Source: Trichoplax sp. H2 (lineage: Eukaryota). From it: 64,000 bases of DNA. Shown here in pieces: positions 1 to 64,000 of the stretch. The translations under genes were made by a program, and so were the position numbers. Positions within the stretch are counted from its first letter, which is position 1, and each line of letters starts with the position of its first letter. The DNA lies in the NCBI GenBank assembly GCA_003344405.1, contig NOWV01000150.1:1-64000 (forward strand), written 5' to 3'. Under the pieces are notes generated by a model. The model saw only the letters and a program-made list of their open reading frames with translations. It did no database searches and was not told the DNA's origin.

Positions 1-5
1 CTAAC

Positions 6-2594
6 CGTAAGAATTGTTCCGCCAGACATTTCTCCAGCTGCAATTAAAGTAGAGCCGTACCAAAATGCTAGAGCATACGATCCAAACATTACGAGAAACG
101 TAAGTGCAATACCGATACCTACAACGAATGATTTTTTGATACCAACGCGCAATGCATGATCTAGTTGACCGTCATAACTGATGGGTATAATAAAAAGTTT
201 AAGAAAAACCTTTAGGTTATTTATAACAGTTTCAAATATATGTCAATTGATATTACAGAAATTACCGCTCGCAGGCCTTTTTCTCTCCTCCGAAAGAAAC
301 TACAGTTCTAACTGACGAAAGTATTTCTTCTGCTACTCCGCCAGCTTTTGAATATGCTTCCAATTCTTTATTAGTGAATGCAGATCCAAACTAAAAAAAG
401 TTTTAAAGATAGAGTTTACTAATATGAAGGCACAGTTAAAAATAATTGATATTTTGGTGATGTAAATTATAATATGGATCTTTACCTTTGACATGAAGGC
501 AGCTACAATAGCTAATAACGGACTTATCGCTATGATTACCAACGTTAATTTCCATCCTCGAACAAATCCCATAGTAAAACCGGCAATACACGCAGCCATC
601 CATTGGCAGTAAGTCGCAGCTTTATCCCCAATACCGTCATGAATTTTGTTGATGTCACTAAGAATGAAATTGAAAATTTATATGATAATGTAATTGAATC
701 TTAAAGATTGTAATATATTCGTTACTAACTCTGATAAACGAGTGATAAGTTCTCCGCTCTTATGTGTATCGAACCAGCCAATATCTTGTCGCATAATAGA
801 CTTGAAGAAGTTGACTCTAATCTGGTAGGTTTGCCTCTCGCTAACTATTACCCACGATGATATCTGTAGGTAGGACACAACTAATACAGCACAGGCCAAG
901 ATTATGAAATATATCATGAAACGATGGACACTATCTTCTAAGCCTTGTGACGCAATGGAAGTGTTTACAGCGGTAATACTAGTATTTGTTGCAGTATTTA
1001 CTAACGAAACATTGCTACATCCTGAGATTGCTGATATATTAATTGCAGCAGGTCCGGATTGGGTAAATGAGATAAAAGAATCTGTCAGGTCGCCGAAGAT
1101 TAACATCATTAACGGCATAGAAGCTCCATTAGCTATACCAAATATGCTTCCAATGACCATAAGAAATTTATCAACTGAACTCGCATATCGGAACTTGTGA
1201 GTATCAAAAATAAATAAAATAATAGTTATGAGACATTGAGAGATAAAGTATAGCGAATTTTGTAACATACCAGTAAAAATCTTAAAAGGTGAAATTCTAA
1301 TGCTTATATCCACATTGCATTTTAAGCTTTAAGTTATAGTTAAATATCACCATGCAAGGAAGATTTAAAAGATTTTATAAATAAGTATCTTACAGTACAA
1401 CGACTGCTTCAACTTTACGCAATATGATATCTAAGGATTCTAATAGGTAAGTAAATCACAGGAACCATAATGATAACGAATTTAGTATTATATGGCACAA
1501 TTATAATGACACATACTTTTTATCACTGTTATTAATAAGGTTGAATGCAGGTGTAATTACGATACTATTACGAATTTTGTTCATGGAGCATTAATATAAT
1601 CAATCAAGTAATGATACTATGCACCGTGTTGGTTGACAATTGCAGTAAATTATATTGTATTTGCACAACCAAACACGTTCTTAAGATGCTATCATTTTAA
1701 TTACCAATTGAAAATATGGCACACTCTTTTCAATAACTTCATCTTCTTTCCTATAATATTATATACTGTCAATCGGTGTCCATTTATATCGTACAGGTTA
1801 GCAGAAATAGCAAATGGAAACAATTGCTAAAATAGCACAAATACTGTAGTACTGTTGCATGTACATGCACTTGATAACAAATTTCTGTTAAATAAGTGGC
1901 AATTTTCGTACCACAGGGCTAGCTATCACCAAGCAAATTTATTGCCAATAAACAAACATTCATGAAATATCATTGTTCGTATTGGAGTAAATTTAGTAGA
2001 TCACAGCTAGGGTTAACAATCGAAATTATTTTAATTTTAACAGTATACTAATTTAACATTCTATCGCTTCGCTGACAGAGATGCTGTATCACAGTTTTAA
2101 TGTGATGATTATTTTTAAGTTTATAGTATGTAAGGAATTTACTGCTTTCAGCCATAGAAAGGATTGCTTGTTTACAGAGACAACTGTCAAGATAGATTCA
2201 CAAATATGCTACAAGTATAAACAGATATAGACATAAAATGTAGTATCCCTGTATTGTCATGATGTTATTAAAAATTACGTTACTGTAAATGATTAAATTA
2301 AATGTTTACTAGCTACAGTGCTCGATAATCATCATTATATGGTCATATCAGAGACACAGGAGTATTGTAGTACGGCATGTTGAATATTCGTATAACAATA
2401 TATTTGACCACTAGTGGGTAGTCAGTGAACAAAACAGTGTATTCATTCCGTACTAACTTGCTTTTCTGGAACCATTTCTTCCTTGGCTTTGCGGCTATAA
2501 AATCTACCTGATTGTGATCTTTGCTACTATCTGTGCCTTGATCATGATTTGCGGCTTCTAAGTCAACGCCTTCTCTCGAAACCGATCGTTGCAT
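6..2594 (-). CDS. ABCB1: ABCB1/MDR1-like (P-glycoprotein) full-transporter gene, 5' part (TMD1); continues beyond the left edge
   Basis: Spliced exons with GT-AG ends: 2594-~2458, 1750-1705, 1193-730, 657-486, 390-266, 177-6. Peptides [12 protein letters not shown]..., [48 protein letters not shown] and [28 protein letters not shown] are typical of ABCB1/4/11 TMD1. Exact paralogue is not resolvable by eye. Confidence 0.9.
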
Positions 2595-5500
2595 GTTCTT
2601 TATTGACTTGCAATTCGCCTGTGCTTATCTTCTGAGGATATTGTTCTTCTTTTTCTAGTACTGTCCAATAAAATGAAATAGGTGCAATCTCAAATTATAA
2701 GGAAATTCAGTTACAGATTAATTACGGCAGATTGACTGGTAGATGCAGTCATTTAAGGTTAGTAATATAAGGAGATTGATAGTTTCAAGGTCTGGCACAA
2801 CGCCAGCGGTACAATGGACGAGAGTGGCTCTGTACTGTACACTATACTACAGTAGAGACCAGTGTACTGCATAAAAATAAACTACAGTTAATTAAGGTTA
2901 ACAAATTTGATCATCAGTTTTGTATCAACTTTGGTGTAGAATACTATCCGCAGCTGGTATAACATTAACAAACACAGAACTGTAAGTAACAGTACAATTT
3001 TCTGCGATCACAAACTATAGTGTGATTTACGTTTTTGAGTTTTTAAGACAGAAGACAAATAACATCATACAGTAAATATGAAAATAAACCATACCATCAT
3101 ATGTTGACTGAATTAATAGTTGCTTATTTATGTAAGTAAAGCACTGAATCACACTGTATGAATATCAGACACTCCTTGAGACTTCGAACGTAACAAGATT
3201 TCATTTTATAAAGTAGGTAATGCGTCTTATATACAGTACAGCACTCGTATATGCTGTAGGCGAGAGACGCGTAGCCATTAGCTAATAAAGTGACCAAGTC
3301 ACATGTAGAGGTGAGATCATACTCGTACTATAGTAGTTACTCCAAAGCTGTGACGATGAAAACGATGTTATATCATCATTGTTCGTCCAATTAAGTTAAT
3401 GATTACTGTATAAGTAATTAATTAAGGCAATTCAGATTTGTTATAAAGTTGTAGTACAGTATACGAGTATTATAGTGCAGTATACCGTGAGCTATCTATT
3501 ATAAGAACTAGGGATTTCTAAAAGCGAAATCCTAATGGTAGTGTATTGCACAAACAAAAACATTGCACTCTGTATGCCAATCTTGTCATGAACGCATATG
3601 AAAATGGCATTACTGTATTTAATTATGCTCATCAATATAAAATCCATTTTACTGCAGCATTACTTTACGCGTTATTTTTGACCTTAACAAATTACACCGT
3701 AGAAGTATAACTATGTAATTAATTACTACCAATATCGCGTTGTATTATATTATACACAGTTATGATGTGATGATTGAAAAGACTTGTATGGTCTACACTA
3801 CCAGAAATTTTGAATAAATACACCGGTTACGTGTAACTTACGTCAAAGAAGTTTGCTAGTTATTTCCTATCAAACTACCATTACATTTCACAAACAATTA
3901 GCAACTCAAGAGCTATTTCTATCACGCAAGGCTTCATAGTCTACACATGTACATGGTATATGGATAGTATCTTGATTAATCGATCAGTTTTTCTCCGTTC
4001 TTCACCGATAGAAATCAAAGTTAACATCGTCATGTGGTACTGCTTATAAAGAAGTTAAGATTCGTACGATTTATACGTGTACTTTACCATAACTATTCGA
4101 GATACTGCGTACATAATTAATTCAATCAATGATTGAAACCATCTTTAAAGGAGTAAAGAGAATAGTAATATGGCGGTATATCATTCCGTCATCGTCAAAA
4201 GTAGCCATAGACCATGATAGCGTTTATGTGTATATCTAACTATTGAGGTGTCAGTTTGATGGATGAACAGTACACCTTATCCCGTCAATGGTGTCAGCCC
4301 ATACTGTACCTTTATTTATTTGCGATGCTGCTCAAAATAAATAGGAATCGGTGAAATTTTCAATGTCGGTGTTGTCTGGATACAGGATAATTCGCGGTGA
4401 TCATACAAACTACAACTATCCAATGTGCAGCTCCTATAGGGTAATTCTGTACTGCCTTCTTACTAGCTGTTACAGTGTTGCCTTGTCATTAGGATAGTTT
4501 AATAAGTACTATAGTAGCTAGTATGGAGAATATCCGTATTTGTAGTGCAAGGTAAGATAAGTAATGCCTTAACGTGGATGTTGTTTGCCAATTTAATTAA
4601 CCTGTATTTATGACTTTGTGATGATTCCAATTGCATGAAAAAATTGGACTGACGTCATTGCCAAATAACTACAATACAGTAAAAAGTAAATTATGTACGT
4701 CATAGTGAAATCAAAAGAGGATTCGTTGTATGACTTAACACTAGAGTTAACGCTGCTGTACTACAGCATAGGGAGTCATATTTTAAAGACTGATTCTTTA
4801 GCACCATGGTACTACTGTACTGTGCAGGACTATTTCAGCGAGGTGTACGATGAATTTAGTGCAAAACAAATGGATAAGTGTGGTATCATTTTTTCTACAG
4901 ACTGTACAATGTACATGTACTAACAGTAAAAGAAAATAGAGAAACGACGAACTTTCAGACTACATAAAATAAAATAAATAAATAATAGAAACGGTAACGA
5001 AAGGAAGTGAATGATTCTATCTGATGCCAACATCAATAGCATACAGTATCGCAAAGACTTTGCACAGTAATTAAAATTTACCAAAGTAACAATACATTTA
5101 TGCGAAATATCGGGACATCTACTAGTGATTAGTACACCATACAACCATACTTCTTTCTTTACTTTAATATTAGTACTTACCCGAGTTAACCCTGAATTAG
5201 AACTATACAGCGCATCCCCAGTGATAACACGCCTTTTTACTATTAACATTATTGATGAAGTCATTAAATCACAATCTGATTCTATTCATCGTTGCCATTG
5301 GCTACGACATTCTCACATTAATGAATTAATTAAATTAGCAGTAAATTAGATAAATCAAGAGAATTAATTAATAAACTTGCTACTTAATAGAAATCTGAGA
5401 AATCACACGACAGTGCTCGGTATTATGATCGTAGTTATTCGCTTCGGAAAAGATTGATTCAGATGCCACTGAGATTTCTATAATCTACTGTATATGTTAT

Positions 5501-7203
5501 TACATAAAAAAACACCACCGGCGTAATACAGTACTCTCCTGGAATTTGGGCAAAGCGTTTTAATTGACTACCTCGGTCTATGCTTCGCTTATTATTACGC
5601 GTGCTATACAGTACTCTACGTTTCTTTTGTGAAGAATAGTGTCATAGTATTCTAGTTCTATTCTGTAACGTAGTGCGACCAAATCACTTATATGCTGCTT
5701 GCTACTCCGTTTATATGCAAAAAGTTTAAAATATATTTTGTTTGAGTTTAGTATATAGCACCGTTTATGTTATTGTTATTGATGATGATTAATACAGTAC
5801 ACCACCAATTTTACGGTCACCATAAAACTACAACCCTTCCGGATAATTTACTAAATCAGTTATTATTGAAGTTTTGCATAGGACACCATACAATATAAGT
5901 GTAACTAGGAAAATCAATAGGATGCTGACATGAGTAGGGTGGCCGAAGAATCGGTGGTGTACTGTATTAGATTGAGCTTAATCATTCAATAGCTAATGTG
6001 ATTAAAGTACTGCATACGAATATGCCTCAATTACAGAGCTAAAGGAGAGCTGCATGGATTTCTGTAAATCCTAAAATGGATTATAGAGATAAAAAAAGTC
6101 TATGGAACCAAACTGAGTATCATCGATTGCTGGCAAGCATAACGCGCACCAGACAATCTGAATACTGTATTATCACTATCAGTCTTCTAATATTTTCTAA
6201 TTATGTTGTGTTGTATCTCGTAATGTCAGCAATAAAATAATGCGAAGGCATTGCAAGTATAATGCAGAGTGAGTATATAACTTATGCAGCGATAGAGGTC
6301 CTGGAAGGTCAGACTACTACTGTAGAATGCGGTTTTGTGTGTTAATAGTAAATAAATAATAGTTCGCTTCGACTTCTTTTGTGATTGATTCAAAATCTCT
6401 TAGGTGCTGTGAATATATTTTCAACTAATTACCTACCAGCTACATAATTTACGGTAACGTATTATCTTAGGTAACGAGTCATAATTTCTTGAACCTTATG
6501 AGAACATCTAATAAATTCTTAGGGTGATAGCACGATAAAAGCATATTTACACTGTAGTAGGTTCATGAGAAGGTTAATCAAAAGGATAAACAGTAATAAT
6601 TATACATAATTAATTTTGTTAACATTTTTTAATTAGCAACAGCATACTTGCAATCTAAAGATAGCCAGTTTAGTATTACTAGTTAATGATAATATGTTGA
6701 CAACGAATAGACTTCAGGGCTCAACACAGCTCACACAAATGCTACTCTGAACAATCGAGATTACATGTTATAAATTAAAGTAAAAAAATCAGGTAAGTCT
6801 AAAGATCTAGTAATAGCAATATAGTAATTTAATATAGCTTAAATTAAAGTAATTGTCTAAACTGCCCTTGCTAATATACTGAATTTATGATAATAACTTC
6901 GCTATTGAAATCTACAAAAAGTAGAATGCATTAATAATTTGTACAGTAGTACAATCTTTCGTTACGAGATTAGCTGCTAAATTTTGATAAAATCTGATAA
7001 ATAGTCTAATAAACCAATCCGTACTACATACACATGAAGAATAAAAATTTTGAGTAAGATGGATTTTAACCGTATTTATACTTGATCGTTTTGAAATGTT
7101 TAATAGCCTTGAAATTCGTACTTTACAAGTTATCAATTATGAATGAACGAGTTGATAAAAGGTGAGCCGCCATTGGATTGTATCGTAGTTTCATTTTACA
7201 CCC

Positions 7204-7637
7204 TTAAACTTGAGTGTTCTGTAATTTAAAGTAAACGCCTTCTTTTGCGATTAATTCATCATGTGTACCGAATTCTATAATCTTCCCTTTTTGAAATACG
7301 GCTATACCATCAGCGTTTCGAATGGTAGATAACCGATGAGCTATGACGATACAAGTACGCCCTTCTCGAGCTTTATCTAAAGCTGCTTGTACTATCTATT
7401 AATTATAATTAATTATGAATAGTTTAAAAACGATATGATAATCTAAAAATATAATAGAGTAAAGTTTATAACGTATAAAATAGTCTTTACCTTTTCACTT
7501 TCAGTATCTAATGCAGATGTGGCTTCGTCTAACAGAAGAATACGCGGCTTCCTAACAAGAGCACGAGCTATAGCAATACGCTGTTTTTGACCACCTGACA
7601 TCTGTGTACCTTTTTCACCTACTAAAGTTTCGTACCT
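7204..7637 (-). CDS. Orphan last two exons of an ABCB full transporter (C-terminal half of NBD2); gene fragment or small spliced gene
   Basis: Exon 7637-7491 (147 nt, ag/gt) = [49 protein letters not shown]. Exon 7395-7204 = [63 protein letters not shown]. Signature, Walker B, D-loop and H-switch are present. No Walker A or TMD exons were found between 7638 and the RAP1GDS1 stop at 9636. Confidence 0.88.
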
Positions 7638-8009
7638 CTAAAATGCAAATATATTGTGCCGAGCAAAATAAATACCATTCTTAATTCCGTTACTCGAAAA
7701 ATGTGACCATACTGCATGCAGAAAATGGAGTACAGTAACGTACAAACTGCAGAATACATTCCAACACAACAACGCCCGTAAGTTACCTTTTCCGATGTTC
7801 CAAAATATGAGAGGTAAAATTTTGATGTCAGCTTTCTATGGAGATAGGATAATTGTGACCACGAGCTACGACTATTTGCAACTCATATATTAGACGTTAA
7901 GGCACTTCTACCTTACCGCTGGGATCCAATTATGAGAAAATATTTGCAATCTCAGCGAATTTAAATTAGTGCCACGATTTAAAAGTGCGCAAAAAAGTCT
8001 AAATGTCAT

Positions 8010-8300
8010 ACTATACTGTATTGTACACTGTACAGTCCAGTGTATAGTGTACTGTACAATACAGCACAGTGCTATACACTGTACACTGTACACTGTACAG
8101 CTCAGTGAAATCATCATCATCTGCCACTGCCATCTTGGTATTTTAAATATGCAACAATATCGCTCTTGATCGAGTGGTCACGGTGTCACGTGCTCATGGC
8201 CACAGGCATGATTCCTCCTTTCTAGTGACCGTAAACTGTTACAACGTCCATAGTACTGTACAGTACTATACTACAGTTACATACTGTACTATATTGTACA
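8010..8300. repeat. ACAGT/ACTGT pentamer-rich array upstream of the orphan ABCB exons
   Basis: tactgtattgtacactgtacagt...gtacactgtacactgtacag (8013-8100) and tagtactgtacagtactatactacag (8251-8300). Confidence 0.75.
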
Positions 8301-9635
8301 GGACTAAATCGGCATGTGGCTTGCTGACATCTGTTCGAGGAGCCCATACTGTGAGTAGACCTGACTAAAGTTCAAATTATGGACCAGTATGGACAATGGA
8401 CAAATGGACATAAGAGCCTGAATGGCGCTGCACTATTCTTCTTTTTTCATTTATTTATTACTGTATTTATACCGTGTTTTCAGTGATACGGACGGAAACG
8501 CGATTGCGTCACTTTTATTAGTTTTTATGTATTGTTTTAGTTAATAAATAAAAATAAAATTAAAGCTTAAACTTGTAATTAACTTTTAACTTCTTTATTA
8601 TGCGCGGTATGGGGCAGGTCTCTTTCTCATAGTCTACTGACAGACTAATTACGTAATATCGCACATGATACAGCACTGGTAAGAATATTATAGGGCACTC
8701 TTATTAAAATACAGTGATAGCAAGGCATCCATAAGCTAAATAAATAAATAAACTACAGAACAATGTTTCGTTAGCACTACAGTAGAGAGTCTTACGGTAA
8801 TTAGCACCTTATTATGTACTGTACTGTACAAAAAAAGGACAGACAGAGATCATGCCAGAGTACAGTACAGTATTGTAAATTTGCAATTAAGCCATGTGGA
8901 GTACTGTACAGTAGCGCTGAAGTGAATAATTACAATAATAATTTGTACAGTACATATTCTGTTTAATCTAGATACATACAGTAAAGTACAAATAATCAGC
9001 ATTACTAATCAAGTGTAGATGATTCTCGTCGACTTTACAATGGCCAAAGAACTTTTAAAAAACGTTAACCTATAAACCTCTAAACTCTACATTGGGCGAA
9101 AATGCCCGGCTACGTGGGTTATGCATATCGAAATTTTTTTGTTTTCAGTAATGTAATAGATATTATTAAACGTTTTGTGCGACGGATTTTGTAGCTAGTT
9201 TTTTAATAATTAAATTAAATGAACACTACAATAACGATAAAGCGATACTGACCCTCACGAAAAGATAACCGGACTAGGGATTTCAATGCGTTATTTTATT
9301 TATTAGTAACGTATATGAGTATCTCATCCATGAAGGAAATTAAATAGATTTAAGCACAATAGTATCCAATAGGTACGCATAAAAAATATAACATGTATCA
9401 TACAAAATAAGATTTTTCAAAACGAATTTTAGCTCAACTTTATAAAGGACAATATTAAGTTTGCTTAGAGTTATTTACAATAAGATGCTTAATTGTTCAG
9501 CTTTGCAGATAAACTTCTAGTATAAGGCAATATCTGGGGCTTATACGAGTACATCACTATGCGATATACTGTACGTCTACCACAAAATAAGTAGTTATTC
9601 ACGATAAAGACAGTATGAAAAGTTAACACATAAAG

Positions 9636-12600
9636 TTACGCATCACCAAGACTACAGTTGTTTACAACATCCTTTGCTTTGGCTTTTACTAATTCACTGT
9701 CATTTTCACGAAGGCAATGAATAGCTTCTTCTACCCCGGCCAATTTCAAATTGGAATGATGTGGTTCAACTTTCCATAACATTTCAATCAAAGATAGCAA
9801 ATTGCAACGTACTTCAGCTATTACATTGCTGTCTTGAACAACTTTCACAACTTCTTTGACAATACCAGCTTCATGTAAGCTCTGATGAAGGCATTCTATG
9901 AGTATTAATAAGTCCATGATTAAGATAATTAAAGCGCTAACAAAAGCACTCGTATACTTATATTAGGACTTGCAATGCTAAGTATACGTAAGAGTAACGT
10001 ATGAATTTCCTTAAGCGAAATTTTCAGATGTTATATCGAACGGTAACAAATCGTAAATTATAAAATGCGGCATTATAATTATTGTGATTACAAGCCTACG
10101 TCACTTTTTCTGCTTTTATACGATAAATTCACAGATTAACATATTGGCAATTCTCAATCTTAGCTACCGTGTTGATATGAATATGAGCATGTACATTGTA
10201 CATAACGTACGTAATTGTAGTATTTTAGTACTTACCGTCAGCCACAGCTGACGTGATCAACAAAGCTACAGCACCCTCATTCTGTAACTGTGTATGCTGG
10301 TTATGCAACATAGAAATTATGTGGTCTATTCCTCCTATTGCAGCAATGTTTGTTATAATATTCTTGTTTTGTGTTTCTTTGATGATACAGGCCAGCAAAC
10401 GTAAAGCTTCGCTTGATACACCTTCGTGTTCTAATACATTACAAAGCTCGACAATACGGGTGAGAATTTCCGTACTAGATCCCAATTGATTGGCGACGGT
10501 ATCTGCGCAATATACAAATGATTTATATCACATAACTACAAATGTGTCGGAGTCACAAAACCAGGTAGAAACTAGAAAGTGTTAAAATACTTCTTCGCTA
10601 GTTTCAATTAAAAAGTAAACTATATAAAGAATTATAACTAAAGCTTATATTACATACCATTCCCAGTAGCTAGTAATCTCAGAATACTTAGCGATTTATA
10701 GATTGTGGGGGAGAATAGAGAGGACAATAACGATGATATCGAGTTGATTGAACCTTCGTTGATTAGTTTTGGTCTAACCGATGAGCAAATTGATAGATTT
10801 TTTATTGCGCTTAAGGCAGCAATCGCCAGTTTAGAATTTCTATCTGTATTTTCTATTGGTTTTACAGCTTCCAGTAAATTAGGGATAATCTCGAAGTCTG
10901 CTAATTTTTCACAATTTGAATCTAGATAATGGAGACGTAATATGATAGATAATGCAATCATAAGTATATCGATGCAGTATTATAATGAAACTGGTAGTAA
11001 TAATCTGTCAAATTCTGAGATTTCGCATTACCTGAACGAGCAATATTTCCAATTCCAAGGCAAGCGGCGGCTTTCAGATTTACCCTCTTATCTCTTAGCC
11101 ATCCCAGTAGAATAGGTACAATTTTGCCTGTTCCATTATTAAACATAATTTTCATGCTGTAGTTACCGCCTAGTAAGTGAACTATAATAGCCACTACATT
11201 ATCAATTGTTTCTTCATCTGTATCATCATCATTAACAATCTGTTCTATTTTCGAAATCATATTGTTAATACGCTCATCTTCTGAGATCTGCCTCTGAAAG
11301 TCGTCTGTAATCAATTGAAAACTTAAATAAGTAAAAAATTTTTCAGATGCATCTACGTATATTCTTGCTAACATGAAGATCATAATATCTGATTTCAGTT
11401 GGAGTATGAAGCGAAACGATGAACTTTATTACTAATTAATGTATTATCATTACTATCTGTTAGCAATGGCTATTACATACCGTCTTCAATGAATTCCATA
11501 ATTGTTTCGATTACTGATTCTTGAATAGCGTGATATTGACAGTCGCATAATAGAAACAGTAATAAATTTCCGGCATTATGTGCTATCATTTCTTTAATGC
11601 CTAGGTAACAAAACAAATAGACGTAACTATAGATATATCTTGGAAAGACATATTCACATTAAGTAAATGCCTTAAAGCAGGGCAATTACTGCTTGTATAT
11701 TGAGTCAAGACAATAAGAGGAAAACACGACCTTTAATGCCAATGATCGTTAATAATGAAAGAGCGCCACTGATTACTTTGCTATCATTTATTGACCGGAT
11801 GCAGTCAAGTAATGTTGATATAATACCAGCGGATAACACTAGGGTTTGATTTTCATCTATTAAAAGTATATTAATATAAAAGCGATTATTACAACTATCA
11901 TAATCAGCTTATAAGGTCTACAATACGTAAATTTTCTATATAAATTTTCTTAAACGCCCTTAAGCAAATTTATAATGGCGAGAAATAAATGCAAGAGGGG
12001 GATCATTAATACATACCACAGTCATTAATATAATTGAGAAGGCAGCCCAGTGAAACTTGCAACATATTAATGTTAGGCTTTGCAGTGCTACTTGAAACTA
12101 TCGAAATCAACTTTTCCGTAGCGCCATTACTAGCGATACATTGCCTACCAGTAGCTAATGATATATTAAAATGTTTTTAAAGTGTAACGATCTGTCAGTG
12201 ACGTAACAACTGCAAATATAGGTTAAAAGTTGTATGATGTACGATTAACAAGATATCAATACAATGGTATCCTACGGCAGTTTTGATATATTCGAGACAT
12301 TGAAGTTTTCAATTTAATTATAACTGTAGTGCATTATTACTTATAGACTTACGCGATTCGTAACATAAATTGCCTAAGGCACGCAGGCTTTGGTAGCAGT
12401 TTTTCTCGTCATCTGATTCGACTAGGCCAATTAATGAAGGAACAACCTGGACCTTTGCTATTCTATTTCGCCACTCATCGTGCTTGCAACACTCTGCAAT
12501 AAGCTGTGCTAGCTGTCCATGAGAACTTCTATAGTCGATATCTTTGAGATAAGCTGCGATTTTGAATTCAATACCAGAACTGAGCATTTGCTCGGCAGCT

Positions 12601-13493
12601 AATTCTGCAAAATGCATTAGTAAGTATTAGAAGAATAGCGCTAGGTAGGAGTAGAAGTCATTTTAGTGTATTCATACTTTAGCAGTCGACTAAAACATTC
12701 TTCTTATTGTTGTCGTAACATCACCTGTCCTGTAAACTACTGCTTGTTACCTTGTAGTGTACGCGCCAAAGAACGTGGGGAATCCTAGATATCGTACAAT
12801 ACTATTTACGGCTTATCTACATGCTACAAATGTTCACGTACATTAGGATATGGTATTAAAGTTATGTTCCTACTAGAGCTGATTTGTTTTCACAGTTCTC
12901 ATGTCTCGTTAACGTGTGTATGATATCGCGCTTGACGTAGGCTTCCAAATAAAGTAAACTAAAGGAAAGGAAAGCTTAAAATCTCAGATTCTTGATCTCG
13001 TTACAATTGTGATAGTACATTAGCAAGCATAATGATCGTTACAGGGTCCTGCTGCACAGTAATAAGTGCTTAAACCTTTCAGATTTGGTTTACGATTACA
13101 GATATAAGGTTAATATATGCTAATGATAGAAGTGCGTTATTTCATTGAACGTGATATGTACGGTAATAACCATCAGTAAGCACATATACTCATGCTTGAA
13201 GTCGTAAATACATTAATCGCCTACAAATAGAAATTAATTTATCTGATATGTGCAAATATGCACTGTGCACAAGTGAATAACATATATCAATTGGAGATCT
13301 TTCATAGCTGCATGGAGTATAATGTGAACAATACTAAAATCGACAGCATAGCATCTATCAGCATCATAAATCCGATACTATGAACTAGGCTTACCGTTAT
13401 TTTGCAAATCTGATAATATGGATGTTATTACTTCGTGAAGGTCTTCCTTTGAACATTGTTCAAATCGTGCGATGTCAGTATTGAAATCTGCCA
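9636..13493 (-). CDS. RAP1GDS1: SmgGDS / Rap1 GTPase-GDP dissociation stimulator 1 (armadillo-repeat GEF/chaperone); start-codon exon not located
   Basis: ARM-repeat exons: LAQLIAECCKHDEWR...YQSLRALGNLCYES (human GRALGNICYDS), AAACLGIGNIARS, AALSAIKNLSI, EGVSSEALRLLACIIK, HIISMLHNQHTQLQNEGAVAL, EVRCNLLSLI. About 9 coding exons, stop at 9636. The most 5' coding exon seen is 13493/13487-13395. Confidence 0.85.
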
Positions 13494-14429
13494 CTTCATT
13501 AAGGTAGATTAAATAGCACAAATAAGATATTGGAACGCTTTAAAGATTTTTTGAAATAAGCTGTAGTTATAAATACTAGCTAATTTCAGCGAAGAGTATG
13601 CAATTACAAGATCCTATAATTACGAGCATATAGCTTCAGAACAATGATCATCGTTCAATGCAGGATATATAGTAATCTATCAAGGCTACGAAAATCATAT
13701 CTATGTAGTATGCAGACATATATTGCTATATTGTATGGTAAGCTGTATTAATTATATCATGCTCTCAGCTAGCATGATAGCAAAGAAATCTTTATCAGGC
13801 CGGTAGGCAATGCTGAGATTTTTGCCTCTGCACTTTCGTAATCTTTTTACGATTTAAATTCGCTCTGTATACTGTAGAGTATTCCTATCAAAATTGATTC
13901 TAACTTGCAGTACACGCTATGTTGTATCACTAAGGACGTAGACTAAAATACTGTGTAGTATTAATAATATAGTACATGTAGGCTTTCATAATAATACGTG
14001 CATATTGAAGATATATGCACATCAAAGCAAAGTTGTTATGGCTTTCGGATCAATTGTACATATACCGAATTATTTTGGAAGTTTACTTATCGCTTACTTC
14101 AGTATGGAATTTTGTTACAATTGATAGAATCGGCTACCGCAGCTTGCATACGCAATGAATAGAATTGGGTTGGAATCAGTTGAAGACTCTGAAGATATGA
14201 AATAGGAATCGCATGCGTACAGTAATAGTGTAAAAAGATCTCACAAGGTTTATGATTGATTTGGGAAAGGGAATAGAATTTTTTGTTGCAAAAATGAATC
14301 CAATTTATTTACGATAGCCAATTAATTTAGGGTCAAATGCTTGAATGGAATTGGAAAACTAGCCTAGTGCTAACAGTAATCTTAATGAACATGATAGATA
14401 TCATACCACACTTACTGGTCTAAACTACG

Positions 14430-15150
14430 GTAGTACAGTACTGTATAAATATTTTCAGAGAATTCTGTACAGTACAGTACGGTACAGTACAATGTACTGT
14501 ACTATGCACTGATTACGTCGCCTAGTAAAGATCTCTGCGCAAACGCAGTTAGTGCAAAAATCTACAGTATGCAGCATGCACTACAGTACTGTACAGTAAA
14601 GTACTGTACGGTATACTGTTGTACAGTACAGTACAGTACAGTACAGCACAGTACTAATACTGTAGAACTGTACCAGTACTGATAATGTGCAAAGACGAAA
14701 GGCTGTTGTGGACGAAATGGCGAAAGGATCCAAAGATAAAATGAAAAAAAAGAAGAAATTAGAGGAACGAGAAATTGTGAAGAAGCTTAAAAAGCAGGTT
14801 GATTGTAAATTGATTTATAATAGTCGAATTAAGTCATGTGAGGTATATTGNNNNNNNNNNNNNNNNNNNNGGTCAAATGCTTGAATGGAATTGGAAAACT
14901 AGCCTAGTGCTAACAGTAATCTTAATGAACATGATAGATATCATACCACACTTACTGGTCTAAACTACGGTAGTATAAATATTTTCAGAGAATTCTGTAC
15001 AGTACAGTACAGTACAGTACAGTACAGTACAGTACAATGTACTATGCACTTATTACGTCGCCTAGTAAAGATCTCTGCGCAAACGCAGCTAGTGCAAAAA
15101 TCTACAGTATGCAGCATGCGCTACAGTACAGTACAGTACTGTATACTGTA
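14430..15150. repeat. ACAGT/ACTGT arrays in the divergent RAP1GDS1/LARP7 promoter (present in both duplicate copies)
   Basis: (gtaca)n runs at 14457-14500, 14581-14680, 14997-15040 and 15121-15150. Confidence 0.85.
14851..14870. other. Assembly gap (20 N)
   Basis: Run of n characters. Confidence 1.
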
Positions 15151-15350
15151 GGGTGTCTCGTAAAAAATTACCGACGATTGAAATCATATGAAAACACAAT
15201 TTCAACACCAAATTAGACAAATTTGGTATCAGTCTATTACAAATAAGATGCTATATGTATATATATAATTTAAATTTATATAAAACGTGCTAAAGCTACT
15301 AATATTAGCACTTAAAGTCAAAAGTATTTATATAAATTCTGGCGTTTTTC
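15151..15350. mobile_element. Insertion present in only one duplicate copy; left end resembles a Tc1/mariner-type MITE terminus
   Basis: Absent from copy 1. Begins TA|GGGTGTCTCGTAAAAAATT and has internal inverted repeats (gtgctaa/ttagcac; aatttatataaa/tttatataaatt). No matching right TIR seen. Confidence 0.4.
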
Positions 15351-15451
15351 TACAGTACGTACAGTACATTGTAATAAGGGTTACAGTACTAATACTGTAG
15401 AACAGCACCAGTACTGATAATGTGTAAAGACGAAAGGCTGTTGTGGACGAA

Positions 15452-18400
15452 ATGGCGAAAGGATCCAAAGATAAATTGAAAAAAAAGAAGAAATTAGAGG
15501 AACGAGAAATTGTGAAGAAGCTTAAAAAGCAGGTTGATTGTAAATTGATTTATAATAGTCGAATTAAGTCATGTGAGGTATATTGCAACGATACAATGTG
15601 CATTGAATGTACGAACTGCGCCAGCTCCACTGCTAAGCAATCCTCAGCTTTGGCATTGAGTGCACACATAATGTAGTGGTTAGTAAATTAGTCAAAGAAA
15701 TTTCCAGTTAATGCAATAGAATGCACTTCTCCAAATTGTTTTCACTCTTATAAAATGGACAGTCAACACATTTTCCGCTGCACTATACTTCTCTCTCAAT
15801 TATTTTGATATATTGATACTGTACTACAGTCTACAGCATTTAAAAGCGTATGATTACCCACGTTTTAAGCTGAGCTATTTATACTGAATGGAGTTGTTAG
15901 CTTACTGTAAATAAGAAAATTACTTTTGAATATACTGTAAGTGTATTCCAGCCCTAGTTTATACGATATTTCTAATTACGGAACTAAAATAACGTTATAA
16001 ACTTTCTGACAGCCTGTTAACTAGCTATGGTATCATGCCTGCTTAGATAGACTGATAATTATAATTTATCACACATGCATTATATCGGTATTAGAATATA
16101 CTTTTGCATGCAGATATAAAGTTACGATTTATGCCCACTACGCTTATGCAGTACAACACAATTTAAGAGCAGGACTCTAAGCCAACCATCAAAATAAAAA
16201 TGATGTAAACTGTCTTGTATTACAGCTATAAATAGGGTCAGTACGGTAGTGGACTGCTTACACCACTATTATGAACTCTATCGCACTCGACTTACAGTAG
16301 CTGGTAAAAAATTTGATTGCTTGTCCTATGATCTGTAAGTTGTAACGCTAGCTATGTAACATCATAAACCTTTAGAACTACTAGTTCTAGAGTTCCATAG
16401 TAACATGCAGGCTATTTATTTTATAGATATGATTATTATCTTTGTTTTTCTGAAGGCTGTTATATGCGCGTACATTATACCCGAACAATAAATTATGCTG
16501 CACAATCAATACTGAAATAAGCTAACAGCGATACATGTGCAAATATCTAGATATGCATACCGATGTGTTACAAACCTCATTGTTTTATCAAAGTTTAGAA
16601 GCATTTATGTTCATTAATAACATAGATAACGTCCAATTAAAATAAAATATACGTCTTTTGTAGTTCGAATTTTATTTTAGCGATGCAAATCTGCAAAAAG
16701 ACAAGTTCTTGCGCAAGATGATTGACGAAGACGAAAACGGATGTAAGTTAATACACTTGATTACTATATACAAATGCAGGAAACGAGTACTGTAGATAAG
16801 CCTGCTGTCTATCTTAAATCCAGTTTTAGGAAAACGCTGTATTAAAGGTTATAGTATAGTTAGGCACAATTTTTCAGTATAGGAGTAATTTTATAAACTA
16901 GTTGTTGCGCATGAAATTAAGAGGCAAACACCTTGTGGTGACCCAACGCACTGCTGAACCGTTACTTTACAGTCTACAAGTGTCAGAATCAACACGTTTT
17001 AATATCAAGCTATTTCAGATTTAGAAATATTATCGTTTTAATAATGTGAGATATTAATATAGAACACTGCACGTCTACAGCATAGCAAACTATTACAGTA
17101 ACTTTATTTGATGACTGCTGTAGTATTACTAACCTGCTGAAAAGCGAGGCATATTATCTTAATGTTATTCTATTGTATATCTTCAAGATGTCGACGTTGC
17201 TATATTTAAGAAATTCAACAAAGTTAAAGCCCTCACTGACAATTTTAGCTTAGTTATTAAAGCTATCAAGATGTTAGATGGATTAGAGGTAAAGTACGAA
17301 CTGAACTGTCTGTAATCAGGCTGCTTTGCCCTAACATATCTAGATTGCATTGGATTATGTCAACGTTAGCAATTTAGCATAATTATCTTTATAGATGAGT
17401 GAGGATGGAGAAAGGATTAGGCGTCGCACTACGATACCAGCTGCAGAATGTATTGATGAAAGAACGATCTATGTGGTATTGGATTAACTTTAATTGCACT
17501 TTCATGTAGAAATGATGTCTAAGCTATTGTAATAGCTATAATTTTATTATTTAAATATCTCTTTATCTATAAATTACAATTCTTATAGTTTAGTTATGCT
17601 AACTTTTTTTGGAATATTACAGGATGCAACTATTTTATAACGATACTAAACATGGTGTTAATTGTTTTTGTCTAATTTAGGAAGTTATCCCAAAGCGCGT
17701 AGATCACGAGTGGGTGAGGAAGCACTTTGATAAATTTGGAGAAATTCTATATGTAAGGTGAGTAGATCATAGTTCGCTTCTATCGTTTTAGATAATGTTA
17801 TTAGTTTAAGTGCCAATTTTTGTTATAACAAATACAATACAACTAAAAAGTACGATAATCGTCTGACCTTATTATTCTGGTATCAAATCAAACGAAAGTA
17901 TCCCGAAATATAAAAGTACAGGAGACAATAAAGGTTTTGCCTTTGTTGAATACAAGGATCCTGAGAATGCACAGAAAGCCTGTAGAGTATGCCGACAATA
18001 GAAAATAATATTTTATTACCGAAAACGTTAAATCCTATCTTAACGCAAACAATAAAACTGCGTATTATCTATAGGCGTACATCGAAAATTCAACATTTAA
18101 TGATTCAGAACTTGAAAATAATTCTGGACAGGTAGTCAAATGATATGCAATTCTTTGACATAGTTTATAGCCTAAAATTATCTTTTCTATCATTAACAAT
18201 ATACTTTAGGAGTCCGTAAATGTTGACCACCTAGTTAAGAAAAGAAAATTGAGCGATGAAGACGTTAAGAAAGCGATACAATCGATCGAAAAAAAGCCTA
18301 AAGTAGATAAAGGAGAAGAGAAAACCGTCTATAGTGAAGTAAAGTCTGATTACAATAATTCAGAGATGGATAAATCTAATCAAACGGTTGGAAAAGTAAT

Positions 18401-19687
18401 AGGAATACTATCTAGTAAAGTAGTTTGGTTAGAATAACTAAGCGTCTTTGAATATCTAGAATCGTAAGGATAGTGATAAGAAAATTGATGAAACAAAAGA
18501 TTCGAAGGCCGCTTCGCAACGAAAGCCTAACGCAACCAATCAGCCGTTTAAAGTAATCTCAAAGTGAGTTTGATCCAGAATTCGACTGTCTTTTGTTTTA
18601 TTTCATCAGTATAATTTTATAAGTATTTCGTAAAAATTATCAACCTTTTCAATGATAGACTTAAATGGCTCGAATATAAAATGCAGTATAAGGAACAACA
18701 GAAGGAACGTATGAGAAATATTAAACAGGATTTCAATAGAGAATCAGATGTAGCAGAACAGCCAATAAATCGCAATAAATCCAATATAAGCTATCAACCG
18801 GGTGTAATTTTGTGTGTTAACAGCTCAAGCGACGATGGATTACAAAAGAAAGTTATTAAAGTACGTTTGAAAAGTTCATAACGTATACTTCGACTTCAAT
18901 TTTTTGATTATAACCTAATTCTTGCTTTAGGCTAGTTATTGCGATTTATTTAATCATATTATGAATGTATTTTATACAGTCAATGATACCAGATGCGGTG
19001 AAAGTTCAATATATCGATATCATTGATGGAAATTCTACTGTAAGTTTCACTAAATTCTTTGACGTAAACATTAAATGCGGTATCTCTACACGTTTACATA
19101 AATTTTAAATTATTTTTGTACTTATTAGGGTTATATTCGATTAGCGTCTGAGGATGATACTAGCAAATTATTAGAAAAATTCAAAGACACTAATTTAAGT
19201 GAATCTAACTCCGAAATTAATCTTAACATTAAGTGGCATAAACTGGAAGGTAAAATGTTCAAGTAGAAATTTATAGAGGAAATCTTGATGTTTTTGTAAC
19301 GACTAATAAAAATGTATGTAGTAACACTACTACATTAGCTTCATCATATAAAGATTTTTGTATTTGACTTTGAAGGAGTAGAAGAAGAAAAATATTGGAA
19401 AAAAATAATTGAAGATAAGAAGCACCGAACTCATAAACAATCTGTCCGAAAGAACAAGAAGGGATCTGAAAAGGTAATGCAAAATTGCTTACAGTAGAAT
19501 TGAAGTAAAATTTGCTTTTCATTCAGTATCGATGTTGACATGGACGTACTGGCATATTCATATTTATGCAGAGCTTCCATACGTGTACAACTAATTTCTT
19601 AATCAACCCTTAATCTAGATACTGAATAAAGCCGAAAAGAGAGTTTCGAAAGCGTCATCATCGCATATCTTCTTTCCTGATAGTTAA
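15452..19687 (+). CDS. LARP7: La-related protein 7 (La motif, RRM1, C-terminal xRRM)
   Basis: Exon 1 MAKGSKDK...KKQ (15452-15532); La motif FEFYFSDANLQKDKFL; RRM ERTIYVE...YVSIPKYKSTGDNKGFAFVEY (human [20 protein letters not shown]); xRRM YQPGVI...GYIRL...EEEKYWKKIIED; C-terminus ILNKAEKRVSKASSSHIFFPDS*. Confidence 0.9.
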
Positions 19688-20743
19688 ATGGCTGAATAAA
19701 TTTCCTTGGAAATATCGTAGTCCAAAATTAGTCATAAAGTTAAAATTTATGACACGCATTTGAACTTGTTTTATTACTGTATAACTTATTCTTTCAATTA
19801 TTTAATTCTCTCATGAAGCTGTATCTTTTCTATTGCTCACTCAGATGATATGTAGATGTTTTATATTAATATATTAGGCTGTGTTTGGAGCTAACTATGG
19901 TTTAGGCTGCTGTACATCTTTAAAACATTGTCTAGCACTGTACATTTGTAGGTAAAGGCTGTTAATTAAAAGCAGTGTATCATGCTTGATTCGTTTTTAT
20001 CCATGTTTCTTTTCATTTATTTATGATTACGGCGATATAACTTACGTATCGTCAATTGTATGATGGCTCTGATCTGGTAATTATGATCAAAATTTATATC
20101 AATTTCGTAAGGCTATACAATACATAAGGGAAAACTTTATTTTAAGGGAGTACGCAGCCTTCATCAACATTCAATTCAGTATTTAGTTCGAAAATAACGC
20201 TTTTTCTAAAACTTACAACAATCATTTGCTTACTCCAGACATTTTATCGTTACGGCTATTTAATCACATAAAATCACCTTTCATGGTCAAAAATCTGTTC
20301 TAATTCAAATCCAATTCAAGTTTTCTATAATTGAATAACTTGTATTGAATATTGAATATAGAATATAACTATTATGTCAAGTAACTATCTTCGATGTTAC
20401 AATTCAGAAAAAGTACGTTTCAGAAGATAATTAAGTCGAATATTAGGTTAGGATGTCGCATGAAGAGATTGGTTATTACACTGCCTGATTAATTATCGTA
20501 CCCGTTTGCTTTATATGAACCATAAGTAATATAAAAGTTATTAATGATAACTATAATTCAATAGCAAAAAAATATCGTATCGTATAGTAATTTACTTAAT
20601 AAGTTTAAGTCCAATCCGAAATGACATATTTCTCGGGTGAGCTCCAAAAATTATGTCCTAAATTGCTCGATTCAATCTTTGATATTCATGTCAAAGTACC
20701 AGAGTTGGCATACTTAATTGATTTCCCAAATTCTCCAAGAAAT

Positions 20744-25329
<4,586 letters not shown>

Positions 25330-25449
25330 GGTTTCAAAGATCGCTCACCACAGTAGCTGTTAATGGCCACTTGCAAATAGTTGTCGGATTTTAAATGGAC
25401 TCGGATAGTAATAAATGACGTCTGGTGATGACACACCCTTAGCCGTCTA

Positions 25450-25640
25450 GAGTACAGTACCACACAGTACTATGTACTGTAACCTACTGTACCAAGGACT
25501 GTGCACTGTACTGTACAGTACAGTACAGTACTGTACACTGTACTGTATGCTAGGAATTACTGAGTACTGTGTATACAGTACAGTACAGTACAGTACTCTA
25601 GTCCCTGGCTATGTACTGTACAGTACAGTCTGTACTGTAT
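25450..25640. repeat. ACAGT/ACTGT array just upstream of GMPPA (second array at 26170-26250 toward POLK)
   Basis: actgtactgtacagtacagtacagtactgtacactgtactgt and similar runs. Confidence 0.85.
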
Positions 25641-25714
25641 GGAACTGTCGTATTGTGCACGTGGACAATGGACATTCGACTACCACACCTTGTGTCACAC
25701 TACAAGGCAAAAGG

Positions 25715-25865
25715 CAGGGGTGTCAGTCGTATGGCCCCAGCCGGACGGAACCGAACCGCCCCGCCAGGGGTTCAGTCCGGTCCGGTCCGTGGGATTTTTG
25801 CTTAGTTTCTGTAATTTGATGAGTTGACTGGTCTAGCCCCCTTGAGATCAGATTAAGCTATACTG
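25715..25865 (+). mobile_element. hAT (Charlie-like) non-autonomous DNA transposon remnant
   Basis: GC-rich island starting CAGGGGTGTCAGTCGTATGGCCCC...CCGCCAGGGGTTCAGTCCGG...GTGGGAT, later GGTCTAGCCCCCTTGAGATCAGATT. This resembles, from memory, the CAGGGGTGTC termini and GGCCC-rich subterminal repeats of hAT-Charlie elements. Right TIR and 8-bp TSD not found. Confidence 0.6.
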
Positions 25866-27022
25866 TACACAGTACAGTTTAAGACCATTATTGCACAATG
25901 CACAGGCTGGGCGAGCCCTGTGAAATAGTTGAAAGATGTTCAGCGTTGCTTTAAATTATAAAGAAATGTGTACATACCTTAAATTTGGCTCCAATTCCAT
26001 GCAGATAGATCAATACAACCTTGAGTAATTGCCTCTTGATATTTGATTACTTTTTATTGCAGTATTGAAGAATTGTATTTCTTTCAATGTTCTAATACAA
26101 ACTATCAGTCGCTGTTACATGTTCGGTCGCTCGAACCAATTTACAAGTCACGTCGTCATACTCGTCTATACTTTACAGTGTACAGTACGGTAGCAAAGTG
26201 TTTGGCACAATACAATACTGTACACTGTACACTCAGTGTACAGTACAGTGTTTGGACCAGATGAGGCCGGAAATGTCTGTCCGTCCAAGAGTGTTGGGTC
26301 CAGGTCTTCTTCCAGCAGCCAACTATTTCAGTTACTATTTCAATCTTCGCAGTGTCTGCTATGGACTACTAAAATACCAATGTTAATAATTTTAGTAATC
26401 CATGTCCATGCCATGACTGTACTGGATCATAAATGAGTGTACATAGCGACCCTTCTCTCTATTTGACTCCTATTTCAAAGTCGATTTGTAGTACATCAAT
26501 GATCGCTACAGTGTCCTGAATGTCAGCATAACAATAGACAAGATTGTCCCTTGACATGTCCATACACGTCCGTACGATGTTCTGTATGCACAACATTTGC
26601 AGGGCTGGTTCGCGGAAATGCTCTAAAATATCCTACATGGTTAGACGATTGCTTCGATCTATTCAAGTGGAGTCTAGACGATTCGTAGGAGCTATTTTAG
26701 ACAACGTTCACACACTATCGTTGGAATAAACGTAGTAGGCAAAGAGTGAACAAGGCGTAGAGGACGGTATACGTCGACGGACTGGTGTACAATTGCACCT
26801 ACATGCCTACGTCGATTTCAAATGATGCTGTCCAACCTGCTAATATACATACTGTAAACAGTTCAGCAGCAATCATATTCTAACCGTAGTATCATCTTAA
26901 TCAGAGACTGCATCTTAGAAGATATCGATATAGCTCAAGTTTTCTTAAGAATAGTATAAATGGGATGACGATGAAATGGATTGCAATATCACCTATGCCT
27001 AATTACTAATCAATCCATCATT

Positions 27023-30000
27023 ATGGAAAATGAAATGATTGAGATAGAAAATTTCTCCGATCAATGCGATGAATTCAATGATTTCCATTCTCAAGATGAT
27101 ATTAGCGATGATGATTGGCAAGGAATATTAGATGATAATAATGATACAAGTAATACCAAATTATCCGATAATACCCAAGAGAGTGGTAATTCTACCAAGC
27201 AACAACTTAGCGACAAAATTGCTATGGCTCGCATGGGATTAAACGATAGCAAAGCTGGCATGAATGGATTAGATAAACAAAAAATCAATCGGATCATCTT
27301 AGAAGCGACTAAAGGCTCGCGCTTTTATAATAATGAAATGAGAAAAGAGAAACAAGCAACGGAAAGAGTTACACGACTAAAAGCAAAATTAACCAAGATA
27401 ACACAAGCGCAAAGATTAGCTGCACTAGATGAATTGAAACGTATGGAAAATCAGTTAGAAACTACCCGAGATTTATCTCGATTTATTGTCCATGTCGATA
27501 TGGATGCATTTTACGCTGCTATTGAAATAAGGGATAATCCTAGTCTGGCCGATAAACCCATGGCAGTAGGTGGTACTGGAATGATGGTAAGATGAGTAAA
27601 ATAGAACTCTAAATTTAAAAATTTCCACGTTTTATCCCTTGTATGCCATCTTCAATTCATTGACGGTATATTTTACAGCTTACCTCCAATTATATTGCAC
27701 GTCGATACGGAGTTCGAGCCGCTATGCCTGGTTTCATCGGTAAAAGACTTTGCCCAGATTTAGTCTTTGTTAAACCTAATTCTGCCAAGTATGCACAAGC
27801 TAGTAAAGAAGTCAGAGCAATTTTAGCTGAATATGATCCGAATTTCGCATCAGTCAGCTTGGATGAAGCTTACATGGATTTAACGGAGTACTTGGAAGGT
27901 AGAAAATGTACTTTCCCTAGCAGCCATGTTGAATTTACCGTTCCTCAGCAGGATTTAACTGAGGATATGTTAAAGATTCTTAATGAAGGTTTATTAATTA
28001 TATTATTGAGCGTTTAACGTTGCTAGAATTGTACTCTATCATCTTAGATGTCAAGATTTAAATTAATGCAGAAGGTATTTTATTTATTTATTTCAGGAAA
28101 TCATCTTTTACCATTAGATAACAAGGAAAATGATCAAGTTGCCCCTCCAACTGTTGATGGCGTTGATAGTTATAATAATTGTTCGTCTAATTCATCAATT
28201 AGAAAAGTATCGTTTGGTCATACCATAGAAGATGTCATGAGAGAAATTCGATTTAAAATTAATCGAAAGACAAAACTTACAGCAAGTGCTGGTATAGGAC
28301 CCAATAAAATGCTAGCTAAAATTTGCTCTGATTGGAAGAAACCTAATGGACAATTTAAAGTAGAATTTACTCGAGATAAAATAATAGAATTTATGCGACA
28401 ACTTCCGACTAGAAAGGTACAGCATTGATTAAATTTAAAATCTTTCATCTACATGGGAGGATCAAGACCGTCACTAAATACTTCAACTCTTACTGTTATC
28501 TTTAATATTTCCTTAAGATTTCAGGTATCGGCAAAGTCAGTGAGAGATTACTAAATGAGATTGAAATTTCGAACTGCAAGGAACTCTATGATAAAAGAGA
28601 TTTGATTTATTTGCTATTCTCCAATGTATCAACAAAGTTTTTCTTAGCTGTTGCAATGGGCATCGGATCCAATGAAGTTAGTAGGTAAACAGAAACTAAT
28701 TCTTTTCGCATTAACTGGCTTCTGGAACGCTCGAAGGAATCCTTTCAAAGAAATTCAATCATACATCATACTAATGTTTTGCTTTTTCCTTTTTTGCATC
28801 TTAAGCAAAAATTATCAAAGAAAAAGTATTAGTTGTGAAAGGTATTAACAAATCTCTAATAATTAATGAATTAATTAGAATCACTGCGATCGAACATTTT
28901 TCGTAGCATTACGTGTATCGTTGTTTATGAATTATAGTAACTGACAGTCAGTGATGAATTATTATGTGATGCTAGTTTGCGTAATATACATGTTATAGAC
29001 ATATTGTAAAAGTCTATTACCCTACTCATTGCACAAACTATATTAAATATTCAATTGACACTATAGGACATTTGGAGAAATTAGTAGATTAGCAGACATG
29101 CTCGTTAAATGCCAGAAACTATGTGATAATCTGGCAAACCACATGAAGAAAGAGAACATTACGGTAATTGCTAGAATGAACTATGTGTACTTTAACTCAA
29201 TGTAGAGTGCGATATAACATACACATGTATCGATTATAAAAAAACAAGGATATTAGCATTGGCCCCAAGTATAAAGTCACTTTCTTCATTACTCGCTTGC
29301 TAAATTTACCTATCCATAAATTTTACGTATACGATTTTTTAGGGTCGATGTTTAACTGTGAAACTAAAGACCGTTGCATTTGAGGTTAAACAACGCTCAG
29401 TATCGCTAAAACACCACACAAATTCTACAACTGAAATGTTTAACATTGCATCAGAAGTTATTCGGTCAGAACGTTTAGCTTGCCAACCCGAAAGACTTCG
29501 TTTACGATTGATGGGAATCAAAATGTCCACGCTAAAACGTCATGAATCGGATGAAAAATCTATACAAGATACGTTAACACGTTACTTTAACAAATACGAT
29601 GAAAACTGCTCGCAATCGCAATCGACAATAAATGAATCAAGTAAGAGTTGTATCAACATAGAACAGCATAAATTAGACGAAAAATCTAAGCCAGACAAAG
29701 TAACTTGTTACTTTAGTAAATACGACGAAAATAGCTCGCAATTGCAATCAACAATGAAGGAAGCAAGTAAGAATTGTGACAACATGGAAAAGGTTACTTG
29801 TCCTGTATGCGACCAATTCTATGTTTACAAATCTGATGAAACATCGTGGCTAGCGTTACTAAATTCTCACATAGATACTTGCCTTCAACAGCCTGAAACT
29901 ATGAAACCATCTCAGTCACATAACGACTCTGTAGGAAGTTCAAAAGGAAAAGGTGTTAAGCGACGTAAGCTACAACATAATCGTATGCAGCCTACTACTG

Positions 30001-30053
30001 GTAATAAAACACTTCATAATTTTTGGCAAGCAAAAGATAATACGCACCAATAA
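27023..30053 (+). CDS. POLK: DNA polymerase kappa (Y-family, DinB)
   Basis: N-clasp [109 protein letters not shown], one UBZ (CPVC...HIDTCL) and a C-terminal PIP-like KTLHNFW. Confidence 0.96.
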
Positions 30054-31443
30054 ATTGTACTTTACTGTAATTTATTATCCTATTACTGTCAGTAACTTTG
30101 ATTCTAGCATGCATTTATTATACCATCTTTTCAGAACATTGTAATATATTTCTAATTCATTACGGCTACTATTGATCTACACCTACAGGATTGTGCGATA
30201 CTTGTTTAGGAGTCGAGAGCTATAAAATGGACATTTCGGCTTGTATTTAATTATGATTGTTAGTTTCTTATTTGTTGGGCATGTTATCATACCCCGTGAA
30301 TATTTGCCATTCATTTAAGTCAATTAGTTTGAATCAGCTACCAACAGCAAGAAGTTCAATTCTTACGATACCACTATGGTGGTTTATTATATGCATATGC
30401 TCGTGTACATAATGTAAATAGTTATGACTTCAATACATAATCGATTCTATTTGCTCAATACTTGAAATTTTCTCTGTATAGCAGACTGAGAAAATATCGT
30501 AAATTTAATGGTTTCTAATATCATAAAGTTGTGTAGCTAATGGAGATTACTGTATAAATACGTATAGTATTTTTATATTCCGATTAATACAATTATACGT
30601 AACGTATATCATTTTTAATAAAAAGACATTCCGATTACTTGATGTTTTCCTTAAAACACAATTACAACTTTAAGACTTAAAGGCTACAATTGGCCAAGTA
30701 TTTATTACGAATGATCCAATGCCTTTTAAGTGGCAAGTAATTAAAGAAATTGTCTACCCTAGATCTAAAATAAATTGATAGAGCATTGCATTAGCCCGTA
30801 TTCGTGAAATAATCTTAGAAAGGTTTATTCATGATATTTCAGAGTCATGTAAACTCTTAAACAGAGTTGATCCAAATATTCGATAAATAGCATAAAGTCT
30901 ATCTATGAATTTAATTAATTAATTTAATACAAGTTACTCCGCATAATTTGTGTTAGGTTTAATTATTTTAGTAGATTAACGCATTCTTCCTTCCAAAATA
31001 TATAACCCAGTCTGATACTTACCTATAGGCACGTTAGGTTTTGTCACCACTTCTCAAAATAGCTCTTTTTAAAAGCATACAATCACTTCACATTCCGCCC
31101 AAAATTACAATTTAACGTGAATAAGAAGGTATTTATAACATTGATAACCGATAGTAAAAATATACATTTAATATATATAATTATATACACATAAATGTCA
31201 AACGAATCTTTAAAATTAAAACTATTAGTTTAGGTAATTCCTAAATGGTATTATTATTATACAAATAAACCTAATGAATAGTATTTACAGAGTGCTTATA
31301 GTGATAATTGAGGTTCTATAGAAATGGACAAAGTATTTGCGCGTTTCAGTAACAAATTCATACAGATTTACATTGTTCATATTCACTTGTTTAGTGATCA
31401 TGCATTGAGTACACTCATACATTGTATAAAAATCATTTATACT

Positions 31444-33536
31444 TTACGGTTTGCTCCATCGTATTCACTAGAAGTTTCTTTACAAGCATTACTAGATGGA
31501 TCCATCAGCATTTTTTTCACAACATCTTTACTATGATGTACCACAGCACCGCATGCCAATTGCATGTCACACATAGCACGCAGTGGCTTTAACAAAGCCT
31601 ATGAAGCAAAATGAAAAATTAATTTAAACACATTTGCGAAATAGACGCAATTCTAACCGACATTATATAGCGAATTAGAATACTGATCCAAGACCTCTTT
31701 AATATGGTGGTCATTTTCCAAAATTTCTAAAGAAAGTGCCACTGCTTCTATGGTTGATACGCAAGTCACATTGGGTTGCGTTCTGATTACGAATTTACTG
31801 ATCTCATCGTCTACAAGTTTAACCTGCAAGAGTAAGCCCTTTCTTTAATTAATATGTACGTGGCATTACATTTCTTATATACTGTATAGATGGTATCGTT
31901 AGCTATAATTTTTGAACATACAGTATACAAATGTATCGTCATATGGCCTGATAACTCTATTCAAGTCTACCACGTGTATAATATATTAGTGCCTATCGAT
32001 TTTTATTTAGTTTTTATTTCTATACTGACCTGAATGCATCTCTTTAGAAATTCATTTCGGTGCATGATTGTGCGCGCTTCGTTCCAAGTGCCATCAATAA
32101 CAAATAAGTTAGTTACCTTTAATTCTTGGCAACTTAATTGCTTAATATCTATAGCTATAAATGAAGGATATTTAATGTTACTCATCAATTAAAATATATA
32201 CACTTCTTAAAATTTATGCAAGCAAGGTCAGTCAGTTAGATAACAAAAGATATCATCAACAAGCTTGCAGTATCGTATTATTGCATGGTTATCACAACTC
32301 TATACACTTCTATATATTCATTTAAGGAGATTTTAGAAGCAACTAGTGATTTGTTAAATAGCAAACTAACCTTGAGAACTAGGATAAAGTATGGCAGTTG
32401 ATGGGGAAGATGCAATCTCAGCCAGTTCGGTTAACCTGTAAAACGATTCTATGCTATTATACTTTTACGGGTACATTTACTATTCGTATTATCGGATCAC
32501 TCATTTTGTGTTAAAAGCACAGTATGCAATACACTATCCATTTGTACAACATCAGATCATAGCATGGAGTAATCTGATATCGTAGAGCAATATTTTTTTA
32601 TATGAGGTATAGTGTATTCAAGTCATAAGAGTAACTGGGAAAATTTACCGATTCCTTGTAAATCGTATACCACGATATACATGCACACTATCTTTTGCCA
32701 ATGCAGCTGTTAATATTGGTACGGTTGTCAATCTTCGCTTTTGCTGTTTTTTAGAAATAGTTGTATACGTATAGGTACAAAAATATGATGGCTGTTTAAT
32801 AAGATTATTTAACGTTTATCTACGTCTTTAAAAGGAAGAAATTGATATTTATTCACTAAATTGTCATTAATCAATCATACGTATTGCAATTGCAGACCTC
32901 GCGTGGATGTTGCAAAATACGGATTTTGACTGAAGTTTCGATTGGTTTGGCTGGTAGATAACTGCATAAGCACGTTCGAGCTGGACGACTAGATCAATAA
33001 ATCGCAATACATTTTAATGCACAACCACACTATCTGTAGTCGATTTTATCGGCTATAATTGCAATTGCAATCAGAGATGCAATTGCATCAGAATAATACT
33101 GTTATCAACATCATCCACAAATTAATAACATTACAGGGCAGAATATCTTTAGTAAATACAGTCGGACGAATGATTAGCAATTTCCTTCATGATATTTTCA
33201 CCTTCAATCAACAATAGCGGAAGTTCATACTAAGAGCAGATATAATTTTAAATTGAATACCCAAGTCCACAAGCAAAGAAATTTTCAAATGTTGAAAATT
33301 ACCGTCTCAGTGATGTTTACTATAAAATTATAATTCTTATCCTTGATATTAATTTTCCCATATCAATATCATCCTATACTAAACCACTTGCTATTCTTTA
33401 TTGGCTGCACTAGTATCGTAACATCTAAATGTACTACTCACTTGCATCGAGCACATTCTTCACGGCATTTATCGCTACTCTCTTCTATAACATAGCCATT
33501 TAAAAATTCATCATATGTCTCATCCTCTTCCGCCAT
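31444..33536 (-). CDS. DTWD2: DTW-domain tRNA-uridine aminocarboxypropyltransferase 2
   Basis: REECARCK|RPARTCLCSYLP, ILQHPRE, LTTVPIL, AILYPS, LFVIDGTWNEA (DTW motif), FVIRTQPNVTCVSTIEAVA, LLKPLRAMCDMQLACGAVVHHSKD; 7 exons. Confidence 0.9.
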
Positions 33537-35184
33537 TGAAGCATACGCAATCTCACTATTTCAGTATTACACGTCACTGTATGAGATCAGTTATATTTAT
33601 GAGCGAGCCTTTGGTATTTAAATGTGCCAGTCAGCACCTTGATTTCCAGTAATCAATGTTGATCGTCTTGCTGTAAATAACCAAAGCTCTAAAGCGATCA
33701 TATAAAGTATAAAGTTGCGGGAATATGCGCGATTTTGGATAATATTTTGATGCTTTTCTGCAGCAGGGCTCGCTGTGAAGCATAATAATATGCTGAGCTT
33801 TTTCTTATATACTATAGTATACTGCACGTCTATGGTGTGAATGTACACTATTGTACAGTATCACACACTGTATTACCATGGTAAAAATATACGGTGGTAG
33901 GCGAGCTGTATGCTGCCACGCCCGCACAAACACACTGTGCTCAATTTTCCATAAAAATCGTATTAAAATGCAATCTTTGATGCACGTTATCCAATTATTA
34001 TGATAATATTAATTACCAATATAGAATCGCAGATATAAGCATCAAGGTATTCGCTACTTTTATCGACCTGTTACAAGTGACTGATGCTAAATACTACTAA
34101 TTAACTAAAATGACCGATTATGTGTATGTGTAATATTCGCGTTTACGCGTACGAGTACAGTATATTCTCGTATGTTATGGTTAACCCCACTCGTTCTGAC
34201 TAAAAATCTTGATTTCAATAATAACATATAATGAAAACTATATTCCAGATATTAAAGATGAAAGTCATATCATTTAAAGCAGTATTTTTCACTGTATATG
34301 ATGATATAGATGAGGGTAATAATTTCGTAACATTTAAACATTATTTCTGGCATAGTCCAACTTCGGGTTTGTCTGTAACTTAATATAAGAGTATATAATC
34401 AATAGGCCTAAACCATGATTTTAGCTACTGAGGGGTCGTGCAATTCCGAAAAACTTCAAAAATATTTAGCCAGTAATATTCACTGAAAATCACTGCTGAT
34501 ACGTCTTATCCTCGATGCTACATAATTTTCAGGTAACTTAATGAAATATAAAACATCTAATTATCTAAATACGTACAGTATCATACAGTGCAATTATAAG
34601 CAGAAAACTTTAAACTGATGCTTAAATCAGTTAAATGTATTTAGTAACTCCTTGTGTATACCGGTACAGTATTGTATTGCTGACTTAAGGATTCTAACTT
34701 ACTTGGTCAGCATTGACAGTATTTGACACATTGATACATGAAAAACTTGATGTTAAAAAGTCTTACAGCTTGTAATTGGAATGTAACTCAACTGATTTTT
34801 ATTGCGTAGTGGCATACAAGTATAAGATATGATACAAGAAGATTTAATTATGCCATACCAGTTTTAAAAATAATTATTTCGTGCAAAATTGGTAATCATG
34901 GTACCACTCGTAACTACGATAAAGAATAGCCTTCATAAACTGCCATGGTGTGACCGCAGTTGATCGATAAAATATCTCTACACACCGTATTACCCACTAG
35001 TCACATCATTGAATTAAGATAACTGAAGTAATATTAAAACGATTTAATGTAGTAAGGGATAATGTACGGTACAGCAACTCCTGCCTTTAGTAATCTGGGT
35101 AATGGTACAAAATCCAAACTATGGTAACGATTGATTAACGACTTATAAATCTTACTAATCGCTTAGTATAATACACTTGTAATA

Positions 35185-38100
35185 TTAAGATTTATCTCTT
35201 CTACGGTCAGGAGATAAACGTCTTCTGTCGCGATAATTAAAGTCATCCCTTCGTTTTCTTCGAGGTGACACGCTGCGGCTTCTACTGAAAATATAATAAA
35301 TGGTCATAAACAATCTTAATAATAGTCAAGTATTGGAAACAAATAATTCGAGGACATGTATAGATAGTTGGCTTATCGTGTCATAGTAATGAGTTTTTTA
35401 CAGCTGAATTACCGTTCATTCTTTTGCTCGTAGTATCCACCTTTCTTTCTTGCAGCATTAGCTATGTAATCAACAGATTAACCTTTAAGTGAATAGTATA
35501 TTATCAAATCTATAGGTGGATCAAAGAAAATACTGTTCCTACCTGAGTCTTCAGAGCTACCGCTAGACGAAGATGTCGATTCCGAACTCGAATCAGAATC
35601 TGAGTCTGAATCTGAATTGGAATCTGATGAACTACTGTCATCACTTGATTCAACAGCTCTTTTTTGAGCCATTATTAGCTTCGGAGCGTTCTTTAAGTGT
35701 GCTCTTAACTCATCACTGATTTATAAAACGTATGCAAATAGTTGTTATTAATTACGATATTAAAAGCATAAGAGTTGATATTTTACAGCTATTAATAGGC
35801 TTACGTTAATGCACCAAGGCCAATTGAGGTAAAGAAATTGATAGCAAATCTAGTATAACTTGGATTATTTCGTGGAAACAAGCCTTCAAAAAATTCAGCT
35901 AGTGTCCTAAAGCGGATTAATACGATAAATTGTATAAAATGCATAATACCAATTGCGAAATTTTATAATTGTATTAGGGTAATAATCGGTAACATTACTT
36001 ACTCATCTCTGAAACGCTTATTTAATTTCATGATACCCATGTATTCAGATAATTCTTGCAATAAAATCTTTGCAAATATTCGACTACAGTTGAGTATAAG
36101 TAACGATTTTAGCGAAAGTATAATAGCGAAAAGATACTCAGAATATGGCTTACCTTGATGATGTAGTTTCGTCTTCATTTAGATGAATGCAGGACAAAGC
36201 CTTTGATTATAATATTAGTAATTATGATATCGTATTTTCACATTTAGTATCAATGTTACTTTCAAAATAATAATTCTTACCGTCCAAGGAATAGCATCCG
36301 TAAAAAATAGATGTGCAAAAAACTTTACCACATTTCGCAATTTATTAGTTTCCAACCTATGGCAATTTTCGTACTAAAATAAGAGAGTACCGTAAATAAT
36401 TGAATTGATTCGTTGATAAACAAGTACAGCTAACATATAATAGCAATTTGATTCTAACTTGGTCTTGGAATATCTCGTCGTATAGTTCAACATAGGTTTT
36501 GTTTAACTGACAAAATCTCTGAATCAAAAATATTTTATAAAAATCACGTTAATAAATGTAAAAGGTTTTCTTTAAAAGCAAGACTTCTCTTACTTGTGCT
36601 AGTAAGCCGTACATCCTGAGATACGAACGCTCCTGGGCACAGCAGTCTATAATCATACTGCATAGTTCTTTCTAGAATTGACACAAGGTCATTTTTAGTC
36701 GCATAGGCATTATCCTTATTTGCGAAAAATTAATTAAATAGTTTAACCTCCTGCCCCGGTTTTATCTCCATTTTCAATAATTTATGAGCACATTCTTCGA
36801 AATCCAAACTAAATTAGAAAAGTAAAATCACTTAAAATTTTGAATTATTACCTTCACAGAAATAATTTCTACCTGGACTGTATGGTAAGATAAATATTCC
36901 TCCTTAAAGCCACCAAGTTTGTCTCGGTCTGATCCAAAATCATCTTATCATCTACGTATTTATTCATTTATAAAATTTATCTAATAAATGTACTAAAAAT
37001 TGCAAATGAATCACATTACGAAGACGTAATAGTACCTTTTTCTTCTTCTTCATCATCGTCATCATCATCGTCCGATTCCTCGTCGCTTCCACTAGCGGAC
37101 GATCCATCATCGTCATCACCTAGTATACCTAATTTTAAAGCAACACGAACATGAGAGTATGCTACTACAATTCACGGCAGCTTCACGGTTGCTTATTAAG
37201 CTTACCTTTTCGTAATACCTGATACCGTTCTTCATTCTGTAAATAGTCTGGATCAAACTTGAAAATATCTAAGAAATGCAAAACCGCGCTTAATAAAACT
37301 TTATATCTATATCATAGCTTTATCTTCTCGCAATTGCCAATATACTTAGTATATTTTCTCCATCAGCGGCGTCATCGAGAGATAGAAAATGTGTGATTTG
37401 ATCGGACTCTTCAACTAATACCAGCTCTTCAATTACAGTTGGATAATCCTATTGATGTATGATACGGTCTTTAAAACATAACTTCAGTAGCAGTAGTTAC
37501 AGAGAGAAAGTTAGAGTACCTTAAAATCGTCTTTCCTAATGGCAAATAGCACTTCTATCATATATTGGACGCGTTTTCCTATATCACTGTCTTGGATAAT
37601 ACTTCTAAAGCGATCGAAAATTCCTACAGATGTTCAATAAAATTACTGTTACCTACTGAAAATTCTATAAATTTGTCAATTAATATCTTTTTGATATAAA
37701 TTACCTCTAATTCCTGTTGGCGATAGTTCACCCAACTTTTTTCCACATTCCTTAATAACACCAACCTAGTATTCATAATGAGATCAGGATAACGTTATCT
37801 GTCAAGATGATTTTAAGAATTTTAACAAATCCAGATACTTACAGCAACTTCAACACTATCTTCGGTTGGATTTTCTAAAAATACAGTCAGTATCTCGAGG
37901 ATAACCAATTCATGAATCTTATCATGACAGAAAATAGCAATTATGTTATCGATAAATCAATTAACGGTCAATTTCACAATCATTCCGATACGGTTAACAT
38001 AATTGACACGATATTAACACTTACAACTTGTTGGTTAACCAAATGCGCTAAAAATTTAGCAGTTGTAAGACATGTGGCTTTATCGCCTCTTTTCATTGTT

Positions 38101-39830
38101 CTTTTAAACTGAATTAGTAATCTCTTCAATAGCAACTCTCCGATTTGTGGAAACTATAAGTTTTATTGCATATGGGAGCGATATAATTATTGCAATGAGT
38201 GCTCGATGCATAAGAGTATTAATATACTTTATGTGTAAAATCACAAAGAAAGTCAGCTTACTTTCGTATTAATTACTGCAACCAATGCTGCATAAACATG
38301 AGTAAAAGTAGGAGATGCAGCTTGAGCAGTTATAACTGATCTAGCTAATAGGCCCCTATAAAAAATAAATAATACATGTTTACTTGTTACAGCACAAACA
38401 CGCGTACAGTTTATAATCTTCTGCGAATAATAGTAACGTACCTTCCGCGAACAATATTCTCCTTGAATAATTCTCTTATTATATCAGACATATTGCCAAC
38501 GTTGACCTATATCAAATACCCGTAGTCATTATAATATGAGCTCATTGCAATAGGCAAAGCAATGTTAAATCCTTTACTAACTTTGTTCACCAAGCCATTG
38601 ATACTCTTCTTTAGGGCTTCCCAGCTCAATCTTTGATAGTTTTCACTACGAATGAAAGTCCATGAAGGAATGTTATTAACTGCATTGATATTCTAATCTG
38701 TTTGTATCTATAAGTAATCACTTCAAATTTATTTTTTTACCTGCTCTTATCAGTAATTTGCTCCTGCATCATGCGAAGTCTCGCAGGTGGAATGTAAGCA
38801 CCACCTGTATAAGAGAAATGGTCCATGATGAAACAGAAAGAGCGCTACTATTTTCAATACAGAGCTATTATACATGTATAGTATCGTAAGGATGGGATAT
38901 TGATGTTTATGCGCATATTTTTATGGAAAGGCATGAGGAAAAAAAGGAAGCGAGGCCACTTACCAGTCCTACTGGTTAAAATGTCTTTCTTTTCATTTGT
39001 TTCTTTCGGTTTCTTATGATTATTATCCCTATCATCTATTATAGGATCATTTTTCATTTCTTCTTTCCGGGAATGATCACTTACATATCTATCACCCCTG
39101 CAGAAGGAAAATTTACGATTAATTTCTTCATTGCGATCTTCATGGATAGGACAAGTACTTGTCGATTGATCCCTCACCGTCGTCTATCTCGGTCACTATG
39201 CCTATCTCGTCTGTCTTTGTGGTCATCTCTATTTCTATGTCGATCATGTCTGTCTCTTCGTCTATCATTGCAATTTTATGCAAAAAAAATTATTGCAGTT
39301 TTATGTTTTATACAAATGCATACATTTTACAGTCAGTAATTCAAAATTCACGCGGCAATTAACGAATTCTATGCACATTTTCATACGTGCATCGCTGTAA
39401 ATAGCATATTAGTAGTAAAAGTACCGTGGAGATCTCGAGCGGCTTCTTGAGCGTCTCCTTCGAGGTGATCTGGAGCGTTCCCTATGTGAACGCTTAGATG
39501 CGGGACTATGTTCTCGTTTACGATCCTACACATGTACGTTAAATATCAAAATGGTATCTTTGCCTAGGTATCTTATTACTGTACACTACAATTATGAAAT
39601 GATTCAGAAGTGGCTTAAATTGAATTGAAAATGGCTATCGAAATTAGGAGTACAGGATGAATTATGTAGGAGTACCTTTACATTTGCCTCACGGCTATGT
39701 TCTGGAGTAGCGCTACTGTCTTCAGTACTAGAATGAAGTATGGTAGAAAAAATGAGCATTAAACTTTGACGTTTTCTGCGAAAATTTCTATATTTAATTG
39801 AGGAAAGCAATTGCAGTACCTGGAAGGCAT
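35185..39830 (-). CDS. CWC22: Pre-mRNA splicing factor CWC22 (RS-rich N-terminus, MIF4G, MA3)
   Basis: [109 protein letters not shown]. The start at 39830 (MPSS|TEDS) is chosen by exon phase and is moderately uncertain. Confidence 0.93.
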
Positions 39831-39919
39831 CTTGCTTGTGATAGCTGTAGCAGCTGTACAATGGAGGAACTAGTGTACCAATTGACACTTTAGTAAGTTA
39901 TAGTATGAGGCAATACACT

Positions 39920-40720
39920 ACATACAGTACAGTACAGTAGGACGGTATCAGCGAATTGATTACTGGACATTAGATTTACCTGACATGCTTAGTTAAGGAC
40001 TAAATGGTAAGTTACTACAGTCCAGTCTGCCAGTCAAAGCTTTCTCTACAGTACTGTACTAGTAGTGTACAGTACAAGAAACAGTACTGTAGTGTACAGT
40101 ATGTACTGTACACTACAGCGGATAGTAAAGAGTTAGTCGAGAGCAGACTCGGAAAACTTGCCACAGACACTTTACCGCATAAAATAAAATCAATTAATTA
40201 ATTAATTTTAGCTGTACAGTATTAGGATTAAATGCTACAAAATATTTAATCCCCCCTCGTACTATCAAATCTATATTGATATTGTTTTCGTCCTATACTA
40301 CTGTACATTGTACTGCGGTAAATTATATTATCCCCGTCCATTTGTCTTAGACCCATCCAGAGACTATCGTCTACCTCCATCACGGGTTGTTGTATTAATT
40401 AATGAATCGATACTATAAACCATGGAGGTAAAAAATCGACTGAGTACGGTTACTGTGTGTGTGTGTTGTTGCTCTATTCTCAGCTCTTAATACTTCTTGA
40501 CTCCTGTTTCTCTGATCTGCAATTCTCATATTTCAGCTGCCTGAAAATAAATAAACTCCTATCACGTACAGTACTGTATTTTTAAGTCCTCGGTATAGTC
40601 GTATTGACTGTCTCTACATCTACAGTATACAGTATTACAGTGTATAGTGACTATACTGTACAGTACAGTACTGTACACTGTACAGCTCGGCGCCATTCGT
40701 ACAGTACAGTACAGTTCGTA
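39920..40720. repeat. ACAGT/ACTGT arrays at both ends of the divergent CWC22/WDR93 intergenic region
   Basis: Clusters at 39922-39940, 40047-40118 and 40565-40715. Confidence 0.8.
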
Positions 40721-40776
40721 GAGTCAGCTGTCAGTGGAATCAGTTCGGACTTCCAATATTCTAGCTCCGGTATATG

Positions 40777-40790
40777 GTTGCCATAGTGAT
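40777..40790 (+). promoter_or_regulatory. Candidate RFX X-box upstream of WDR93
   Basis: GTTGCCATAGTGAT fits the X-box pattern GTTGCCATGGYAAC with a weaker right half. It lies just downstream of an ACAGT array. Confidence 0.5.
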
Positions 40791-41246
40791 GATCGGTAAA
40801 TGATGCTGAAAGCTAGGTCTAATTTCCAAGTTAGTCGAAATCACTCTGTAAACTTTATACTTACTGTACATGTCAAGGTTCTCGGACAGATCTCAAACAT
40901 ATGTATGTTTTGTAAATGAAATGTTGCTATAGTCGTACTCAAACGCATTTGAGATAAAATGGATTTATACTGCTATCCCACAAAATCTAGGGTTTAACTG
41001 AACTGACTTTTGATTGATCACTTACCCAAGAGTATTGTTAATAGTAATCTGTAACTGTCGTAACGAAATCTTATATCCTGCAAAAATACTTTTATTTCAC
41101 AAATTGAAACATAGAGTCAAGATATTGCTTAATATTACTATACTGCGGATACTTAATCATTACAATAAAATAGTTTAATTTACACGTTACTAATATACAC
41201 TTGTATAGACTTTAAATTGTTGTTACATTCTACCCAACTAAAAAGA

Positions 41247-44200
41247 ATGTCAAAATCGAAACGACCAAATCGTGAGCCAACGCCACCATCTCGTATAGAT
41301 GATGTAGATCGGGATGACTTCTTCGCTGATCCTGATATGATGTTTGATGAATTACCTCAACCCTTTCGCACGATCGATAAAATATTAGAAGGAATATTCG
41401 ACGATTCGTGGAATATTATCAACAAGAGACAAGCTGAACGCGAAGCAGGTACATTAAAGGTTCCAGTCCCAATATATAATGGCGTTAGAGTTGGTACAAC
41501 AACCGAGGAGCCGAGATGTCTTGCTCCATCAGTAGATGGAAATTATGTCTTTTTAGGTCATGCAGATGGACTAGTTGTACTTAAACCACCATCAGTTCTA
41601 ACATTAACGTCTTGGGATGAAAATGGTGTGTTACCAGTACAGTTATCAACTGCTGATATGCCAGGATCCATTTATTTAGTTACGATGCTTAGTAATTTAG
41701 GTAAGATCTTGATACTAATATACCCTATAAAGTCATTACTGTTCATAAAGAATCTAATTTACTGTATAATTAAGCATCTTCTGTGAAATAATTTTATGCA
41801 GGCGTAGGTAGGGTCTTTGCGCTATTTAAAAATAGACTGTTCCTGCTACGGATAATCAATGATACGGTAAATGCTAGGGCTAAAATTAATGTTCAGCCTT
41901 AACTAAATCAATCCTTATCGTCCGTATCGAAGTAGTCATTCAAAAATTTGGAAATCTTTTATATAATAGGATGCTGCTATCATTACAACAATGAAGTTAT
42001 CAAGTAATGGAGATTTTCTTGGAGTGGGCACCCAAGGTAATCAGCTAGACATTAATTCCACTCGTGGCATAATAAATTGTATAATAAATTGTATGTGTAT
42101 AATGACAAGAAAGCTTCACCCTAATCAACAATTCCTAAAATTTTGTGCTAATTTATTTTTCAAATAGCATCAAAAAAATATTTCTTTGAAGTGCATCGTT
42201 TACCAAGTGATGGTTGGACGAGAGAGTTAACATCTGCTAACCGGCAACTTTTGAAACATGAAGTATGACTCGTTTTTTTATTAGTTGCTAGCATTAGTTC
42301 AAGTTATTAATAGAATTAATAATTACTGTGTCTCCACTACTCTATATATAGTCAAAAATAATATCTTCAGCTGAGCAACATGTCCCACAGCAGCTAATTA
42401 ATAATCAAGATAAACCTGTACCTCCACCAGTACAAATTGTTAGTCAAGAGGTTTGTAAGAAATATACGATAGATCTACTTTACTGTTTCTAATGATTGCT
42501 ACTTTAAACAGAATCTATAAAGGTGACATTTACATTAAAAGAAGTTGGAATAACTTCTTATACAACTATTTGCAATCATTAATTAGGCCGAAGGAACACC
42601 AAATCCTTCGCAAACTCAACTGGAAGGGCAGTCAAATCCTACTCTCAATATCACAACTGGAGCAGTACCTTCGCGAATTAATTTCTCTAAACCAACTCTT
42701 CTCATACGTGTCAAGTGTTCTAACACGCCGACACCGTGTAATGGCACGAATCCAGCACAAGCTTTATCTGCTTACAACAATAGTGACTTTTTGACATTGG
42801 GAAATGGTTTAATTCATTCTCTGTCTGCGCAATTGCTTGATCAAAGGCGTACTGATTATGATAGTCTCGGCTTTATTTCACAACAAGATAGTGAAGCTGA
42901 AATACGCAGGTTTGACAAAACAAAGGATAATTTCTTAATTTCACACTAAGTAGTGTAATTTGTAATTGTAAATTACTTCCAATAATATATATGTTTTCAA
43001 TTAGTATCCCAACTTTCCATTTTCTTGGACCAACTAAGTATCAACCAAACAGTTTAGAAGGCAATCAGAATGAGGGTAAGATATTGTCGTAACATAACTC
43101 TAGATAGATGACATTATAATCAAACTCTTAATAATAGTAATAGAAATAATTAAGTTATGAATTTATATTTTTAGTAGCAAAGCCATCATCTGTTGTTATG
43201 TGGTGGTCAAGTTGTAACCAAATCTTTCATTATCCTCTACCAAAGAGTGGACGAGGTACAGCATATTGAATACATATGCAAATATCACCTTATAAGGAAT
43301 GTAGATTATTAAATTGATGTTGTTTCCTTGCAGTCGATAAACCTGATTTAGTATGGCCAAATGGAGATGTTATAATAAATAGTACTCTGAGTAACGACAA
43401 AACCTTGCTAGCAGTAGCGTTAAAAAATGGTATATTGGTAATCTGGGATGTATATCATGGTAAATAGTAATATTGATTGTTTAATTCTATTAATCACATT
43501 ATATTACGAGAATAAATGATATTAGCTACTTATTTACAGGTTTAGAAAGGAAAATTATTGGATTTTCGAAAAGAGGGTCTATAATTTGCATGCAATTTCT
43601 ACTCCCTGGCGCACTAAATGAGACTAAAACCATGCCTAAAGCAGATCCTGGATCAGCTACTTTTCGAACAGGCCCAGAAGGCTTAATAGTCGCCTGCAGC
43701 GATGGTAGCTTGTGCATAATCGAATGTGAACCGGATAAAAGTGAAACTGCACCAATTATATTGGCACATCCTTCGGAAATCCCTTTTTATCGAATTCTTC
43801 CGCTACCAAATCTACCACAATTGGTAACGAGCTGTAAAATAAGTTATTGTCGGAAAGCGGATTCATGCTACTTACTGTTAATAATTGCAAGTATACTTCT
43901 ATATTCTAGTTTATAACTGTACAGAAAAATAGCGAAGTCATTGTTCATGATGCTAGGAAAAGAAAGAGAATGTGTGAAATTGTTATGTCTAAATCATACC
44001 ACCTTGATAATCCAAGAAAAGAGGGTGAATTGATTTTAGCGAAAGGAGGACGCGTTGTAGTCATGAGAGGTACAGGAACAATACTAAGAATTAGATTAAT
44101 TTTACGAATAATATTCTAAGTGCTGGTTTCTGAACTATTAATAGACTTGAAATCTATCCTATATCAAGACTATAGCCTTTAATTTCTTTTTTGTTATAGG

Positions 44201-45040
44201 TGTCAAGGATGATACTATGTTTACTGAGCTGGAAGATGTAATTAATTCCTTAATTTTTTCCTCATGACTCGACCATAGCTCAATAAAATTGAATGAGTCC
44301 ATGTCTGGTCTTTTCTGATATTGGTTTCTTCTTATCTCATTTGTATAGGTCTTTGCAGTGTATGCAATTCAATTACACTTATGTCTAGAATTAGGAGAAT
44401 ACTTTGCAAAGATTCAAAAAGACAATCAAGGACGGCAACAGGATGAAAATTTAAAGAATCAAACTACTGGTAAAGACAAAAAGCGTAATTCAAGAGCTAG
44501 CAAACAAAATAAAGAAAGTGCTTCAATTGATGAAATTGAAGAAAGATTAAATTCAATGTTACGTGAAAGGTAAAACTAGTAGTTATATTTAGTAGCATTA
44601 ATACTTAATACTTTCATTTCTTTTATATCCGATCTACTATTAATATATTGCACTCTTATAATGTATTTATAGTCTTTATTCAAAATTACTCTCGAGCGCA
44701 CTTTTTTTGTTCCTACAATGATTTCTATGTAATTTTATTTTAATAAAGAAATGCGGAACAGGCACTTCGACAAGCCAGAATGCAACAAAGGTGGTCAAGA
44801 TTAAAAACAGAATTAAGGGTTATCTCTGCAATAAAACATCAAGCAAAAAGAAGAGACTTTTTACGCAAGGCTTTTGTAAGCATATTAGTCTTAAATTATT
44901 CACTATACTAATTGTGCACAGTTAATAATAACCTTGAAGCGTAGTTTGTTTAAATTATAATATACTGTGTCTTATGTTATAAATTAGAGAAAATAAACAG
45001 GGGAGAAGTTAACCTGACTGCTCAAGCAACCGCAGACTAA
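41247..45040 (+). CDS. WDR93: WD repeat-containing protein 93-like
   Basis: N-terminus DDFFADPDMMFDELPQPFRTIDKILEGIFDDSWNII resembles human WDR93 ([20 protein letters not shown]...FDQSWEII). Later exons PTFHFLGP, VMWWSSCNQIFHYPL and KPDLVWPNGDVIINSTLS..LLAVALKNGILVIWD; stop at 45040. Confidence 0.8.
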
Positions 45041-46254
45041 GAAGGAATATATAAATTCCGCGTAAATCGAGAAATTGTAAATACTACCGAATAATACTTT
45101 CCGCCGAAATTTTGTTCGTTGTAATAACTCACATTTGGCGAATTACTGTGATCGTGCGATAAAAGTTGCTAAATAAATAATTAGTATCCTTTACCAAAAA
45201 GACTAAATTAGTTAATATGATACGATTGCATTAGCCTTGTACATAAGATCTTAGTAAATCTTGCAAATACTGCATTAACTAAGAATCGTTGGAAATATTT
45301 AAACAGTCACAATCGACCTGAAGCAAATCTACAATTATTGTATGTAGCAGTAATTGATGTTAGGATGCCACAGTATATTTAATTATGATATTTTTTGGAA
45401 ATAGATATTGATATCTATTTAATTTAACAACGCTAATGCGTTTCCTGTATATTTGTTAAATATCCACCATCTGTAAAAATATTTCATGAAAAATTTATAT
45501 TGTTGTTTATAATATAGGGCGTACTAGATAAATACTAATGTTTTGACGGAAACATAGCTCATGAAAGATTTAATGATAGTGATTAATGAATAAAAGCAAA
45601 TTGATAATCTCATGTGCCTACTATAATTTCATAATTTAAGATTAATGGTTCTTTATTCCAATATTTTCAGGAAATTACTATTATTATTTATTAATATTAT
45701 TATTCTGGTTATTTATACGAGTAGTTCACTGTCTGAGAGTAGTCCCAGCAGAATGCCACGATATTTTATTTATTTATTTTTGAATTTACAAAATTCATTG
45801 ATTTACCACAGCATGTTGTGTAGTATAGGTACAAAAAGCGTTTACTTGTGTTGTAATACTGTGCATATTGTGCCAGCTAACAGTTCTGAGCGTTAGAAGT
45901 TCGATTAATTATATAATTATCAAGCCTATTCAGAAGTATATTACCGTGTTATGCCGTACGTACTGCTTCCGTAATCCATAACTATTGTGCAATATAGTAA
46001 TTGGATTTCAGGGTATTAACATAATAGTCGATGATTTTATTTCATTTATTTATTTAATTTCACCTTGGCATTTAAATCTAAATTTAATTTCATTTAATAT
46101 TTATATAGTCAATAGAAATTAATTGCTGTAGGAGATTACTAAAATACATACTTGTCATGGACTACTTAACCAAGTTTACTCTCTTGTATTAATAACTCAG
46201 GTAATTTTTACCTATTATACAGTATGAAATAAAATACTGCGTTCGAGTATTTAT

Positions 46255-47110
46255 TTTACAGTACAGTACTAGTACTGTACAGTACTGTATGTCGTAAATG
46301 AAATTTTCAGAAAGTGCTCACTATGTACTGTACAGTTATACTGTATGCTATACTGTACACTTGGACAGTACACAGTGTACAGTGTACAGTACACAATGTA
46401 CAGTGTACAGTGTACAGTATAGTACGCCTCACAGACTGTCATTGTACACACGTGCCGAACGCATGCTAACGCCCAAAATGACAACTCATTTCAAAAAATC
46501 GTACGTTTACTGTGCACTGTATGAAGTATGAACTATCACTATTTTAGCCAGTAGTAGAGTTTGCAAGCGATCATGGGAACAACATCTACAAAGAGCCTGC
46601 GTTGCGATCACCTCATACGGTATCATATCACATGGTCTTGATCACGTGCTAATTTAATTAAGGTTAATTAATTTATTTATTTATTTATTCAATTGTACTC
46701 TACTCAGTGTACTGTACAGTGTACAGTACAGTACAGTAGTTGCATTATTTTACCCTTAAAATACTGGCTGCAGACTTTATCTACTGTACTGTACTGTACA
46801 GTACCTTAATAATAAACTTATACAGTAGTACTTAAGAATTAAGAACTGTACTGTACTGTGCATAGTGTACTGTAAAAGGAGGTCACCCGACAATGATTCG
46901 ATTTTTGAGGCAAAAGAATTTTTCCTACTGTACAGTGTACAGTACTGTACGTACAATGTACAGTACATGGTAACGGATTCAAAGTACTGTACTGTACTGT
47001 ACAGTCATCAGTAGTGTACAGTACAGTACCAGACTGTGTGTACTGGATGTACTTTGTATACCGGTGTCAGCGTCATTATATGTATAGTACATTGTACTGT
47101 ACAGTAGAGT
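46255..47110. repeat. Large ACAGT/ACTGT arrays upstream of HMGCR
   Basis: Dense runs at 46255-46445, 46700-46870 and 46925-47105, separated by unique-sequence islands. Confidence 0.88.
46607..46891 (+). promoter_or_regulatory. Candidate SREBP-site cluster in the HMGCR promoter
   Basis: ATCACCTCAT (46607-46616), ATCACATG (46627), ATCACGTG (46641) and GTCACCCGAC (46882-46891); compare SRE-1 ATCACCCCAC and the SREBP E-box ATCACGTGA. Confidence 0.55.
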
Positions 47111-47311
47111 ACGCCCTACTATTACAGGACAGGACAGGCCTACTGTAGACTTTTTATTTATTCCTGCTCTTAGTAACATCGGCTTCAATACGTTTTCGTA
47201 CAGTGCGAAGTGCGTATCATTCCAGTTGAGAGGCAGAGGCCCTTTCTTGTTCGCTGATTCGCAAATCCAATACTTTTCCATAGAAGATTTTTGACGATAA
47301 CTTATTGCAAT

Positions 47312-50300
47312 ATGCAGTTAGCTTCATTATTTCGAAATCATGGAAGATTTTGTGCTTCTCATCCTTGGGAGGTCATAGTAGCAACGTTAACTATTACAGT
47401 TTCGACTTTGTCTTTCAGTTTAAACTCCAATTCTATCGCTGAAGATCTCTGTCGAAACGGAAAATCTTGTGAAAGCCATCAAGATAAAAAGGTAAAAGGA
47501 ACACATTATTTCATGTAATGAGAACCTGTCTTATACTGCACATTACTGTTGTGGTCAGTTTGCTTTTAAATTTGCAATGTATGAAGAGCATAGTGCTATA
47601 TATTAGAACTATTTTGGATTATCTTCGATACAATCTCCAAGCTTAGTTTGAAGTGGTTTATTTGTTCAAAACTTGCGCAATGCCTGTTGAAACATATTGT
47701 ATTTCAATATTTTGCTATTAACTATGAGGCAAGCCGAATAATGGGAAAGTTTGGGTCATGTTAGAATCTAGTGTTCTAGTTGTATCTCATCGTAAAGTGG
47801 ACCTGCATACTTAAAAGATATAGACTGCTTTTGGGGGTTTCCATGTACTGCTTCTCTTAAATTTACAGCACTGTAGTAATAAATAATCCTTCAGCTTACT
47901 ATTGTTATAATTATAATTGGCTTAATCGATCAGATGTAATTCAGGTTCAAACTAATTTCTTAAGTAGTGTATGTCGATACGATCAACATCTGCACTTGGA
48001 CAAGTTAACGCAAAAATTATAAGTCTTAGCTTCGTGCAATCAACATTACAGTACTGACCTACTGTAGTAAATCATAAATCATAATGTAATATTGCCTTGA
48101 GCGGTATCATACTGTACTGTACAGTACTATTACGTACAGAAATGTTGTGCAGCTATGTTATTTGTAGATTTATAGAGTTCCCTTAACTCATTTTAAAACT
48201 AGTTCACAATCGCTACTTTCCGTGCAATTTGATGTATAATTTCGTTTATTCAGAACGTGAATCACGTATATTAATTTTTGCCATTGCTGATCATGATCAA
48301 TATTACCGTTATAACACCGACTCTCCGTCGGATGATGTCAGCACTGTAGCTGTACGTCACTCTAAATGGTAGAGGCTACAATGCCTTAGCGTTTTGTGTT
48401 ATTCAAGTGTAGTTGGAGTGAGATTACACTTGGCGTATCACTAGTGTACAGTAGTGTTTCACTAGTAGTAATTTCTAGTAGTCCATGGTACAGTTGTCTG
48501 ACTGTCTGAGTATGGCTACTTAGATTAACAGCGATACTGTACACGGTACTGTTCATTGTGTGAAGGTGTACGTGACATTGCTAGATCTGACGATATTGCA
48601 CACAAGTTGTTAATTAATTTATTGATGAAATAGGGTATCTAAGTACTATACAGTACGTACTTTGCGAGCTTAATTTACGTATTAACTTGACCTGCCACGC
48701 TCTCATCAAATTGACCATGATTGCCACTAAGTATAAAAAATTCGGAGGACTCAAAATTACCTTATTTAGTCTAATGATGTCGACGAGTACAACTGGACCA
48801 GACCGGACAACGAAACACTGAGAAATTTTCCGGATGTCAATTCGCACCATTTGAAACCTAATGAATTCTTCCCATCCCACTGTATATTCTTTATAATTGT
48901 CAATGGAGACGGGGGATGGCCAGCTCAAGCTTAACATCTAATTTTAAAATTTAGACAAAGTACGCATATGTGCAGTACTGTACTCTGTATAAACCTTTGC
49001 GGTTTAATCCTTGTGATAGTATAATATTCGCGGCGTACGATGACAAATTTTTTATTATTTTGAGGTGTTTATATGGTATCGTTTGTAGCAATTAAAATTA
49101 CTATTAAATTAATACCTTTAACAACAGATGTGTTAACCCATAACTGATTTCATCGACTTTACAATTCTACAGACCCGCGGCGATGTTATTGTTTTGACGA
49201 CCACTAATTGCTTAGTTGTGGTATGTTGGCTATATCTTCAATTCAGAGCCCTTCGTAAGCTTGGTTCTAAGTATCTTCTAGGTATGTGAAATCTTGTCTT
49301 TCAAATGAATTTTATATGATGTTGCCGTATTAATTTACTGAATACCAAATTGATATATTGTAGGAGTTGCTGGTTTATTTACCTTGTTTGCCAGTGTTGT
49401 TTTCACTCTAAGTGCCATTCGTCTGTTGAAACAAGATATAACGGGCTTGAAGTTAGTGGTTAATGGTTATAATTTCTTATCTCGTTGCAAATTTGAGGTC
49501 TTAATGTGATATTATTTGGCGTTTAATTTACTACAGTGAAGCCTTACCTTTCTTTCTATTGTTGATGGACTTATCGCGTGCGAGAAAACTAGCTAAATTT
49601 GCTCTTAATGCAGCGTCCAAGGTAATAGATTCGATTACGCTAATGCTTAATTGATAAACCGATGATATTTATGGTTGGCTGACAATAGTTTATATTATGC
49701 CAAATTGAAGCTAATAACTTTGTTGCTCTAAAATTAATAGGATGAAGTTATAGAAAAAATCGGTGAAGGAATGGCAACTCTCGGGCTTACCATTACTTTG
49801 GATACCTTTGTAGAATCGCTAGTGATTGGTGTCGGTACATCAACAGGTATGTAGTATCACCGATATCTTATTAAGAACAAATTGTGATCGCTTAATCGAG
49901 CTAATTTTGACGTATTTCTTAATTTTATGAAGGCGTGAAAGAACTGGAAAGAATGTGTTGTTTCGGCTGCATATCCGTCATAGCAAATTATCTGATTTTC
50001 ATGACATTCTATCCTGCCTGTTTGTCGTTAGCGTTAGAAGTATGTTATTAAAATAGATTTATGTACTCTTACCTATCAGAATTCCAAATAAGTGATATAA
50101 TCTTTATTTACTTGATAGTTTTCACATGGAAGTTCGGAATACCGTCGTATGTGGGAACTGAACCGTTCATCTATCGATTCCTCTTCATTTAAGCCTAATC
50201 CTGTAGTGCAAAGGGTCAAACTCATCATGGTTTGTAAATGTTACGCCATAATTTAATCACTCACATGCTGTAGTAATTGGAGTAATAACAGTTATGTAAT

Positions 50301-53300
50301 GATATCGTTTACTAATCAGCTGTTTTGAATTGCAATAGTGCGCTGGGCTAATGTTAGTCCATTTCCGCAGTCGGTTCTTTGGCGGAATTGATAATGATCA
50401 AGGATTATCTATTCAATCTATTTTCTCTCAAGAATCAAGCATCTATGAGAAGTGGTGGCAACGGTTAGTTTTATAAAGTTATTCTTAAGAAGCTACTACA
50501 AAAGCTTTCAGCTAAATTCTATTTAATTAATTCAAACTTGCAGAGTTTTGGGGATGAGACCAGAAGAGGTAATATTTCAAGTATCTTATAGTGTAGCTAT
50601 CGTTAAACAGATATAGGATATGAACAATAATTGTAGCTTAAACACAAAAATATCTGTTTAGTTTTAATCGTAAGTTTTAAATCATTACGCAGTACATCAC
50701 CGTAGGAGTTGCTGTATTTCTTGTGCTTAAATATGCACTATGGGAAAAACATGATGATACCGGCAGCAAATTAGCCAAAGAGTTCAAGAAGGATTGTAAT
50801 AAAAAGGAGAAAATTGTTACTAGTAATGGAACTGTAACTGATGCTAAAAACCTCACCGAGAAATTATCGGCAAATGAAAAAAATACGAATGAAAGCTCTC
50901 CGTCAGTACCATTAAAGGCTGGGCGTGAAGTAGTAGCTAGGAAGGAAGAAAACACGAAAGGGGAAGAAGCAAAGCCACAGTTTTTTATCGATACCAACTC
51001 CGATGAAGAATCTGACCGTGATAGTAAAAGTGAAGAAACTGCCGACAGGAAAATACAAGAGAGAGAGAAAACTCTGGAAGAATGCCTTGAAATTCTTAAT
51101 AATAATGAGGTTGGCAAATGTAAATTGCAAATATTTTTTTGTCGTTCATTTTTTAAGACGGGTTATTTTTGTGTAGAAATCTTGTGATCTGTTAACCGAT
51201 AAAGACATCCTGAGGCTTGTTGAGGCTAAACATATTGCTCCATACAAACTCGAATCGGTATTAAATAACCCTGAACGTGGCGTTTCCATTAGGTATGATT
51301 TGATAACCGTGTACATCTTCAGGGATCTTTGATTGCTAATATGCTAAAATTACAAGGCCTTTAAGCTGATCGCCTTCTTTTAATTTATGTTTGGAACAGA
51401 CGTCAAATTCTTAGTCAGAAACTAACTAATGTAAATGCATTGGAGAAACTTCCTCTTAGCAACTATGATTATTCTTTGGTTAGAAGAATATATTTTAGTA
51501 TTTTTAACTATCAAGTTCATGCTAGATCATTGTTTTATCCAGAGAAATCTACATTCTTTAAAAATAACACGTTTATAATTATTATCAATCTTTTAAAATA
51601 GGTTATAGGAGCCTGCTGCGAGAATGTAATTGGTTATACGGCAGTGCCTGTAGGCGTTGCTGGACCTCTATTCTTGGATGGAAAACCGTACCATGTACCA
51701 ATGGCAACTACAGAGGGATGTTTAGTCGCCAGTACCAATCGCGGATGCAGAGCATTAACTGTAAATTATTTTGTGATATTTCCTTAGTTCATCGATGGTC
51801 GTTTATTCTTGCGTGTAAGATTTCAATTTTTTTAACGTAGCAATGTAACGGAGTACGATCTGCTATTTACAATGATGGTATGACTCGAGCACCTGTTGTC
51901 AAGTTTCCTTCTGTAGGAAAAGCTTGGTAAGTTATTGCTTTATGCAATTATTTATTTGCCACTACTGCTAAGATTTAAAAACACTAATAAGCCTTATTCC
52001 TACCATTAGTGAAGCCAAGTTGTGGTTGGACGAACCCGATAACTTTGAAGCTATCCGAAAAGCTTTTAATGCTACTAGTCGGTTAGTTGATTAGTTTATA
52101 TCAATGACTTACGATACACGATAGATAAACTTAAAATACGTAATACAATTTCTATGATATAGATTTGCTCAGCTAGTAGGAATTCATTGCGGTTTGGAGG
52201 GTCCACTGCTTTTTATTAGATTTAAATCCAGAACAGGAGATGCAATGGGAATGAATATGATATCAAAGGTAGTAATACAATTTAGATTATTATTACTGCA
52301 TGCATGTGTCATATTACAACTTTTTATTCTGAAATTTATGCTCACTGTTATTACTTATATAAGGGTACAGATGCTGCTCTTCGGTGTCTGGAAGACGCCT
52401 TTCCGGAAATGGATATTATTAGCTTAAGTGGAAATTACTGTACTGATAAAAAGCCAGCAGCGATCAACTGGTATAGTTTGTGTTCGGTATTACTTAGTAA
52501 TTGCGTCAACTAATGCAATAGCAAATTTTTAAATAGGATTGAAGGTCGAGGTAAATCTGTCGTGTGCGAAGCTGAAATTACCGCGCGAGTCATCAAAGAG
52601 GTAATTCATTATCACATGTTGACAACAACCGTGCAGTAAGGTGTAATATTTGATGTGCTATAATAATGTGTAGATACGATACTACGTTGTTAGAACAACA
52701 TTCATTACCCAGGGACCTCTAAGTTTTCTCTCAGAAGTCCCTACATTACCATAGCACGATAAATTCAAGCACTAGAAGCAATAAGCTAATTGATATTGCA
52801 TAAATTTAAGATTCAAAATTAAAGTATAGATTAACAATATTCATCGTATACATACTTTAGGTTTTAAAAACAACCCCCGAAGATTTAATAGAAGTTAATT
52901 ACGACAAGAATTTAATTGGTTCAGCTATGGCTGCTTCCATTGGTGGTTTTAACGCTCATGCTGCTAATATTGTAACGGCAATATATATTGCTACTGGCCA
53001 GGTAAGGAAAAAATTACTCATCATTCGTTATTTAATTTTAGTTTGGTTCATAAATAATCTTATCTCTATCTTTTCAGGATCCAGCTCAGAATGTTGAAAG
53101 TTCTAATTGTATCACAACCATGGAAAAACATGGTGAAAATGTCAGAATGTATTGTACAATGCCTTGCATAGAAGTTGGAACAGTTGGCGGTGGTACTATA
53201 TTAGGTCCTCAATCTGCTTGCTTAGAGGTAACACTTAGCAATCCCAAAGATTTCCTGTAAATTGAGATTATGATGCAAGATTTTAAGTATTAATAATATA

Positions 53301-53594
53301 ACTAATACTCCTCTCTGTATAGATGTTAGGAATACGCGGTGCAAATGTATCTTCACCAGGAGAAAACGCCAGACAACTAGCTCGGATAGTATGTGCCACT
53401 GTAATGGCAGGTGAACTGTCACTACTTTCTGCTCTCGCTGCCGGGCACTTAGTGAGAAGTCACATGAAATACAATAGGTAAGATCTTTATAAGGTATACA
53501 TAAATCACGCTTCCATTTATTGCGATTTTATAACATTATGTATGATTCTATATTCCATTTTAGATCTGTTGTTAACTTAGCTGGCAAGCGTTGA
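47312..53594 (+). CDS. HMGCR: 3-hydroxy-3-methylglutaryl-CoA reductase (class I, sterol-sensing domain plus catalytic domain)
   Basis: [158 protein letters not shown]. Confidence 0.98.
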
Positions 53595-54577
53595 TAAACT
53601 TTCGTCTTCGACAGCACTGCTCTGTATACGGTTGCTATATTATGCGAAGTGATGTGCTGTACTCTCTTAAAATTTTGCGTTGCTTTTTCCATTCTTATTC
53701 AGTATTGTAAAAGGTTGGTTTTACCGATCACATCAAAATTTTAAAAATGTAGTCAGATTGATGCAAGTGACTAAATTGTTAGTTAATTGCTAATTATACT
53801 GTGTATTGTATACTGCAAATTTATACTATGGAAGCTAAAAGTTCAGCGATTTTCTTTTTTCTGTATATAGTTTATAGTGATGATTATAATGCTTTTGTAG
53901 CATTTAATATTACATTTCCAGAAAGATGCATATCTAATTTAAAACCTTGGAAGCATTCGTTTATATGGTTTTATGATAGTGCTGTTTTTATAAATATATA
54001 TAAGCATATCTTGCAATTTGTAAATTATTATTACGTCATGTAATGTGTCATTTCGAAATATAAACACCTGGATTTATTTATAAAAATCTTGGGATTTTTA
54101 AGAGCTTGCACTGTTTAGTTATCCACGATGAATTAAAATATTTGGTAAGGCTTTCCAATGAAAGGAAATAAAGGAGAGTGTGGTTTATAAAATTGAGTTC
54201 GATAAATAATTGCGGCTTCTGGTTAAATGAATCTATGCGATACTGCTGTAGGTGTAACAAGATTTAATGATGAACGCAAAAGTAGCATTTACTTTTTATA
54301 TAGGGTGAGAAATAGCTGATGATTGATACAGTGTTACTTGCAGATTTATGATGAGCTCGATACTAAGTTGAGTTAAACTTGTTCTATCTACTTTTGTTCG
54401 AATGAATTTACTATGAATGTACAAGTTATTCTCAGATTCTGTAGGGATCTGACGGACATCTGTTTGGAAAACTGTAGTTGAGTAGTAAGTCACTAGTAAC
54501 ATTAGATTATGTTTACGGTTGGTAAATGTACCCACATGAGTCTGGTTACTTTGGTTTGTTGTGATAGGTTTTGCGTA

Positions 54578-54620
54578 CTAAGCCATGGACTACCGGGTAT
54601 TCTAGTAGTCCTTGACTAAG
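54578..54620. repeat. Short CCATGG-bounded palindromic element (related half-copies near 26358, 46156 and 48473)
   Basis: agccatggactac-cgggtattcta-gtagtccttgact is an imperfect inverted repeat. The arm GGTATTCTAGTAGTCCATGG recurs elsewhere in the window. Confidence 0.55.
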
Positions 54621-55299
54621 CACAGTTTCAATATTGAAGTAAGACACTTCATCCTTTAGATCTCATTTTATGCGCCGTATCTTGTACTGTATATTATATT
54701 AGTTTATGGATGACATATGCATTCACTAGATTACTACAGATATCAGTTGAAATAACGCGTGCCAATAAGTCGGTGTACGCTGTACATCACCAGATTACCA
54801 GTACTGTACAGATAAAGTCTATACAAAGTAGAAACTAGCTCATCACTATACTGCACGGTATACTATATTTTTACTATACTGTACTGTATCTCAGATCACA
54901 TTTCCCTGCGTGCATGCAAATATAGACTACAGTACAGTACAGTATTGATATTGAACATTACAATTAATGCCGGAGGACACTTTATGACAAGTATTACAAT
55001 CCGTATTGTACGGCACTGTATTTACCATTTACCTCCATATGCACCTTATCGAAAAGTTCACACTTTAATAATACTAACATCTGTCATCTACTATAATCAG
55101 ATGTAAACAAGACTAGTGGTACGTGATACAGAAAAAGAGTGCTGGATTGGAGATTTTCTGATAGCCGTAATAAATCTGGTACGTAGTGCTAAAGAGCTAA
55201 AAGCGCATAAAAAATTTGTAAGAATTGCATATCGATTGAACCACTTCAAAGCAGAAATCGCTCATTTTACCTTGCGCTACTGCAATAATAACGAAGCAT

Positions 55300-55630
55300 A
55301 GTACAGTATTGCAATAACTACTGCAATAACGAAGTATGGTATTGTGGTCCATGACCGAGTGCTTACTGGAGTACTGTACTGTACTGTACTGTATACTGTA
55401 TTCAGACTAAAATACGGACGTGGCCGGTACAAGCGTACATGGTACGCTGGCATAGCCATGTACTGTACGAACAGTACTGTACAGTACTGTACGTAAGGGA
55501 AAACTATGCAGATTCACTACCGTACACGTACTGTAGAACTGTAAAGTACTGTAATGTTCTACAGTACTGTACAGTACTGTACAGTACAGTGTACAGTACG
55601 TACACCAGAGTACAGTACTGTACTGTGCCT
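55300..55630. repeat. ACAGT/ACTGT array upstream of DMXL (minor array at 54780-54945)
   Basis: gtactgtactgtactgtactgt...acagtactgtacagtactgtacagtacagtgtacagtac. Confidence 0.85.
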
Positions 55631-55907
55631 AAACTACCCTAATTTCGTAACCGATTCCAGTTAAATACAGAACTGATGTAGCAGTTAATTTAAGCACGGC
55701 AACTCTCCAGTCTCCATACAGCACAGTATAATAATTTCGCAGGAAGTCAAGGTTGTCACATGATTTGATATACAGTACCCGTAGATTGATAAAATGGTGA
55801 ATGAACGTATGTCTCCTTAGCTAGCTGATTCCATCGTTTCTATCCACCATTTACTATTATTAAAGGTTTTAGCTGCGTTAACCTAAGTTATCCTTTAAGC
55901 AAGAGAA

Positions 55908-58900
55908 ATGAGAGAACATCAGGTTTTAACGGGCACGGCTAATCTAGGTGATAGCACAGTGTCTGTAGGCTACGTCGACGGCATTGCAATCGTGGTAAGT
56001 AGTGAGACGACAGAAATATGTAGGTTGATATCTTCTTTTCTAATTCAGCCCGATTGACTTCTTGGGCGAGCATATTTACTTCAATATTTTCTGAAGCAGC
56101 ATATGGATACTGCAGACTTTTACCTGAGAATTGAAGCAATTATTGCACATTAAGATCTTGTCATTAATGGAATAGTAGCTAAACTCATTATTGCGATATA
56201 TTGAAATCAATTTTCTGGCCGTATACCAACTGTACTACTTTGGCTCGTGCAAATTCGTAAATTAATCAGTCACCATTGATTCAGCATTACTGTCCATAAT
56301 CACTACGTGATTTGGGTATGACTAACTGCAAATGAATCTATGTAACGCTTGCATTTTTATGTATAGTGTGTTGCTTATATTTTAATCATTGCTTAGATAA
56401 AATCAATACAGTTGAATACCTGACTACAGTAATTAAAATCAACAGTGTGAACCATGTTGAATCCCACTACAGTACAGTGCTTATCTTTATTAATTATAAT
56501 TATCACACGATTCAAATACTGTATTAATTCACTCTCTTTAGCCAGATTACAGTACTCATACTTGTTTCATTTCTATTAATTTCTCTTCTCATATTCTACG
56601 ATTTTGGTGTTTATTTGGACCATGATAGGCATACGCTTCTGGTTGTGATGTTGTCATTTTATCTGGCCAATTTCAACGTATTCAGACCATTGCTGACCTG
56701 CATCCTAGTATCGCTCTGATATCTTGCTTGCGTTGCGCTGAAGTTGGAGGCAAGGTAAATATATTAGGCCATGATTAATGCAATGAATATTTACTTACTT
56801 TCAAAGAATTATCAATTTCTTATATAGCTCTATATATTTTATTGCTACAATATGGATATCATCATATCAGTGAGGTATCGTAGTGTACTTGAACGTAAAT
56901 GATCCTCATAGTTGTATACTGTACAATATTACATGAGTGCTATTTGACATGAGCCTTATTACAAATATTGTTTGACATACCCAGTCGTAACTGTAATTTC
57001 GAGTCATACATTGTGATACTCGTATATAGAAATATTGATGACTGATACTACAGTAACTTTTTTGATATTTGAAAGCCTTATTATTCCTAAGATATATTCG
57101 AAAAATGAATTATTATACTTCAACGATATACACGCTAGGAAGTAATCTCTTTGATTTTCTTATACAGATTGCTGTGGGAATCGAAAATTGCGTTTATATT
57201 ATTGAACCTAAACTAGTATCTTCTAAGGATATAGCACGGGTAAGCCTACATATGTGGTACAATAATATACATAGGTATACAGCAATTTCATAAGCAGAGA
57301 TAGCTTTTGATAGCATGTTTCCGTTGTACAGCTTGCTAATACGGTGCAGTACGAGTAAACTTTACTGTAAAGTTGTATCCCTTCAAAACATAGACAACTA
57401 CGTATCAATCATAAGAGGACTTATGCTGCAGTATGGCATGGCCTCCGATGAAATACGCTACATGTAGTATCCGAATGTCATTCAATGTATATTATCATAG
57501 TCTTCGAGCTAGCTACAATAGAAAATATTTGTACTCGTAGTAGATATTTCTATAGGATGTATAGTATAATTTATTTATATTTAGAACCCTTGATGTAATA
57601 TCAACAGAATAAACGATTTTATGTTTTACTACGGTAATATAATTTTATATGCGCTCTACGTAGGACACTGCATCATACTTTTGGGAAAAAGCTGCAGTTA
57701 TTACTACCGAAAGCAACGTAACGAACTTGCGTTGGACTCGTGATGGTAAGCTTAGTTATACGATAGGATTCGGTTTACAAGCAACATCGATACAAGTATT
57801 ACAGTAGATCCTTCAATTTTAGCGTCTAGGCTATTAATTGTAAGCGATGTCTTGCAAATGTGGAGTACCGATTTGGGACACATATATGAAGATTCTACAG
57901 ATACTGATGACGCTCTTACTTGGAAATGTATTTGGCATTACAGGCATGTCGTTTATAAATAATTTGACGGGTTATAATCGTAGCCAGAAGTGCAGTTTTA
58001 TTCTTTCTTCATAAATTATCATTCGTTTACTTCAAATTCTGTCATTTTTAATAGAGATTGCATAATAATATGTTATGCTGATTATATCTAGGACTATTGC
58101 ACCTATTCGACTCGTGGAGTTCTCTCCAGATGATGAACTATTTGCTACTGCAGGCGAGGTAATAATAAAGTATGAAAGAGAAGAATTTATTGCATGTTCA
58201 TTATTGTCAATATAGGCGAGAGCATTGCCAATATTACGGTTAACATTGTTTTAAATTTATTCATTTATTAACACATAACCATTACCATAATCGGTATCTT
58301 TTATTTTAAAATAATGCAAATCCTAGGACGACTGCATGGTGAAAATATGGTATAGTTCTAAAGATTCAAATGGTTCTTCGGATGAAAGTATGTCACTATA
58401 TTTATGGTTATTTTATAATTAATTATTGCTTCTATATGCTATTCATACTAACGAAATTCTCTTGGTTGCCTTTCAACCCCCTTTCATTATTATGTTTATC
58501 GTAGCTCATGCTTCTTCAGCGGATACTAGATACAGCTTCATATATATTACGCATCCTAGAGCAGTTACTGGATTCTCTTGGCGAAGCACCAGTAAACACA
58601 TGTTAAAGTAAGTACAGTGATGTGAAGATAAGTTTTTATTTATTATTACTCGACTATAAGCACAGTACAGTTGTGTTCTTAATATATATCGATACTGTCT
58701 TATTACTTTAATAGAAAAACCGTAGCCAATGTTCTACTTACATGTTGTATGGATGATATATGTCGAATTTGGAAAGAAACCCTGCCTTATTATCATCCAT
58801 TAGAGCACCAATCCCAGGAAATATCGGATAAAAATCCTTCAATCCATATAGGTAACTCTCAGCGCCCTGGTAATACTTCTGATGGAGAAATAAGAAAAAA

Positions 58901-61900
58901 TGATGTAACATCCCCTGTATTACATTTTCATATCGCTGCCAGTATTCATCCTAGCAACGATATGCCATTACTTCCAGCTATTACTCCTAAATCTGGTTCT
59001 AATAGTAATAAAGCGCCGTTCATCCTTCATTGGCTTAACAATAAAGAACTCCAATACTCTATCTCCTTTGAAGCAATTACGACGACCATTGCAGAATCTA
59101 GTAGCACTGATTCTGGTATAGAGTCAGCTGCTAAGGGAAAGAAAGGAGCTACCAGCAAAGATCGCCTTAGTATTCCTTCTGGAACACAGGGCGAAAATGA
59201 AGAATTCTCTGACTATGAAGGTGCGCAAGACGATGATACCCCTGAAGATACTGCTACTGATAAATTACAACCGCCAAATGATATTTCACTCAATACTGAT
59301 AAATCCAACAAAAAGTGGAAAAGAATCAAGAAAAGGGGTGGTAAGAAGGCTCTCGAATATTTTAAGGTCCACAAAAGACAAAGTCGTGATATCACAAGTC
59401 TATTCGGTAGCGGGCGGACCTCATCTGTTAGTATACCTACCTCTAATGTATCTGCGCTTAATTCTAATCAGATGAAAATTAATGAGCTCAATCGCCAATG
59501 GAATCAGAGTACTGATTCACTATTTTGTATTCATCCAAAAGATGGCTCTCTTCTGGTATGGCTTATTGAATGGCTGGACGATATTGCTCCATCTTGTTAT
59601 CGTCAGCCGCACGTTAGCTTTTCATCGCGCATACCGAATGCTGTACCTACTGGCGATTCCTGTACACTGTCCCAAAAGTTATGTATTTACAGAACTAATA
59701 AACAATCAACCGTAAGAGATAGTAGAATTAAGCCAAACTTAAGGAGGGCTAGATCATTATCTACTCAAAGGTTGAATCTATTGTCTAGAACGGCTTCTGT
59801 ACAGCGTGTTGATGCATTATCAGCTCTTTATTCTCTAAGAAGTGATTCTACTGTTGATATTGTTATGATAACAACTCATTCTGATGGTACAATGAACAAA
59901 TGGCATGTTGGATTTGCGGATAATTCATACTATAACACAATAACTAGTTTAACTCATGGTGCTCGATGCTGTGGATCGCGCTTTCATACCGATTCCGTTT
60001 ATTGCCATCCAGTGTTACCGTTATTACTTACAGTATCACATCAAAAAGACAATGCTAGGAAAAATTCTAATAGTAATAATATCATCACTGATACAAGTCT
60101 TAAAAGTTCGGATGAGGAGAAATATACTAAATCAAGTGAACTCATGCTATGGCGAGTTGATTGTGTAGGCCCAATGTTTCAAAGTGGTGGATTGTATGAA
60201 TTAGCTCGGATACAATCTAGTCGATGCTCAGATTTTGTTGCTGTAGCTTGGCTACCGTCGTTACTATTTAATTCGCCCTTATCAACCTCCAGTATGTCTC
60301 TCTCAATAGTTTCTGCAACCCCGTGTGCTTGCTTTGTTGCATGCGATCGCCGATCAATTAAGTTTTATCAAGCAATTCTGGATGCGCAAGCGATGTTAAC
60401 TGCTGCTCATGATGTTCATAACCAAATACGCGATGGTTACATGACAACCAAGAAAGAAACTTTTGCTACACTTCCCGGTTATGTTGATCCACATTTTATT
60501 GACAGCATAGTCAGTTTACAATCTGGGAAGCAGCCTGGTTGTATCCTTGAATTATGCACATTAAATGATTCCAATTGCAAATTATCCGACCCAATCTTTC
60601 TGCATGTATTTTCTGAGAGTTCATTATTTGGTCCAAGAGTAACTCAGCATGGAAATGATATTGGCCAACGAGCTAATGAGCATTATTTCGTAGTTGGCTT
60701 AGAAAACATTAAGACCAACGATAATAAAATCAAAACTATGTTATACATGTGGCGCATTTTAATTATTACTGAAGTCGAACCATTAAAGAACAAGCAAAAC
60801 AATGCTGAAAAGTCAGATCAAAATGTGTTCAAGTTTACCGAAAGTGCGATAGAGTCGCTAGAATTATCAACTGAGTCAACCGTATTTGACAATACGCCTA
60901 AAACTCCAATGTTTTTGTCATCAATGCACACATCTGCTTCTATCCAATCTTTAAAAGTGTACGAGAAAGAGTTGGATTTGCCCCCTGATGTCTATGTAAC
61001 AGAAGCCTCTGCTTCTAGTGACACGTTTATTACGTCTGCAATTCAGATATCTTCAAAACCGAATTACCTAATTTTAACGACTTGTAGTGATAGTGTGACA
61101 AGATTTTGGAACTGTGCCTCAGTTCTTGAGAATCCACAAGATATCACTCCTAGTGCGTATGAACCATTTTTATGGTATATGTGGAGTGCTAGTCGCCTAC
61201 ATGATCCAGCTTCTACAGCATCCAATAAAAGGCTTGTTAATTGTTCAGCAAATGGCAAAGTTGCTTGCTTAGAGGAGATGATGTCGGATAGTAACGATTG
61301 GGATGTTAAGGTATCTATATGGGAATGTGAATCAACTGGTTCATCCGTATGGATTTTAGATGATTCATTATACTTGTCAGATTATGGATTACAGTCTATG
61401 CCATTAATAGCCAATTCTGATAATGATCTCAGTTCTCAAGACGAAAACGTAAATTTGAACTTGTGCTGGTCACCTTGTGAAGATGGTAAATTCTTACTAA
61501 CAGTTGCCGTAGCTTCAAAGGTATTTATATTTGCGGAGTCTCTCATTCCTCCGTATAGTATTGGTGAATTATCAAGTAAAAGTACAGCATCGTCATTAAA
61601 TACGCCTAAGGCATCGCCTTCTGCTGTATCGCCTGTCGTTCCTGCAAGCTGGCAAAAAACGAGTACTACTGCAACGCAAATCAAGCCTGTTAAACATCGT
61701 TGGTCAATAATTCGTGAAGTAAATATAGATGCATACACTCTTTATAAGTGTCCACTTTCCATTGATTTACTGACATGGGTTAGAGACGGTATGTTAATTA
61801 TTGGATATAACAAGGAACTTCATGTATTTTGCCAGTGGAATGAGAGAAACCCATCTTATGAGAAAGTATCTGTGCCTGGTGAAAATGTAGCTTTTGCTAC

Positions 61901-64000
61901 TAACGATGAAGACAGTACTGGACTATTTGAGAAGGCTTGGTTTACAATGCCTATACTACCACAGTATCATCCACACCAACTCATTGAGTTGATCAAATGT
62001 GGAAGAATTCGTCGTGCTCGTGCGATTCTAGCTCATCTCCTGAAATGTGTCGCTGGCGCTGAAGCTACTTCTGTAGCGATAGGTGCTGGTGATGAAACCC
62101 AGCGATCTCGTCAATTTAGCACAGATAGTAACGGTAGTCACAATAAATCATTTTCATTTAGTAGGAGTAGGAACGTAAGTACCAGCAGCTTCAAGGGTAT
62201 TAATCCCGATGGTGATATAGAAGAAGAAAGAACGTTATCATTCTTACCTTTGCCTTTACACTTATTACTGCAAGCAGATCAGGAAAATTATAAGAAAGTA
62301 AGATATCTTACTTAGAATAGCACTTTTGCTGCAGTAGATTTGATAGAATTAGATTAATAATCTTTGTTGTTCATTCATTAATTTTTGATAGTTATGTAAG
62401 TTGGAAGGTGAGAAAGGGGTTGATAGCGCTGCAGGGTTCATGGATATAGACGATTACGATATGTTAAACTATGACGAGAATCCAAGTGCCTTGTCAAGTT
62501 CTCCTAAAGGTGATGATATGGTAGCTAATAAAGAACTAGCAGAAAATCAGACGCTAACTCAGATTCGACAAAAGAGTTTAACGTATTTTGGAGTAGCACA
62601 AGCGAAACTACTCGCTTCTAGTCTTGCTAAAATGCAACTCCCTGGTTTAACTAGCCTTGATCAACTATACCTGTTAACACTAGCTGAAGATATTGGATCA
62701 ATTAAAGTTGAAATTGGAGCATTTTCTCATCAAGATAAAGATGAAGAAAGTACGTTTCAAACTACTAATCGAATGACAGCAGCAAGTTCCTTTACTAGTA
62801 GCGATGGTGGTGGTTATGCTAATGTAGACAGATTGTCGTCTGGAAGTGGAGTTGAATCTGTTGATGATTGTGGCCTTCGGTTCCTTTTAGCGATGAGATT
62901 GCATATAGCACTGAATCGTTCTTTACCTCCACGCTATCGGATGTCATTAGACAAACAGATGTCTACATCTAATTTTGCTTGGGCATTTCATTCTACTTCT
63001 GCTGAAGATTTGGTCGCTCTTATACCTGCTGTTCATCGTGGCGATCCCTCTTGGGAAGAACTTCGAATGGTTGGTGCAGGTTGGTGGATCAGGAGTAACG
63101 ATCTTTTAAGGCGATGTGTAGAAAAGGTCAGTAACATATATTAGGGATCGCAATATTTACCAAGATATTTCTTAAATACTTCTTTCCTGTTAAATTGTTT
63201 AAAGGTTGCAAGAACTCAATTTAATGCCAATCAAAATCCGTTAGATTGTGCGTTATTGTATTTGGCGATGAAAAAAAAGAGTTTAATAACAAACTTGTTT
63301 AAGTATGCCATGTAGATTACTCTGTACCTTATTGGTTTACATATGAAATGACTGATTAATATTATAAGCATCATTTTTTCTCGTATAGAACGGTTCAGGA
63401 TAGCAAGATGACCCAATTTTTTGCTCATAACTTTGCCGAAGACCGATGGAGAAAGGCAGCTTTAAAAAATGCTTATGTTCTTCTTGGACAGCAGCGTTTC
63501 GTGGTCGCTGCGGCATTCTTCTTACTTGGTGGATCTCTATGGGATGCTGTGGAAGTCTGTTTGAATCGATTAAACGATTACCAATTAGCACTTGTTATTA
63601 CAAGATTACATAGTGGTGATGACTGTAATAGTAATCAGACTTTATATCGGATCTTAAATGAATACGTATTAGGCAATGCTGATGACAATGAAGGATTACG
63701 AGATCCTTTCTTACGTAGTATTACCCATTGGTGGCTTAAAGACTATGCTATGTCATTAAATATTCTCCTCGATACTGTTAGTTCTAATGAAATTGACAGT
63801 GCAACTGGTTACGAAATCGTAAATCCTGATATATTTTACCTATATTATTATTTGCGACTTCATCCAGTAATTAAGAAGACTCGATTTGCTGCAGTTCCAG
63901 CATCCCTTCAACAGCCTAGTTCTGCAACAAGTGCTATCTTATCGAGAAGGGCATTATCTAAACCTAACAACAAGCCACTACTGTCGATTGTTACAAATAC
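55908..64000 (+). CDS. DMXL2: DmX-like protein / rabconnectin-3 alpha (WD40 plus Rav1p_C); 5' part, continues beyond the right edge
   Basis: MREHQVLTGTANLGD..|AYASGCDVVIL (human MHLHQVLTGAVNPGD..AYGSGCDIVIL), YSFIYITHPRAVTGFSWRSTSKHM, FHIAASIHP, HPKDGSLLVWLIEWLD, CHPVLPLLLT, LPQYHPHQLIEL, VDDCGLRFLLAMR, RWRKAALKNAYVLLGQQRF. Likely co-orthologue of DMXL1 and DMXL2. Confidence 0.95.

Follow-up and report, generated by a model that had tools for sequence, protein, structure and literature searches.

The stretch of DNA analysed here, hereafter the window, comprises the first 64,000 nucleotides of contig NOWV01000150.1 of Trichoplax sp. H2. On its minus strand, between an armadillo-repeat gene and the 5′ part of an ABCB gene, the sequence and its splice dinucleotides define a fragment of two exons and one 95-nt GT-AG intron (Table 1). 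Exons A and B together hold 112 codons, that is 336 coding nucleotides and a stop (339 nt), and encode the final 112 residues of an ABCB nucleotide-binding domain (NBD). Exon A matches positions 100-137 of the 137 positions of Pfam ABC_tran (PF00005) with an E value of 8.5e-13, and exon B is the last exon in an ABCB domain of the NBD2 type. A preliminary description of this DNA had reported the two terminal exons of an ABCB transporter, intact over 339 nt and bounded by canonical splice sites, and its coordinates, reading frame and GT/AG dinucleotides were all reproduced. The two-exon ABCB fragment is thereby confirmed as real and far above chance.

Table 1. Features of the locus, in nucleotide positions of the window.
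Feature	Position	Strand	Details
Neighbouring ABCB gene, 5′ part (P0121)	3..2594	-	373 aa, TMD1/ABC_membrane only; tblastn and model match
P0121 exons	2594-2457, about 1752-1705, 1193-486 (one small intron inside), 390-265, 176-3	-	
Exon B	7395-7207, TAA 7206-7204	-	63 codons, from a 24-residue stretch to ...KLQNTQV; H-switch AHRL
Intron	7490-7396	-	95 nt, GT...AG, GC 16%; acceptor AG 7397-7396; phase 0 between ...TESEK and IVQAAL...
Exon A	7637-7491	-	49 codons, from a 17-residue stretch to ...TESEK; acceptor AG 7639-7638, donor GT 7490-7489
Motifs of exon A	7491..7637	-	ABC signature MSGGQ, Walker B ILLLDEA, D-loop SALD
First CDS segment of P0123	7491..7601	-	Begins at the Met of MSGGQ; rest in 7395-7204
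Candidate 49-nt cassette (ccatag/...AAG/gtaact)	7787..7835	-	String present
Candidate donor CCAGCG/GTAAGG	7917/7916	-	String present
Candidate upstream ORF	8120-7917	-	68 codons, partly ACAGT translation (CTVYSVQ..., TVQCTIQYS)
ACAGT/ACTGT array, imperfect	7979-8131	.	One of 11 dense arrays; second short array 8252-8305
CACGTG E-box	8187-8192	.	5 in window against 7.29 expected; at least 5 in 78 of 100 shuffles
Armadillo-repeat gene, 3′ part (RAP1GDS1-like on a weak match)	9636..12626	-	Last ORF 9636-9962; 5′ limit is the last ORF with an ARM match

The fragment lies on the same strand as both of its neighbours. The gene upstream, whose stop is 2.0 kb from the fragment, has Arm/ARM matches in its ORFs at 10653-10979 and 12321-12626 and a HEAT match at 10961-11425. 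It had been described as RAP1GDS1 with a stop at 9636; its last ORF does end at that position, but the identification is less firm, with the RAP1GDS1 structure 5xgc_A matching one exon weakly (E 3.5e-6) and the last exon giving no PDB match. On the other side, the ATG of the neighbouring ABCB gene is 4610 nt from the fragment, in agreement with the distance of about 4.6 kb, on the same strand, given earlier for an ABCB1-like ATG. In this spacer, a 121-codon stop-to-stop ORF at 4923-5285 on the minus strand has no Pfam match.

Although its contig measures 187,199 bp, the public model P0121 of the neighbouring ABCB gene stops at base 3, with the final complete codon that the window can supply. 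The start of the window is probably a scaffold end that cuts this gene, and the public P0121 "protein" is a truncated model, probably owing to that end. With the scaffold probably ending inside the neighbouring ABCB gene, the last exons of that gene therefore cannot be seen for comparison here. In searches with the N-terminal exon of P0121, 2 of 547 candidates passed, namely its own truncated model and one plant protein, and among 1.84 billion representatives P0121 had no relative above 50% identity, the best other representative reaching 39-50%. It was also observed that no T. adhaerens protein matched the N-terminal part of P0121, despite the reported 99.1% identity of H1 and H2; either the H1 annotation is without the 5′ part of the gene or the match is hidden by clustering.

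The preliminary description had noted that the fragment can be read as a 100-aa protein from MSGGQ, and a script comparison of the translation identified this reading as a gene model that is already deposited. The model, P0123 ("Multidrug resistance protein 1 [Trichoplax sp. H2]", 100 aa), is 100% identical to the translation of 7601-7491 joined to 7395-7204. It was recovered by a search among proteins of 34-111 aa, is present in ncbi, nr and eukprot, and lies on the same contig as P0121. Genes in H2 were called with Maker, for which the genome report names both transcripts and protein sets as evidence (PMC6057997). Because protein sets were accepted, P0123 requires no transcript and its existence is no proof of transcription.

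The signature, Walker B, D-loop and H-switch are the motif names in general use for ABC NBDs, and all four are kept in the fragment when it is compared with the C-terminal NBD halves of ABCB1 and ABCB4 (7niu_A, 6q81_A and 4m1m_A). Residues 1-99 of P0123 align without gaps to residues 533-631 (NBD1) and 1175-1273 (NBD2) of ABCB4 (PDB 7niu_A), with 145.7 and 148.4 bits for the two ABCB4 NBDs. The signature MSGGQ aligns to LSGGQ of ABCB4, with Met at that position in 16 of 295 ABCB NBD halves. A 12-residue string covering Walker B with its catalytic Glu and the D-loop is identical to ABCB4, as is IAHRLST of the H-switch. Exon A begins downstream of Walker A (the P-loop), and neither Walker A nor the Q-loop, both of which belong to a complete PF00005 domain, was found by tblastn or profile search. 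The preliminary description had likewise listed the first four motifs as present and Walker A and the Q-loop as absent, and on this the ABCB4 alignment, the profile search and the column conservation agree. Full ABCB transporters have roughly 1,250-1,300 residues in a TMD-NBD-TMD-NBD order, whereas the fragment has 112, and anywhere upstream of it in the window (7638-64000) there is no Walker A, Q-loop, TMD (PF00664) or second NBD. With Walker A, the Q-loop and both TMDs missing, the product is therefore not expected to bind or hydrolyse ATP alone, nor to transport.

The fragment is up to 79% identical to NBD halves of vertebrate ABCB proteins, and its average identity over the 295 sequences is 66% to NBD1 and 68% to NBD2 halves. 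Exon B was also compared with longer proteins, in a ranking that favours proteins with two NBDs over those with a single match; among the best 120 of 7959 matches only vertebrate-type ABCB1/4 appeared, at 69-77% identity, and no placozoan full-length protein that could be the parent copy. The native stop soon after ...QV, a 12-residue string in the fragment and these best matches all point to an NBD2-type terminal exon. The parent was likewise sought among 11 proteins drawn from the match list of the neighbouring ABCB gene, none of which was closely related to the fragment.

Nearest in sequence are two unnamed ORFs of exon size on short public contigs, P0124 (71 aa) and P0125 (63 aa), which are 86% and 83% identical to exon B, respectively. 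Both are the same as exon B across the core from VQAALDK to GIAVF, and share its exon start and its C-terminal ...QV end (as ...SSQV). P0124 differs from exon B by 9 substitutions and P0125 by 9 or more, in the variable tail; the 9 differences of P0124 all fall in this C-terminal part and are mostly conservative. Judged by these alignments, P0124 and P0125 most likely belong to the ABCB lineage of the fragment, either as its counterparts in related genomes or as paralogues. Intron-derived residues stand immediately before [IVT]VQ[AE]ALDK in P0124, P0128 and P0129, which marks the same exon start as in exon B. The intron of the fragment is thus kept at a position used by the ABCB terminal exons of other animals, and for this reason the origin of the fragment is placed at the DNA level and not in retroposition; a processed pseudogene is ruled out by the retained 95-nt GT-AG intron. 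Among the matches of 34-111 aa no conserved stand-alone small homologue was seen, the short matches being exon-sized ORFs on short contigs. A literature search for placozoan ABCB or P-glycoprotein studies gave nothing relevant, and the supplements of PMC10580291 and PMC6057997, as far as they were accessible, contained no matching gene names.

We then considered whether other pieces of an ABCB gene accompany the fragment. Tblastn of a full-length ABCB4 (P0067) against the whole 64 kb gave matches only at 7156-7637 and 3-1193, the latter, in the separate neighbouring gene, being the only TMD match, and relaxed tblastn of nine full-length ABCBs on 2600-9700 returned nothing but noise. A profile of the N-terminal half of the NBD (120 sequences, 164 positions) was run against 4692 ORFs of the window; its best match was at 36031-36108 with an E value of 0.9, and 7638-9636 yielded nothing better than E 53. 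By tblastn and profile, no ABC-like sequence is found in 7638-9636 or in 2595-7203. The earlier statement that no parent gene body lies between the fragment and the stop at 9636 therefore holds, and the same negative result from both methods extends to the remainder of 7638-64000. We conclude that the ABCB fragment is truly orphan within the 64-kb window.

Several candidates were set aside in the course of these searches. Weak collinear tblastn matches to the Walker A/Q-loop region of NBD2, at 9584-9537 and 9462-9385 on the minus strand (E about 1, from 3 of 9 queries), were judged to be noise and were not reproduced by the profile; the span that they cover, 9385-9584, sits just downstream of the stop of the upstream gene. 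Capture by a transposon was rejected, as no transposase, reverse transcriptase or helicase domain occurs in the 56 ORFs between 2346 and 16848 and no terminal repeats frame the fragment. Comparison of the region upstream of the fragment with the promoter region of the neighbouring ABCB gene gave only microsatellite matches and one weak match of 68% over 100 nt (7803-7889 against 4339-4438). A deleted tandem copy that kept its own promoter is not supported, the flanks sharing no extended similarity beyond microsatellites. RNA genes were also sought, and neither an Rfam family nor a tRNA was found.

The retained part of the domain has no sign of decay. Relative to 295 distinct C-terminal NBD halves, a reference set biased to vertebrates and to similarity with the query, none of the 37 near-invariant columns (at least 95% conserved) is changed in the fragment, and of 54 columns conserved to at least 80% the only one changed is the L-to-M substitution in the signature. 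In simulations of unconstrained substitution, the chance of retaining an open frame together with all 37 columns was 0.42 at 1% divergence, 0.17 at 2%, 0.067 at 3%, 0.027 at 4% and 0.013 at 5%. The simulations ignored indels and splice sites, and the bound that they place on divergence is therefore conservative. Under this model, the fragment would have diverged without constraint by at most about 3-4%, as would suit a young relic. For scale, the genome report puts the difference between the H1 and H2 genomes at 0.9% (PMC6057997). The conservation pattern suggests that the ABCB lineage of the fragment was under constraint until very recently at least.

In the preliminary description, the fragment was also given candidate upstream exons and a promoter-like array of its own. 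The strings on which the exons were based do exist, but as exons they are not supported. Pfam returned no family for the ORF at 7908-8177 and none for the ORFs over the 49-nt cassette; the 68-codon ORF is derived from microsatellite sequence, and both it and the cassette are absent from the public CDS of P0123. That ORF is open largely because all six reading frames of an ACAGT repeat are free of stop codons. The 64-kb window has 424 copies of ACAGT/ACTGT, against about 133 expected from base composition, with 11 dense arrays, including one at 8809-8917. In T. adhaerens, ACAGT is reported to be the dominant microsatellite and to sit mainly upstream of genes, at no more than 1 kb in 54% of cases and no more than 5 kb in 85% (PMC2871265). 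This published tendency lends the promoter idea a little general support. The array at 7979-8131, however, is intergenic between two same-strand genes and stands equally upstream of the neighbouring ABCB gene. With a motif that is dominant genome-wide, 11 dense arrays in the window and an E-box at its chance frequency, the proposal of a promoter belonging to the fragment is not upheld. We conclude that the donor, cassette, ORF, ACAGT arrays and CACGTG are present as strings and are not more than expected by chance.

Two further observations concern these repeats. A short ACAGT-type array at 2809-2874 lies about 215-280 nt upstream of the ATG of the neighbouring ABCB gene, which fits the published gene-upstream tendency. 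ACAGT arrays (7908-8177, 8801-8929 and others) also give rise to long false ORFs in which C, T, V, Q, Y and S abound, and anyone predicting genes in placozoan DNA should be wary of such stop-free pseudo-ORFs.

Taking these results together, we lean, with slightly better than even confidence, toward the fragment being a real, young and non-functional relic of an ABCB gene, left by truncated duplication or by deletion. The piece would derive from a full transporter of the ABCB1/4 type, of which it keeps the last two exons, the intervening intron and the native stop. A DNA-level event would have left this piece between the RAP1GDS1-like gene and the neighbouring ABCB gene, either through partial tandem duplication of a 3′ end or through deletion of the body of an upstream tandem ABCB copy. 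An ABCB paralogue on the same strand 4.6 kb downstream is the usual setting for relics of unequal crossover. Since no parent copy was retrieved, the duplication is one that we infer and do not demonstrate. The fragment would not yet have decayed, being either young or homogenised by its neighbour, and Maker, working through protein homology, would have built the 100-aa model from the first in-frame Met, that of MSGGQ. Further points count against such a relic: perfect preservation is equally expected of a functional exon pair, the flanks of the fragment and of its neighbour share only microsatellites, and the arrangement itself may be wrong, given the likely scaffold break in a short-read, reference-guided assembly.

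The latter point leads to an explanation that we regard as unlikely on balance but give serious weight, in which the fragment is the genuine 3′ terminus of an entire ABCB gene (the neighbour itself or a tandem paralogue nearly identical to it) whose body has been collapsed, skipped or placed elsewhere, possibly with a chimeric join at an ACAGT array. As described in the genome report, the H2 assembly was built with MaSuRCA from paired reads of 150 bp (insert 500 bp) and then extended with reference-guided AlignGraph, to give 1,128 scaffolds with an N50 of 376 kb (PMC6057997). Since P0121 extends to the final complete codon available in the window, the scaffold probably breaks inside an ABCB gene. 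At 342 nt upstream of exon A there are ACAGT arrays about 150 nt long, and the window's single gap (20 N, 14851-14870) falls between arrays at 14397-14727 and 14925-15203, which suggests that ACAGT microsatellites interrupt or mislead an assembly made from short reads. Exons preserved in full are, moreover, to be expected of a live gene. The truncated neighbour together with the short-read, reference-guided assembly therefore adds weight to this explanation. Against it, no N interrupts the contiguous DNA between the fragment and the RAP1GDS1-like gene, and reads could span the arrays, which are imperfect and do not exceed a read in length. A simple tandem collapse alone would also not be expected to join unique upstream DNA to the penultimate intron.

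Explanations that give the exons a present use are far less probable. It is improbable that they form a functional small gene, a half-NBD of 100-112 aa that is expressed alone or as a 180-aa chimera and influences ABCB transporters, for example by acting as a decoy or regulator for a partner NBD to which it offers its signature motif. Such a gene would agree with the annotation as P0123, with the intact splice sites and with the retention of all conserved motif residues; the reported position of most ACAGT motifs upstream of genes in T. adhaerens (PMC2871265) and the existence in humans of transcribed, regulatory ABC pseudogenes (PMC2329642) are also in keeping with it. However, a domain in which the N-terminal strands of the RecA-like core are missing along with Walker A and the Q-loop would be unlikely, from known NBD architecture, to fold stably on its own. 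The upstream ORF that would supply the chimera is translated microsatellite with no family match, the ACAGT arrays and E-box are not specific to the locus, the array lies just as much upstream of the neighbouring ABCB gene, and the search at 34-111 aa revealed no conserved small homologue standing alone. We see a slimmer chance still that selection has kept the half-NBD, as an expressed protein of 100-112 aa or as a spliced module, for a trans-acting role as modulator or decoy of P-glycoprotein-type pumps. It is equally hard to credit that the NBDs of full ABCB transporters would be offered the signature, D-loop and H-switch of a piece so kept, an arrangement compatible with the 37 of 37 near-invariant positions kept and with the gene model. 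Least probable of all is the use of the exons by another transcription unit, as 3′ exons of a read-through from the RAP1GDS1-like gene or trans-spliced or scrambled onto the mRNA of the neighbouring ABCB gene. The shared strand of all three, the distances of 2.0 kb from the upstream stop and 4.6 kb to the neighbour ATG, and a good acceptor at exon A would permit this, but the last coding ORF of the upstream gene stops at 9636, which would leave the downstream exons untranslated, and joining to the neighbour would mean that the 3′ end of that gene came from exons lying 5′ of its own ATG. Among the options raised in the preliminary description, recent duplication remnant and misassembly thus remain the leading explanations, and a decoy or regulatory mini-NBD and trans-splicing are not supported.

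Read as a relic, the locus carries little weight for biology and some for annotation. P0123 is a gene fragment and should not count as a transporter in ABC inventories of the H2 proteome. It would gain interest, as a natural half-NBD modulator in an early-branching animal, only if it proved to be both expressed and selected for.

As a genomic object, the fragment belongs with the duplicated partial ABC pseudogenes: it holds only the last 112 codons of its gene, and an ABCB paralogue starts 4.6 kb downstream. The ABCC6 pseudogenes of this kind are 5′ fragments that carry a promoter, whereas the Trichoplax piece is a 3′ fragment without a demonstrable promoter and without a disabling mutation in the part that it retains. 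In the human catalogue as described, 22 ABC pseudogenes are listed, of which 10 are transcribed and some are regulatory (PMC2329642). Members of the ABCC6P1/ABCC6P2 class resemble the fragment in being truncated copies near a paralogue with a DNA-level origin, and they can be annotated or transcribed (PMC2329642); the Trichoplax fragment has likewise been picked up by annotation.
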